Under the pieces are notes generated by a model. The model did no database searches. It saw only the letters and a list, made by a program, of their open reading frames with translations, and had not been told where the DNA came from. Shown one piece after another: positions 1 through 64,000 of a stretch of DNA of 64,000 bases. The DNA is from Eledone cirrhosa (Eukaryota), in assembly GCA_964016885.1 (NCBI GenBank), contig OZ024746.1, positions 92,690,001 through 92,754,000 on the forward strand, read 5' to 3'. Numbering within the stretch: position 1 is the first letter of the stretch; each line of letters begins with the position of its first letter. The translations under genes were made by a program, and so were the position numbers.

Positions 1-260
1 TACCATTTACGTGGTTTTGTCTTTGCGTGCTATTGTTCTCCACGCTCCACATATGACGTATTATCTTCGTTTTTTTCGTTCATTGCCAGAGAACGTCTCT
101 ATGAACCACCTAAGAGAACATTAGTCTACGACCTCTTTTATACCATAAACGTGGTTCTGTCTTTGCGCGTAATTGTTTTTCACCGCTCCTATTAATGACG
201 TATCTTATTCGTTTTTTCCCCCGTTCTTTGCCAGCGAACGTTTCCACGAACCAAAGTATC
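1..260. repeat. Two diverged tandem copies of a ~140-bp CpG-containing unit
   Basis: taccatttacgtggttttgtctttgcg at 1 and taccataaacgtggttctgtctttgcg at 141; both contain atgacgta and ttgccag.gaacgt. Confidence 0.8.
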
Positions 261-331
261 GTCTTCCTGTCTTCCTCCGGTTGCAACGTTTTTTGAAATA
301 TCCACTTCTGCGTTTACAGATTGACTTTGTT

Positions 332-382
332 AGTTTCAGAAGATCCCGTTAAGGGTGAAAGCAGCGATTCTTTGCTTAAACT
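332..382 (+). ncRNA. Degenerate hammerhead ribozyme motif
   Basis: AGTTT-CAGAAGA-TCCC/GGGT-GAAAGCA..TGCTT-AAACT; all three stems present, core U4 replaced by A. Confidence 0.5.
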
Positions 383-402
383 TTAATCTGTTATTTTAAT
401 AA

Positions 403-435
<33 letters not shown>

Positions 436-438
436 TAC

Positions 439-483
<45 letters not shown>

Positions 484-660
484 AATATATAAATATATAT
501 ATATATACAAATATATATAAATATATATATATACATATATATATATATGTATATATATATATGTATATATATATGTGTGTGTATGTGTTTGTGTATATAT
601 ATGTGTGTGTGTGTATGTATAAATATATATATGTGTATGTGTGTGTGTGTATTTATATAA
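403..660. repeat. (TA)n/(TG)n compound microsatellite; similar tracts recur throughout the window
   Basis: Direct reading. Confidence 0.95.
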
Positions 661-2034
661 AGTACCTTGTGGTTGTGGTGGTGGGGGATAATGCGACTAC
701 TTTTTCATCTTGGCTTTAAAAATAATTAGGTCAACACGCGTGTGTGTGTGTGTATGTATGTGTTTATGTAGCTGGTGACTATAGTCATATGATGAGAGAC
801 CTCCCTCCATGAACAGAGCACAAATCCGTGGGGAAAATCACGTACTCATATTTTTTTTTAAATTGAAACTAAATTTTCTGGCTTTATCTGTATGGTCAGA
901 AGGTTCTAAACCAAACATGAGCAATATTTTTCAAGTAGTGGGCTGCATCATAAGGCAGACCAGACTACTAAAAAAAAAAATTAAGGTAATTTTTTATAAG
1001 GCATGCCATTGAGGAAGTCAAACAGGCTAAAGTTTGTCCATCACTGCATTAAAACTTTTCACACCAAACTGGCTCTAGTTCTATGATACTAAGCTATTTG
1101 GCAGGTGGCCTAGTGTTGGTGATCTACATGAAAAATTCACTGTAAAGTCGTTGGTGATAGGAATGTCATCCAGCTATAGAAAGCTTGCGAAACAAGGGTT
1201 GAGAGGCCCCATCAGTCATGTGTCAAGGACATGGCAACCTCCCTAGTGTTGGTGATCTACATCGTAAACACACCCAATACATGCTGTAAAGTGGTTGCTG
1301 ATAAGAAGGGCATCCAGCCATAAAAAGCTTTCCAAACAAAGGGTTGGGAGGACTCTTCATTCGTGACAAAGATATGACAACCTCTCTGTACATAATCAAG
1401 ATGCAGATCCGTGGCCTCGCTGGGAGATCAGAATTCCCATTTCAGTTATGACCTGGTCTATATAGACCTGTCCAACACTTGATAGCAGGGAAAGTACTCT
1501 CGGGTCCAAAATACTGGGGAGGTGGAATAAACAGGGGGGTTGGACATCTGCTTAAATTCTTAAAAGCAGCAGGGTTGGAATAAACGGGGAAAGGGAAATC
1601 GGTAATTGCATAGTGTACATTTGTAAATATTCTTGTAATGTTCTTATTTTGTCATATATAATGTTTTTAATGTAAAATAAAATTATTATTAGATTCTTCA
1701 GCTGCTGTATCAATATGAATGACAATTTATTAAGCAGGGTGGGGTGATTATTCAAGACCTGGAAGTAGATGTTAAAACGATGATGATGATAATGATGATG
1801 GGGATATATATGCATATGTGTGTTTTTATAGCACAAAAAATTGCATGAACAAGGAGTAAGGAAGAAAAAGAGTACACAATATATATTGTAAAATTTTATC
1901 ATATTTATTGTTAGTTGAAAATGTATCTAAGTGTTACTCTGATGGATAAAAAGAATATTGGAATAACCTAAGAATAAAACCAGGACCATAAGATAAATTT
2001 TGTTGTGGAAGTCAGCTACACACTTGATGTCAAT

Positions 2035-2305
2035 ATCTTCTTCTTCTTCACCCACTTAGTCCTGAGAGGGTCATGGGTGCAGAGTCCTCAAACACTCCTT
2101 CCATCAGGTCCTGTCAGAAACAAATGTCTCCAACTGATCCAGCTGGATCTCCAAGTGAGACCAGCTAAGCACATGAATGTTATCCAACCATCTTGCTCGG
2201 AATCTACCCCTAGGTCTCCTGCTGGTTGGTTTTGCCCATAAAATCTGTCCAGCACTTTATTCCTGAGACATTCTAACCTCATGCCTATAGTATCAGAGCT
2301 GTGAT
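2035..2305 (-). mobile_element. RTE-clade LINE 3' end fragment (family A; related copies at 7860-8395, 42130-42480, 57610-57730)
   Basis: Shared sequence gacagattttacaggcaaaacca…gga.gacccagggg; decayed C-terminal frame. Confidence 0.7.
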
Positions 2306-2419
2306 GTCAATGTGGCTGGGAAAATACAGGAGAAAGAAGACATCTTTGGACCAATAATGATAAGTCCTTAAATCCAAGTCCTAAAATACACTTTCAGCTT
2401 GATAACCATTCTTATTAGA

Positions 2420-2990
2420 GACACAGGATATGTTTCAACCAACCTGGATAAAGAATTTATTGGAAAAGATATATTTCACTTGTGCATTTACTACCAACTA
2501 TTCCTATGAACCTGTTACATGCAAAGTATATCTTTTCTGTTAGCCGACCAATAATTCCACTACACATCTTGTGTAGCCATACTTTAAATTGTGAACATCA
2601 TAGAGAATTATTATGAACTCCTTTTCTACATATTGAGCATGGCCACTTCCATGAAGAAACTGGAGTCCTGTCTTCTTTTCTATTTAGTAAAACTTTGGTC
2701 ATTACTAGGTTTACTCTGAGCCCTTTTGATTCTAAGTTCTGTTTCCATAAAAGGAATTTCTACCTTAGCTCGTCCACAAATTTGGTTATAAGAAGCTGGT
2801 CATCAGTATATAGATGTTTCCTTGGACAGCCAATCTTAAACTTCTCTGATATAGCCTGTAGGACTATAATAAACAAGAGGAGATTGAGCTTTGATGGACA
2901 CCCACCTTCATACTGAATTCTTCACAAAATTCCTTACCTACTCTCACTTTACTGACAGAACTTCTGTACATGGGTTGCACTACTCTTACA
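2420..2990 (-). mobile_element. Decayed RTE LINE RT/PHD fragment (family B)
   Basis: Minus-strand remnants ..CSICRKGV..VWLHKMCSGI; homologous to 31931-32790. Confidence 0.7.
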
Positions 2991-3467
2991 CATACACACA
3001 TGTGCATTAGTGCACACATATATTCTCACATATGGTGCACATACATAAACCTATGCATACATATATGCAAATATATAAACACACACACACACATGAAGAT
3101 AAGTCCAATGGATTGCACTGCAGCCATCACTCTATGTAACATGTCCTCAGCTTCTTTGCTATGTCATCTGCAAAAGCCAACTGAGGTAGATCTTCCACCG
3201 GATGCCAGGTACTTTATTAACTTTTCAGCATTATCCCATCTAATGATGTAATGACATTACCTAGTGATTAATCACAAAGAAGAAAGGGGCCAGAAGATCT
3301 CCCTAGAGGACTCTGGTATCAATGCGGAATAGGTCTGAGTTTCCTTCAGATGTCAATATAAGTGCTGAAATATTCTCATACATGACTCGTGCACAGTCAC
3401 GTATACATATATGTATAAATAAATATATATATATATATATCTATATATATATATATATATATTTCAC

Positions 3468-3725
3468 CATCATCATCATCATCATTTAACGTCCATATTC
3501 CACGCTTGCATGGGTTTGGACGGGAGTTTTTCCACTTGAGGCAAGAGTGGTTGTCTTGCTCGCATAGGACTGTCTGGCAGGTTTTCTACAGTTGGATGCC
3601 CTTCCTAACACCAACCACATTTACAGTGTGGAACTGGGAGGTTTTTACCGTGTTGCCTACACGGCCACATTACAGCGTGGACTGTGTGTTTTTTTGTCGT
3701 GACACCTACACGATCTCATTTGTTT
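3468..3725 (-). mobile_element. 5'-truncated 3' end of RTE family B with (ATG)n tail; similar ends near 1140, 9999, 20333, 21375, 26493, 37995, 48455, 49758, 54770, 60000
   Basis: Nearly identical to 31550-31797; shared core ggatgcccttcctaacaccaacc. Confidence 0.85.
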
Positions 3726-4208
3726 ATTTATTTATACATATATGTATACGTGACTGTGTGGACGAGTCATGTATGAGAATATTTCAGACCGTACATTGAC
3801 ATCTGAAGGAAACTCAGACCTATATATATATATATATATATATATTAATATATATATATGCATATATGAATGTACGTATTGTATATTTAATAATATACTG
3901 TATGTTTATTTTAAAACATTTTGAAGGCCTTTCGTTCTGAATTTAGGGTAGTGACAGGTCGACTCATTTGAGGCAAGTGGGGTCAGGTGACTGTGTCTTG
4001 CTCATACAGAACTGTTTCTAGCTTGGTTCCTATGGCTGGATGCCCTTCCTAACACCAACCACCTTTTTGTTGTGACATCTACACGACCACTTTACAGTGT
4101 GGACTGGGTGTGTTTTGATAATAATAATAAAAATAATATATATATGAGTGTAATTTTCTATGCACACACACACACATTTATATATATATATAATTATACA
4201 TAGGCTTG

Positions 4209-4290
4209 TGGGCGTGATTTAATCAAATTCTTTGTTTCTTTGATTGGACAATAGGAGCTTAAAGGCTTAAAATGATTGACAGGTGGAGCA
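4209..4290. promoter_or_regulatory. Possible promoter-like segment about 1 kb upstream of the KMO ATG
   Basis: GGGCGTG and inverted CCAAT (GATTGG) in a short unique island between microsatellites; motif evidence only. Confidence 0.2.
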
Positions 4291-4337
4291 GTCATCAGCA
4301 CCATTTTCATCACCATCATAATCCCCTTTCATTCGAC

Positions 4338-4377
<40 letters not shown>

Positions 4378-4401
4378 CTCTCTCTCTCTATATATATATA
4401 C

Positions 4402-4446
<45 letters not shown>

Positions 4447-5259
4447 AACAGCTAACCATCTCCCTGTCACATGTATATATACATGTATATTTATATATAT
4501 ATATATATGCGCATACATTTATGTATAGACTTGTGTAGGTGTTTTGTATATAGGTGTGTGTTTGTGTGTGAGTGTATCTATGTATGTATGTATGTATGTA
4601 TGTATGTATGCATGTGTGTCCTTACAGACATGTAAATGTTAATGTGTATGTATCGGAATATGCACATGTATATGGCTGTCATCCTACTATTACAGCTTGT
4701 CTGTCGCACACACCCCTCATACACACCCATGTTTGTGTATATGTTTGAGGGTGTATATACATATATGCATATAGATATAAATTTGCTTCCCTCAAATCAT
4801 ATAGGGCAGAAAGAAGCTAGAGTTTGAGCTATTGGATTGTACATTATATATTGTTTCGGGGTGATGCTCATCTTTCCTTCCTCTTCTTCTTATCATTATT
4901 CTCGTTCTTATCAAGCACTATACAAAAAAGGACTGAGTTGATGAAGTTCTATATAAAATAATTTATAAAATCGAAAACAGCGGGAGGGGAAATTTAAACA
5001 GATTCATATAACATATATAAATATATATATATATTGATGTGTATATATTATAATAATATATATTATTTTAACCCCTTCTTGCAACCAGCCTAAAGAAAAA
5101 AGAAAAGAAACCTTGCTGCAACCATAAATTTCCACATTATATATATTATATGTAAATGTTTTAAAGATTATTTAAAGATTATATAAACAGGAGTGAAAAA
5201 AGAATATAAAACCTATATTGCCACTAGGTATCAGGTAAATCTGTCAATAGAAAATCATT

Positions 5260-5307
5260 ATGGAGACAAATGATACAAAACATATTGCAATTATTGGAGG
5301 TGGTTTG
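5260..5307 (+). CDS. KMO: Kynurenine 3-monooxygenase, coding exon 1 (METNDTKHIAIIGGGL)
   Basis: ATG at 5260; start of the FAD-binding Rossmann motif (IAIIGGGL); donor GTAAGT at 5308, phase 0. Confidence 0.93.
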
Positions 5308-5377
5308 GTAAGTAATGCTTTGATTTATCTTTATTTTATTTGATTTCATGTTTATAACTTCTGTTTCAATATGCTGT

Positions 5378-6050
5378 GCCTATCTAGTTTAGAATAGGTA
5401 CATTGTATTCCTGTGTCTATCTGGTTTAGAATAGGTACATTGTATTCCTGTGTCTATCTGGTTTAGAATAGATATGCCGTATCCCTGAGTGTATCTGGTT
5501 AAAATAGATACACCATATCCTTGTGTATATCTGGCTTAAAATCATATTTCTGCATGTTTAAAATAGCAGACCTGCCAACCTCTAAAAACCCAAATGGGGA
5601 GTACCATTATAAAAGTGCCCCAAAACAGGGAGAAATTAAGCAAAATAGAAAAATTTTACATAATGAAAGCTATACCCATTTTCACAAGAGAAGACATCTC
5701 TCACCTACCCCAAAGTGGGTGGGAGATCTCCCTGTTGGATGGGGAGAGTTGACAGGTCTGAAATAGGTACACTTTATCCCTGTGGTATCTGATATAGAAT
5801 AGGTACACTGTGTGTATCTGATTTAGTATAGGTACATTATAACCATGTGTATATCTAGTTTAAATAGGTACATCATATCTCCGTGTGTATCTGATTTAGT
5901 ATAGGTATGCTGTATCCATGTGATCCCTGTGTCCATCTTGTTTATAATAGGTTCACTGTATCCTGTATGTATTTGAATTACAATAGGCATATTGTATCTG
6001 TGTGTATCTGGTTTCAAACAGGTACAATGTAACCTTGTGTGTATCCTGTG
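5378..6050 (+). repeat. 37-bp minisatellite (gtgtatctggtttagaataggtacactgtatccctgt-like), interrupted by a MITE
   Basis: Units start at 5381, 5418, 5455; the array resumes after 5761. Confidence 0.88.
5567..5760. mobile_element. MITE with TIRs CAGACCTGCCAAC / GTTGACAGGTCTG and apparent 6-bp TSD AAATAG
   Basis: 13-bp TIR with one mismatch; AAATAG at 5561-5566 and 5761-5766. Confidence 0.8.
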
Positions 6051-7033
6051 TTACATAAGAGGTGATTAAAAAGATTGGCACTAGGAAGGGCCATAAAACA
6101 TTGCCTCAAATGAGGACTCCATGATGAGAATGGTTAAGCCTGTCGTAGGGCCCAAAAGGGTAACCTCTACTTTAGCAAGGAAAATGGTCTTAAAATGCTT
6201 ATTGTTGTTGTTATTGTAAATCTGTATCCCTACATGTTGTACGAGGTAACTAAAAGGGTCGGTGTCAGGCAAAACATCTGACCGTAAAACATCAAGAACC
6301 CTATGATAAGAATTAATCCTATCATAGGGGCCACACAGCTAAACTCTACTTTGGCAGGGAAGTTGGCTTTAAAACGATTATTGTTTTGTATCTTATATTT
6401 CAATATCGTGTTTTCAGTTAGATTTTTTTTTTTTTTTATATTGCCAAATGCCAAATGCCTTCAAATTGTTGGTCATTTTCAAAATTTTTGAAAATCATAG
6501 CGAGTGATTTTTATTAGAAAAAAACCTTAAAATGTTTATATTTATCTGAAAACCTTCCACCATAATATTATGTAAGAACATTTATTAAGTTATGTTCACC
6601 AGCTTATTAATGAGAAAGTTATATTACAAAGCACTTCAAATCAATTGATATTTTCAATATTAACTAAAAATCATAAACAGTGTCATTCATTAGAAATATG
6701 GTAACAAAAGGCTTAAGAAATGCTTTCCATGTAATATTCGTATTATATTTAGAGTTTAAATCCTGCCAAAGTTGACTTTTCCTTTCATCATCCAGGAGTC
6801 AATAAATAAGTTCCAATACAACAGGAATTGAGTATTGGTAGAAATGTTGTGTGTAACCAGTTGAGAATAAACATACCATGCTCATATATAATATATACAT
6901 ATTGTAAATATCAGCATCTTTTTTAATTTATTCTTATACTGAATTTCCATCATAACTACACACTACAAATGCAGAGTGCTTTCTGCTGCTTACTCCTGTT
7001 TTTTTGCCAAAACAACTTTTACTGAACATATAT

Positions 7034-7099
<66 letters not shown>

Positions 7100-7214
7100 C
7101 ATTTCCTCCAAGCGTAAACATAATATAACTGTGTAATTTTGCAATACTGTGTATGTTTTGTTTCCTTTCTTTATTAACTATATATATATATACATATATA
7201 TATACATATATAAG

Positions 7215-8395
7215 GTGACTAAATTGATGCTTAGTGACAGCAAAGGCGTCCAAAGTTAAGACATGGGAGAACTTTGGGGTTAATAAAGTGTTCTGGCAGA
7301 CCATCTGTCGACTTTGTAATAAGAAATTCTCCTCCACACCTGCTATCAGGAATGCATATGGGGTTCTTTCTTCAAATAGGTGGCATCCTCACGAGGTGGA
7401 GAGAATACTTTGTTGATCTCCTAAACCTGATCACAACTGCATCTTCGGATGTGCATCTGGGAGCGATGACTAATCTCTCGGATCCTGAGGTCACAAGAGC
7501 TATTATAGAGCTCAAATGTGGTAAGGTAAATAGGAGGATGAAATTTGGCCCAAGATGTTAAAAGCCTTAAATAGAGAAGATGTTCTCTGGTTGACTCATG
7601 TGTGCTGGATGGCTTGGATCTCTGGAAAGGCACCTAAGCATTGGCAATCGGGGGTGATAATTCCAATTTCCAAAAAGGCAGACAAGAGAAATTGCTCCAA
7701 TTATAGAGGTATCTCCTTGTTAAGCCTCCCCAGTAAAGTCTATGCTAAGTGTCTGCCAAAGAGATGTAGGGAGATTGTTAAGTCTAAGCTAGCTGATGAA
7801 CAGTGTGGTTTTCGCCCTGGATGCAGCACAGCCAACCAAATATTCACAGGTCTTTGAGAAGGCATATAATCGAAAAGGCATACAATTGTTGGACAGATTT
7901 TACAGGCAAAACCAACTGGTAGGAGACCCAGGGGTAAACCCAGAGTAAGATGGTTGGATAAATCCATGAGCTTGGCTGGTTTCGCTTGAGGATCCAGTCA
8001 ATTAAATTGGAAAAGGTTGCTTCTCACAAGACCCACTGTAAAGAGTGTTTGAGGACTTTACCCCCACTACCCTTCCAACAGGTCTTGTCAGAAGCAACCA
8101 TCTCCAACTGATCTGGCTGAATCTCCAAGCGAGTCCAGCCAAGTTCATGGATGTTATCCGACCATCTTGCTCGGGGTCTCCTACCAGTTGGTTTTGCCTA
8201 TAAAATCTGTCCAGCAACTTTTTCCAGAGATATTCTAACCACATGCCTATAGCATTGCAGCTGTGATCTCTCAATTTGGAGAAGTAGCAGCTCTACCTGG
8301 AGTGACTCTCTGATCTCCGAACTATGCACTCTATTGAATAATGTTACTCCAAAGACCGTTCGAAGGAACCCTATTATGGCTACTTGTATTCTTAT
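7215..8395 (+). mobile_element. RTE-clade LINE RT fragment plus 3' end, followed by an inverted 3' fragment
   Basis: ORF 7555-7857: IIPISKKADKRNCSNYRGISLLSLPSKVY…EQCGFRPG (non-LTR RT domains 0-2); 7880-8000 is complementary to 8110-8215. Confidence 0.85.
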
Positions 8396-8766
8396 ATTAT
8401 AAGATAGGAGGCTGAGTGTTCCACTGATATGTGTACCTTTAACATAATCCAAGTTGAATCAGCATGACACAATATATGACAAAGCTGGACCTTTGAATTA
8501 CAAGTACAATTCATCCAATGTAGTAGTCTCCATCAACTCACTTTTACTTGCAAGGCTTGGGTCAACTCAAGGCTATGAAAAAGAAACTTGCTCATGATGC
8601 TACAGTGGAATTAAGCCTGCCTTTTATCCTCCTGGGATCGATGAAATAAAGTTCCAGTAAAGTACTGGAGTCAATCAATTAAAGCACGAGTGAAATACTG
8701 AGGCATATATAATCAACTTATCCCTCCTACCAAAATTGCTGGCCTTTTACCTAAATTAGAAACCAT

Positions 8767-8955
8767 TGGTGGATTGGCAGTATTGGTAGAGGGTCAGGCG
8801 CCATGCTTTGACGCATAGAGTTACGGCTCTTGCCATTCTGAGTTCAAATCCCGCCGAGGTTAACTTTGCCTTTCATCCTTACGGGGTCGATAAAATAAAG
8901 TACCAGTAATACACTGGGAAATTGCTGGCCTTGTGCCAAAAGTAGAAACAATTAT
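8767..8955 (+). mobile_element. tRNA-derived SINE family 1 (copies near 6750, 8590, 12660, 21045, 27155, 27975, 29855, 51843, 53052)
   Basis: Box A-like tggcagtattggtaga, box B gagttcaaatcc; conserved body actttgcctttcatccttacggggtcgataaaataaagtaccag. Confidence 0.88.
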
Positions 8956-9939
8956 TATTATTTTCTTCTCTTTATTCAACATTTAGTTGTTCCTCTGCCA
9001 GTATTTGGATTACGAGGTATCAAACTGTCTCCTGCAGCTTATATACCATGATAAAATGTACTCTATAAAATAATTGTGTTGGTATCCTGATAAAATGTCC
9101 CAGTGCATTCTTTAAAATGATTGAGTTGGTACCATGATAAAATGTACCCAGAGCACTCTATAAAATGATAGTGTTGGTACCATCGTAAAATGTACCCTCT
9201 GTTCAGTGGTTGGTATTAAGAAGGGGTATCCAGCTGTAGAAACTATGCCAAAAATGGAACATATGAGTAGGATGTTGTCTGTCTAGTTTCATAATGTAAC
9301 AACCTATCCAAACAATGCCAGCATGAAACATAGATATAAAACAATGAGGTTAATGATGATGATGACAATGGTGATGATGATGATGATGATGATGATATTG
9401 ATAATGATAAGGATGATGATGATGACAATTATGACTATGATGATGATAATGATGATGATAGTCATGATGACTACCTTTGCAAGTTTTGATTGTCCTCCTC
9501 CCTTTACATTCCTTTCTCATCACGGTTGTCAGAATTAATATGTTTTACTCCGCCTAGTTCCAAAACAGGTATAATTAGAATATTTGAATCACAGCTATCA
9601 ATTATTTTATTATTAGTTAACAGAAGCACCTCCCTGCAGGCAGTTCTTTGCTACTATGAACACAGACATAGTTTTGGGATTTAGGGATTTCATTTTGCAA
9701 CCACATTGATTCAGGCTCCAATCCAATTACATAACACTTTAGGCAAGTATTTTCTACTATAGCCTGGGTTATCCAATATCTTGTGAATGAAATTTGGTAG
9801 ACTAAAACTGTAAAGAAGTCCATCAGGTACTTGTTACATATATATCTGTATGAACTAAATTTCAACCTTCTCTACTGACTTATTGAGTACCTTGCTTATC
9901 TGCAGTTATCTTCCATGCTCTTCTATTAATAATAATAAT

Positions 9940-9998
<59 letters not shown>

Positions 9999-10001
<3 letters not shown>

Positions 10002-10845
10002 TCATCATCATCATCATCATCATCATTAGCGTTTAATGTCTATTTGCCATGCTAGCATGGTTAGACAGGTTGTCCTGTTTGAGGCAAGGTAGGTCAGGTG
10101 ATCATGTCTTGCTCCCACAGAACTGTTTCTGGGTTGGTTTCTACAGCTGGATGCCCTTCCTAATGCCAACCATGTTTACAGTGTGGGCTGGGTGCTTTTT
10201 GTTGTGACACCTGCATGACCACTTTACAGAGTAGGCTGAATACATTTTTTGGGACGCCTACATGACCACATTTCAGTGTGGACTGGGTGCTTTTTATTGT
10301 GTTGCCATCACAAGTGAGGGCTTGAGGCATACATGTATGGTTCAGCTTCAGCCTGTATATATGGGAAGGTGGCTCTTCTGTATTACTACATAACGCTAGC
10401 GATCTTGGTCCTGTGTCATCGTCTTTGAGAGGTACAATTGGAAAGGTCAGCTTTTATTACCTCATCCCAAGTCTTCCAAAGTCTCTCCCCTCCATCAACT
10501 TTGAGTGCTCTGCACCTTTTTATATAGCTGTCATCCTTCATATGCATTACATGTCCATACCAATACAATCTTCTCTCCTGCACACTGCATCTGATTCCTC
10601 TTATGCCTAGTTTCTCTCTCAGTTCATTTATGCTTTGCCGTTCACAAACATTACTATTACACTTCCATCGGAGCATGCAAGTTTCATTTCTTTCCAATTT
10701 TCGCAAGTCTTCTGTACACAACACCCAGGTATAAATCTGAACTACATCTCATTAGATTTACTCAGTCACCTAATCAGCTGTGCTGTAACTCTTTCTGTTA
10801 CTTTCATGAACTAGTCCATCAACTTCATAGCTCTATAGTTTTCTC
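9999..10845 (-). mobile_element. RTE family B 3' portion
   Basis: ORF 10416-10724 (-): RKLERNE…RRLYWYGHVMHM…KTWDEVI; (ATG)n tail at 9999-10025. Confidence 0.85.
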
Positions 10846-10912
10846 TGCCTGAGGGAACATATGTACTGTGTACTGTCATTGCTCTAGTTACTATTAACAC
10901 CGTTATTATTGT

Positions 10913-10946
<34 letters not shown>

Positions 10947-10959
10947 CATATATATATAT

Positions 10960-11545
10960 ATGAATGTGGGCTGGAAGCCACTAGAGCTGGCTGAGAACTT
11001 CCTGTATCTGGGAGCAAAGATTAGGAACACAGAGGATGATGTGGAGGGGAGAAAGAGCAAAGCCTGGGTGGCATGTCATAGTTTGAGGTCGGTGTGGAAG
11101 TCAGACCTTTGTAGAGAACCTGAAGATCGATCTCTTCATCACTACAGTGGAGTCTGTGCTGCTGTGTGGATCTGAGTCTTGGATGCTGACCAAGAGACTC
11201 ACTCAGATGGTGGATGGGTGCTACACAAGAATGCTGAGGATGGCTCTGAACATTAATCAGTATGCACTGAGGATGAAAAACACAGAGCTAGAAGGGAGCA
11301 TCCCAAAAGTCAGCTCAAAAGTGACACAGTGGAGACTGAGGTTAGCTGGACATGCTCATATATATATCCAGAGTTGACACTGCACTCTGGGGTCTTGTGG
11401 GAGCCCCTATGCAGACACATTGGAAGAGGGAGACCAAGGATAACATATATTGATGCCCTAAGGACAGACATGGTCTCTGGGAGACATGGTACATAACAGC
11501 GATGATGAACGACAGAGACCCCTGGAGAAAACTCGTCCATGGATC
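10960..11545 (+). mobile_element. RTE-like LINE C-terminal fragment (distinct family) between (TA)n tracts
   Basis: FLYLG…ESVLLCGSESW…DGCYTRMLRMALNI; frameshifted. Confidence 0.8.
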
Positions 11546-11565
11546 TCTGTAATTTTACTTGCCCT

Positions 11566-11637
<72 letters not shown>

Positions 11638-13357
11638 ATATATTTATACACACACACACACATATATATATTTATTTATACACACACATACATATATATA
11701 TATTTATTTATATACACACACACATACATATATATATATTTATTTATACACACACTCACACACATACATATATATATATATTTATATACACAGACATACA
11801 CACACACATACACACACATACACACACATATATATAAAACAATAAAAATAAAGTTAATAAAAACTAGAGCAATGACAGCACACAGTACATATCTCCCTCA
11901 GGCAGTTCAACAGACAGTTAAATACTGCAGTGGTGGAGTTATTATACAGTAGCAACCTTAACTACTTAGCCACACTAAACAGATCATCCATTGTTGTTTA
12001 CATTACTCTCAAACTTCAGTGGTCAGATTAACTCACCACGTTTTTCTTTCACCAACCCTGCTGGTTATACAGAATAGAAGCACCACTCAAACACATAACC
12101 AACACAAGAAACCCACCTCTGTTCTTTACACCAAGAGAAAAATTTGGTGGTCTGCAGAAAAATGTGGACATCATTTGCAATTTTTATATTTTATTAATAA
12201 TCAAACAAAAATAATATTCAGTTAAAATATATTTTATAACCCCACCTAAAAAATGTTTCAGTAGGTGCATTTCATATTAATAAAATGGAAGTTCTCTGAT
12301 CATTATTTTACAGATGTATTTATCTTTTTAAAAAAATTCCTATTTGTGGTCTGTGGAATTTAAAATTATGAATTTAGAGGTCCATGAGGTCTGAAAAGTT
12401 GGCACCACTGCTCTACTCTACCCTTAATCCATCGTGGCCAGATTAGTTTTCCACCCATCTCTTTCACCAACCACATGGTTGCAGAGTTTTTAGATACAGG
12501 GGTAAAGTTATATAGAAGCAACTCCCACCACCCAGCTACACCACCCTCAATACAGCCCCCAAATCTTAAGGGCCAGATTCAATTCACCAACTCTTTCTTT
12601 CACCTACAACTCCTGGTTATGGGTTTTTTCAATATGAAGAAAAAGTTATAAAATAGGCAGCAAATTGGTAGTCATTATGAATGTTGGATAGAATGCTTTG
12701 TGGCATTCATTCTAACTCTCTACTCCCTGAGTTCAAATCCTCCCGAGGTCAACTTTGCCTTTCATCCATTTATGGTCAATAAAAAAGTACCAGTCAAGTA
12801 CTGGGATGCTTCTTTTTCTATACCGCTTTCTCACTTCTAATCTTTCACTCTTTCTATCCTTCTCTGGAGGAAATCTACTATATTCAGGCCTGATGAGGAG
12901 ATGGGCTCTGCCTAGTTTTTTTTAAAAATGCCCTAGAAACGCTGTATGTCAATATGGTGCCCTTATGATTCCTCGGGAGTTACAGGTCCATACCATACCA
13001 AACCAAAGTTATAAAGCAACTCCCACTACCCAGTCACAATACTCTCACAAGAAACCCACCACAGTCCTCAACCTCCCACCCATGAAACATCTATAGACAA
13101 ATCATCTCACCACTTCTTTCTTTTACCAACAACCCCTTTGGTTGTATTTTTGTTTTAAATGCAGTGATTTTTTAAGGTAGTATGGAGCAGTAATCTAAAC
13201 CACATAGCCACCACTTCTCTTTACACTAATGACTAACTTCACTGGACTAATCAACTCATCACACCTGTATTTACAAGTAGTAAATGCAGGTGTGATGAAG
13301 ATGTTATAAATCAGCAGCCTGGATCACACAACTACATTATCTACACAAAACACCCAC

Positions 13358-13510
13358 CAGGTCGGATTTAATGGGGGAGCAATGGAGGCAATTGCCCTGG
13401 GCCCGTGGGACCCCACCAGCGTTGGCCGTAGCAATTTATTTGTGCCCTCAGCTGGTCTTTTAAGTTTTAGGATGGTTAGAATTTTTGAATTTCATACCTG
13501 TATGTATAAC
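13358..13510 (+). mobile_element. Left half of the hAT-type MITE family (full copy at 28462); another left half at 17229-17360
   Basis: cagg.cggatttaatg… and tagcaatttatttgtgccctcagctg shared by all three copies. Confidence 0.8.
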
Positions 13511-16500
13511 AGATCACACTACACAACACTACACAACACCACACCATACCACACCACACCACACCACACCAGATCACACCACATCACACCACACCATACT
13601 ACACCACACCACACAACACCACACCACACCGTACCACACAACACCACACCACACAACACCACACCACACCGTACCACACAACACCACACCACAACACCAC
13701 ACCATACCACACCACACCACACCACACCAGATCACACCACATCACACCACACCATACTACACCACACCACACAACACCACACCACACCGTACCACACAAC
13801 ACCACACCACAACACCACACCATACCACACCACACCACACCAGACCAGATCACACCACATCACACCACACCATACTACACCACACCACACAACACCACAC
13901 CACACCGTACCACACAACACCACACCACAACACCACACTATACCACACCACACCACACCACACCAGATCACACCACATCACACCACACCATACTACACCA
14001 CACCACACAACACCACACCACACCGTACCACACAACACCACACCACAACACCACACAACACCACACCACATCGTACCATACAACACCACACCACACCACA
14101 ACACCACACCATACCACACCACACCACACAACACCACACTACACCACACCTTACATCACACCACACCACACCACACTACACCACACCTTACACCACACCA
14201 CACAACACCACACTACACCACACAACACCACACAACACCACACCACACCACACAACACCACACCACACCACTCTACACCACACTACACCACACCTTACAC
14301 CACACCACACTACACCACACTACACCACACCACACTACACCATACCACACCACACAACACCACACCACACCACACAACACCACACCACACCACACCACAC
14401 CACACTACACCACACTACACCACACTACACCACACCTTACACCACACCACACCACACCACACCACACCTTACACCACACCACACTACACCACACTACACC
14501 ACACCACACTACACCATACCACACCACACAACACCACACCACACCACACAACACCACACCACACTACACCACACTACACCACACCTTACACCACACCACA
14601 CTACACCATACCACACCACACTACACCACACTACACTATACCACACCACACCACACTACACCACACAAGACGACACCACACCTCACTACACCACACCACA
14701 CAACACCACACCACACCACACCTCACTACACCACACTACACCACACCACACAACACCACACCACACCACACAACACCACACCACACTACACCACACTACA
14801 CCACACCTTACACCACACCACACTACACCACACTACACCATACCACACCACACAACACCACACCACACAACACCACATCACATCACACCACACCACACCA
14901 CACCACACTACACCACACCACACAACACTACACCACACCACACCACACTACACCACACCACACGACACCACACTACACCCTACCACACCATACCACACCA
15001 CACCACACAACACTACGCCACACTACACCACAGCACACCACACTACACCACACTACACCACACCACATTACACCACACCACACTACACCACACTACACCA
15101 CACCACAGCACACCACACTACACCACACTACACCACACCACATTACACAACACCACACCACACCACACAACACCACACCACACCACACCACACCACACTA
15201 CACCACACTACACCACACCTTACACCACACCACACTACACCACACCACACTACACCATACCACACCACACAACACCACACCACACCACACAACACCACAC
15301 CACACAACACCACACCACACCACACCACACCACACCACACCTTACACCACACCACACTACTCCACACTACACCACACCACACTACACTACACCATACCAC
15401 ACCACACCACACCACACCACACCACACAACACCACACCACACCACACTACACCACACTACACCACACCTTACACCACACCACACTACACCATACCACACC
15501 ACACAACACCACACCACACCACACAACACCACACCACACTACACCACACTACACCACACCTTACACCACACCACACTACACCATACCACACCACACTACA
15601 CCACACTACACTATACCACACCACACCACACTACACCACACAAGACGACACCACACCTCACTACACCACACCACACAACACCACACCACACCACACCTCA
15701 CTACACCACACTACACCACACCACACAACACCACACCACACCACACAACACCACACCACACTACACCACACTACACCACACCTTACACCACACCACACTA
15801 CACCACACTACACCATACCACACCACACAACACCACACCACACAACACCACATCACATCACACCACACCACACCACACCACACTACACCACACCACACAA
15901 CACTACACCACACCACACCACACTACACCACACCACACGACACCACACTACACCCTACCACACCATACCACACCACACCACACAACACTACGCCACACTA
16001 CACCACAGCACACCACACTACACCACACTACACCACACCACATTACACCACACCACACTACACCACACTACACCACACCACAGCACACCACACTACACCA
16101 CACTACACCACACCACATTACACAACACCACACCACACCACACAACACCACACCACACCACACAACACCACACCACACAACACCACACCACACCACACCA
16201 CACCACACCTTACACCACACCACACTACTCCACACTACACCACACCACACTACACTACACCATACCACACCACACCACACCACACCACACCACACAACAC
16301 CACACCACACCACACTACACCACACTACACCACACCTTACACCACACCACACTACACCATACCACACCACACTACACCACACTACACTATACCACACCAC
16401 ACCACACTACACCACACTACACCACACCACACCACACAACACCACACAAGACCACACCGCACCTCACTACACCACACCACACAACACCACACCACACCTC

Positions 16501-17018
16501 ACTACACCACACTACACCACACCACACAACACCACACCACACCACACCACACAACACCACACCACACCACACAACACCACACTACACCACACTACACCAC
16601 ACCTTACACCACACCACACTACACCACACTACACCATACCACACCACACAACACCACACCACACAACACCACACTACACCACACCACACCACACCACACT
16701 ACACCACACCACACAACACTACACCACACCACACCACACAACACCACACCACACCACACTACACCACACTACACAAACACACATCACATACTACTCCCAC
16801 ACACACACACCACACAACACATTCACACACACTACACACAACACATTCACACACACACTACACACACACAACACATTCACATACACACACACTACATACA
16901 CTACACACACTACACACACTCACACAACACATTCACACACACACCAGACACACAACCCACACACCACACACCACACATAACTCACACACTATACACACAC
17001 ACACTACACACTCACACA
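13511..17018. repeat. 3.5-kb (CACAC)n pentamer satellite with higher-order repeats
   Basis: CACAC/TACAC/CATAC/AACAC variants; 118-bp and 975-bp internal periodicities. Confidence 0.97.
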
Positions 17019-17050
17019 AAAGAAACTAAGCTATCTATGTCCATTTGCAG

Positions 17051-17120
17051 GTTGGATCCCTGAATGCCTGTTTCCTGGCTAAACGGGGGTTTAAGGTGTC
17101 ACTGTATGAATTACGTAAAG
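17051..17120 (+). CDS. KMO: KMO exon 2 (VGSLNACFLAKRGFKVSLYELRK)
   Basis: tttgcAG acceptor, GTAAG donor; completes the GxGxxG helix; 70 nt, ends phase 1. Confidence 0.95.
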
Positions 17121-17369
17121 GTAAGAGGGTTTCTCTTCTCAATAAGGTGAATTCATAATCATCATCAGCATCATCATGATCCTCTTCAGTATCATCATCA
17201 TCATCATCATTATCATTATCACTGCTACCAGGGCCGGATTTAATGTGGGGCAAAGGGGCCAATTGCCCGAGGCCCCTCCAATGGGAGCCCCCAATGGGAG
17301 CCGTAGCAATTTATTTGTGCCCTCAGCTGTGCTTTTTGGTTTTAGGAGGGATAGAATTTGCCTGTCTTC

Positions 17370-18060
17370 ATAGCCTTGATTGCCTTACTTATTATACTAC
17401 TGCTAACTTGCACAACCAGCCCCTCTGTAGGGACAACTTGGGCAAAGTATCTTCATCCCAATCATTCTTTTCATTTAGTAGTCTTTCATAGTGGTACTTC
17501 CATGCTACCTTCTTTTCAACATTAGTGAGGGCGAGTACTCTGTTATCATCACAGACACACTTCTTCTCCCCAATGACATCACAGTTTTCTCTGAAAACAT
17601 TGCCTTGCAATCCTGAATACCTCATGCCTTTGTTCCTGATGTTGCAGAACATGCTTAAATTTTTTATCTTCTGCTATGCTTCTTGCAAAGTGCACTTGTT
17701 GTCTAGCTTCTCTTCCTGCCTCCTAGTAGTGTTCTCTATTTCCCCCATCCTGCCATTCTTTCCATGCTTGTCTTTTGGCCTTAATTATCTCCTCTACCCT
17801 ACTGTTCCACCACGATGTTACTCTCCTTCTCCCTGGAGACCTGCTCCAACCACAGATTTCGTTTGCTACCTTCAGCAGGTTATCTTTTGTTTGTCACCTT
17901 CAGTAGGTTATCTTTCAGGAATTCCCACTATTCCTCTATATTATATTTTCTCTTCCTTACTGTCAAAAGCATTCAGCAACATACCTCTAAATTTGTTATT
18001 GACTGTGAGGTCCTTCAACTTCAAAATTCTTCTCCTCCAAGTTGTCCTCTTACTCTAACT
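17370..18060 (-). mobile_element. Decayed RTE LINE linker-region fragment
   Basis: Minus-strand DVIGEKKCV…KKVAWKYHYERLLNEKNDWD; homologous to 54350-54750. Confidence 0.7.
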
Positions 18061-18959
18061 ATAAGGTATTAGGTATGTTGGGAGGTGCATTCTTCACCAG
18101 GGAGGGGCCTTGTATTGACAACCATCACTCTGTCTCTAATATTATCCATTTTGATCAGGAGGTCAAGCTTATCAAATATTAAAAAGTTTATTCTCATATT
18201 CTGTGGGTTGTTAATGCATACTGTCAGGTCCCAAATAATAGGATGGGGTCTGAAAAATTAATAAACAGGGACGATTATTCGAGACCTGAGATTATGTGTA
18301 TTTTCTCTCAATCTCTTCTTGTATATATTCTTTATGTAGGTGAGGTGAAGAAGGTGGTTGTGGGGTTCTACTGGTCAAGATTTAATTGATTTATTAGAAA
18401 CTTCTTTTGAATTAAATAGAAAGTTCATTTTCTATTCAGAATAAAGACCCAGATGGCATTTTCATGTTCTGTGGCATGTGTAGATGTGTTTGTATGCATG
18501 CACACAAGTGTGTTTGTGTATATGTGTGTATTTTACTCTGGCCAAGCAGTTTTGACCTATGTGGTCAGTTGTTCTGTCCATACACACCCACACCAACAAA
18601 AGGTTAGTAGAATTCACTACTTTTTGATTCTACATTCACACATGCAAATTTAACTAAGCCATACACATCGCAAACATACATGGTACCATATTGAAAGACC
18701 TGTTCAGTACTACACATGATTTGGGAGTAAATCATGCAACCATCAAAAACATACAAATTAGCCATGTCTTGTTCATTTGAAAAATCATATCAATGTGACT
18801 GAGGAAAATTGCTTTCCTCGCAGCCAATATCATATCACCAAAACAAGCAACTACAACTTCTGGTTTCATCAACCATGGCAAGACTTCACTGCAACAAATC
18901 TTTCAACTCACGGAGACATAATTCACTCACTTGCCTTAGACTTGACCAACAAGCCATTC

Positions 18960-19370
18960 ATTCAACTACTTCATCAATTCATTTTGCAACACTATATTTT
19001 TTTGAATTCCATGTGTCTAATACCCGTAGACATGCTTACAAAATCAGAAAACAGTACAGCTCCCTTGACTTTCGAAAACATTTTTTCATGCTCAGAGTTG
19101 CTGAAGCATGGAACAAACTACCTACATCAGTTGTTAGTTGTCAGGACAGTGCATCCTTCAAAACTTCCATGCTTCCTGAAATTTGCCAACACTACACCTG
19201 ATATTCCCCCTCCATATACATGCATGCATATGTGTGTGTCTGTGTGTTTATCATAACTCGTACACTGTTCACTTTCCTGACATTTGTACATTAACCTATG
19301 TACTATACATGCACCTTTGATGAGTTGTAGTGGGCCTGAGCACTATACATAATAATTTTCATTATAATTA
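18960..19370 (+). mobile_element. CR1-clade LINE 3' end (tail-only copies at 28770-28940, 44655-44805, 56695-56886)
   Basis: NTRRHAYKI…RKHFFMLRVAEAWNKLP, typical of a CR1 C-terminus; shared 3' UTR ending in (ATT)n. Confidence 0.85.
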
Positions 19371-19452
19371 TCTATCCTCCATATTATGTATCCTCTTAAT
19401 TAATGTTCTTGTGACAAAGTTTTGATCTTATATTTGTGTTTAACTTTTGTTA

Positions 19453-19505
19453 TTAACTCTGATGAAACCGGCCTTGTACTAGTATGAAACGATTGTCAGT
19501 GATTA
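19453..19505 (+). ncRNA. Minimal hammerhead ribozyme motif (Penelope type)
   Basis: ACT-CTGATGA-weak stem II-GAAAC-GATT-GTC-AGT. Confidence 0.6.
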
Positions 19506-19712
19506 AATGTTTGAAAGATTAAACACTCTTTGATTATCATTTACATTGTATATATATCAATTTATAAAGTTAAATGTCACTAATACTTAGACATCTCAAT
19601 GAAAGGATAAAATATATTAATAAATTATCTACTCAGAGAAGTAATTAAACATATGAAAGTTAAGCCAAAATGCGGGGGGGGGGGGGGGGGGTTATAAACT
19701 ATACAGACTAAA

Positions 19713-20171
19713 AAACAACAGAAGACCAGATTTGAAACTTTCTTTAGAATTTTAATCGTGCAAAAATACTATACATATTTCAATAGCCCAGTTTCATCAT
19801 CCAATCATGATACAAGACTTAAGCGATTTCATCAGGTGTTAATTGCAGAATTATTTCATAAGATAACAGGATTACTGAGAACACAAACAGAGAATAGAAA
19901 ATAGAAAATTGTGCGACATTCGGGGATGGTTTGTTGTTACAATAACATCAAATTGGCAAACCATTCCTGAATCAAATCAGTCCTCTATTTTCTATTTTCT
20001 ATTCTCTGTTTGTGTTCAGAGTCATCCTGTTATCCTATGGAACTAATTTATCAATCAACCCCTGATGAAATCGCCTAAGCCTTGCATCATGATTGGCTGA
20101 TTAAACTGGGCCATCGAAATATGTAGTGTTTTCATGGAATTAAAATTCTAAAGTCCAGGCTTCAGTTGTTT
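19713..20171. mobile_element. ~460-bp diverged palindrome (fold-back Penelope-like relic), each arm with an HHR motif (19770-19840 -, 20057-20130 +)
   Basis: Arms 19713-19910 and 19978-20171 are reverse complements; arm consensus AACAC-CTGATGA…GAAA-TATG-TA-GTGTT. Confidence 0.75.
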
Positions 20172-20544
20172 CTAATGAGTATTTAACTCTGTTCCTGCAC
20201 CAGCTATGGAATACCACATCTACAATGGATGATTTGCATAACATCAAATGCTTTGATTTATTGCATCATTGTTTACTAACTGGAATCACCAGTTCTACCC
20301 ATTGGTAAACAACCTAATATAAATGGTATATACATCATCATCATCATCATCATCATTTCATTTTCATTTCATTTTACGTCCGCTTTTCCCTGCTTGCAAG
20401 GGCGGGACGGGAACTGATTTCTGACTTGATTTCTACAGTTGGATGCCCTTCCCAACACCAACCTCATCTACAGTGAGTGCTGGGTGTTTTTTTTTGTTGT
20501 GGCACCTCCACGACCACTTTGCAGGGGAATGATATTGACCCCAG

Positions 20545-20697
20545 TCCCTATCATTTCATTTCTACAGCTAAGTAAACTGGAGCAATGTGAAATAAAGTGT
20601 CTTGCTCAAGGAAACAACACATCATCCGGTCTGAGAATTGAACTCACAACCTTTCAATTGCAAGGCCAATGCTCTAACCACTAAGCCATGTGCCTCC
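20545..20697 (-). mobile_element. tRNA/CORE-like SINE family 2 (copies near 30520 -, 30723 +, 49075 +, 58890 -, 62170 -)
   Basis: tggcttagtggttag head, gagttcaattc box B, ttgagcaagacactttatttcacattgctccagt core. Confidence 0.8.
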
Positions 20698-21809
20698 GTA
20701 TATATATATGTATGTATGGAAGTTAGACGTTAAACGGTGATAATGAGTGTAAGTGATTCAGTGAATTACTAGTGGTGATACCAAAACAAGCACTCAATGC
20801 ACAGGCAGAATTTATATATTAATAAAAATGATGAAGTTTCGTTGACATGTATTTAAATTTTTATTGTGTATCAACCTGTTATGCATGTCTCGCAGAGGAT
20901 TGGCTCAGGGTCGCCAATAGAAATTATGGACCCAAGTCCATTATCTATCTGCTCTTCAAACTGGCGATGTGACAAAAAATATTGTGCTTGTATCTAAATA
21001 AATGTAAACGAAACTTTATCATTCTTATTAATATATATGTATGGCGGTGGATTGGCAGTATTGTTAGAGCATCAGACACCATCCTTTGCAGCATAGAGTT
21101 ATGGCCTTTCATGATCTGAGTTCAAATCCCGCCAATGTTAACTTTACCTTTCATCCTTACGGGGTCGATAAAATAAAGCACCAGGAACGTACTGGAGTCA
21201 ATTTAGTTGATTTTTCCCCTCCCCAAAATTACTGGCCTTGTGCCTATACTAGAAATCGTTTATATTTATATATATATATATATACATTTATAATATTTAA
21301 TCTATTTCACTCTATCATTGAGTTCTTCCTCCTTTCTGAACCACCAAGATCATTAGATTTTTACATTATATATATATATCATCTTCATCATTTCACGACC
21401 ATTTTTCCATGATTTACTGGGTTATACAAGTTGTTGTGTCATGTGACATATGGATCTGAATTTCGACTTGGTTTCTACAGCTAGATGCCCTTCCTTACAC
21501 CAACCATGTTACAATATGATCTGAGTGGTTTCTATCATGGCACCCAAACAGCCATCTAACAGGATGAACTAGGTGTTGTTTGTTGTGTCACCAGCATGAC
21601 CACCTTACAGGGTGGACTGAATGCTTTTCTCTTATGTCACCAGCAGGACTACCTTACAGGGTTGACTGTGTGCTTTTTCTCTCATGTCACCAACATATAT
21701 ATATTTAGAAAGAAAGTGTAGGAGACATAGAGATAGGAATACAGATGACAACATAAGTGTATAAAATATATGCAACATACATTTATAGGTGTTTATCTTT
21801 ATATTTCAG

Positions 21810-21997
21810 ACATCAGGAAAGAAATTCATGTGAGTGGTCGGAGTATAAACTTGGCCCTCTCAGAGCGAGGCCTGTCAGCATTGAATGAGGTGGGACTGAG
21901 AGACAGGGTACGACCTTTTGGTATCCCGATGTATTCACGTATGATACACAATAGGGATGGCACCAAAAAGAGGATACCTTATGGCAGAGAAAATCAG
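21810..21997 (+). CDS. KMO: KMO exon 3 (DIRKEIHVSGRSINLALSERG...IPMYSRMIH...PYGRENQ)
   Basis: KMO signature GRSINLALSxRG; tttcAG / GTAAGT; 188 nt. Confidence 0.97.
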
Positions 21998-23195
21998 GTA
22001 AGTTGACTGCTAATAGGGATGGTGATGGTGGTACAGGGTAAATCAGTGGGTGGGATCTTGGGTATGTCCATGGATAAGATAGAAGGTAAAATAGTGAGTA
22101 AATTGTGTGTAAAATCGTGGATTGTGAGGGAAATTACAGATTGTATGTAAAATGGTAGGTGAGATTATGGGTAAAATGGTTGGTAGAAGGATGGGCAAAA
22201 TAGCGAATTGTGGTTAAAACAGTTTTGTAAAATTGCTGGATTAGATGGTAGATGTTGGGTTGAATAAAATAGAGGGTAAAAAGTGTATGATAGGTAAAAC
22301 AGGGTGTAAACTAATGGAGTATGGATTATTTAGAAGGAACATATCAGTGTGTGTATTTGGTGAACATTTCAATCTACTTGTTTACGTGGTTATTTGAGGT
22401 TTTGAGTTTATTCATAGAAGAGGATTATGATGACAAATGTTAATGATAGAGATAATAATGACGACATTGATAAATATGATATTGATGTTGTTGGGGAGGA
22501 GGAGGAGGAGGAGGGAAGTATGAGGAGGGGGGGGGGGGTAATGATAAGCTGGGGGTATAGTGAGGAGGATGAAGATGAGGTGGAAAATAGTGAGGATCAT
22601 GATGATGATGGTGAGGATTATGAAAGCTATTGACAATATTTTATCATTTTTTGTTAAGCTACTTAAAGAATTATATGACTAAAAGAAGGGGACAAAACAT
22701 CACCATCTTTGCCATCACTACCATCACTCTCATCAGAGTTAGATTTGTGTTGAATGTAAGTAAATATTTATGTAGAATATAGTTTATATGTGTGTATATA
22801 TATATATGTGTGTATATATATATATATATACGTGTGTATATATATATATATATATAAATGACAATCAAAGAGTGTTTAAAACATTTATTCACTTACGATT
22901 GCTTCATTCTAGCATTTCTATTTCGGCTCTGTAGTATACTTGTTATTTTACATTGAGCTATTTTCATACTTTTAATGGGTAATATTTACTATTACCCACA
23001 TTATGTATATATTTATATGTAGCTACAATTATATATATATATCAGCCCCCACCCCCCTCCCCCCACTCTCAAAAGCGTGAACCTAATAAATTACCATTTG
23101 TACTGCCTCTCTGTTTTTTGTTCCTGTCTAATATTTAACTATATCATCATCATCATCATCACCTTCGTTTAACGTCCATTTTCCATGCTAGCATG

Positions 23196-23249
<54 letters not shown>

Positions 23250-23250
<1 letters not shown>

Positions 23251-23692
23251 AAGGTATATATTGAGTTAGGAACTCAAAATAGTCTCTTACAACAAAATAG
23301 CTCTAAGAAAGCGATATTTCCGAGCCGTATATTATAATAGAATATAAAAGAAAAATGAACAGAGGTTCAAATAGTAAGGGACCGGATTCGCTAAGGTGAA
23401 GAGAATACTAACTATAGATAATTGGGTTTGCTTGTCTCAATTTAAGAAAAAATTAAGAAAATAAATACAAACCGGAATTGTGGTAACTACCAATCACCCA
23501 GACAACTTCTTGTTGTTTCGCAATGTTAATAGAATTACCAATTCAAGCTCATCAGTGGGTGATGAATTAGTATCCTAGACACTTCTAAGTATATTAAGAA
23601 ACTGAATAGTGTGCCACATATACTAGTGCACATGGTATCTTAGCGTGTCTCACAAACTTACGCCACTAAAAATAGCAGCCAGGTTTACTCGA
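23250..23692 (-). mobile_element. Non-coding HHR-bearing element between (TA)n tracts, same family as 39133-39700
   Basis: 23258-23340 is complementary to 39620-39700; gctattttagtggc and tagaagtg blocks shared. Confidence 0.75.
23493..23563 (-). ncRNA. Type I hammerhead ribozyme, canonical core
   Basis: Minus strand: ATCACCCA-CTGATGA-GC…GC-GAAACAAC-aagaa-GTTGTC-TGGGTGAT; 8-bp stem I, 5-bp stem III, GUC triplet. Confidence 0.9.
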
Positions 23693-23696
23693 CATA

Positions 23697-23728
<32 letters not shown>

Positions 23729-24396
23729 GGAGGAGGTTATAGTTCACTTGAAGCATTGTGTAATGAGGTATAAACGTTTGAATATGTATAATAAAGCCAA
23801 AACAATGCAGGTATGGACATAGAAAAAAGAATGCAATTGCAGAAGATATTGTTGACAAATCGTCTTTTACCTTAGATTTATTTAAATGTCCTTAATTTTC
23901 GAGATAATATCTCTTCTTCAGAGGGAAATAAAGGTCTCAAACCAGCGTTCTAAATATCTTGCCAAGCCATGCTGACAGGAAATAGTATAGAGTATCTGTT
24001 CTATCTCTAATGTCAAAGAGTTAAAATTAGGTGGATAAAGAGTAGTCTCCCTTTAAAAGGGGTTTGTTTAGGGTTTTATTTTATATACATGCCTGTTTAA
24101 GTGTGTGGGAGAATGCATGAAGGTGTAAGTATGTGGGTGTGTGTGTGTGAGTGTGAGAAGATAAGTATATTCGTAAATGTGGGGGATAGGTGTTATCTGG
24201 TGTTAGAACTGGTTTTGTGTGTGTATGTGTGAGAGAGAATAAGTGGAGGTGTAAGCGTGTGTGTGTGTGCGTGTGTGTGGGGGGGGGGGTAAATATGGGG
24301 CTAGAAGCCCTATCAGGTTATAAATTGGGTGTTGAGTTCTAGTCTATTATTGATTTGTGGTTGTGTTTTATCTATAATTAGTGCTTCCTTAATTCT

Positions 24397-24609
24397 AAGA
24401 TAAGAATAAAGGAACACCTCAATACTAACGCTTCCTCATTTAAGAAACACCTAGTTAAATGCAAAAACACCAACAAAACCATAACAGTTAGGATAGAAAC
24501 TAAGGAAAGAAACCTCGGCAATCTTAGAATTAAGGAAGCACTAATTATAGATAAAACACAAACACCAATCAATAATAGACTAGAACTCAACACCCAATTT
24601 ATAACCTGA
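24397..24609 (+). pseudogene. C-terminal half of a Penelope GIY-YIG endonuclease (KIRIKEHLNTNASSFKKHL…LRIKEALIIDKTQTPINNRLELNTQFIT*)
   Basis: Hand translation; R..EH, H, L..KEAL.I and P.N motifs; no ATG, so absent from the ORF track. Confidence 0.85.
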
Positions 24610-24989
24610 TAGGGCTTCTAGCCCCGTATTTACCCCCCCCACACACACACACACACGCTTACACCTCCACTTATTCTCTCTCACACATACACACACAAAA
24701 CCAGTTGTAACACCAGATAACACCTATCCCCCACATTTACGAATAGACTTATCTTCTCACACTCACACACACACACTCACATACTTACACCTTCATGCAT
24801 TCTCCCACACACTTAAACAGGCATGTATATAAAAAAAAAAACCTAAACAAACCCCTTTTAAAGGGAGACTACTCTTTATCCACCTAATTTTAACTCTTTG
24901 ACATTAGAGATAGAACAGATACTCTATACTATTTCCTGTCAGCATGGCTTGGCAAGATATTTAGAAGGCTGGTTTGAGACCTTTATTTC

Positions 24990-25024
24990 CCTCTGAAGAA
25001 GAGATATTATCTCGAAAATTAAAG
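24990..25024 (+). ncRNA. Minimal HHR-like motif in the pLTR (antisense twin at 23890-23924)
   Basis: CCT-CTGAAGA-A-GAGAT/ATCTC-GAAAATTA-A(G/A)G; stem I is fully paired only in the left-arm copy. Confidence 0.6.
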
Positions 25025-25138
25025 ACATTTAAATAAATCTAAGGTAAAAGACGAATTGTCAACAATATCTTCTGCAATTGCATTCTTTTTTCTATGTCCA
25101 TACCTGCATTGTTTTGGCTTTATTATACATATTCAAAC

Positions 25139-25201
<63 letters not shown>

Positions 25202-25353
25202 CTGGTGTAGAAAATGGACGTTGAACGATGAGGATGATGATAATATATGTGTAATGCTAGTGTGGAAAATGGACGTTAAACGAAGATGATGATGATGATG
25301 ATGATGATATATATCAATGGAATATTCAATCTTCATTCCTGTATCTATTTCAG

Positions 25354-25402
25354 TTTATTATGTCCATTGACAGAAGAAAGCTAAATGAGTTACTTCTAAC
25401 AG
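25354..25402 (+). CDS. KMO: KMO exon 4 (FIMSIDRRKLNELLLT)
   Basis: tttcAG / GTAGAT; SIDRxxLN motif; 49 nt, phase consistent. Confidence 0.93.
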
Positions 25403-25490
25403 GTAGATATTCACATCTTTCTTGCTTTCCTCTGTCTTTTCTATTATCCTTTTTATAACCACATTTTAAAAGAAAAACTACTGCCACTAA

Positions 25491-25531
<41 letters not shown>

Positions 25532-25559
25532 AATTCATATTTCTTTGTGGTGACATGAT

Positions 25560-26230
25560 AAAACCTTTCCATCTCACATGTTCCAACATTAACTGCTTCA
25601 GTTCTTCATTGGATAATTCTGTATCTTCCTCAATGACAATTTTTAATGTCTTGAGAGATCTTCACATTTGTGTTTCACATAAGTGGGCTCCCATAGTAAA
25701 AGTTTTGTAACAGGTTCAATGCCTTTCATGACATGTATACAAACCAATCAAGTTTACATTCATTAAGAAAACTTTGTAGGTAGATCCCATTTCTGTTACT
25801 GGTCTAATGTAGGGAGTAACAATTGACAATATGAGCATTGAAATTTCTACATTCTAGCATGAAGTGATGCTGAGGAACTGTTGAGATGTGTTCATATAAT
25901 TCATCATAAAATTGCAGTATTCATCCTCACTGTACCCAATATGAGGAGAGTAACATGGTATGATAGTAGTTTTAGTGTTGCTTTTAAAGGTTGCTGTCAC
26001 TATGTGGTCATGTATCTTTTGAACTGATATCAAGAAGTTGAGTAGGTCAGTTTTTATAACAATCCCAACACCACCGATTGTTGAATTATTCAATATTTTC
26101 CAAGCAGAGGCTGTGAACAATGTGTAGGAGACAACATCTTGTGTTATTATATCAGAATCTTTCTCTTTGTGTAAATATGTTGTTTTTTTTTAATTGTAAG
26201 TACGTTATAATCATCAAGGTGTTTGTCTAA
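25560..26230 (-). mobile_element. Decayed LINE AP-endonuclease fragment
   Basis: ORF 25854-26120: SAWK..NNSTIGGVGI…TTIIPCYSP. Confidence 0.7.
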
Positions 26231-28461
26231 CTCCTTGTGTGAAAATAACAGTTAAGCTGTGAGAAAAGTACATAACTTGATTGTTTAAGCAGCCTCATTC
26301 TGTGTTCAGCCATTACCTTCCTGTGGCGAGGGTTAAAGTAGTGCCATCATATAATTCCTTATTGGAATCAACAGAACTGGTTGCTGGAGTGGAATTTATA
26401 GCAGAGGCCATAAGAAATACATAATTTTAAGTTGAAATTTATCTTGGAGATAATCAAGAATTTAGATAAATTTAATAAAATATCTAACGTTTTTGGTTGG
26501 TGTTAGGAAGGGCATCCAGCTGTAGAAAACCTGCCAGATAGTCCTATACAAATGAGACACGGTCACCCAATCAATCTTGCCTCAAATGGGACAATTCCCG
26601 TCTAACCCATTCTAGCATGGACGATATATGTTAAACAATGATGTTGATGATGATGATTAAGAGTGATGCATAATTTAATAAAAACTTTTCACATAAGATT
26701 TTAACGGGATGTTTTTAATTTAATTCTAAACATCGCGTAATGTTTTAGCCAAAAAATATCTAAAAACGAGTTTGTTGATTCAAATGTTTATAGTATTTTT
26801 ACTGATGGACAAATTGTTGTGAAAATTTGCAATGTTAGAGAAAAAATGATATTTTTTAATGTGACATAGTCATATTTTCAAAATATTGTATATACAAAAA
26901 CAAAATTAGAATTTGGTTTTTCACTCTTACATAGCAGATACGTAAATGCATTCATGAGTTTTATATCGAATAATATTTGATTTTTTGCACGCAAACAACC
27001 TCATTATGCTATGTTTTTGAGATGACCATCGTCATCCTTTTGTTCTAGCGGTGATGGAAACAATATTATTGTTGATTGTTTCTCTCTGTCACCACTAGAA
27101 CAAAAGAATGGTCATTTAAAAACATAGACTGTTTGCTTGCAAACAAATCGAATATTATTGGCAGTATCAGTAAAGGGTCAGATGCCATGCTTTGCAGCAT
27201 AGTTACATCCCTTTACAGACTGAGTTCAAATCCCACCGAGGTTAACTTTGCCTTTCATCCTTACGGGGGTCAATAAAATAAAGTACCAGTAATGCACTGG
27301 GTAATTGCTGGCCTTGTGCCAAAAGTAGAAACAATTATTGTTATTTGATATAAAACTCACGAAAGCATTTCATCATCATCATCATCATTTTACGTCCGCT
27401 TTCCCCTGCTTGCAAGGGTGGGGCGGGTCTTATTCAGCACAGCATCTCTCCACTTGTCACAGTCCTTCATCATCTCCACCGTGAGCTTCAGCAATCTGAG
27501 GTCTGTTCTCACCACCTCCACCCATGTTTTTCGTGCTCTACCTCTACCACGTCATCCTTCAACTGGCATTTCCTAGCACTTCTTCACCCATCGGTCATCC
27601 TCCATGTGCATCACATGTCCATACATGTATATACAAAATTATCCATTAAATATGAACTTTTAAATACAGATAATTTTGTATCATAGAAACAGGGACAGTT
27701 TCTAGTGGGTTGGTATCAAAACAGTTAATTTACTTATTACTGTGGGTATGCAGTTTGTGTTGTAAGATGTAACTAATGGGATTGGCACCTGTAATGTAAT
27801 CTAGCTGTAACACATCAATAATTTGGAAGAATTTAGTAACATAATTTTCTCATTATTAAGTTGGTGTTTGGAATATAACTTAACAAAGGTCCTTATATAA
27901 AATGATAATGGAAAGTTTTTAGATAAATATAAACACTTTAACTCTTTCATTATTATATTTCTCATGAGAACAGTGGGTTGGTAGTAACAGTGGAGTGTCG
28001 AACAACATGCTTTGCGCCATATAGTTACAGCCCTTTATGTTCTGAGTTCAAATCCCGCCGAAGTTAGCTTTGCCTTTCATCTTTACAGGGTCAATAAAAT
28101 AAAGTACCAGGTCGATTTATTCGACTTTCCCCTTCCCCTAAAATTGCTGGCCTTGTGCCTAAATCAGAAACCATTATTATATATCTCATGAATGACACTG
28201 ACTATGATTTTCAAATTATTTGGAAAATAATTAAGAATTTTTAGGTATTTAGTAATATAACTAACTTTCTCATGGTGCTTCGAACGTAACCTGACAAGAG
28301 TTCTCACATAAAACTATGGAAGATTATTTTTAGATAAATATAAACATTTAAACATAAATAATTTTGTATCATAGAACTAGGGTTGGTTTCAGAGTTGTTA
28401 CACACATATCTATTATGACTGTTTAATATGTTACACACATCTCTTCTATGTTACATGTGTC

Positions 28462-28761
28462 CAGGGCCGGATTTAATGAGAGGCAAAGAGGGCAATTGAC
28501 CTGAGCCCCTTGCGATAGAGGGCCCCACCAGTGATGATCATAGCAATTTATTTGTGCCCTCAGCTGGGCTTTTTAGTCTTAGGACAGTTAGACGTTTTGA
28601 ATTTAATACCAGTTTATATAACCTTTCAATTCCAATTACTTGCACCAAGATAACTTTGATATGTAAAATGGGGGGTACTGTATATTCTAATTTGTTTGTA
28701 TATGAGGGGGCCCCTAAACCTGAAACGCCCTGAGGCCTTCCAAGGTCTAAATCCAGCCCTG
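28462..28761. mobile_element. Complete 300-bp hAT-type MITE
   Basis: TIRs CAGGGCCGGATTTA / TAAATCCAGCCCTG; exact 8-bp TSD CATGTGTC at 28454-28461 and 28762-28769. Confidence 0.92.
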
Positions 28762-28999
28762 CATGTGTCACTACACCTGATATTCCCCCTCCATACACAT
28801 GTACACATGAATATTATGACTCATACACTGTTTACTTTCCTGACATTTGTACATTATTCTATGTACTATACATGCACCTTTGATGAGTTGTAGTGCACCT
28901 GAGCACTGTACACAATAATTTAATTATTATCATTATTATTAATATATCAATCATATCTATTTTATGTCACACACATGTCTGTCTGTATTTACATTTCAG

Positions 29000-29090
29000 T
29001 GTCTGAGTCCCAACCCAATGTGGAATTACATTTTGAACACAAACTGAAACAATGCTCCTTCAGTGGGAAACCAAAAGTGATTTTTGAAAA
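29000..29090 (+). CDS. KMO: KMO exon 5 (VSESQPNVELHFEHKLKQCSFSGKPKVIFEK)
   Basis: tttcAG / GTAAGT; PNVxxHFxHKL motif; 91 nt. Confidence 0.93.
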
Positions 29091-29094
29091 GTAA

Positions 29095-29721
<627 letters not shown>

Positions 29722-30294
29722 TGAGAGGCCCCCTAATCCTTGTTAGGACATTGTTCTAGGAGAAGGAAAACTCCCATGTAAAACCTGTGACTTGATGGCA
29801 GCCAATGATATTGACCTATTCTTCATTTTGGATACCTATCACTGTTATTTAGAGAGTTCAAATCCCGCCGAGGTTGACTTTGCCTTTCATCCTTACGGGG
29901 TCGATAAAATAAAGTACCAGTAATGCACTGGGTATTTGCTGGCCTTGTGCCTAAAGTAGAAACAGTTATTTAGAGAGTAAGATTGGTCCAGTGCAAGGCC
30001 TTTCTTCGCTTAAAAAGCTTCAATGAAGTACAGGCATCACTTGATCTAAACATCTTTTATATGTATTGTATGAGCATGGCTGGCTGTAACTGTAATTAAA
30101 AAAGGCTTCGTGTCACACTTGTGTGGGAGGAGAATCAAATGATGGCAATTCTCAAAATTGAGATGCTGCCATCATATGTGTGTGCATGTATATATATAAG
30201 GGAACAGGCGAAGGATTCAAGAACACACTCTTTGTCCGTTCCCTTGTCAATTCAATTTGGATTGCCTCGGGAACATAACCTTATTATGTACTAA

Positions 30295-30369
30295 GCTGTC
30301 TGATGATGTCACGGCACTGGCTACACCGAAGCGTGTGGCCACTGTCGTCATTGAAATATGTATCACAGT
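30295..30369 (+). ncRNA. Hammerhead motif with long GC-rich stem II
   Basis: CTGT-CTGATGA-..ACGGCAcTGGCTACAC/GTGTGGCCAcTGTCGT..-GAAAT-ATGT-ATC-ACAG; inside a ~300-bp insert between (TA)n tracts. Confidence 0.7.
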
Positions 30370-31121
30370 ATTATCATTAAAGGACTTTAACATCTGAAAC
30401 TACTTTGCATTTTCTTATTCTAAATATACTCTGTCACTCCTATGTGGAAAAAGTACGTTAAGTGCTTGAATTGAATTGCATCAATGTTTACCGTAAGTAT
30501 ATATATATATATAAGTCTAAAGTCTGTCTCAAGCCCAGTGCTTATCCCGGTTTCCATAGCATTAAGCGACTAAGAGTACACTACTCACTGCTGGATAGGA
30601 CGCCAGTCCATCGAAGGGTTAAACTCCCAGCTATTTCTGGTACTCACTTTTAGTTGAGTACACTGGACATAAGTCCAACACCCTTACCATTAGGCCATGT
30701 GCTTCCATATTAGTATGTGTGAAGGCATGTGGCTTAGTGGTTAGGGTATTCGGCCTACAATCGTAAGGTCTTGAGTTCAATTCCCGGCGGCACATTGTAC
30801 CTTTGATCAAGACACTTTATTTCATGTTGCTTCCTGTGCCTGTAATTTCAAATGGCCAGCCTTGTCACATGCCGTGTCATACTGATTCTCCCTGAAAACT
30901 ATGTTAAAGGTATGTGTGTCCATGGAATGCTCAACCAGTTGCATGTTAATTTCATAAGCAGGCTGTTCCATTGATTGGATCAACTAGAACACTCAGTGCC
31001 CCCCACCTCACCCATATCTGTGTGTGAGTAGAGACTCAAACACTAATAGAAATTCCACCATCGCACTCTTTATACACTTACACCTCTCTCTCTATTTTGT
31101 GTTTTTTCTATTTGATATTAG

Positions 31122-31316
<195 letters not shown>

Positions 31317-31530
31317 TGAGTAACATACACACAAATTCACATATATACCCACATATATGCATGTATATATATATATATTGAAAGAGGAAGATTGATGAGA
31401 ACCTGGGTAGATGTGGTGAGAATTAATCTCAAAAAAGCTGAACCTCTCAGTAACCCCTTGTATTTTAGTAGCTTTATTGCTTTGCTTTGAGTGAGTGTGT
31501 ATATATATATATATACACACTCACATATAT

Positions 31531-32786
31531 CATCATCATCATCATCATCATCAACGTTTAACGTCCGTGTTCCACGCTTGCATGGGTTTGGACGGGGGTA
31601 GTCCCACTTGAGGCAAGAGTGATTGTCTTGCTCGCATAGGACTGTCTGGCAGGTTTTCTACAGTTGGATGCCCTTCCTAACACCAACCACATTTACAGTG
31701 TGGGTCTGGGAGGTTTTTACCATGTTGCCTACACGGCCACATTACAGCGTGGACTGTGTGTTTTTTTGTCGTGACACCTACACGATCTCATTTGTTTCGG
31801 CCTGGATGGCGCGGCACCAACATAACTTTACATAGAACGGGGTGGTGTGGATGGGGTGGGGGTGGTGGTGGTGGGACGGGGTGTATTTTGTTAGAGATGC
31901 CTACTGGCTGGAGTAGGTTTTACTATATATTTAGGTAAGGCGGGTCTTCTCTGTTACTGAGTACCGCCAAAAGTCTCGGTCCAGTGACACTGTCTTGGAG
32001 AGGTGTAAGTGTGTGAGGTCGGAGTTTATCAGCTCGTCCCAGGTTTTTCTAGGTCTGCCTATTCCATGGCTACCGTCTATCTTTATTGCCCTGCACTTTG
32101 TTATACAGCTATCGACTTTCATGCGCATCACGTGTTCATACCAACGTAGCCTTCTCTCGAGTAAACAACATCTGATCCCTCTTATCTCTAATTTTTTCCT
32201 TAGTTCGTTTATGCTTTGCCGTTCACATATATTACTGTTACACATCCAGCAGAGCATGAAAGCTTCGTTCCTCTCTAGTCTGCGTATATCCTCTGCACAC
32301 AATGCCCAGGTCTCACTGCCATGCAACATTGCTGTTCGTATGCAGGCATCGTACAACCTGCCTTTCATTTTTAGGGAGAACCCTTTAGCAGCTAATAGTG
32401 GTATAAGCTCTCTGAACTTTTTCCAACCAGTTCTGACTCTAGCTACTATACTTTCAGAGCACCCTCCCCCACTGCTGATTTTATCGCCCAGGTAACGGAA
32501 GCTGTCCACTATTTCTATAGAACCCTCTGCGCAATTGAAAGAGCTAGTATTTTGTGGGCACTTGCTGCTACTTATTGCACCAGAGCACCGGCCACATGTA
32601 AAATCTATGTTCTTAGTTAGCTTACCTGTGATCCCACTACATCTTTTATGCACCCATACTTTGCATTTAGGACATAAAATGGAGTTTCTACCTACGCCTT
32701 TCCTACACACCGAGCACGACCATTTCCCAGAAGGGACCGCCGCCTTGTTTTCTTTCCTACAAACTAGAACTTTAGTCTTAGCCAGG

Positions 32787-32790
<4 letters not shown>
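31531..32790 (-). mobile_element. Well-preserved 3' part of an RTE LINE (family B): PHD-type finger, FRYLG thumb, C-terminal domain, 3' UTR and (ATG)n tail
   Basis: About 285 uninterrupted codons: KTKVLV…CSVC…CPKC…HKRC…CGRC…FRYLG…LHGSETW…RRLRWY…GRPRKTW. Confidence 0.92.
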
Positions 32791-32818
<28 letters not shown>

Positions 32819-33107
32819 ACAGATCTGAAAAAATAAGTACTGGAGTCGATATGATCGACTAAGTCTTCTCAAGGCAGTGCCCTAGCATAGCCACAGTCTA
32901 ATGACCAGTAAAATAATAAAACAACAATTAAAAACATTTGCATCCATTTTTCATGCTGGCATGGGTTTTACATGTATTTATACTTTCCATTTGTATCTTC
33001 ATTCCTAATATATTGTCGTTTGTGTTTGACTGGAATTTTACAATTAGAATACGAGCGGTTACTACAAAATTGAATAAAATTTATTCTGCCCCCCCCCCCC
33101 CTCTCCA

Positions 33108-33139
<32 letters not shown>

Positions 33140-33143
33140 TAAT

Positions 33144-36100
33144 TTCGGCTGATAATGCTTTCTTTATTAACCACAAGGGTTTACATAAAGTAGACATTAA
33201 GGACAGTACAATACAGGACGGTACAAATGGGCATTTCTGCGTGTAAAAAAAACAGAGGATGTAAAAAATAACAATGAAAAATTCCCCAATGGGGGGAGAC
33301 TTCTGAGGGACATTTGTGGAGAAAGCCCATTAAAAGGCCACAGTGGTCCTGACCACCAAGGCAAGTGCCCTTTCCCAGTTTTCCACCTTTAATTTACAGA
33401 CACATACTCAGAGTAGGCCCATTCACTCGGGCCATACTTGCTTCTCTCACCCATCTTTCAACAAAATGCTGGGAAGAGAGCACTTCCCTCTCTACCCTGA
33501 TTTTCCTTTTCAAATGAAATTTGAAAAAGTTAATCAGGGCATCACCGAAGAGGTAAGTGCTCGTCTTCAGCCCTTTCAAACGTGTCCACCATACTATCTC
33601 TTTCGCCATGGCCACCAGACAGATAAAAACTGCCTGCCCTTCCCGGCTAAAGGAAGAGGGTGGGGCAATCCTCACGATGGACTCAGCTGATAGCTGGATC
33701 CGTCCAGCAGGTGTTCGACATAAACCCACAAGTCAGCAATGCTCGGACACTGGACGAGTGCATGCAGGACAGTTTCGTCGCCCTGCGCGCATCTCGGACA
33801 TACCCGGCTGATGGCACCTCCATGCCTGTAGAGTTTATACCGAACTGGCAAAGCTCCTTGGTAGCACTGCCAGGCCAGGGATTTCTGGAAGTTGTCCATA
33901 GGCCCCGTCCCGAAAGTTCTTGTGAAGAGATTTGCTAGTTGATTTTCGTCGACGCCTAGAGTTTCTCCAAGTACGTTGTCGCTCTTCCCCTCCACTAATC
34001 CTCTATAGAACGCCATGGTGGAGTTTCCACCGATCTCATTGCCCGATTAGTCGAGGGCTGTGAGCGCCTGAAGACATTCCAGTCTCCAAGCGCTCCCTCT
34101 CGGTCTTCACTTGACCCAGGACTGCAGTTCCGTCAAGGAGATGAGCTGGCGAAAGACGCGTCTAGCAAACGGCGACCACACCTGATCACCGTAGAGGAAG
34201 AGGTGGAGATGTCGTAACCTGAGCGCGTGTCTGCGTATCATCAGCCACGGCATGCCCAGCCCTCCACGTAGCGGGTGTTGACAGCAGATGGACCGCCTGA
34301 CCATCGAAGCGCGTCCCTTCCACAAAAAGCGAAAGAGCAAACGCTCCAGCGCAGTCAGGCAGGGCTTAGGACAAGGTACAACGGTCAGGCGGTAGTAGAT
34401 GACGGACGCGATGTATGCGTTAGCCACCTCCGCTCGACCTTTCAGGGATAGCTTCCTCTTGGCCCATTTCTGGGTGAGAGAAGCCACTCTGCTCGTCACT
34501 TCGTCCCAGTTTTTGTCCGTCTGGAGGTCCTGACCAAACCAGACCCCTAGCAATTTAACCGGTCCGTCCGTCCAGCACCCGACGATGCTGCTGGACGGCA
34601 TGGACCTGCATCTCCAGGTGCCGAGCTGCAGGCCCACTGACTTTTCCTGGTTGATCATTGCTCCTGTCACCGCTTTGTATTCTCTTAGTGTAGTGCCGAT
34701 CGCCTCGATGTGTTTGGCGTTCGACACCACTACGGTGACATTGTCCGCATATTCTGACACGGATCTTCCGCATCCTAGTTTGCACGGGACCCCCCTTCAA
34801 CGTCTTCAGTTTGTGCAGTAATGGCTCGAGAGTCAATACGTACAAGAGGGATGAGAGGGGACATCCTTGGCGGACCGAGCGCATGATGTTGAACGGTTCC
34901 AAAAGGTGACCGTTCACTCTCACCGCAGGGCAGATGTCGCTGTGCATGGCAGCGATCCAGCCTCTGAAGACGGGCCCAAAGTCAGCCACCCTCAGGACTG
35001 CCGCTAGGTAACGATGGTCGACCCTATCGAAAGCTTTCGACTGATCTAAATTGATCAAGGATCCACCCATGCCAGGTTCCCTAGCTACCCTCTCTACGAT
35101 GTATCGCATGAGGTGGAGGTTGTCGTGGATGGATCCGCCACTCGGGCCCATTGAATGGCTTTCGTCCGCTCATGTCTGAGAGCACGCACCCTAGCTCTGA
35201 CAACGCAAGCCTTTGTGCTTTACATTGAAGAATTGGTCAAGGGCCAATTTCGCTGCAAGTACGTCGGTCACGATGCCTTTGCTAAGCGCCTCGTCTAATT
35301 TTCTAACTAATTCTCCCTCTGCTCTATTTTTCTCTATTGCTAAAGCCTTACTAAACCTAATGGACTCTATTCTAATCGCTCTTTTCAGAGCAAACCACCA
35401 CTTGTTGTTCACGATGGCCCCTATCAATGCCCGCTTAACTAGTTTACTCATTCGGTCTCTGTAGGACTTGCGCGCTGGTAAGGACGCGTTTAGCTTCCAG
35501 TAGCCGGGTCCTCGTCTATGAAGCCTATGTAAGTCAAGCACACAGATAACGAATTTATGGTCCGTATAGCTGACTATCTTGAATTGTAGACAGCCTATGC
35601 TAGACCTATCTATTTCCCTACAAAATACTCTATCTAGATATGATCTAGATGACCCTATGCGATTTGTCCAAGTCCACATTGGCACATTCGGGAAATCCAA
35701 TCGGTACCTGTCAGACAGTTCAAAACGCCTGAGCAGGTTGGTGAGGCTCTTGCACCCTCCTCCCCTATCCGCTAATCCCACACAGTCCCAGCGTGCATCT
35801 AAATTCCCGTTCCAGTCACCCACTAACACTAAAGTTCCAAAAAAGGTCTCCTGACGCCGGAAGAAATCAGGCCGCCCTGCTCCTGTCGGGGCATAGACGG
35901 CCACTAGCCTGAAAGCTTGCCCGTCTCCGCTGGTCACGTCCAGCACCACCAACTTACCTTCTGGGTCCAGGAAGATGGCCCGTATGGCGAGATCCAAACA
36001 TTTTGTTTGATAGTTTATTTTTTTCCCTCTGTATTTTGTTTTTGAAGAGGGAAGGAAGAGGATTTTTTTCTTTTTTTGGTTTCTTTTTCTTTTTTTTTCC

Positions 36101-37625
36101 CTGATACCGTTTCCCACTCCTCGTCGTCACAATCTGTCTCCAGTTGCGATAGGTCGGGGAGTGGAAAATCCTCCACAGGCGTTGGTTTTGGTTGTGGCGT
36201 GGTGGGTGGTGTAGGCGCTGGTGCTAGTTCTGGCGCGTTGGGTGGTGGTGGTGTTGGTTTTGCTACTGTTTCTGGGGTTGTTGCTGTTACAGTTGCTTCT
36301 GTTGTTGCTGCTACAGTTGTTGCTGCCATTTCTGCTGCTGGTGGTGTTGATGGTTGAGCCACCTTTTAGCCTGAGGGCAGAAAGCCCTTAGGTGGGTTCC
36401 TTCACCACAAACGACACACCTAGGCCTTCTGCCCTCGACGATTACGGTGAGGTGGCTGCCGTCAGTGAGGTCTATTACCTCTGGGATCTCCTCAATGCTT
36501 TTTTGGTCCGCTTGGATCAGGAGCTCCATCCCAGATCCGGACCAGTTCTCCTGCTTTTCTTTCACTATTTTGATTATCTTGGTGTTGGCCTCGATGCCGG
36601 TGAGGACTGCAGCCATTAGCCAGGGAATTTCGATGACCGATGGATGATCTTCACGAGTCTCTGGCCACAATAGCTTGGAACGAGTGTGAAGTCGTCACTT
36701 CTTAATGGGGCCATGGAGTGTTCTCTGGCCTCCTGTGGTGTTTCAAAGAACACGTCCACGGTTCCATATTTCTGCCCACGTCTGATGTGGGGTTTTTTTG
36801 CCCACACATGTCCCAAAGCTTTTTGGATTTGGGACTCGGATGCCCGTTCCACTCGGCGCGATTTTATGTTAATCGTCCGATAAGACACGGCGCCGATGCT
36901 CCATTTTATTAGGTGGGGGGTGAGGCTGACCCTGTACCCATCTTTCTTTACCATTCTCTTGGCTTCATCTAATTCCTCCTGAGTTACCTGGATTGCTTCG
37001 CACTTTTTTGCTACTCTGGCAAAAGGCAGGGTGGTTTTCTTATTCTCATTGTTGTTGTTGCTGTTGTTGTTATCGTTATTTTTGTTATTGTTATTTTTAG
37101 TTTCAGTTGAGGTGGTGGTGGCGTCAGTTGTGTTCGGTGTGGAAGAGTCCATTTTGGGTGAATCCATTTCGATGACACGAGATAATTTATTTTTTTCTTT
37201 TGTTTCTGTTGTCGCTGTGGTGGTGCTGGAGGTGGCGGCTTCAACACCTGCAGTCATTGGTAATGGCGGGAAATGAATGTCTGCATGAGACAAATTTAAA
37301 TTATTGCTACTGCTTATATTTTTAGTGTTGGTAAACGTAGTAATATTTACAATGATGGTGTCGGTGTGAGGTGTTAGTTTGTGAGGAAGGTGTGACTGTG
37401 AGTCGTCCATGATTTTTTTTTAAAGACATTTTTGTTTGATAATTATAAAAGTTTAAATTTTGGGCTCAAGGTCCCAATCTTTTTGAGTGTCCTTTTCAGA
37501 AAACAATGTATGTGCACTTATATACAGTTAACAATAAAAAATTTCCATAAATGGCAATTTTAAACAACTGAAAACAACAAACCTTTGCGGAGCTCACGAT
37601 AATACGATTTCCTACGTAGGTCGCC
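33144..37625 (-). mobile_element. L1/Tx1-type LINE, both ends retained, ORF1 and ORF2 frameshifted and internally deleted
   Basis: ORF1 with zinc knuckle CVVCGEGTHLRAFC; APE motifs (VYAP, GDWN, LDR, TDH, GYWKLN); RT motifs (LDQSKAFDRVDH, RQGCPLS, YADN); C-terminal CPRC…H…C; (AAT)n on both flanks. Confidence 0.93.
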
Positions 37626-37679
<54 letters not shown>

Positions 37680-37757
37680 AAACAACCACAGAAAACAAAA
37701 AAAACAAAAAAAATAAAAATCTTAATTCTGATTTAAGTCATCTCTCTTCCTTTTCAG

Positions 37758-37815
37758 GAAATCTCTTTTTGAAACGTTCTTTAGTAGAAAAGCACTTCCT
37801 ATGGTAACAGTCAAG
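37758..37815 (+). CDS. KMO: KMO exon 8 (KSLFETFFSRKALPMVTVK)
   Basis: Polypyrimidine tract plus cAG, GTAAAA donor; 58 nt restores phase 0. Confidence 0.9.
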
Positions 37816-39073
37816 GTAAAATTAAAAAGTTATTCCCCATTTTTTTTTCAAAGCAAAGTTATTATTTTAATTCTGATAGAGTAGACTACAGTCAATGTTG
37901 TTCACATTGGTGTTTTTGTCATTGTAATAACGTTAAAGATGAATAGACCTCCATCATAACTGACGGAGATGGTGATGACAATATATATGAATATCATCAT
38001 CATCATCATCGTTTAACATCCATCTTCCACGCGAGCATGGGTTGGACGGTTTTTGTCCCACTTGAGGCAAGATTGGTCGGGAGACTGTGTCTTGCTCGTA
38101 CAGAACTTTTTCTGGCAGGTTTTCTATGGCTGGATGCCCTTCCTAACACCAACCATATTTACAGTGTGGATTGGGATCCTTTTTACCATGTCTCCTACAT
38201 GACCACTTTACAGTGTGGACTGGGTGCTTTTTGTCGTGTCACCTACACAATATATATATATAGTCTGTTTGCTTTTTACAAGAAACTTGAAGTACGCAAA
38301 TTCACTTTAATGCCTCTTGAAAAAATATTATCAAATATTCACTGTGCGCGAATAATGCGCTATAACACATGTGGTTTTTAATTTTTTTATTTATCAGAAA
38401 TATAATATAACATTAGAATTGACAAAGGGAATCATCAGAAATAATAATATAGTATATATTAGAGTTGCATTTTTATTCAATTGTTTCTCTCGCTCTGACT
38501 CCACTGACAGTCTCTACCTGCATACTGTATTGAATAATTATTATTGTTGTTGTATTCATCCATGCAGAAGCTGAAAGCGATAACAATATCTAAATACTGT
38601 ACTTCGTCAAGTTTACCTTTGTCAGACTTTGTATTTTTCTACAACTTCCATTTTTACCATGAACAGCAAGCAAGGCACCAAAAGATTTGAATTATGCAAA
38701 TGTGCTTTATGAACCACATTCACCTTTGCACAAAAAGCGAACAGAATGTATATATATGTGTGTGTGTGTATATATATACAAAATATAGACGAAAATACAT
38801 ACAAACAGTATATTTAATATTATAAGGTTTATAACAATAATATAAAAATGTATTTTGCTTGAAGCATTTTAAACGATATATAATGTGGAAAATAATATAA
38901 GTAAGAAGGGGAAAATGCAAAATGGATGATAAGATGAAGGTAACAAAAAAGTTAGTTACCTGGTAATCTTTCTTTATTGTTTTTTTTTTTGTTTTGTTTC
39001 TTTCATCTAGTCTTTGAAATTAGATTCAATTAAATTTAATTACAAAATAAAAAAGAGAGAGAGAGAGAGAGAG

Positions 39074-39122
<49 letters not shown>

Positions 39123-39132
39123 ATATATATAT

Positions 39133-39700
39133 ATAATTGAATAAACAAGAGAGATGAACACTAATATAAACATACATGTGTTCGAATCATAAGGACCAAG
39201 TTTGTCGGCTCCATCATGTAGAGCTAATTTTAATGTCCTGTCAGCAAGGCAGCTATTTTTAGTGGCAGAGAATTTCGAGACAAGCTGGGTTCTGAACACA
39301 TGCGATAATTCTTATCGAAAACAATTCAGTCTCTCATATTTTTAGAAGTGGAAGGATCACTAATTTCTCAACAACTACTGAAGAGCAGAGAAGAGTGTCA
39401 ACTTCACTTTATAAGATGTTGTGAAACAGTCTCCAATACTGTCTAGTTGTTACCAGGCGATTTGCCCAATATAGGTCTGTTACTTTTTTTAATTTAATAT
39501 TTAAAATTAATTCTGACAAACCATATTGCTGTAGCTAGTATTTTTTCACCTTAGCAAACTTGGTCCTTACAATTCGAACACATGTATGTTTATATTATTG
39601 TTCATCTCCCTTGTTTATTCAATTATATTGTACGGCTCGGAAAAGCTTTTTTCTTAGAGCTATTTAATTATAGGAGACTACTCTGAGTTTCTAACTCACT
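39133..39700 (+). mobile_element. Non-coding HHR-bearing Penelope-like element with ~70-bp inverted arms (39133-39203 / 39555-39625)
   Basis: Inverted repeat read directly; flanked by (TA)n; homologous to 23250-23692. Confidence 0.8.
39370..39451 (+). ncRNA. Type I hammerhead ribozyme, canonical core, sense to KMO intron 8
   Basis: AACAACTA-CTGAAGA-GCAG…TTGT-GAAACAGT-ctccaat-ACTGTC-TAGTTGTT; 8-bp stem I, 5-bp stem III, GUC triplet. Confidence 0.9.
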
Positions 39701-40088
39701 ATATATATATATATATATATATGGGATAAGTTATCGTTTTAGGTAATCCAATTAGAGGTTGTGAGTACTCTGTACTATGGATATTTTTAACGTACGGCGT
39801 TGTTTGACTCAACAAGAGGTTTCCTTAGTTAGCGAGTTTGCGAGAATTAATTCCCATGCAGGTTATTCTTGGAGTAATAGTAGAGAAAGAGTGAAGAATA
39901 ACATGGTTGTATAAACAGGGTTTTATTTACAGTATTAACAATTGTTTCATTGATCAGGTGAGTCTAAAGGCTTTTTGTATAGCCGACCATGTTAGTCTTC
40001 ACTCTTTCACTACTATATATATATATGTATTTATGTATATACATATCATATATCTATCACCCCCCCCCCCCCCTCTCTCTGCTTCTAG

Positions 40089-40193
<105 letters not shown>

Positions 40194-40639
40194 TAGAATT
40201 CATTTATTTACCTACTGGTTATCTTCTCACTACTTTGGTTTGTATGGTGAAGTCTGTGCTTAGATAAGAAGGTCCAATAACGTAGAAACATGCCAAGACG
40301 TTGCTGTTCATACATGCCATAAAATTTAAAGTAACTTTAGTAATCAACTGTAATACTGTCTTTTCCTCATTGCATAATTATTTTTAATTAACTTTGTATG
40401 CTTACTAGATCAAATATATTAAGCTCCGACTATAATTTTCCATGCAGTTCACATCCGTTAGTAATTTCTTTCAGTAATTTATATCAGTCCAGAGTTTGGA
40501 ATTGGGCCTATATTTTACATCTGGCCTGTATTTATTACCAGCCTTATACAATCCTGGATAAAAGTAATATAAAAGAGATTTCAGAAAGTTGGTATCCACT
40601 GGGAAAAGAACCAATGATTTCTTTGGATATATAAACTCT

Positions 40640-40872
40640 AACCCTTTAGCATTCACATTCACATTACTCTATATTTACTATTGTATTTTCACAGAAAAGG
40701 CTTTACCTCACATAATTATCTCACATAATATCGAATCTATGAGATTTTGATATTATTTATTTTGATAATAATACGTTAACCTTGGTATAAGCAGCCGGTT
40801 ACAATCAGTTTGAACAGAAAGAGGTGACAGAATTCTGGCTGGATATGGCTGGTTTAAATGCTAAAGGGCTAA
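40640..40872. mobile_element. piggyBac-like MITE (CCCTTTAGCATT…AATGCTAAAGGG); related decayed ends near 6490-6715, 27600-27960, 44350-44600, 61050-61190
   Basis: 12-bp TIR beginning CCCTTT; flanks are degenerate TTAA. Confidence 0.55.
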
Positions 40873-40964
40873 GGGCTGAGTAAGCCTAGCTCTGTTGCAT
40901 AACAACTCTTTGAAGTTTCTTTCATATTGATTCTATATGTTTTATCTTTCTTTCATTGTCAATA

Positions 40965-41530
40965 CTGGTTTACAATAGGTATACTATATCCCTGTGTGTA
41001 TCTAGTTTACAATAAGTACACGGAGTCCCTGTGTGTATCTGGTTTACAATCCATGCACTAGGACCTGGTGTGCAGTGTCAGTTGTTTGTAGGGAAGTAGT
41101 GGTTTGTACTTAGTGAAGTTTTTTAGAACCTTGTGTTTGCGATTCCTGTATGTATTATGAAGAAGTAGGGCTAGCTTTCATCTAAGCTAGAAATAGAATT
41201 TAATAAAAAATATATACACTGTATCCTTGTGTGTATCTGGTTTACAATAGGTACACTATACCTCTATGTGCATCTGGTTTACAATAGGTACACTGTATCC
41301 CTATGTGTATCTGGTTTACAATACGTACACTATATCTTTATGTGTATCTGGTTTACAATAGGTAAACTGTATCCCTGTGTATAACTAGTTTACAATAGGT
41401 ACATCACATCCCTATGTGTATCTAGTTTACAATAGGTACACTGTATCCCTGTGTGTATCTGGTTTACAATAGGTACACTATATCCCTATGTGTATCTGGT
41501 TTACAATCGGTACACCTCATACCTATGTGT
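40965..41530 (+). repeat. 37-bp minisatellite, same family as 5378-6050
   Basis: Units at 41231, 41268, 41305, 41342 and onward. Confidence 0.9.
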
Positions 41531-41759
41531 CAAAAAAGGCAACTAAAGGGTTGGGACCAGGAAAAGTATCTGGCTGTGAAATATTACACAACCCCCCAGT
41601 ACCCCAAGGTGTGTATAAAGCTTGTCAGAGGGCCTGTAGGCTAACAGCTTCTTTAGCAGGGAAGATGGCCTTACAACATTTGTTTTTCTTGCTCTTATTG
41701 TTTGCCAAAGAGAAAGACAAATAGAAAAGTTACCAAAGAAAATTTATCTTATTTTACAG

Positions 41760-41817
41760 GGATTCGAGGACTGTATTGTTATGGACGAGTTCCTTGACAA
41801 ATTCAAAAATAATTTTG
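41760..41817 (+). CDS. KMO: KMO exon 10 (GFEDCIVMDEFLDKFKNNF)
   Basis: GFEDC continues the motif from exon 9; tacAG / GTAAGT; 58 nt. Confidence 0.96.
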
Positions 41818-42665
41818 GTAAGTTGACCTCTCTCTCACCAGAACAGCTTTCTTTTTCTTTACCAACCTATTTCTCTCTTTTTATTTCTATGTGAGCTAAT
41901 TCTAAATCTAGAGCAAGGATCCTCAAAGTTGTTGATATCAACCAATCGGGTCAAGTTTATGTTTAGCTTACTACAACTACAAATCGAAAGTTTTCAATAA
42001 ATGAATATATTAATGAACAGAACCATATACAATAATGAAAGTATTAAAAATCAGTGTAATAGTAATCTACATCACAGAAAATGTATCACTGCAGAATTTC
42101 ATTAAAAGTTATGAGGAATACAATCAGCCAAATACAAGCAGCCAAAATGGGGTTCCTCCAAAGGCTCTTTGGAGTAATGTTACTCAATAGAGTGCGTAGC
42201 TTGGAGATCAAAGAGCCACTTGATGTAGAGCCACTACTTCTCTGAATTGAGAGATCACAGCTCCAGTACGATGGGCAGATTTTACAGGCAAAGCCAACCA
42301 GCAGGAGACCCAGGGGCAGACCCTGAGCAAGAGGGTTGGATAACATCCATGAGTTTGGCTAGTCTCACTTGGGGATCCAGCCAGATTAGTTGGAGACATT
42401 TGCTTCTGTCAGGACCTGCTGGAAGGAGTGTTTAAGGACTCTGCCTCCATCACCTTCTCAGGAGTAAGTGGGCGAAGAAGTTATGAGGAAAAAAAGTCAA
42501 GGGAAGGGGTAACACTAAATTATAGTTAATGCCACTTACAATAACTTAATTGTTGCTGTTTTGTTTCCGGGGAGATGGTATCTCTCAGTATTTGATATCG
42601 ATGTACCTTCTTTCTACATAAATATAATGACTTCTATTTTTTTCTTCCTTTTCAAATCTATATAG

Positions 42666-42748
42666 ATGAAGCCTTACCAAAATACACAGAGTTCCGACAT
42701 ATTGATGCTGTATCAATATGTGATTTAGCCCTGTATAATTATATTGAG
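42666..42748 (+). CDS. KMO: KMO exon 11 (DEALPKYTEFRHIDAVSICDLALYNYIE)
   Basis: DA.xI.DLA.YNY.E motif; atAG / GTACAT; 83 nt. Confidence 0.95.
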
Positions 42749-43608
42749 GTACATAAAACTATTTTATCATTCACCATATTTTGGGGCTTTACACATAGAT
42801 GCACACACACACACATTCTCTCTAAACATAGTTGTATGTTTGAATTTGAATATCATAAAAAGGGTAATTTTTATAAAGAAATGGTGACTTACATCAATAA
42901 AGATATAAGAAAAATTATGTTGAAAACAGTTAAATTCTGGTTGAAAACATTTTTCCTAACCAAAAGTGTGACTTTCCTGAAATTTTATTTCTGTTCACCA
43001 TGTGTGGCTTGGACCTTTTATCAGTTAAAATGGGGTCTATATTTTACAAATGGGGTTAGCATTGATGAACATCACATTCTGGTATTTTTGTTCTCATACC
43101 ATGAGTTGACGTTATCTTATATCTACGCACACACAAATATAGAAATTCTTCCAGAACTGTAAACTAAACGGACACTAGCTAGTTAATCAGTGAATGTGGC
43201 AAATGCATTGCCAGTAGATCAGAACCATAGAAACTGATGCATTGATCCGGGTATCTCAATTATCTTATCCACACAAAATCGCCTTCCTCACTGATTAATG
43301 TACATGAGAACTCTAACTAGTTGGATTTGAATTTTAATAATACAAACTTAATTGGTTATTGAGTGAGGAAACAACTGAAGCTATTTCCATTCTATTTGAC
43401 AAATTTCGTCTCTTAATTATATATATATTTATATGCATCATAATCCACCTGGTTGTGGTGGGGCTGAAAACGTTGTTAGAACTCAATGTGTCCTTGGAAG
43501 GATGTTTGCAGCAAGATTTGACAGTGTAACCAGTAGTTTTTGTGGTAGGTGATCACTGCCTACGGTAACATCGAAGAAAATCCGTCTGGATTACAGAGTG
43601 ATTTACAT

Positions 43609-43880
43609 ATATGTGTTTGTGCATAGAACAATAAAAAGAAATATTAGTCATGTGTAGGTTGAGAGTTAGTTCATTGTTTTACAATTGTTTAGTGTTTCTG
43701 AGGAGGACGGCCGATTGAACAGGGATTTCAAGACTAGAAATGGGTAGTAACTTAACCACTACCTTGCTAGTTGATACATCAGTCTTCATCAATCAATCGA
43801 CCTTCTGAAACGATCGTAAAACAATGAACTATCTACCTACACCTGAGTTCTGTTTTTTTATTGTTCTATGCACAAACACA
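43609..43880 (+). mobile_element. Fold-back Penelope-like relic with ~80-bp inverted arms
   Basis: tgtgtttgtgcatagaacaataaaaa… versus …tttttattgttctatgcacaaacaca. Confidence 0.8.
43693..43823 (+). ncRNA. Minimal hammerhead with ~100-nt stem II and palindromic stem III
   Basis: TGTTT-CTGAGGA-GGAcGGcCGATTGA…TCAATCGaCCtTCT-GAAAC-GATC-GTA-AAACA. Confidence 0.85.
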
Positions 43881-44136
43881 AGTATCCACCACTTCCAACT
43901 AACTTAACCTCCACCTCTGGGTCCTGGCCAACAGGATAGAAAATACATTGACCCGGAGGATGGCAAGGGAGATGCAGTGGAACAACCATTCCACCTCACA
44001 GGGCTCGCACCTGCATGCAGCCTCTGCTCTGATAGCAGAGAGTAGGGATGAGGTCCATGGGCCAAGAATACCAAAGTTAATAGGTTTCTATTGAAATATC
44101 TCATCCTCAAATATCACTTTCTTTCTCTATGGACAG

Positions 44137-44238
44137 ATGCGGTCTTTGGTGAATTCCAAGATATTCCTGGTTAGGAAATACCTGGACAACTTCCTCAACA
44201 AAATCTTCCCACAACGATGGATTCCACTTTACTCAATG
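44137..44238 (+). CDS. KMO: KMO exon 12 (MRSLVNSKIFLVRKYLDNFLNKIFPQRWIPLYSM)
   Basis: MR..V…WIPLYSM motif; acAG / GTAACA; 102 nt. Confidence 0.95.
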
Positions 44239-45133
44239 GTAACACACAGAACTCTCTGTCTCTCCTATCTATTTTCCCTTTTACACACACACACTCTCTC
44301 ACTACTTCTCTTTCATTTTCACTTTCTTCCCCTCCAAATTCTTGATTGTTTTTAAAATAATTTGAAAATCATAGGCATTGTCTTTTGCTAGAAATATAGT
44401 AACAAAAGGGTTAAAATGTTTATAGTTATCTTTAAAAATCTTCCATCATAATTTTCTGTAAGAATATTTATTATTAACACTAACTTAATAATGTGAAACT
44501 TATTTTACTAGATCTCGCTACATTCTTGATTAATTACAAAAGGATTTCAAAATTATAAGCAATGTTTTTCATTATAAATGTGGTAATGAAAGGGTTAAGT
44601 GATATTTCAAATGTCAGCTTGATAATTCTTTCTCAGAAGTTAGGAAGTTACAACTTATATTTCCCCTCCATGATATACATCCACACACATGCATGTGTGT
44701 ATATGATGACACACACTGTTCACTTTTCTGACTTTTGTACATATTCTATGTATTATACATGCACCTTTGATGAATTGTAGTGCACCTGAGCAATGTACAC
44801 AATATTGTAAAGCATTCTGTCTGATGTTCTAATGACTCTACAATCCACAACACTCAAACATCAGTTTAATAGTTAGAAAGTTAGTATTTTACCTAATACT
44901 TGATTATTGTCTAAATGATTTGGAAATTATAAACAAATATTATTAGCAAATATGGTAAGGTGTATACTAAATAAAAGGAGGCCCTAGTAGTAAAAAAACT
45001 ATGGCAAACATTTTGCCCATTTAGCCATAGATTTTCATGTCATATTCTTCAGCTAACATGAGATTTGAAACTCTGACTCCAGTGATTAAAGTCAGTTATA
45101 CATAATTAATTAATTATTTAATTCTATTTGCAG

Positions 45134-45193
45134 GTCAGTTTCTCCAGAATTCGTTACCACGAATGTATTGCTAATAGGAAGTGGCAGGATGAG
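45134..45193 (+). CDS. KMO: KMO exon 13 (VSFSRIRYHECIANRKWQDE)
   Basis: V.FSRIRYHE…WQ motif; tgcAG / GTGAGA; 60 nt. Confidence 0.95.
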
Positions 45194-45320
45194 GTGAGAG
45201 AGGGAGAACTTTTATTTCATATATGCACACAGATACATACACACAAACACATACAAATACTGACACAATCACATACACACACATACATGGTTACAAAGAC
45301 ACACTCACACACACATATAT

Positions 45321-45367
<47 letters not shown>

Positions 45368-45375
<8 letters not shown>

Positions 45376-45824
45376 AGAACAAAAGATGGTTAAAAGAGTT
45401 CCATGTATTTTATTATGCGCATTTCAAAAACAAATATCATCATGTAATAATATTTGTGTTTTCATCAGATAAAATAGGAAGACATGATATGAAGGTTAAA
45501 AAACACTTGTGGATAGTGCAGTTTTAAATCAACTGCACTATCATGGTAAGACTGGGGTTCCTGTCATTAAAACACCCAAGAAGCCATCTATAAGGTGTAA
45601 CCTTGTGGTGTCAGTTGTAAAATCCGTTTTTTTTTTATTACTTTTGCTTCATTCATCTCATCACCCATATTGTGTCTATCCACAAGTGTTTTTTAACCTT
45701 CATATCATGTCTTCCTATTTTATCTGATGAAAACACAAATATTATTACATGATGATATTTGTTTTTGAAATGCGCATAATAAAATACATGGAACTCTTTT
45801 AACCCCCTTTTGTTCTTATATATT
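45368..45824. mobile_element. Fold-back Penelope-like relic with near-identical ~147-bp inverted arms, each carrying an HHR
   Basis: 45368-45515 is the reverse complement of 45676-45824; abuts (TA)n. Confidence 0.88.
45716..45786 (+). ncRNA. Minimal hammerhead ribozyme (antisense twin at 45406-45476)
   Basis: TATTTTAT-CTGATGA-AAAcACAAATATTATTA/TGATGATATTTGTtTTT-GAAAT-GCGC-ATA-ATAAAATA; stem III palindrome ATGCGCAT. Confidence 0.88.
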
Positions 45825-45909
45825 ATGTATACTCCAGTCCTACAAACTGTAGAGTGCTTCTTATCCGATATCTGCATTGCTTTATTGTACTACAATAAAA
45901 CTCACCTCC

Positions 45910-45950
<41 letters not shown>

Positions 45951-46623
45951 GCAGAGTGAGAGAGAAATGCATAAACACATGTACACACTTCTCAATACAA
46001 AAACAGTCATACACTTGCATACTGATGCATGTGTAGGCACATGTACATACACATGCACAGAAATACACACACATGCATGTGCATGCACATACAATTATGC
46101 ATAAACCATATACAGACATGTATGCATACATATCTATACACATGTGTAGATATAGATGCACATGCACACATGGCATAAATATATGCACACAAACTCCCAC
46201 ACTACCATCATCATCATCCTACTTTTACATCCATTTTCCCACATATAATATCATCGTTTTTATGTCCATTTTTCCATGCTTGCATGGGTTGAATAGGTCC
46301 TTCACAGCACGGCATCTCTCCGCTTGTTGCGTTCCTTCATCATCTCCTCTGCCAATCTTAGTGATTTGAGGTCCGCTTTCACAACCTCTGCCCAGGTCTA
46401 TCTTGGTCGTCCTCTATTGCAACTTCCTTCCACTGGGATTTCCCGGCATTTCTTCATCCATCAGTCATTGTCCATGTCCATCGTATAATAAAAATGTATG
46501 CACTACAAACCTTATTAGATTTGAGATACATTTAATATAGATACAACTACATCAACAACAATGATGATAATGATTAAGATGAGTTTCTTTATGCTAACAT
46601 GGAAGATAGACGTTAAATGATGG

Positions 46624-46660
<37 letters not shown>

Positions 46661-46838
46661 GAAGAAGGAGCTACGAAATTTGCAGCTACTCTGATGAAAT
46701 TGAAGTTTTTGATATTCAGTTTAAATTGTTCCAGGGTAACCTCCAGAGGAAAAATATGTACAGAGAGAGTATTTCAGAGGGACAATGTCCATAAGAGAAA
46801 GAACTGAGTGTAGGGTTAGTGCAGGACCTTGGGTGGTT

Positions 46839-46978
46839 GATAGACACAATATGGGTGATGAGATGAATGAAGCAAAAGTAATTTTAAAAAAACGGATTTT
46901 ACAACTGACACCACAAGGTTACATCTTATAGATGGCTTCTTGGGTGTTTTAATGACAGGAACCCCAGTCTTACCATGA
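46839..46978 (-). repeat. Inverted copy of 45541-45680 (the spacer of the fold-back element)
   Basis: ~140 bp near-identical reverse complement. Confidence 0.88.
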
Positions 46979-47349
46979 AATGAAGTACTTTACTCCAGAA
47001 CATAATGCATCGCCTGGTTTAGGAACTGAATGTATGAATTTAGGATAAACAAATACTTCAATTACATGTATGTATATGTAATGTGGTAAATGAATATATA
47101 CATATACATCAAATCTGAACACAATGGAACCAAACTCCTATTGTCATTGCTTCTGTCTCTCCTGCTTTCCCCATCTCTCATTGTGACTCCAACACCTTAT
47201 CTACTAGGCCATGTGCATTCACCTCAGAAAATTGCAATAATGCTGATATTAATATTGATGATGATGACAAGGGTTATTGAACTGTAATTGATATTATGAC
47301 TAAAACAAAGTGTAAACATCCTTCTCATATGCGTTTATTATTTTTCCAG

Positions 47350-47460
47350 TTGCTGACAAAGACAGGGAAACTTGTAACTTTGGTCACTTGTTTTGGTACC
47401 TTTACCTGGATGCTCCAAGACCAGATACTACACTTCATACAAGATACACTCTCCTTCTGA
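47350..47460 (+). CDS. KMO: KMO terminal exon 14 (LLTKTGKLVTLVTCFGTFTWMLQDQILHFIQDTLSF*), hydrophobic membrane-anchor-like tail
   Basis: tttttccAG acceptor, phase 0, TGA at 47458-47460; hydrophobic stretch as expected for the KMO C-terminal anchor; less conserved than other exons. Confidence 0.8.
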   Translation: MLTKTGKLVTLVTCFGTFTWMLQDQILHFIQDTLSF

Positions 47461-47699
47461 ACACAGATAACATTCTGCTGCCACCAAAATGACAAACTAT
47501 TAAAAGAGAGAAAGAAGAACAAAGAAAAGGGCAACACATAGGCTTCTAAATATATGTCTCATATAATTTCGTTTAGAAGTGAATTTTACAGGATTAGCAG
47601 TGTTTCATTCGGTGTGAAAGTGAATCAGTTTTGGGCTTTTCTTATGATTTCACCACAGAATGAAACAGTACTCGTCTTGTAGAAGTTACTTCTTAACAA

Positions 47700-47916
47700 A
47701 ATAAAATTAAGCACTTTCTTTGTCTGTTTTATGTATTGTGTACTTCACTTTAACTGTGGTTTTATTCCGTTCTTTAACAGAATATCACCCCATTATCTGT
47801 GTATATATATACATATATATATGGTTTGTATTTGTTTTTGTTTTGCAAGATACTAAATGTAAAACCATATGCTGAAACATATTGTTATATTTTGTGATAG
47901 TTATTCTGCCAATAAA
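47700..47916 (+). terminator. Candidate KMO polyadenylation signals (AATAAA at 47700 and 47911)
   Basis: Canonical hexamers about 240 and 450 nt after the stop; AT-rich context weakens the call. Confidence 0.5.
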
Positions 47917-49757
47917 AACATAACTATGGCTTTTTAAAGGATTTCTCTGTGACTTCCTTATTTATATTTATGCAGAGGTAAATGTTCAATTCGAATGCTT
48001 GGTAATAATATCCAAAACATTTATGTATATTTATTCATCTATCTATAGATATCATTTCATTAAAATTCGTTTTCATACAAGAAAACACATAAAAATAGTT
48101 GAAGATAGGATTCCAGCTCAAATATGAGATTTATCGCTATAAACTATTCAAAGAAGCAAATTACAATTCAGGTTTGAGTTGTATGAAATCCAATTTTACC
48201 ACTGTGCTTATGTGTTTTCAGAATGTAATATTTACGAGGTATCAATTAATTTAAATTTTCCTCATTTTAATAATTCTGAAGATTCTAATTTTTCTTTTAT
48301 TTAATTAATTAGTAATTAATTATTAGTCAACTCAAAATATGGAAGAAACCATCATAAATTAATTAAAATGAGATATAATTAACTGTTTTTGTCCCTTATA
48401 TTATTATAATAGCTATACATATCTACCCATGCTAGCATGGAAGATGGACGTTAATCGTTTTACGTCCATTTCTCCATGCTGGCATGGGTTAGAAAAGTTT
48501 TAAGTCAGGTGACCATGTCTCGCTCATATAGAACTGATTTGGGCTTCGTTTCTATGGCCGGATGCCCTTCCTAACGCCAACCTCATTTACAGTGAGTACT
48601 GGGTGCTTTTTGTTGTGATACCTACACGACCACTTTACAGTGTTTGCTGGGTGCTTTTTGTTGTGACACCTACACAACCACTTTACAGTGAGGCTGGGTG
48701 CTTTTTACCATGTCACCATCATGACCACTTTACAGTATATCAATACATATGTATAATACAGTTGAGACAAATATTAACAACACTTTACCATTGCTGCATT
48801 TGATAATACTGGTATCTTGCTTATTGCTAGGCAATTTAGTGACTGAATATTTCACATCATGAATGAATACAAAGCTAGTCTTTAGAAAATTACATTTTAA
48901 AGGAACTAATTTATGATTTTGTGTCAGGATGTTAGATCTATTGAAGTCGAGTTGGGATATAATGAGATATTAAGAGAAATATATTAAATACATTTCCTGT
49001 TCATTTGTTTAAAAACATGATTTTGCCTGAAGTGAAGAACCAAATTAATAAGGTTGTCATCGGACATGTGTGGTGGTGCATGGCCTGATGGTAAGGGTAT
49101 TGGACTTGCGGTCATAATGTTGTGGGTTTGATTCCTGGTCTGGGTTGAGTGTTGTGTTCTTGAGCAAAACACTTCATTTCACATTGCTCCAGTATACTCA
49201 GCTGAAAATAAGTACCAACAATAGATGGGGTTTTAACCCTGTGATGGACTGGCATCCTGTTCAGGAGAAAGTCCTGTACGCTCAATCACATCATGCTACG
49301 GAAACCGGAATAAGCATTGGCCTGATGAGCTTCTGGGTTCCAGTCAGACTTTTGACATTAGACATTAGATATGTGGATTCTGGCAAATCAATCACCACAT
49401 ACATTTAATTTATAAATATGATGATATTGCAGAAAGTGGTGGCAAAAACTTTGTGAAGTTTATACCCTTCAAATTGCAAAGTTTGTTTAACATATGCCAG
49501 TTTGATAAGAGAATATAAACCTGACTTTAATTATATAGGGAGGTTTATTTAATGCCATGGGCCATAGATCAATCTACCAGGTTTCAAAGAAAATAATTTC
49601 AAAAAATGACAGCTGTGAAATTTAAAATCTGTTTCTCTATACAACTTACATATTTCGAGTTTTGTATGACTTGGCAATTATCTTGAAGAATTTAAGGTGA
49701 ATATCAATTTTCTCTTATGATATATTTATTTCAAGGATATATATAAATAAATAAATA

Positions 49758-51285
49758 TCATCATCATCATTATCATCATTGTTTAACGTCTATCTTCCAC
49801 GCTAGCATGGGTTAGACGGGTTTGACTCATTTAGAGGCAAGTTGGGTCAGGTGACCATATCTCACACATACAAGACTTGTTTCTGGCTGGTTTTCTACAG
49901 CTGGATGTCCTTCCTAGCACCAACCACATTTACAGTGTGGGCTGGGTGCTTTTTGTCGTGACACCTACATGACCACTTTACAGAGTGGGCTGGGCACTTT
50001 TTGCCGTGTCACCATCACAACCACTTTACAGCGTGGGCTAGGGAGTGCTTCACTGGATTCATTTACTTTGACCTGTCCTCCTGGGAGTGTATGAGGGGAA
50101 GGTCTGGGCTGGGGCATACTGTATATAAGTTTCGGCTTGTGCTCGTGGGGAGTCGGGTCTTCTGTATTACTGTGTATCGCTAGAGATCTCGGTCATGTGT
50201 CATTGCCTTTGAGAAGTACAATTGGGCAAGGTCGGCTTATATCACCTCATCCCAAGTCTTCCTGGATCTCCCCACTCCAAGGCTTCCATCAACTTTGAGC
50301 ACTCTGCACTTTTTTATTATACAGTTGTCATCCTTCATACACATCACATACCAATGCAATCTCCTTTCCTGCATACAGCATTTGATTCCTCTTATGCCTA
50401 GTTTCTCTCTCAGTTCATTTATGCTTCACCGTTCTCGGAGCATGCAAGCTACATTTATTTCCAATCTACACAAGTCATCTGCACACAGCGCCCAGGTCTC
50501 ACTACCATGCAACATAGCTGTTCGAATGCACATATCATACGGTCTGCCTTTCATTCTGAGGGAGAAGCCTTTTGTAACCAGTAGTGGTAGTAGCTCCCTG
50601 AACTTCCTCCATCTCGTTCTTACTCTGGCTACTGTACTTTCAGAACACCCACCACCACTGCTAATTCGGTCACCTAAGTAGTAGAAGCTGTCTACTGTTT
50701 CTACAGAGCCCTCTCAGAATTTGGTAGCGCATGTTTCCTGTGGTCGTTTTCTGTTTACTATTCCAGTGCAACTGCTACATGTAAAGCCTACATTCGTAGC
50801 TAAACTTCCTGAGATCCCACTACATCTCTTGTGTACCCAGTTTGCATATGGGGCAGAAGCTGGAGTTTCTACCTACGCCTTTCCTACTTACTGGACAAGT
50901 CTATTTCCCCGAGGAGATCTGGGTTCTGTTTCCTCTTCTTCTTACTAGGACCTTAGTCTTTGTCAGGTTGACTTTGAGACCCTTTTATTCTAGGTCCAGC
51001 TTCCATGTTTGGAATTTCTCCTCTAGTTCCGCCATATTGGAGGTACATTCTTCACCCGGGAAGGCTTTCATGTTTACAAGCATCCATTTATCTTGTCCTC
51101 TGGTAAGGATAACATCTATCTGGCTAGCATGCTTCCCGGATCAGGTGGTTGTTGGGTTTTTTGAAGTTTGTGTTACATAACGACAAGTCATTGGCATCGC
51201 AGAATTCTAGAAGCCTGTAACTGTCTTCATTTCTTTCACCAAACCCGTAGACTCCATGAACTGTGTAGAAGCCATAACTATGTTT
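49758..51285 (-). mobile_element. RTE family B LINE, decayed, with internal deletion
   Basis: Homologous to 31531-32790, plus endonuclease remnant GFGERNEDSYRLLEFCDANDL..NTNFKKP. Confidence 0.85.
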
Positions 51286-51289
51286 TCCA

Positions 51290-53189
51290 AAGAAAAATAG
51301 CGAAGTAAAGTTAAAATGAAATCCTAAACTTCTTGAAATTTCATTAAAAGTAACCATGTTGACTTTGCAGACGATTGTTTCATGTGTGTGTGTGTGTATA
51401 TATATAAATATACCTGTAAATATATATATTTATGTATGCATGTATGGATTTGCAGTGTGTGCAAAATTTTTTGGGGTGCAAAATCACATCAATTTTACAG
51501 TCAAGTTGGAAGTAAAACTGTAAACATACTTACCAACACCAAGTCCGAACTTGGTCGCTCTACCAGGTAAAGATATCTCGAACAAAATTAATAAATTAAT
51601 AAAACATGACAATAAAACATCAATGTATTCGCCATAATCACATTCACAACTTTATAATGAAACATTGATAAAGAAAAATAACGAAGAGTTAAAATGAAAA
51701 TCTAAACTTCGTGAAATTCCGTTAAAAGTATTCGTGTTTACTTGGCAGACGATTGTTTCATGTGTGTGAGTATATATATAAATATAGGTGTAAACATATG
51801 TATATATTGATGTATGCATGTATGTATATATATATTATTGTATTGGATTGGCAGTATCGGTAGAGAGTCGGACGCCATACGTTGACGCATAGAGTTACGG
51901 CCCTTGCCATTCTGAGTTCAAATCCCGCCGAGGTTAACTTTGCCTTTCATCCTTACGGGGTCGATAAAATAAAGTACCAGTAATACACTGGGTAATTGCT
52001 GGCCTTGTGCCAAAAGTAGAAACAATTATTTACAAAACTATTTTTCTAATATCGTGTTTGATAATTCATATAGTGTCGTCTGGTTTTCTTCCATTTAATC
52101 ACGACGTAACTCTAAACACACTCCCCTTCATTTACTTACTGTCTCTCTCTCTCTCTCTTTCTTTCCCCTCTCACACAGCCTCTGCTTTCTCATCTCTCTC
52201 TCTCTCTCTTTATCTATTCTTCTTTCCCTCTCTCTCTGTCTTACCTCCTATTCACTCAACATCCCTCTCAGTGCAACTGTTTCTCTCTCTCTCTCTCTCT
52301 CTCTGCAGCTCCTCTCTATATCTCTCTCTCTCACCACCCTATCTCTGTGTCGTCATATCTCACTCCTGCTACCACCACACTATCTCCTTTCTGTCTCTCT
52401 CACCAACCAACCATAAACACTATCACCTCATTTCTCTCTCCGGGAATAAAATTGCGGGTGTGCAAAATCAGATCAGTTTTACAGTCAAAGGGGAAGTAAA
52501 TCTGGATGCATACAGAAAACACCCCCTCCTACCACTGCACTATCGTCTTTCTGTCTCTCTCACCAACCGAACATAGACGCTCTCACCTCTCCTCTTCTAT
52601 TCTCCGTTCTCTCTCCTGCAATTGCGGGTGTGCAAAATCACATCAGTTTTACAGTCAATTGGAAGTAAAACTGTAAACATGCTGAACGACACCAAGTCCA
52701 AACGTGGGCGCTCTACCGGGTAAAAATATCTCGAACGAAATCAATAAATTAATAAAACATGACAATAAAACATCAATGTATTCGCCATAATCACATTCAC
52801 ATCTTTATAATAAAACATTGATAAAGAAAAATAACGAAGTAAAGTGAAATTCCGTTAAAAGTATTCGTGTTTACTTTGCAGACGATTGTTTCATGTGTGT
52901 GTATATATCTGAATATACCTGTAAACATATGTATATATTTATGTATGTATGTATATATAAATGATTGTATTATTTACACACTACAACGCTATTAGCTGTC
53001 AGTCGAAGCAGCCGATGAAAGCAGGCGAAGGTGACGTCATTCGTCAAACAGTAATGTACTGGTATTTGCTGGCCTTGTGCCAAAAGTAGAAACAATTAAA
53101 TCACGACGTAACTCTCAACACACTCCCTTTCGTTTACTTACTCTCTCTCTCTCTCTCTCTATCACTCTATCTTTATCTCTTCTTCTTTC

Positions 53190-53224
<35 letters not shown>

Positions 53225-53790
53225 CTCTATCTTTATCTCTTCTTCTTTCCCTCTCTCTCTCTATCTATCTCTCTCTCACTCTTTATCTCTTCTTCTTTCC
53301 CTCTCTCTGCCTTACCTCCTATTCAGTCTTCATCGCTCTCTCTCTAACCCTCTGTCAGTCTCTCATCTGTATTTCTCTGCCTTTCTCTCCCTCTCACCAC
53401 CCTCTCTCTCTGTGTCGTCATATCTCACTCCTGCTACCACCACACTATCTCCTTTCTGTCTCTCTCACCAACCAACCATAAACACTATCACCTCATTTCT
53501 CTCTCCGGGAATAAAATTGCGGGTGTGCAAAATCAGATCAGTTTTACAGTCAAGGGGGAAGTAAATCTGGATGCATACAGAAAACACCCCCTCCTACCAC
53601 TGCACTATCGTCTTTCTGTCTCTCTCACCAACCGAACATAGACGCTCTCACCTCTCCTCTTCTATTCTCCGTTCTCTCTCCTGCAATTGCGGGTGTGCAA
53701 AATCACATCAGTTTTACAGTCAATTGGAAGTAAAACTGTAAATATACAAAACGACACCATGTCCAAACTTGGGCGCTCTGCCAGGTAAAA
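51290..53790 (+). repeat. Local tandem amplification of a ~1.1-kb composite unit
   Basis: gtgcaaaatcacatca.ttttacagtcaa block at ~51476, 52629, 53695; 52345-52680 nearly identical to 53411-53745. Confidence 0.88.
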
Positions 53791-53794
53791 ATAA

Positions 53795-55340
53795 TACTAT
53801 GATGAATAGCAACCCTGATAGATTCCTACCTATACCTCGAATTTCTCCCTAAACTCACTTCCTACTCTTACTTTACTTACAGCTCCTCTGTACATGGCTT
53901 GCACTGCTCTCACAAGACATTCTTCTACACCTCAGTTTCTTAAGGATCACCAGATATTAGGTCGAGGTATTCTGTCTAAGGCCTTTTCTAGATTAACAAA
54001 AGCTAAATATAGCTTATGATTGGCTAGAACTTCTCTTGACGTTACCTCTCTAGTACTTTTCCCAAACATGAAACCAAACTTTGTCTACTTTCCTAATTAG
54101 CTGCGCTGTAACTCTTTCGTCACTTTCATAACTTGGTCCATTAGTTTTATTCCTTCATAGTTGCTACTTTCTAGAGCATTACCTTTGTCCTTGTAGCAAT
54201 TTATGACTGTCATTGGGTATGACTCTGTCCTGCAATACCTGGTTGACTATGCGGGTTAATAGTTTGACTCCTACTTCTGATATGTTTATCAGTTGATGTT
54301 TCTGCAGCTTATAACTGTCAACTTCAATAGCCGGTACCCTTGTTGGGTAAGTTGGGAGTAGTTTCTCTTCCTCCCATTTGTTCTCTACATTTATCAGTCT
54401 CTCATAGTAACATTTCCAGGCCTCTTTCTTTTAAGCATCAGTGGTGCTAAATACACCAGTGTCATTTCTAACATACTTTTCCTCAACAGCATCCTGATTT
54501 ACACTGTAATGCAGAACACTTCACGTTCTGCATCCTCACGTCTCAAGATATTGGCAAACTTTCTTTCTTCAGCCTCTCTCTGAGCTGTGATTAGCTTCTC
54601 TCTTAGCTACCAGGTACCAATCTCTGCTACCTCCAGTTTCCCAGTCTCCATGCTTCTTTCATGGTTTTAACAGCCCTATCCAGTGTGCTTTTCCACCACC
54701 AAGTCACCCTCTATCTGGTTGGCTCTTTACTCCAGACACATGTCTCATTAGTTGTTTGCAAAAGTTTATCATCATCATCGTCTAATTTCCATCTTCCATG
54801 CTAGCATGGTTAGGACAGATTGTCACTTAGTGAGGGATCAGGTCAGTGGACCATGAATTTACTCACACAGAACTGATTTTGGCTTGGTTTCTACAGCTGG
54901 ATGCCCTTCCTAATGCCAACCAAGAATTTCCAGTTGTCCTCTATGTTATATGTATTTAACTTGTCACCCCTCTCGCAAATTGCATCCTGTAGGGCCTTTC
55001 TAAATGAAGGGTCCTTTAGCTTCCAAATCCTCTGTCTCCATATTTTCCTACATATCTTATTCTATCTTGTGTATTTAGTCTGATGTCGCTAATAACTAAC
55101 TTGTGTTGGGTGGTGCATTGTTCCCCAGGCAAGGCCTTAGTATTTATTACAGTCAATTTATCTTGTTTTCTTACAAGTAAGTAATCAATTTGGCTAGTGT
55201 GTTCACCTGATTGATATGAGGTCAGATGGCTAGTTGGTTTCCTGAAATTTGTGTTGCAAATGGTTAGTTCATTTGCATCACAGAATTCCAGGAGCCTGAA
55301 TCGCTTTTCATTTCTTGAACCATAACTACTGAATCTGTTC
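53795..55340 (-). mobile_element. RTE LINE endonuclease/RT fragments, decayed, interrupted by a 3'-end copy at 54770-54920
   Basis: ORF 55016-55342: RLLEFCDANELTICNTNFRKP…SQIDYLL…QHKLVISD; NLEKA remnant near 53990. Confidence 0.8.
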
Positions 55341-55371
55341 ATTAATGGATAGTCCCAAAGTCCCTTCTTGT

Positions 55372-57420
55372 CTGTGATTGAGAGAATGTCTGTTTACTGT
55401 TATTCCCACTCCATTAAATTATTATTTTGGTTCAATTGTTAAATATAAATCATTTTCTTCCATTTCCTTTCAACTAAATTTTATCCTTATCTATGTTGAA
55501 GAGAAGAGCCAGCCTGTTAAAAGTAGTTACAGCCCTGTTTAGTATTGTATGTTCGACACGAGAGATCCTTAGCGAAAATGAGGCCTAGTATTTGAAAGGA
55601 ACTGCAAGGTTCTTCTAATTTCATATTGTTAATGTTTAAAGGTGGAGAGATGCAGTGATGTTTTAGTAGCATAGACATATATTAAACAAAGCAAATAAAC
55701 AATGACATTAAAAATAAATAAGGTCTTTCACTGATTTGGTTTCAGTTATTTGACTGGTCTGGATTTATACAGAGGACAGCTTGTTAAAATGTTTCAGCTA
55801 CCTTATTAATGCTAGAACATATTTAAATATATTATTTCTCATCGATATCTGTTTGAAACATTTTGAAATGGAGATATCTACATTGTCTTAACTAAACAAT
55901 ATACCGAGAAACTCAATGTGCTATTATGATTTTAAATCAGACAGATCAAATAAGTTCAAGGTAAGGTCCAGGAGGTAAGATCTGAAAGATTGGAAAATAC
56001 CCTGTATCACAGATCATTAATATGCATTTAAAGAGAGTTAGTTTATTGTTTTAGAGATATTTGGCTGCTATTTCTAGCCTGTTGAGTAATCGTATAAGGA
56101 CTTTCCATGTTGACTTGTGCTAGAAATAGCAACCAAAGCCCCCCAAATCTATACCCTACTGTTTTTAAAAACTGAAGGGCACAGAGCTAGATGGGTTGAT
56201 CAAGGGTGGGCTGTCTTTCGTTCGAAGTTTACTCCTGCAGAGTTCTTCCTTGGTCAAACAATTTCCCCAATATATATATATATATATATATATACACGTG
56301 CGCTCTCATGTGTATGGTGCCATGATAAAGTGCTCCTAGTACACAATCGAATTTGACCCGTCATAAAACGGGTAAATTTGGTGAGTGTATACATTTGTCA
56401 CTGTGGGTAACATCAAGTAATTTTATATAGGTAAAAATAATTATAATTCTCTGGTAGTTTTATGAAACATTTTATTTCTGTACTTAATTTTGTCAATCTC
56501 GGTTGTGAGGAAAAGACAAGAGTCACTGATAGTGGTGTGTTATACAGGGATTCTACCTCTAACCCAAGGGTAAATTGGAAAATCATTGAGGATCTAACAA
56601 TCGACTTCTAACAGTCCAGCTTTTTCGATTCATACAATTACTTCTAATGTATGTTATCATTAGTTTTAAGGAGTTTTACACTGGTTCAAAAACCGCCATG
56701 CTTCCTGAGATTCGCTGATACTACACCTAATATCTCCCCTCCATACACATGCACACATGTATATCATGAAACATACACTATTCCTTCCCTGACATTTGTA
56801 TATTATTCTATGTACTATACATGCACCTTTGACGAGTTGTAGTGCGCCTGAGTACTGTACACAATAATTTCATTATTATTATTATTAAACTGTTATACAC
56901 TCTACATACAATATACAGACACTGCTGACCTCCCCTTGACTAGTTTTCATGAAAGTGTCTGCACACATACAATTCTATTCTAATGGCCAGTTTTTTTCTC
57001 TCAGGTCATCCGAGCTTCGTCATTCATTTGCAATTGTGTTGCACATCCAGCAGAGCGTGTTCAATTTGTTGACATGTGCACACCAGAATATATATATGTA
57101 TGTAATATCTATATATATGTAAGTACGAATATATATGTTTGTGTGTGCGTCAGCATGCCTCAGAAATTATTAGATGGAAGTCCCTTTTTGCCTGTGATTG
57201 AGAGTATGTCTGTTCACCATTCTTCCCACTCCATTAAATTATTATGTTGAAGAGAAGAGACAGTCATGTTTAGCAATGTACGTTCGACACAAGAGATCCT
57301 TAGTGAAAGTGAGACCTAGTATTTGGAGGGAACTCCAAGGGTCTTCTAATTTCATGTTGTTAATGTTTAACAGTGGAGAGATGCAGTGATGTTTTAATAG
57401 CATAGCCATATATTAAACAA
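55372..57420 (-). mobile_element. Two related CR1/L2-like LINE fragments (55372-55690 and 57192-57420)
   Basis: Direct repeat pair; minus-strand frame PPLNINNMKLEEPCSSFQILGLIFAKDLS resembles an RT-thumb (.LG..F..DLSW) region. Confidence 0.55.
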
Positions 57421-57870
57421 ACCAATGTGTAATATATTCAGACTAGTGTCCTCATGTTGGTTGTTACAGCCACAGTGCTTCATTTGTTGTACCTTTCAGC
57501 CATCTTCAAAGGAATTATTATTATAAACTGATGTAATCAGAAGAATTAGGTGTAAAAGCCAAACTCGCTATCCTCAATTTGTGAATCTTGGGTAATGACC
57601 AAAAGAATACAATCACGAATACAAGCGGCCGAAATGAGGTTCCTCCAAGGGGTCTTTGGAGTAACGATACTTTATATAGTGCATAGCTCAGAAATCAGAG
57701 AGGTGCTCCTGGTAGAGCTGCTACTTCTCCGATAAAATTTATTAGAAGTTTGATTGAAAAATAAGGACAGGACAAACATTTAAATGTGAATACATAACCA
57801 GTTTATTAATGACATTACAAATTATGGTGCAAAAATCATGGTGTACAAGCAAAATACATACAGAACCATC

Positions 57871-58180
57871 TGCAGATCAATCATTGTATCTGGAGAGATC
57901 AAACATAATACAGTAATAATTGCAGATGAATCAATCAATGTATCTGGAGAGATCAAACATAATACAGTAGTAATTGCAAATCAATCAATCAATGTATCTG
58001 GAGAGATCAAACATAGTACAGTAGCATTAACAGATTAATCCATGTATCTGTAGATTAATCAATGTATCTACAGGTTAATGTGTCTATAGATCAATTAATG
58101 TATCTGCAAATCAATCATTGTATCTAGTGAGATCAAACATCAATATATTAAACTACAGATCATTGTATCTGGAGAGATGA
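57871..58180 (+). repeat. 54-bp minisatellite (tgtatctggagagatcaaacataatacagta…)
   Basis: tggagagatc at 57891, 57945, 57999; degenerate copies to 58180. Confidence 0.85.
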
Positions 58181-60269
58181 AATAAAAATCCAAACAGGAT
58201 GGAATTAGCAACTAAATTGAGGACATGGTTTACAGTTTGACACCAAAATCACAATGCTTATTCTAGTAACAAGGTTTCAAATGTAGCCAACCAGTGCTAG
58301 TAAATGTGGGCAATCAATTTGTTGACCAACTATATGGAAATTATTTTTTTTATTATATTTGATTCTTTTTTTTTTTTTTCTCTTTCCATAGAAATTGTAG
58401 AAATCCAGATATTTTCTGTGATTAGGAACCCTCAGAAGATATACATGATGTTTGTAAATTTTACCATCCCAGTCAGTGTTAGGAAAAAATAATAATACTA
58501 ACAAAAAGTTAAAAAAACAACAACAACAAACACACAAAATAACAATTTGAAGCTTCCATATTATTTCTATTTTAGTGGACATGAAATCTACATGTTTAAC
58601 TTATCACAGATACAAAGCTTGATACAAAAAAGAGATATTTTAACAACAAAAATATTAACAACAGAGTGTGTGTGTTTTTCTTTTTTAATTTAGGATGAAA
58701 AAAATATATAAAAATTTCATAAATGATGTCAAATCAAAAAAATATTAACATAAATATATTTATCTTCAAAAAAAAAAAATTTTGGAAATAACATTTGTTT
58801 GGTTTTTTTTTGTTCTTTAACCTGGCCTGAAGCCATATAGAATAATTGAGGGAGGTTAAAAAAAAGTTAGTCTTCCTCAAGCCTAGAGGTTTACCATGCC
58901 AGCGCTGATCCTGGTTTTACGTGGTGTTAAGCAACTGGAAGTATGAGACTTCCCTCTGGATAGGATGCCAGTCCATCGCAAGGTGAATCCCCAGATGCTG
59001 CTGGTACTCGTTTTTTCAGTTGAATTGACTAAAGCAATGTGAAATGAAGTGTTTTGCTCAAAAACACAATGAGCCACCCCAACTGAACATTGAACCCATG
59101 GCCTTACATTTGTGAGCCTAATTCTTCAACCACTGGGCCACATGCCTCTACAATCGAGGGAGGAAGAACAGAAAATGTGATGGTATAGTTTAGTGCAGTA
59201 AGTGGTTTCTTTCTGAAGATCAAAACTGAGCTAAGAGTTTCATTTAGCAACAATTGACTACTGAGTCACTGCCTCAATATACAGTCTAAAACTAGTTTCT
59301 TTTGATAAGATTATAAGTCATTCTGTAATAATTTAGCAGAACATGTCGAAAAACAAGTTTGTTAATTCAAATGTTTATAATATCTTTACTAGTGGACAGA
59401 TCATTGTGAACATTTACAGTATTTGACTAAAAGACATTTTAATTCATAACATCCTGTAATGATACAATAGATGTCTAAAAACAGGCTTGTTAATTTGTTA
59501 GTTCATATCATTTTTACTAGATTATTATGAAGTTCTGCAGTATTATCACATACTGTGATGGTTTAGCAAAAGATATATAGAAATGAGTTTGTTGATTCAA
59601 ATGTTTATAGCGTTTTTATCAGTGGACAGATCATTGTGAAAGTTTGCAATATTAGAGTATCCAAGAATCGCTTGCTAATATGGTTTCATGTGGTACAGGA
59701 TGTTAAAAGATAAACATTATATCATCTCTAGCTATAGGTAAATTGCTACAATTTATTAAAAAGAAAAGAAAGAAAAAACCCATAAAATTATGAGTTCTAT
59801 TGTGATATGATTGAGGGAGTGGTGTGATTATGAAGGAAATTCTCTAATTGCAAAGTTTTTTGGTAACATATACTTTTTTTTATAGATTCCTTTTTCCAGG
59901 TTTTATTTTAGAGTTAAACCTCTAAATACAAACAGTGTCCTATTTATAGCTAATTGTCAGAGTAATGGAATATTTTATATTTATGAAGATAACCATCAGT
60001 TTTACATCTATTTTCCATGTTGGTATGGGTTAGACAGGTTGTCACATTCTGAGATTTGACAGTTCAGATGACCATAACTTACTCATATGTTCCATTCTGG
60101 CATGGTTTCTATGGATACCCTTCCCATGGCGAACCACTTTATTACAGAGTGGACTGAGTGCATTTTATCATGGCACCATATATATATATATAGTTATTAA
60201 GGAAACAAAACAAACAGGGATGCAAAATACAGTTACATTAGGTTCACACTAGGAGGATATGGAGAAGGG

Positions 60270-60303
60270 TTCGATGTTTTGGACAGAAGTCCTTCATCAG
60301 GAA
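60270..60303 (-). ncRNA. CpG-decayed minimal hammerhead motif
   Basis: Minus strand TTC-CTGATGA-A-GGAC/GTCC-AAAAC-ATC-GAA; two CG>CA changes from GAAAC-GTC. Confidence 0.6.
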
Positions 60304-63300
60304 AGTTCAGCGACACACACATACTTGATAGGAAACCTATTTAACACTATAATTTTCATGTAAAATATATTAGTTAGTTTTGATATCCATACATTACGAA
60401 CATATAAACAAGTAACTTATTAATAAATAAATTTTTAATGGAAATTATAGAATTATAGTATTAAAACATTTTTATGGTGCCAGACGTTTGAACACACATC
60501 CACGTGTGTGTGTGTATCATACCCCCATTATTTTAAAGCCATTTTCCACGTTAGTATGAATGGGACTGTATATATATGCAAGCATGGAAAAAGTATGTAA
60601 AATGATGGTGATCATATATATACTTTTACCTGTTCCAGCTATCTGGCTGAGGCCATGCTGGGGCATATATATATATATCATCATCATCATCATCACCACC
60701 ACCAGGCATGGGTTGGACAGGTTGTCACAGTCTGAAACGAGACAGGTTGGAACAACCCAATCTTGTTCATACATTCCATATTTAGCATGTAAAACATGTC
60801 GATGCCTCTTCCCCTTAAAGGGTATACTGGATGTATTTTTTTCATGTCATCACCACTAACACTTTACATTTTATTATGGCACCAGCACTAGACTGGTTGT
60901 TTTATGCTCAACTGTTTGAAAGGTTCTCTCAAAAGCTATATTTATTTTCAATTGCCAACATTTACTGATCACACACATTTACTGTGTCACAATGCTTGTA
61001 CAAGCAAGCAGGTCTTTTATTTTTTGGCAAAGCATAATGCCAGACAGATCAATCCTATTTAAACTAAAATCTTCCAACATAATTTTATATAAAACCGTAA
61101 ATTAAGATACTATTTTAGTAATTCAATAATAAATAACTTTTATTAATTGAAATAGAGTGTATTTCATTATAAATATGGTAATGAAAGAGTGAAAAATAAA
61201 GAAGACTGACCTCTATACAATACATATTATACCTAAGCTTAATAACCATAACAACAGCTCATAGATCACTATTAAAATTCTGTTTGAAATACTTTTTAAA
61301 GTCCTCACATGTTTAAAAAACACAAATTAAAATACAAAGAAGAAATATTTTAAATTATGCAGTAATATCTTTTACAAACCTAATACTTTTTTTATTATTA
61401 TTTTGGACAGAATTTATGTTGGCTTAATTTAAACCAATTTAAATTTACTGCAGTTATATTTTTTTTAACCTTTTAAACTTAAATTTTACAAGGTTTGTAT
61501 AATAAGAGGATATTGTGCAACATATAACAACTAAACTTAACACCATAACATTGCTGTCAAAGAAAATATATTATTATCTATACTGAGTGATATGATCATC
61601 ATTTTGCATTTGTTTTCCATGCTGGCATGGGTTAGACTGATATATTATTTCTAAACCTGAAGCCATAACGGTGATGTAATGAAAGAGAACATAAAATTAT
61701 CTACATTGAGCAATATATAACTATGATGCAGGCCACTGACCTATTTAAGTACTTGGTAGTGTGGGAATGTATGTAGGCTTAGAGGTCCATCTACTCAGAG
61801 TGTGATGACCCATCTAACTCTTGCTAGCAGGGAAAGCAGACGTTAAATGATGATGATAAACCTGACACTAGCAGTGATGTAATGAAATAGGACATTGTAT
61901 TATCTACATTGAGCAATATATAATAACTAAACCTAACACCACAGCCAGGTGCAATATATAATATCTAAACCAAACACCACAGCAATTATGTAAAAGCCTT
62001 TAAAGACAAACTCTAAATTTAGTGAAGCAATAAGAGAAATCAGAAGCCTTCTAAAGCTCTGATAAGGTGATAATTAAGAAAGTTGATTAAACAGATGAGC
62101 CTGAGTACAGTATAATATAAACTCTTGGAAGTACAGGTGAAAGTTAATGTACAGAGGCTCATCAGCAGGTCAGAGTTAATCCTGGTTTTGTATAGCATGA
62201 AATAAGTGAGAATTCAGGTGCCAGTCAATCACAGGGTTAACCCCTCAGTTGCTGAAACTCATTTTCAACAGAGTGAACTGAAGCAACATGAAAGGAAGTA
62301 CTTTGATCAAGGATACATGCCACCTGAAGTTGGGGATTCAACACATGACCTTATGATCGTTAAACCAACACTAACCACTAAGCAATGCACTTTCACAACA
62401 GGTAAAGACTATAAATAAATTAAACATTCTGGAATGTAGTAAGAATTTTTGTATGAAATTATTATTTTATTTTTGTATAAATATGGAATGAATATTTAGC
62501 ACTGAGTAATTGGAATGTCAAACTGGCAAATATGTCCGAGAAAACAAAGAACAAAGAATTCTTCAAATCTGCAGTTACTTTTCTGGCAATGGTTTATATA
62601 AAGCATTTTGGAAAATTTGTTTCAAATCTAACTATTAATAAAAAAAAATTTAAAAAAACTCTACTTTGTTTTGTAATCACCTAGACAGCTTTAAATACAC
62701 ACACACACACACACATATATATTATATACATTCTATTCATCTATGGGCCCCTATCTTCAGATTGAATCGTAGGGGCACAGCCAATTTCTCCATACATTCA
62801 TACATAAAACATTTACTGTTCTTTCATCTCCAGATGACTGACAGTAAAGTTTGGTGGGAAAACATTCAATGAAGATATGTCATTAACTTTATTATTATAT
62901 TAGTAATCAAGAACAACTGGATTTCCTATCAGCTTGTAGTCAAGGTAGTTGTAAGACATACACAACAGGTTGAAAAAAAACTATGTTGTACAATGTTTCT
63001 TTGGAAAATCACAAATATTTTGGTTTACAAACTAGCAAAAACAATTTTGAATATAAAAAAAAGGTCCCATATAAATGATAGTCTAAATTTAATAAAGACT
63101 TATCAGAATATGGTTAGAGAGAGAAAGTAGCCATTTCTCAGTTGACTACTATTAACCATTTTACACCACACAAAGAACAAGTAATCCACTGAATATAAAA
63201 AATTTTAGAAAAAAAAGAATTTTTTCAATTTAAATATCAGTATTTAAGGTGGGATGATTTTGTTACAGAAGCTTAGCTAAAACTTTGTTTCCTATAAACA

Positions 63301-64000
63301 TCTATTTTAAACTTGAAGGAATCACATCCTATAATGTTGCTAAGAAGCTTGTCACTGCTCTATTCATATAGAATTTACCATAGTCAGAAGAAGTAATAAA
63401 GCACCATTTATTACTTGAAATTAAAAAATATATATATAATTATAAACAAATTATAAGCAATGTTTTATTATTATATTTTTTCTGATAGTGGTTCTGTACT
63501 CTACTTATATATATATATATAGGAAAATGTTTGACCCCGACGGCAGAGCTCAAGCCGTTTCAACAGCTATTTCTGGACTCTGGTGCGTTGTGGTCCATCT
63601 GGTTCCTTACCACACCTCCTTCGTTATATATATATATATTATTCAGTACACATTAAGTAGATTCTGACTACAGATAACAAAAATGATGGTGCACAATAAG
63701 ACATTAGATATTACTGAAGTTTATAGTGACTATTGGGTTTCTTCTAAAAGAAAAATTCATTAGAAAATTCCAAGGAGCCTCTTACCAATACATAGAAAAG
63801 AAAAGAAAAGCTGTTGACGAGTTAAAAAAAAAAAAAAAAATCATGGTTATGAATTAAAAATAATTAAAAAATAAGAAATTTGTGGATGGTCATCTTAACA
63901 ATAAGAAGCGAGGGAATACATAGCATTGCATTGGCAGGATATAAACAGAGATAAAGCTTTTATCTATAACATAACACAAAACATAAATGTTAATTAATGC

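Follow-up and report, generated by a model that had tools for sequence, protein, structure and literature searches.

A head-to-head Penelope-like element insertion in intron 3 of the Eledone cirrhosa KMO gene and the single-tail pattern of its family

Insertions of Penelope-like elements (PLEs) that consist of inverted copies with an additional short tail have already been described (accessible passages of PMC8557442 and PMC3846280), and the origin of the inverted ends and of the tail is treated as an open question in the available parts of PMC8557442 and PMC11167929. A PLE studied in vitro cleaves both strands of its target and extends them, using two reverse transcriptase (RT) start sites that bound the tail, and the available portion of that work reports no strand difference (PMC11167929). 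Neither tail counts per insertion nor a twin-priming model for PLEs were found in the open-access passages of the PLE literature that were searched. As for the minimal hammerhead ribozymes (HHRs) of metazoans, the accessible text of PMC4209133 states that cleavage by a single such HHR was undetectable in vitro and that HHR pairs on opposite strands, 100 to 700 bp apart, are known in Schistosoma.

The insertion described here is located in a 64,000-nucleotide stretch of DNA from Eledone cirrhosa (the window; contig OZ024746.1, positions 92,690,001 to 92,754,000). It is ∼1.4 kb long, consists of two PLE copies placed back to back, and occupies intron 3 of the KMO gene, which is encoded on the plus strand. 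KMO belongs to the kynurenine pathway and has a role in the synthesis of ommochrome pigments. The features of the locus are as follows.

21810..21997, plus strand: KMO coding exon 3, recognized by motif scans and a KMO structure match and also matched by an RNA contig
23694..23728: left-hand (TA)n microsatellite of the target
23729..23768, minus strand: PLE tail of 40 nt, confined to the left arm, with the element ATG (23756-23754) and the first codons
23769..24401, minus strand: left arm, the inverted, 5'-truncated 3' end of the PLE
23890..23924, minus strand: predicted minimal type I hammerhead of the left arm, antisense to KMO and with the stem I of the family majority; the predicted cut follows 23893
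24400..24401: junction microhomology of 2 nt, self-complementary, where two 5'-truncated copies meet head to head
24400..24609, plus strand: PLE open reading frame (ORF) end, the last 69 codons and the stop, corresponding to the C-terminal half of GIY-YIG, with neither a start codon nor the catalytic N-terminal motifs
24402..24520, plus strand: spacer, or hairpin loop, 119 nt of element sequence found in the right-hand copy only
24521..25145, plus strand: right arm, the sense PLE 3' end, tailless, running into (TA)n
24990..25024, plus strand: predicted minimal hammerhead of the right arm, sense to KMO, with A instead of the majority G at 25023
25142..25198: right-hand (TA)n microsatellite of the target
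25354..25402, plus strand: KMO coding exon 4, 49 nt, recognized by motif scans and an RNA contig

Further KMO coding exons were recognized by motif scans near 5.3 kb, near 17.05 kb, and downstream of exon 4, and solved KMO structures match two of the exons (best E values of 4.6e-13 and 1.7e-25). The right arm ends 208 nt before exon 4, in agreement with the distance of ∼210 nt given in an earlier note on this DNA. With its length of 49 nt, exon 4 could not be skipped without a frame shift. The same gene carries a 3.5-kb (CACAC)n-like array of ∼688 units in intron 1 (13515-16976), with an extreme strand skew, which ends ∼70 nt before exon 2. In intron 4, there is a 111-codon frame on the minus strand (25854-26189) that, judged by eye, resembles a remnant of a LINE endonuclease. 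Near the 3' end of KMO, near-perfect inverted repeats were seen at 45361-45831 and 45541-46978 (156 nt at 98% identity and 143 nt at 96.5%).

Assignment of the insertion to the PLEs comes from its sister copies. A genome search returned 2930 first-look candidates, 40 of which were scored, and the matches listed were 91 to 100% identical. The ORF of a sister copy contains the RVT_1 (PF00078, E value of 6.7e-12) and GIY-YIG (PF01541, E value of 2.1e-6) domains, both above the cut-offs, with GIY-YIG at residues 359 to 438 of 451, C-terminal to the RT. The earlier note had proposed a 5'-truncated PLE that carries a second, inverted copy, which the analysis bears out, and had seen the C-terminal end of GIY-YIG in a frame starting at 24397. 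Searched by itself, the 75-aa frame of the window matched 0 Pfam families at E values of ≤10; its identity follows from the sister copies, as the peptide encoded at 24400-24606 is identical to the C terminus of the sister-copy ORF in 67 of 69 positions, and only the part from position 24400 on derives from the PLE. One natural copy, part of a tandem unit of ∼3.1 kb, retains ∼857 codons with a single stop, which indicates recent activity of the family. At two loci (L062 and L067), the pLTR derives from a partial tandem with a unit of ∼3.1 kb, and the tail continues into the ORF.

The family shows the features that define EN+ PLEs: a single ORF that has RT and, at its C terminus, a GIY-YIG domain, the CCHH motif of the endonuclease (found by comparing translations by eye with a published alignment), pLTRs derived from tandem copies, an optional tail of 30 to 40 nt (40 nt here), and a hammerhead in the pLTR. 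On these sequence features, the locus is confirmed as an insertion of a high-copy EN+ PLE. The linker that precedes GIY-YIG reads C-C-x4-C-P-x6-C. The CX2-5CxxC linker of the Nematis/Neptune clade was not found in this family, whose linker is Nematis-like only in length. The Hydra-clade combination of an absent CCHH motif and a CxCX5C linker was not found either, CCHH being present, nor was the N-terminal endonuclease of Naiad and Chlamys, GIY-YIG being placed after the RT.

No other inverted repeat of the 64-kb window comes near the two PLE arms in length or in similarity. Over 624 aligned columns, there are 11 substitutions between them, in addition to three small indels in simple-repeat runs, so that the near-perfect hairpin of ∼630 bp with a 119-bp spacer claimed earlier was found as described. 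Its left boundary has to be moved: the insertion begins not at 23769 but at 23729, the 40-nt tail of the left arm having been overlooked. In tandem copies of the PLE, this tail continues into the ORF. Both ends of the insertion lie within (TA)n, which was overlooked as well and in which a target site duplication would be hard to tell from the microsatellite itself.

Several other repeats are found next to the insertion. The left (TA)n is adjoined by a second, older multicopy repeat on the minus strand (23250-23693), for which there were 3042 first-look candidates and the best other copies are 84 to 91% identical. Copies of this repeat form tandem and inverted arrays that mostly end in (TA)n, and no ORF of their own was seen in them. 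A weak match to the RAGATH-1 hammerhead (24.4 bits, E value of 0.47) falls below the cut-off of that family. At locus L035, a copy of this repeat adjoins an arm related to the main PLE. The repeat may represent a non-autonomous PLE derivative or a retrozyme-like element. In addition, an older 52-nt inverted repeat (94% identity; 23143-23194 and 25254-25305), made of a common repeat, flanks the entire PLE insertion; its predicted pairing extends up to ∼50 nt before the exon 4 acceptor, nearer than the PLE hairpin.

The 29-nt ribozyme core occurs in 846 exact copies in the genome. Among the 81 loci represented by the first 100 of these core matches, all on contig C1, 16 contain head-to-head pairs within 10 kb; among 20 further copies, 7 have an inverted partner end within ∼5 kb. 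Judging from these genomic counts, the head-to-head structure is a routine insertion form of this PLE family and is not peculiar to KMO; extrapolation from the 16 of 81 loci puts the probable number of similar hairpins in the genome above a hundred. Six of the 16 head-to-head pairs of contig C1 (L044, L053, L055, L056, L057, and L058) are near-perfect palindromes of ∼400 bp, both arms of which break off 180 to 216 nt from the pLTR end. They surround a short self-complementary site that is located immediately upstream of the ribozyme. The choice of loci by ribozyme pairs may enrich for such palindromes.

The arms of the KMO insertion are 1.4% apart outside simple repeats, within a range of 0 to 6.2% over 23 loci. 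Their distances from the family majority are 1.6% and 1.9%, compared with 0.8 to 3.6% for 32 other copies, which were picked for high similarity. Sequencing run X5 comes from a related organism (23 differences in 198 intron bases), in which the depth over the arm is mostly 0 to 120 versus ∼6,000 to 280,000 in run X1, with the exception of one (GT)n bin; this low depth indicates that the family expanded after that split. By its sequence divergence, the KMO copy is recent, as implied by its earlier description as young, but it falls in the middle of the family range rather than among the youngest copies, so that its youth is only relative.

The part of the analysis most worth keeping is the distribution of tails. 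Outer ends were typed at 32 two-armed loci, selected blind to tails, with well-preserved copies favored and 16 of the 32 located on a single contig. A tail on one end and none on the other was seen at 29 of the 31 loci in the typing, and the remaining 2 continue into a tandem ORF; the locus left out of that typing proved to be of the same tail/none type in the junction analysis, which brings the numbers to 30 one-tailed and 2 tandem loci of the 32. Neither tail/tail nor none/none pairs were present among these 32 loci. Single ends are split nearly evenly (16 with a tail, 18 tailless, and 1 other), so that, were the two ends independent, the chance of 30 of 30 pairs being one-tailed would be close to 1e-9.

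The arms of the same insertion are also closely related to each other. In their last 150 nt, they differ by 1.2%, versus 3.3% between insertions, and 0 of 10,000 permutations gave a value as low, which points to a common donor lineage of the two arms. In the window, one variant is common to both arms and is found at only three places in the genome, i.e., at one place elsewhere. A genome search for a sister copy with both right-arm variants returned only the window itself, and L040 was rejected as a donor since it shares only one of the variants.

Of 18 simple junctions, counted after exclusion of 7 complex or tandem loci, 9 carry the tail on the longer arm and 5 on the shorter arm, and the arms of the other 4 are equally long. 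In the KMO insertion, the shorter arm bears the tail and the longer arm the spacer, so that neither arm contains the other, as is the case at 5 of the 18 simple junctions. A seemingly single-armed, tailless copy (L016) carries, at its 5' junction with (TA)n (∼948-959 in sense orientation), 11 nt of the tail end as an inverted stub; a recognizable stub was not found in two short copies (L005 and L017).

We consider it probable that the locus represents one head-to-head PLE insertion into the (TA)n tract of KMO intron 3, formed by priming on two strands and carried as a tolerated passenger; taken separately, priming of both target strands is likely as the source of the two arms, and the status of a tolerated passenger is likely as well. 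According to this reading, the GIY-YIG domain would have cut the (TA)n tract, whereupon one strand would have primed cDNA synthesis at the pLTR end and the other strand 40 nt further, at the tail end. Both cDNAs would have been templated by RNA of the same donor lineage, stopped early, and then been joined. From the two start sites seen in vitro and the one-tail rule, we infer that the two strands of a single target use different start sites. In L1 twin priming, two priming events likewise give rise to an inversion, albeit of a different part of the RNA; unlike in L1, both PLE arms copy the same 3' segment.

For the entire family, this reasoning leads to a bolder proposal, to which we would give an even chance, namely, that integration occurs by obligatory asymmetric double priming. 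A dimer would extend both (TA)n strands on RNA of the same donor, starting at the pLTR end for one strand and at the tail end for the other, hence with exactly one tail per two-armed insertion. Seemingly single-armed copies would be those in which one cDNA was aborted early; L016 with its stub would be an example. Given this geometry, a host transcript running in either direction would read the antisense arm first, and the element would seed many intronic duplexes that mute its own ribozyme.

Other explanations of the paired arms carry considerably less weight. The inverted arm could have been produced by self-priming, i.e., fold-back on an antisense template (proposed in the accessible text of PMC3846280), or a second tail could have been removed by the endonuclease during resolution (PMC8557442, in the part available). 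The equal arms (within 3 nt) at 4 of the 18 simple junctions, two of them at short palindromes (L003 and L056), would be expected from self-priming, and variants common to both arms fit the copying of one arm from the other just as well. However, self-complementary ends would also be the preferred joining sites of two cDNAs with equal polarity, and in the window and at 4 other simple junctions, each arm has sequence that is absent from the other; with the tail on the shorter arm and neither arm containing the other, fold-back of a single cDNA cannot yield both. The self-priming or tail-removal route is rather improbable. Far less probable still is a palindrome that arose as an assembly or library artefact or from two independent insertions that happen to abut. 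Among the filtered records listed, neither a read nor a contig spans the inversion junction, which is the observation in favor of an artefact; the unique exon 4 is likewise blank in runs X1 and X2. An empty allele was not seen either, but short-read contigs break at the (TA)n ends of the insertion, and the RAD-seq runs X6 and X7 have zero depth on the unique flanks. In the filtered records of run X1, all depth at position 24411 shows the family letter. Nevertheless, there are 11 substitutions plus the indels between the arms, flanking DNA is not part of them, the one-tail rule followed by 29 other loci holds here as well, and a variant that the two arms have in common recurs at a single further place in the genome. 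The divergence of the arms and the one-tail pattern thus make an artefact unlikely.

The remaining alternative to a mere passenger is an effect of the hairpin on KMO, be it that the RNA is hyper-edited, retained in the nucleus, or processed to small RNAs, or that the 49-nt exon 4 is partly skipped. In the KMO pre-mRNA, the arms would be expected to fold into a duplex of ∼625 bp: the predicted fold of 23100-25403 has a minimum free energy of -1376 kcal/mol with helices of up to 125 bp, next to which the older 52-nt repeat approaches the exon 4 acceptor. Intronic duplexes, such as those formed by inverted Alu pairs, are substrates of ADAR. The main hyper-editing substrates are long near-perfect duplexes, octopus is among the species with the highest levels, and Penelope is heavily edited in a lizard (available passages of PMC5625713); in squid, ubiquitous edits fall into introns and 3' UTRs that overlap repeats (PMC9068888, in the portion accessible). 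By analogy, hyper-editing of the duplex is a reasonable expectation, and ADAR would likely edit it before it left with the intron. Editing within a removed intron is common and need not alter the mRNA, so that it would be a routine event and no sign of function. In contigs pooled over all family copies, there were 18 A>G and 21 T>C places in run X4 and 19 of each in run X1, and the 11 arm differences show no A-to-G excess.

An effect on splicing, suggested by the earlier note, is weakened by run X4, which is taken to be RNA because of its spliced contig. This single contig of 1837 nt contains exon 3 at 260-449 and exon 4 at 446-498, followed by exon 5 sequence. Exons 3, 4, and 5 are joined normally in it; minor isoforms are possible, given that the depth is 7.4, rare isoforms are dropped, and the sample may or may not carry the insertion. 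In the predicted fold, the ∼45 nt before the exon 4 acceptor are largely unpaired, and there are many such hairpins in the genome. An influence of the hairpin on KMO is therefore unlikely, and a measurable effect at this locus would be quite unlikely, and less likely than double priming.

The earlier note had also placed an HHR-like motif in each arm. A hammerhead descriptor that requires a 3-bp stem I fits the left-arm copy; of 2000 dinucleotide shuffles, used as the null, it fits 0. The right-arm copy is present but fails the stem I criterion, as the A at 25023 disrupts the second stem I pair, adjoining the cut site, of the sense hammerhead. In a search of 23000-26000 against Rfam at E values of ≤10, neither arm hammerhead was matched; most of the matches obtained were to miRNA models within (TA)n runs and were dismissed as noise. 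As self-cleaving ribozymes, these hammerheads are predictions from structure. The stem I variant occurs in 2 of 32 other PLE copies. A private variant was ruled out, the contig carrying it having a depth of 199 versus 7.3 for single-copy sequence, and selection against cleavage was dropped as an explanation since other copies carry the variant. The antisense arm, being transcribed first, would trap the sense ribozyme, as the earlier note supposed; in the predicted fold, every part of this ribozyme pairs with the left arm. Its masking probably changes little, given that a single minimal HHR did not cleave detectably in vitro and that the sense copy has the stem I mismatch.

As one of many similar hairpins, the KMO locus itself matters little. 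Should the insertion be polymorphic, it would provide a natural pair of alleles with which to see if a 600-bp intronic duplex changes a frame-critical 49-nt exon. The one-tail pattern, the donor variants, and the non-nested arms constitute a genomic constraint that is testable in the existing in vitro system.

The minimal HHRs of metazoan PLEs in the accessible text of PMC4209133 have the same core, the extra nucleotide after A9, and a short helix I, and a palindromic AAUU replaces helix III in them and in the Eledone PLE alike; unlike them, the sense HHR of the KMO insertion has a stem I mismatch. In the available rows for Nematis and PNL2 (supplementary Fig. S2 of PMC8557442), CCHH and a short Cys-containing linker are likewise found just before GIY, but the Nematis linker is CX2-5CxxC as opposed to C-C-x4-C-P-x6-C in the Eledone PLE, a comparison of motifs that assigns no clade. 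PAc, the Poseidon of Anolis, resembles the Eledone element in that the tail lies between two 3' end points, the targets are AT-rich, and both strands are extended (accessible part of PMC11167929). In PAc, however, the start sites lie 111 to 118 nt into the ORF and the HHR overlaps the start codon, whereas in the Eledone PLE the ATG falls between the two ends, with the HHR ∼125 to 150 nt upstream of the pLTR end. Inverted 5'-truncated copies are common to the Eledone PLE and the canonical C-terminal EN+ PLEs (available passages of PMC8557442 and PMC3846280). The tail, described in those passages as optional or as often present, is strict in the Eledone family, with exactly one in 30 of the 30 typed pairs.

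Follow-up and report, generated by a model that had tools for sequence, protein, structure and literature searches.

A hammerhead ribozyme motif in intron 8 of octopod kynurenine 3-monooxygenase as probable cargo of a high-copy, likely Penelope-like repeat

Does a self-cleaving motif on the sense strand of an ommochrome-pathway gene act on its host, or does it belong to something that landed there? A ribozyme tuning octopus ommochrome synthesis would matter, and this possibility was raised by a first-pass annotation, which placed a hammerhead in intron 8 of the gene for kynurenine 3-monooxygenase (KMO) and proposed that it influences splicing or output. We analysed the whole stretch of 64,000 nt (the window) and found the motif where it had been placed, between coding exons 8 and 9 of the plus-strand gene. 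The evidence presented below makes the KMO copy a passenger. Very probably, a real type I hammerhead is carried as the cargo of a repeat of ~500 nt that occurs in many copies and is likely a non-autonomous Penelope-like element (PLE); this repeat sits in (TA)n of KMO intron 8 and likely has little or no effect on KMO. The coordinates are collected in Table 1. Exon and intron numbers of KMO count coding exons only, and hammerhead positions (A13, A14, 10.1-11.1, and so on) are given in the standard numbering, as used in the literature cited.

Table 1. Positions in the window of the hammerhead, its repeat unit, the sister element, and the host gene
Feature	Position	Strand	Basis or remark
Host gene KMO, octopod, 14 coding exons	5260-47460	+	Protein likeness
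KMO coding exon 8, 58 nt	37758-37815	+	
KMO intron 8, 2273 nt	37816-40088	+	Spliced contig
KMO coding exon 9	40089-40178	+	
Type I hammerhead ribozyme motif	39370-39451	+	Sequence parts, shuffle test, compensatory changes in sister families
Stem I, 8 bp	39370-39377 / 39444-39451		AACAACTA pairs with TAGTTGTT; read from the sequence
Hammerhead core	39378-39384, 39423-39426		CTGAAGA and GAAA
Stem II, 3-4 bp	39385-39388 / 39419-39422		Closing pair G-U
Stem III, 5 bp	39426-39430 / 39438-39442		A15.1-U16.1 counted
GTC	39441-39443		Predicted cut 39443/39444
Core base A13	39424	+	Intact in the window copy, mutation hotspot of the family; family A copy comparisons
Predicted pseudoknot, 6+4 bp	39358-39397	+	5' flank 39358-39369 with loop II 39388-39397; computed pairing
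Family A full unit, ~500-nt non-coding dispersed repeat, likely non-autonomous PLE	39201-39699	+	Followed by (TA)n
Inverted 5'-truncated partial second copy (of 39555-39628)	39131-39204	-	Ends in (TA)n
Putative intron-like GT..AG stretch within the element	39475-39554	+	Conserved in families A and B
Sister element, family B, in KMO intron 3, antisense	23255-23695	-	65% identical to family A; own hammerhead

The hammerhead motif and the repeat that carries it

The canonical core, the 8-bp stem I, the 5-bp stem III, and the GUC site with its cut after 39443 were all found exactly where the first-pass annotation had them, and the G-U closing pair of stem II is likewise present. The window copy possesses the features of a type I hammerhead, namely CUGANGA, GAAA, NUH, three helices, and an open stem I. 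The description as an intact hammerhead holds for the core, in which all invariant bases are kept, but not for positions 10.1-11.1, at which the G-C of the family has been lost. A scan of the window with a hammerhead descriptor detected four hammerhead-like motifs. As a control, we permuted dinucleotide blocks inside 500-nt bins, and among the 40 locally shuffled windows thus obtained none contained an equally good match (0/40) and three contained any loose match (3/40). In Rfam searches, nothing in the window reached the gathering score, and around the motif no hammerhead family appeared even at E values up to 10. In the minimum-energy fold, stems I and III were formed and stem II was absent (z = +0.90). 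At the level of the sequence, we regard the motif at 39370-39451 as confirmed and genuine.

The unit around the motif contains no long open frame. An inverted piece on its left is joined to it via four shared bases (39201-39204), and the resulting arms, 39131-39204 and 39555-39628, are complementary at 70 of 74 positions. These inverted arms do flank the hammerhead without covering it, as had been noted, but they are not the two ends of the element, as the right arm is internal to the unit, which continues to 39699. At both outer ends of the locus there is (TA)n. The repeat is highly abundant: the 3' half of the ribozyme alone has 163 exact matches in the genome (control 0), and a first look returned 2260 candidates for the family A region, of which 40 were scored. 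In the fetched loci, family A copies form partial head-to-tail tandems and carry inverted 5'-truncated pieces. The inverted pieces vary in length and are lacking altogether in many copies, and direct partial tandems occur in many. At one locus (L062), the ribozyme position is covered twice, in tandem; the window locus holds one hammerhead, not the two in tandem expected of an active non-LTR retrozyme. Two 3' end points lie about 75 nt apart, and each is often trailed by TA repeats (43/129 and 36/147 junctions). A search for a fossil trace of cleavage, in a sample biased to ribozyme-containing loci, gave a single 5'-truncated piece out of 181 that begins at the cut site.

With the intron-like stretch of the unit, KMO intron 8 has gained a good 3' splice site that reads in the sense direction. 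No exact match to a spliced version of the stretch was found in the genome, and one-mismatch matches numbered 3 versus 2 in the control. No use of this splice site was seen among the joints of the X4 contig described below.

The anatomy of family A matches published descriptions of PLEs (PMC8557442, PMC11167929), and we judge the unit likely to be a non-autonomous Penelope-like retroelement of the retrozyme type. Partial tandem and inverted 5'-truncated insertions are known from PLEs, and such an insertion anatomy is described in the accessible text of PMC8557442. Family A has both of these, and it also has the AT-rich or microsatellite targets and the alternative 3' ends (tail) by which PLEs are recognized. 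For purified PLE protein, two internal start sites are given in the accessible text of PMC11167929. In our proposal, the unit RNA would depend for its copying on a trans-acting Penelope-type protein (reverse transcriptase/GIY-YIG); copying would start at the two preferred 3' points, into (TA)n; and the hammerhead, likely braced by a pseudoknot, would trim the element RNA to unit length.

This genome is rich in autonomous PLEs. None adjoined the unit as a partner in the 40 family A loci or in 32 sister-family loci, and two autonomous PLE families of the same genome had no sequence in common with the family A unit, so that the mobiliser can only be inferred. An endonuclease remnant beside the unit at locus L050 was rejected as a partner, as TA repeats intervene. 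Among the PLEs encountered, one very abundant family (L208:1-7001 and L209; 38842 first-look candidates) has frames of up to 995 aa and bears a minimal hammerhead-like motif of its own, and locus L045 contains a full 905-aa frame of reverse transcriptase plus GIY-YIG.

Sister families, a predicted pseudoknot, and the A13 hotspot

The sister element in KMO intron 3 has a G-C-closed hammerhead whose core begins at 23555, and its family B gave 3049 first-look candidates. An upstream motif common to the sister families has 675 exact matches (control 0), and 32 fetched loci of this motif revealed four further families, resulting in six families. From 119 anchors, we parsed 63 copies of these six families for covariation analysis; as the copies had been pre-filtered for pairing, the pair types count as evidence and the percentages do not. 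Changes on both sides were found at pairs 1, 2, 4, and 7 of stem I and at pairs 3, 4, and 5 of stem III, with the core constant and pairs 1-2 of stem II nearly invariant. Judging from these compensatory changes across the six families, the hammerhead fold is selected at the family level, for the element and not for KMO.

In all six families, the first bases of loop II can pair with the 5' flanking sequence of stem I (-8.3 to -12.0 kcal/mol). With the family representatives, which stem from mutually related families, 0-19 of 1000 shuffles were as good. The pairing is family-specific for A, in which loop and flank pair at -8.8 kcal/mol versus -1.0 to -2.3 kcal/mol for the same loop with the flanks of other families. 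In the window copy, it amounts to -7.8 kcal/mol versus the family median of -8.8 kcal/mol. Flank and loop II are thus predicted to form a pseudoknot, which would likely brace the hammerhead. The accessible text of PMC3088659 describes many hammerheads that are stabilised by a pseudoknot between loop II and the flank, with fast cleavage being possible. Folding as a monomer, which the first-pass annotation had considered feasible, is thus plausible on modelling grounds and is backed by the predicted pseudoknot that it had overlooked. In the nested fold, an upstream hairpin contends for the flank; this hairpin at 39345-39369 can sequester the flank in the nested prediction and may constitute a conformational switch.

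Within family A, one core base is affected far more often than its neighbour. A13 is the most-changed non-CpG site in 30 family A copies picked by overall likeness, with 7 changes on the tree, and in a second set of family A copies, picked by the upstream anchor, it is changed in 10 of 24, with a deletion in addition. Genome-wide searches with exact patterns gave 127 intact sites, 39 with A13 substituted, and 6 with A14 substituted (39/166 vs 6/133, Fisher p = 3e-6). The substitutions comprised 23 G, 13 T, and 3 C. A13 changes are found in three different subfamily backgrounds; where a single insertion contains two copies, these sometimes differ and sometimes agree at A13. Neither of the two family B copy sets had an A13 hotspot. 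An apparent hotspot at G8 in family B (6/36) was rejected, as it was absent from the second set (0/17), and an excess of changes at U4 in family A (6/30) replicated weakly (3/24).

Mixed substitutions at one adenosine are reminiscent of the errors that reverse transcriptases make at bases modified on the Watson-Crick face, such as m1A, for which a mixture of G and T is typical. This resemblance leads us to a modification reading that we put forward as a speculation, rather doubtful in our own estimation: A13 may carry an m1A-like mark on its Watson-Crick face that inactivates the hammerhead and leaves uncut RNA available for reverse transcription; the misread base would then be fossilised in the DNA, where about one quarter of the copies would retain it as G, T, or C, or as a deletion. 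RNA editing is heavy in cephalopods, and A-to-I editing is a rival explanation, but it accounts for G alone. Further rivals are a mutation hotspot at a local DNA hairpin, and an origin from several master copies incapable of cleavage, combined with recombination. That modified bases cause misincorporation by reverse transcriptases is described in the accessible text of PMC13338051, and the literature that we searched on A13 or m1A in hammerheads yielded nothing on this hotspot. If the modification reading is true, it would represent a natural modification switch on a ribozyme that is legible from DNA alone, and the A13 mark would also control cutting by the intact KMO copy. This strong single-site hotspot bears on the question why PLEs carry hammerheads even though uncut RNA is the main template for their insertion (PMC11167929).

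State of the KMO copy and its bearing on the host gene

Compared with the majority of its six nearest relatives, the window copy has 18 private changes in 435 nt (~4%), which are distributed evenly between the ribozyme (4/82) and the remainder (14/353; p = 0.76). At structure-critical sites, 1 of 61 was changed versus 2.5 expected (P = 0.28). The copy appears to drift neutrally, without excess conservation of the ribozyme at the low power that 18 changes afford. It is 6-7% from its nearest relatives and therefore young. The G-U closing pair corresponds to a C-to-T exchange at a CpG, which is also found in 13 of the first 100 among the 3'-half matches listed, and the closing pair is G-C in 37 of the 41 descriptor-passing copies. 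G10.1-C11.1 is common and not essential, and U-U at 10.1-11.1 can be active (PMC3088659, in its accessible text); a measurement of G10.1-U11.1 was not found in the literature, including the accessible parts of PMC9901934, PMC2837043, and PMC11300833.

In the nested model, the active form of the window copy costs 7.0 kcal/mol, against 3.4 kcal/mol for the median of the family, which places it 34th of the 35 copies that pass the descriptor. With more surrounding sequence, its cost is 7-12 kcal/mol. As this model leaves out the pseudoknot and the core contacts, it overstates the cost, and the ranking alone is meaningful. A core and closing pair that are both fully canonical were found in 10/30 and 5/26 family A copies, the latter set including truncated ones, and canonical cores are thus a minority, which makes the window copy better preserved than most. 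We are inclined to expect measurable cleavage by the window copy in vitro, but this cleavage would probably be slow.

The host gene is identified as an octopod KMO by its exon 7, which is 91-95% identical to Argonauta and Octopus proteins, and by matches in the PDB. A 1837-nt contig (X4) spans KMO exons 7-11, with exons 7, 9, and 11 being free of mismatches. GT..AG joints were listed into exons 8, 10, and 11 and the 8-9 joint is missing from the list; exactly 58 nt, the length of exon 8, lie between exons 7 and 9, and intron 8 is therefore absent from this contig. The contig informs about presence, not yield, and the X4 run is not recorded as RNA. In contigs of organism B (X5), exon 9 is covered and intron 8 is covered in patches, as repeats break the contigs. 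X4 contigs leave the ribozyme uncovered, and X5 contigs hardly cover family A at all; neither gap in coverage was counted as evidence.

The 3' splice site of exon 9 lies 645 nt downstream of the cut site. For a polymerase that moves at 1-3.8 kb per min, the lower figure being assumed and the upper one originating from human cells (PMC2995048), the share of transcripts computed to be cut before transcription of this splice site is 13-40% at 0.8 per min, a rate given for a coral retrozyme (PMC7229834), 1-5% at 0.08 per min, and less than 1% at 0.008 per min. A second-hand account in PMC2995048 states that hammerhead-cut introns are spliced as efficiently as uncut ones, and that of two intronic ribozymes only the faster blocked splicing, whereas the slower hammerhead did not. 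In KMO pre-mRNA, cutting would be slow if it occurs at all, and would mostly follow the synthesis of the exon 9 splice site, at which stage it is predicted not to block splicing. The idea that the motif influences KMO splicing or output found no support: there are hundreds of copies, no excess conservation, and a low folding rank, the spliced X4 contig joins exons 8 and 9, and cut introns can be spliced (PMC2995048, accessible text). A regulatory role in KMO is thus unsupported, and we interpret the family A hammerhead in KMO as a transposon passenger in a host intron. Intronic positions are also frequent in Xenopus, where about 42-44% of the retrozyme copies are intronic, though depleted per length (10.64898/2026.07.22.740005, accessible text).

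The KMO gene contains four further hammerhead motifs, one of which is also in sense orientation. In intron 13 (~45370-45900), there is an inverted pair of another element with a hammerhead in each copy; these have a short palindromic stem III and cores at 45468 (-) and 45724 (+), the + copy being sense to KMO. Intron 3 contains inverted remnants of an autonomous Penelope-like element (~23700-25100) with a GIY-YIG end at 24382-24606 and a minimal hammerhead at 23921 (-). A further repeat at 39730-40016, just upstream of exon 9, has a 41-nt inverted pair (39877-39917 / 39976-40016) and is highly covered in X1. In intron 7, a long LINE-like element (~33300-37420, -) has endonuclease and reverse-transcriptase frames by eye, and parts of it are strongly covered by X4 contigs; intron 9 contains a 37-nt tandem array (40900-41578).

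An effect on KMO could in principle arise as an unselected side effect, if this copy cut a sizeable share of the nascent transcripts before exon 9 is defined and thereby lowered output in carriers. In favour of this, the copy has kept its core, stems I and III, and the predicted pseudoknot, it is in sense orientation, the calculation at 0.8 per min allows for such early cuts, and a fast intronic ribozyme is reported second-hand to have blocked splicing (PMC2995048). We nevertheless consider this unlikely, given the G-U closing pair, the poor folding rank, the 645 nt to the 3' splice site with the few early cuts computed at 0.08 per min, the slower hammerhead that let splicing proceed (PMC2995048), and the existence of the spliced X4 contig. 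Far less probable still is a domesticated regulator similar to CPEB3, in which cleavage is tuned to splicing and sets the flux through the ommochrome pathway. It has a precedent in mouse Cpeb3 (PMC10919898, accessible text), and the single change among 61 critical sites could be taken as a sign of conservation, but this number is within the neutral expectation, the sole critical change strikes the most conserved pair of stem II, and the copy is young.

Two other alternatives concern the nature of the element and of the motif itself. The 74-nt inverted arms around the motif and the TA-rich flanks are reminiscent of a MITE or another DNA transposon that is bounded by terminal inverted repeats and has the hammerhead as internal cargo. 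The internal position of the right arm, the variable 5' ends, which contradict fixed terminal inverted repeats, and the many copies with direct partial tandems or without inverted pieces make this highly improbable. A chance match to the hammerhead consensus, in line with the missing Rfam hit and the missing stem II in the minimum-energy fold, is scarcely conceivable, as none of the 40 shuffles was equally good and the six families combine a constant core with compensating substitutions in stems I and III. The reading as cargo of a likely non-autonomous PLE places the KMO copy in an octopod superfamily of non-autonomous elements that bear hammerheads, likely with a pseudoknot. The hundreds of natural intronic and intergenic copies of this superfamily could serve to test whether introns are cleared of active ribozymes on the sense strand.

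Relation to known systems

Nothing on family A was found in the literature on octopus hammerhead ribozymes, as far as the texts were accessible; the supplements of PMC3088659, PMC4209133, PMC7229834, and PMC8557442 may list octopus motifs. In their accessible descriptions (PMC7229834; 10.64898/2026.07.22.740005), animal non-LTR retrozymes likewise are non-coding units of a few hundred nucleotides with one type I hammerhead each, and they form head-to-tail partial repeats and many dispersed monomers that are often intronic. The family A unit is longer (~500 nt versus ~220-390 nt), has frequent 5' inversions, and had no long tandem arrays in the loci seen.

Family A resembles PLEs and their pseudo-LTRs (PMC4209133, PMC8557442, PMC11167929, accessible text) in its insertions, which include partial tandems and inverted pieces with truncated 5' ends, in its (TA)n targets, its pair of 3' end points (tail), and its hammerhead, and it has a putative intron-like stretch kept in the DNA. 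It differs from them by having no open frame, by a tail of ~75 nt instead of 30-40, and by a full stem III and a long loop II, whereas most animal PLEs have a minimal dimer-type ribozyme. Pseudoknot-stabilised hammerheads (PMC3088659, accessible text) likewise combine a short stem II with a long stem I and have loop II paired, by Watson-Crick bonds, to the stem I flank, as is predicted here; in the octopod families, the predicted pairing extends over 8-14 bp, depending on the family, and is rivalled by an upstream hairpin in the nested prediction.

Finally, intronic regulatory ribozymes, such as that of CPEB3, which lies 9.9 kb from the next exon (PMC10919898, accessible text), and the amniote intronic hammerheads (PMC6765202), also are sense self-cleaving motifs in a host intron, as is predicted here for KMO. 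These ribozymes are single-copy and conserved across species, whereas the KMO copy belongs to a repeat and appears to be young and neutrally drifting.
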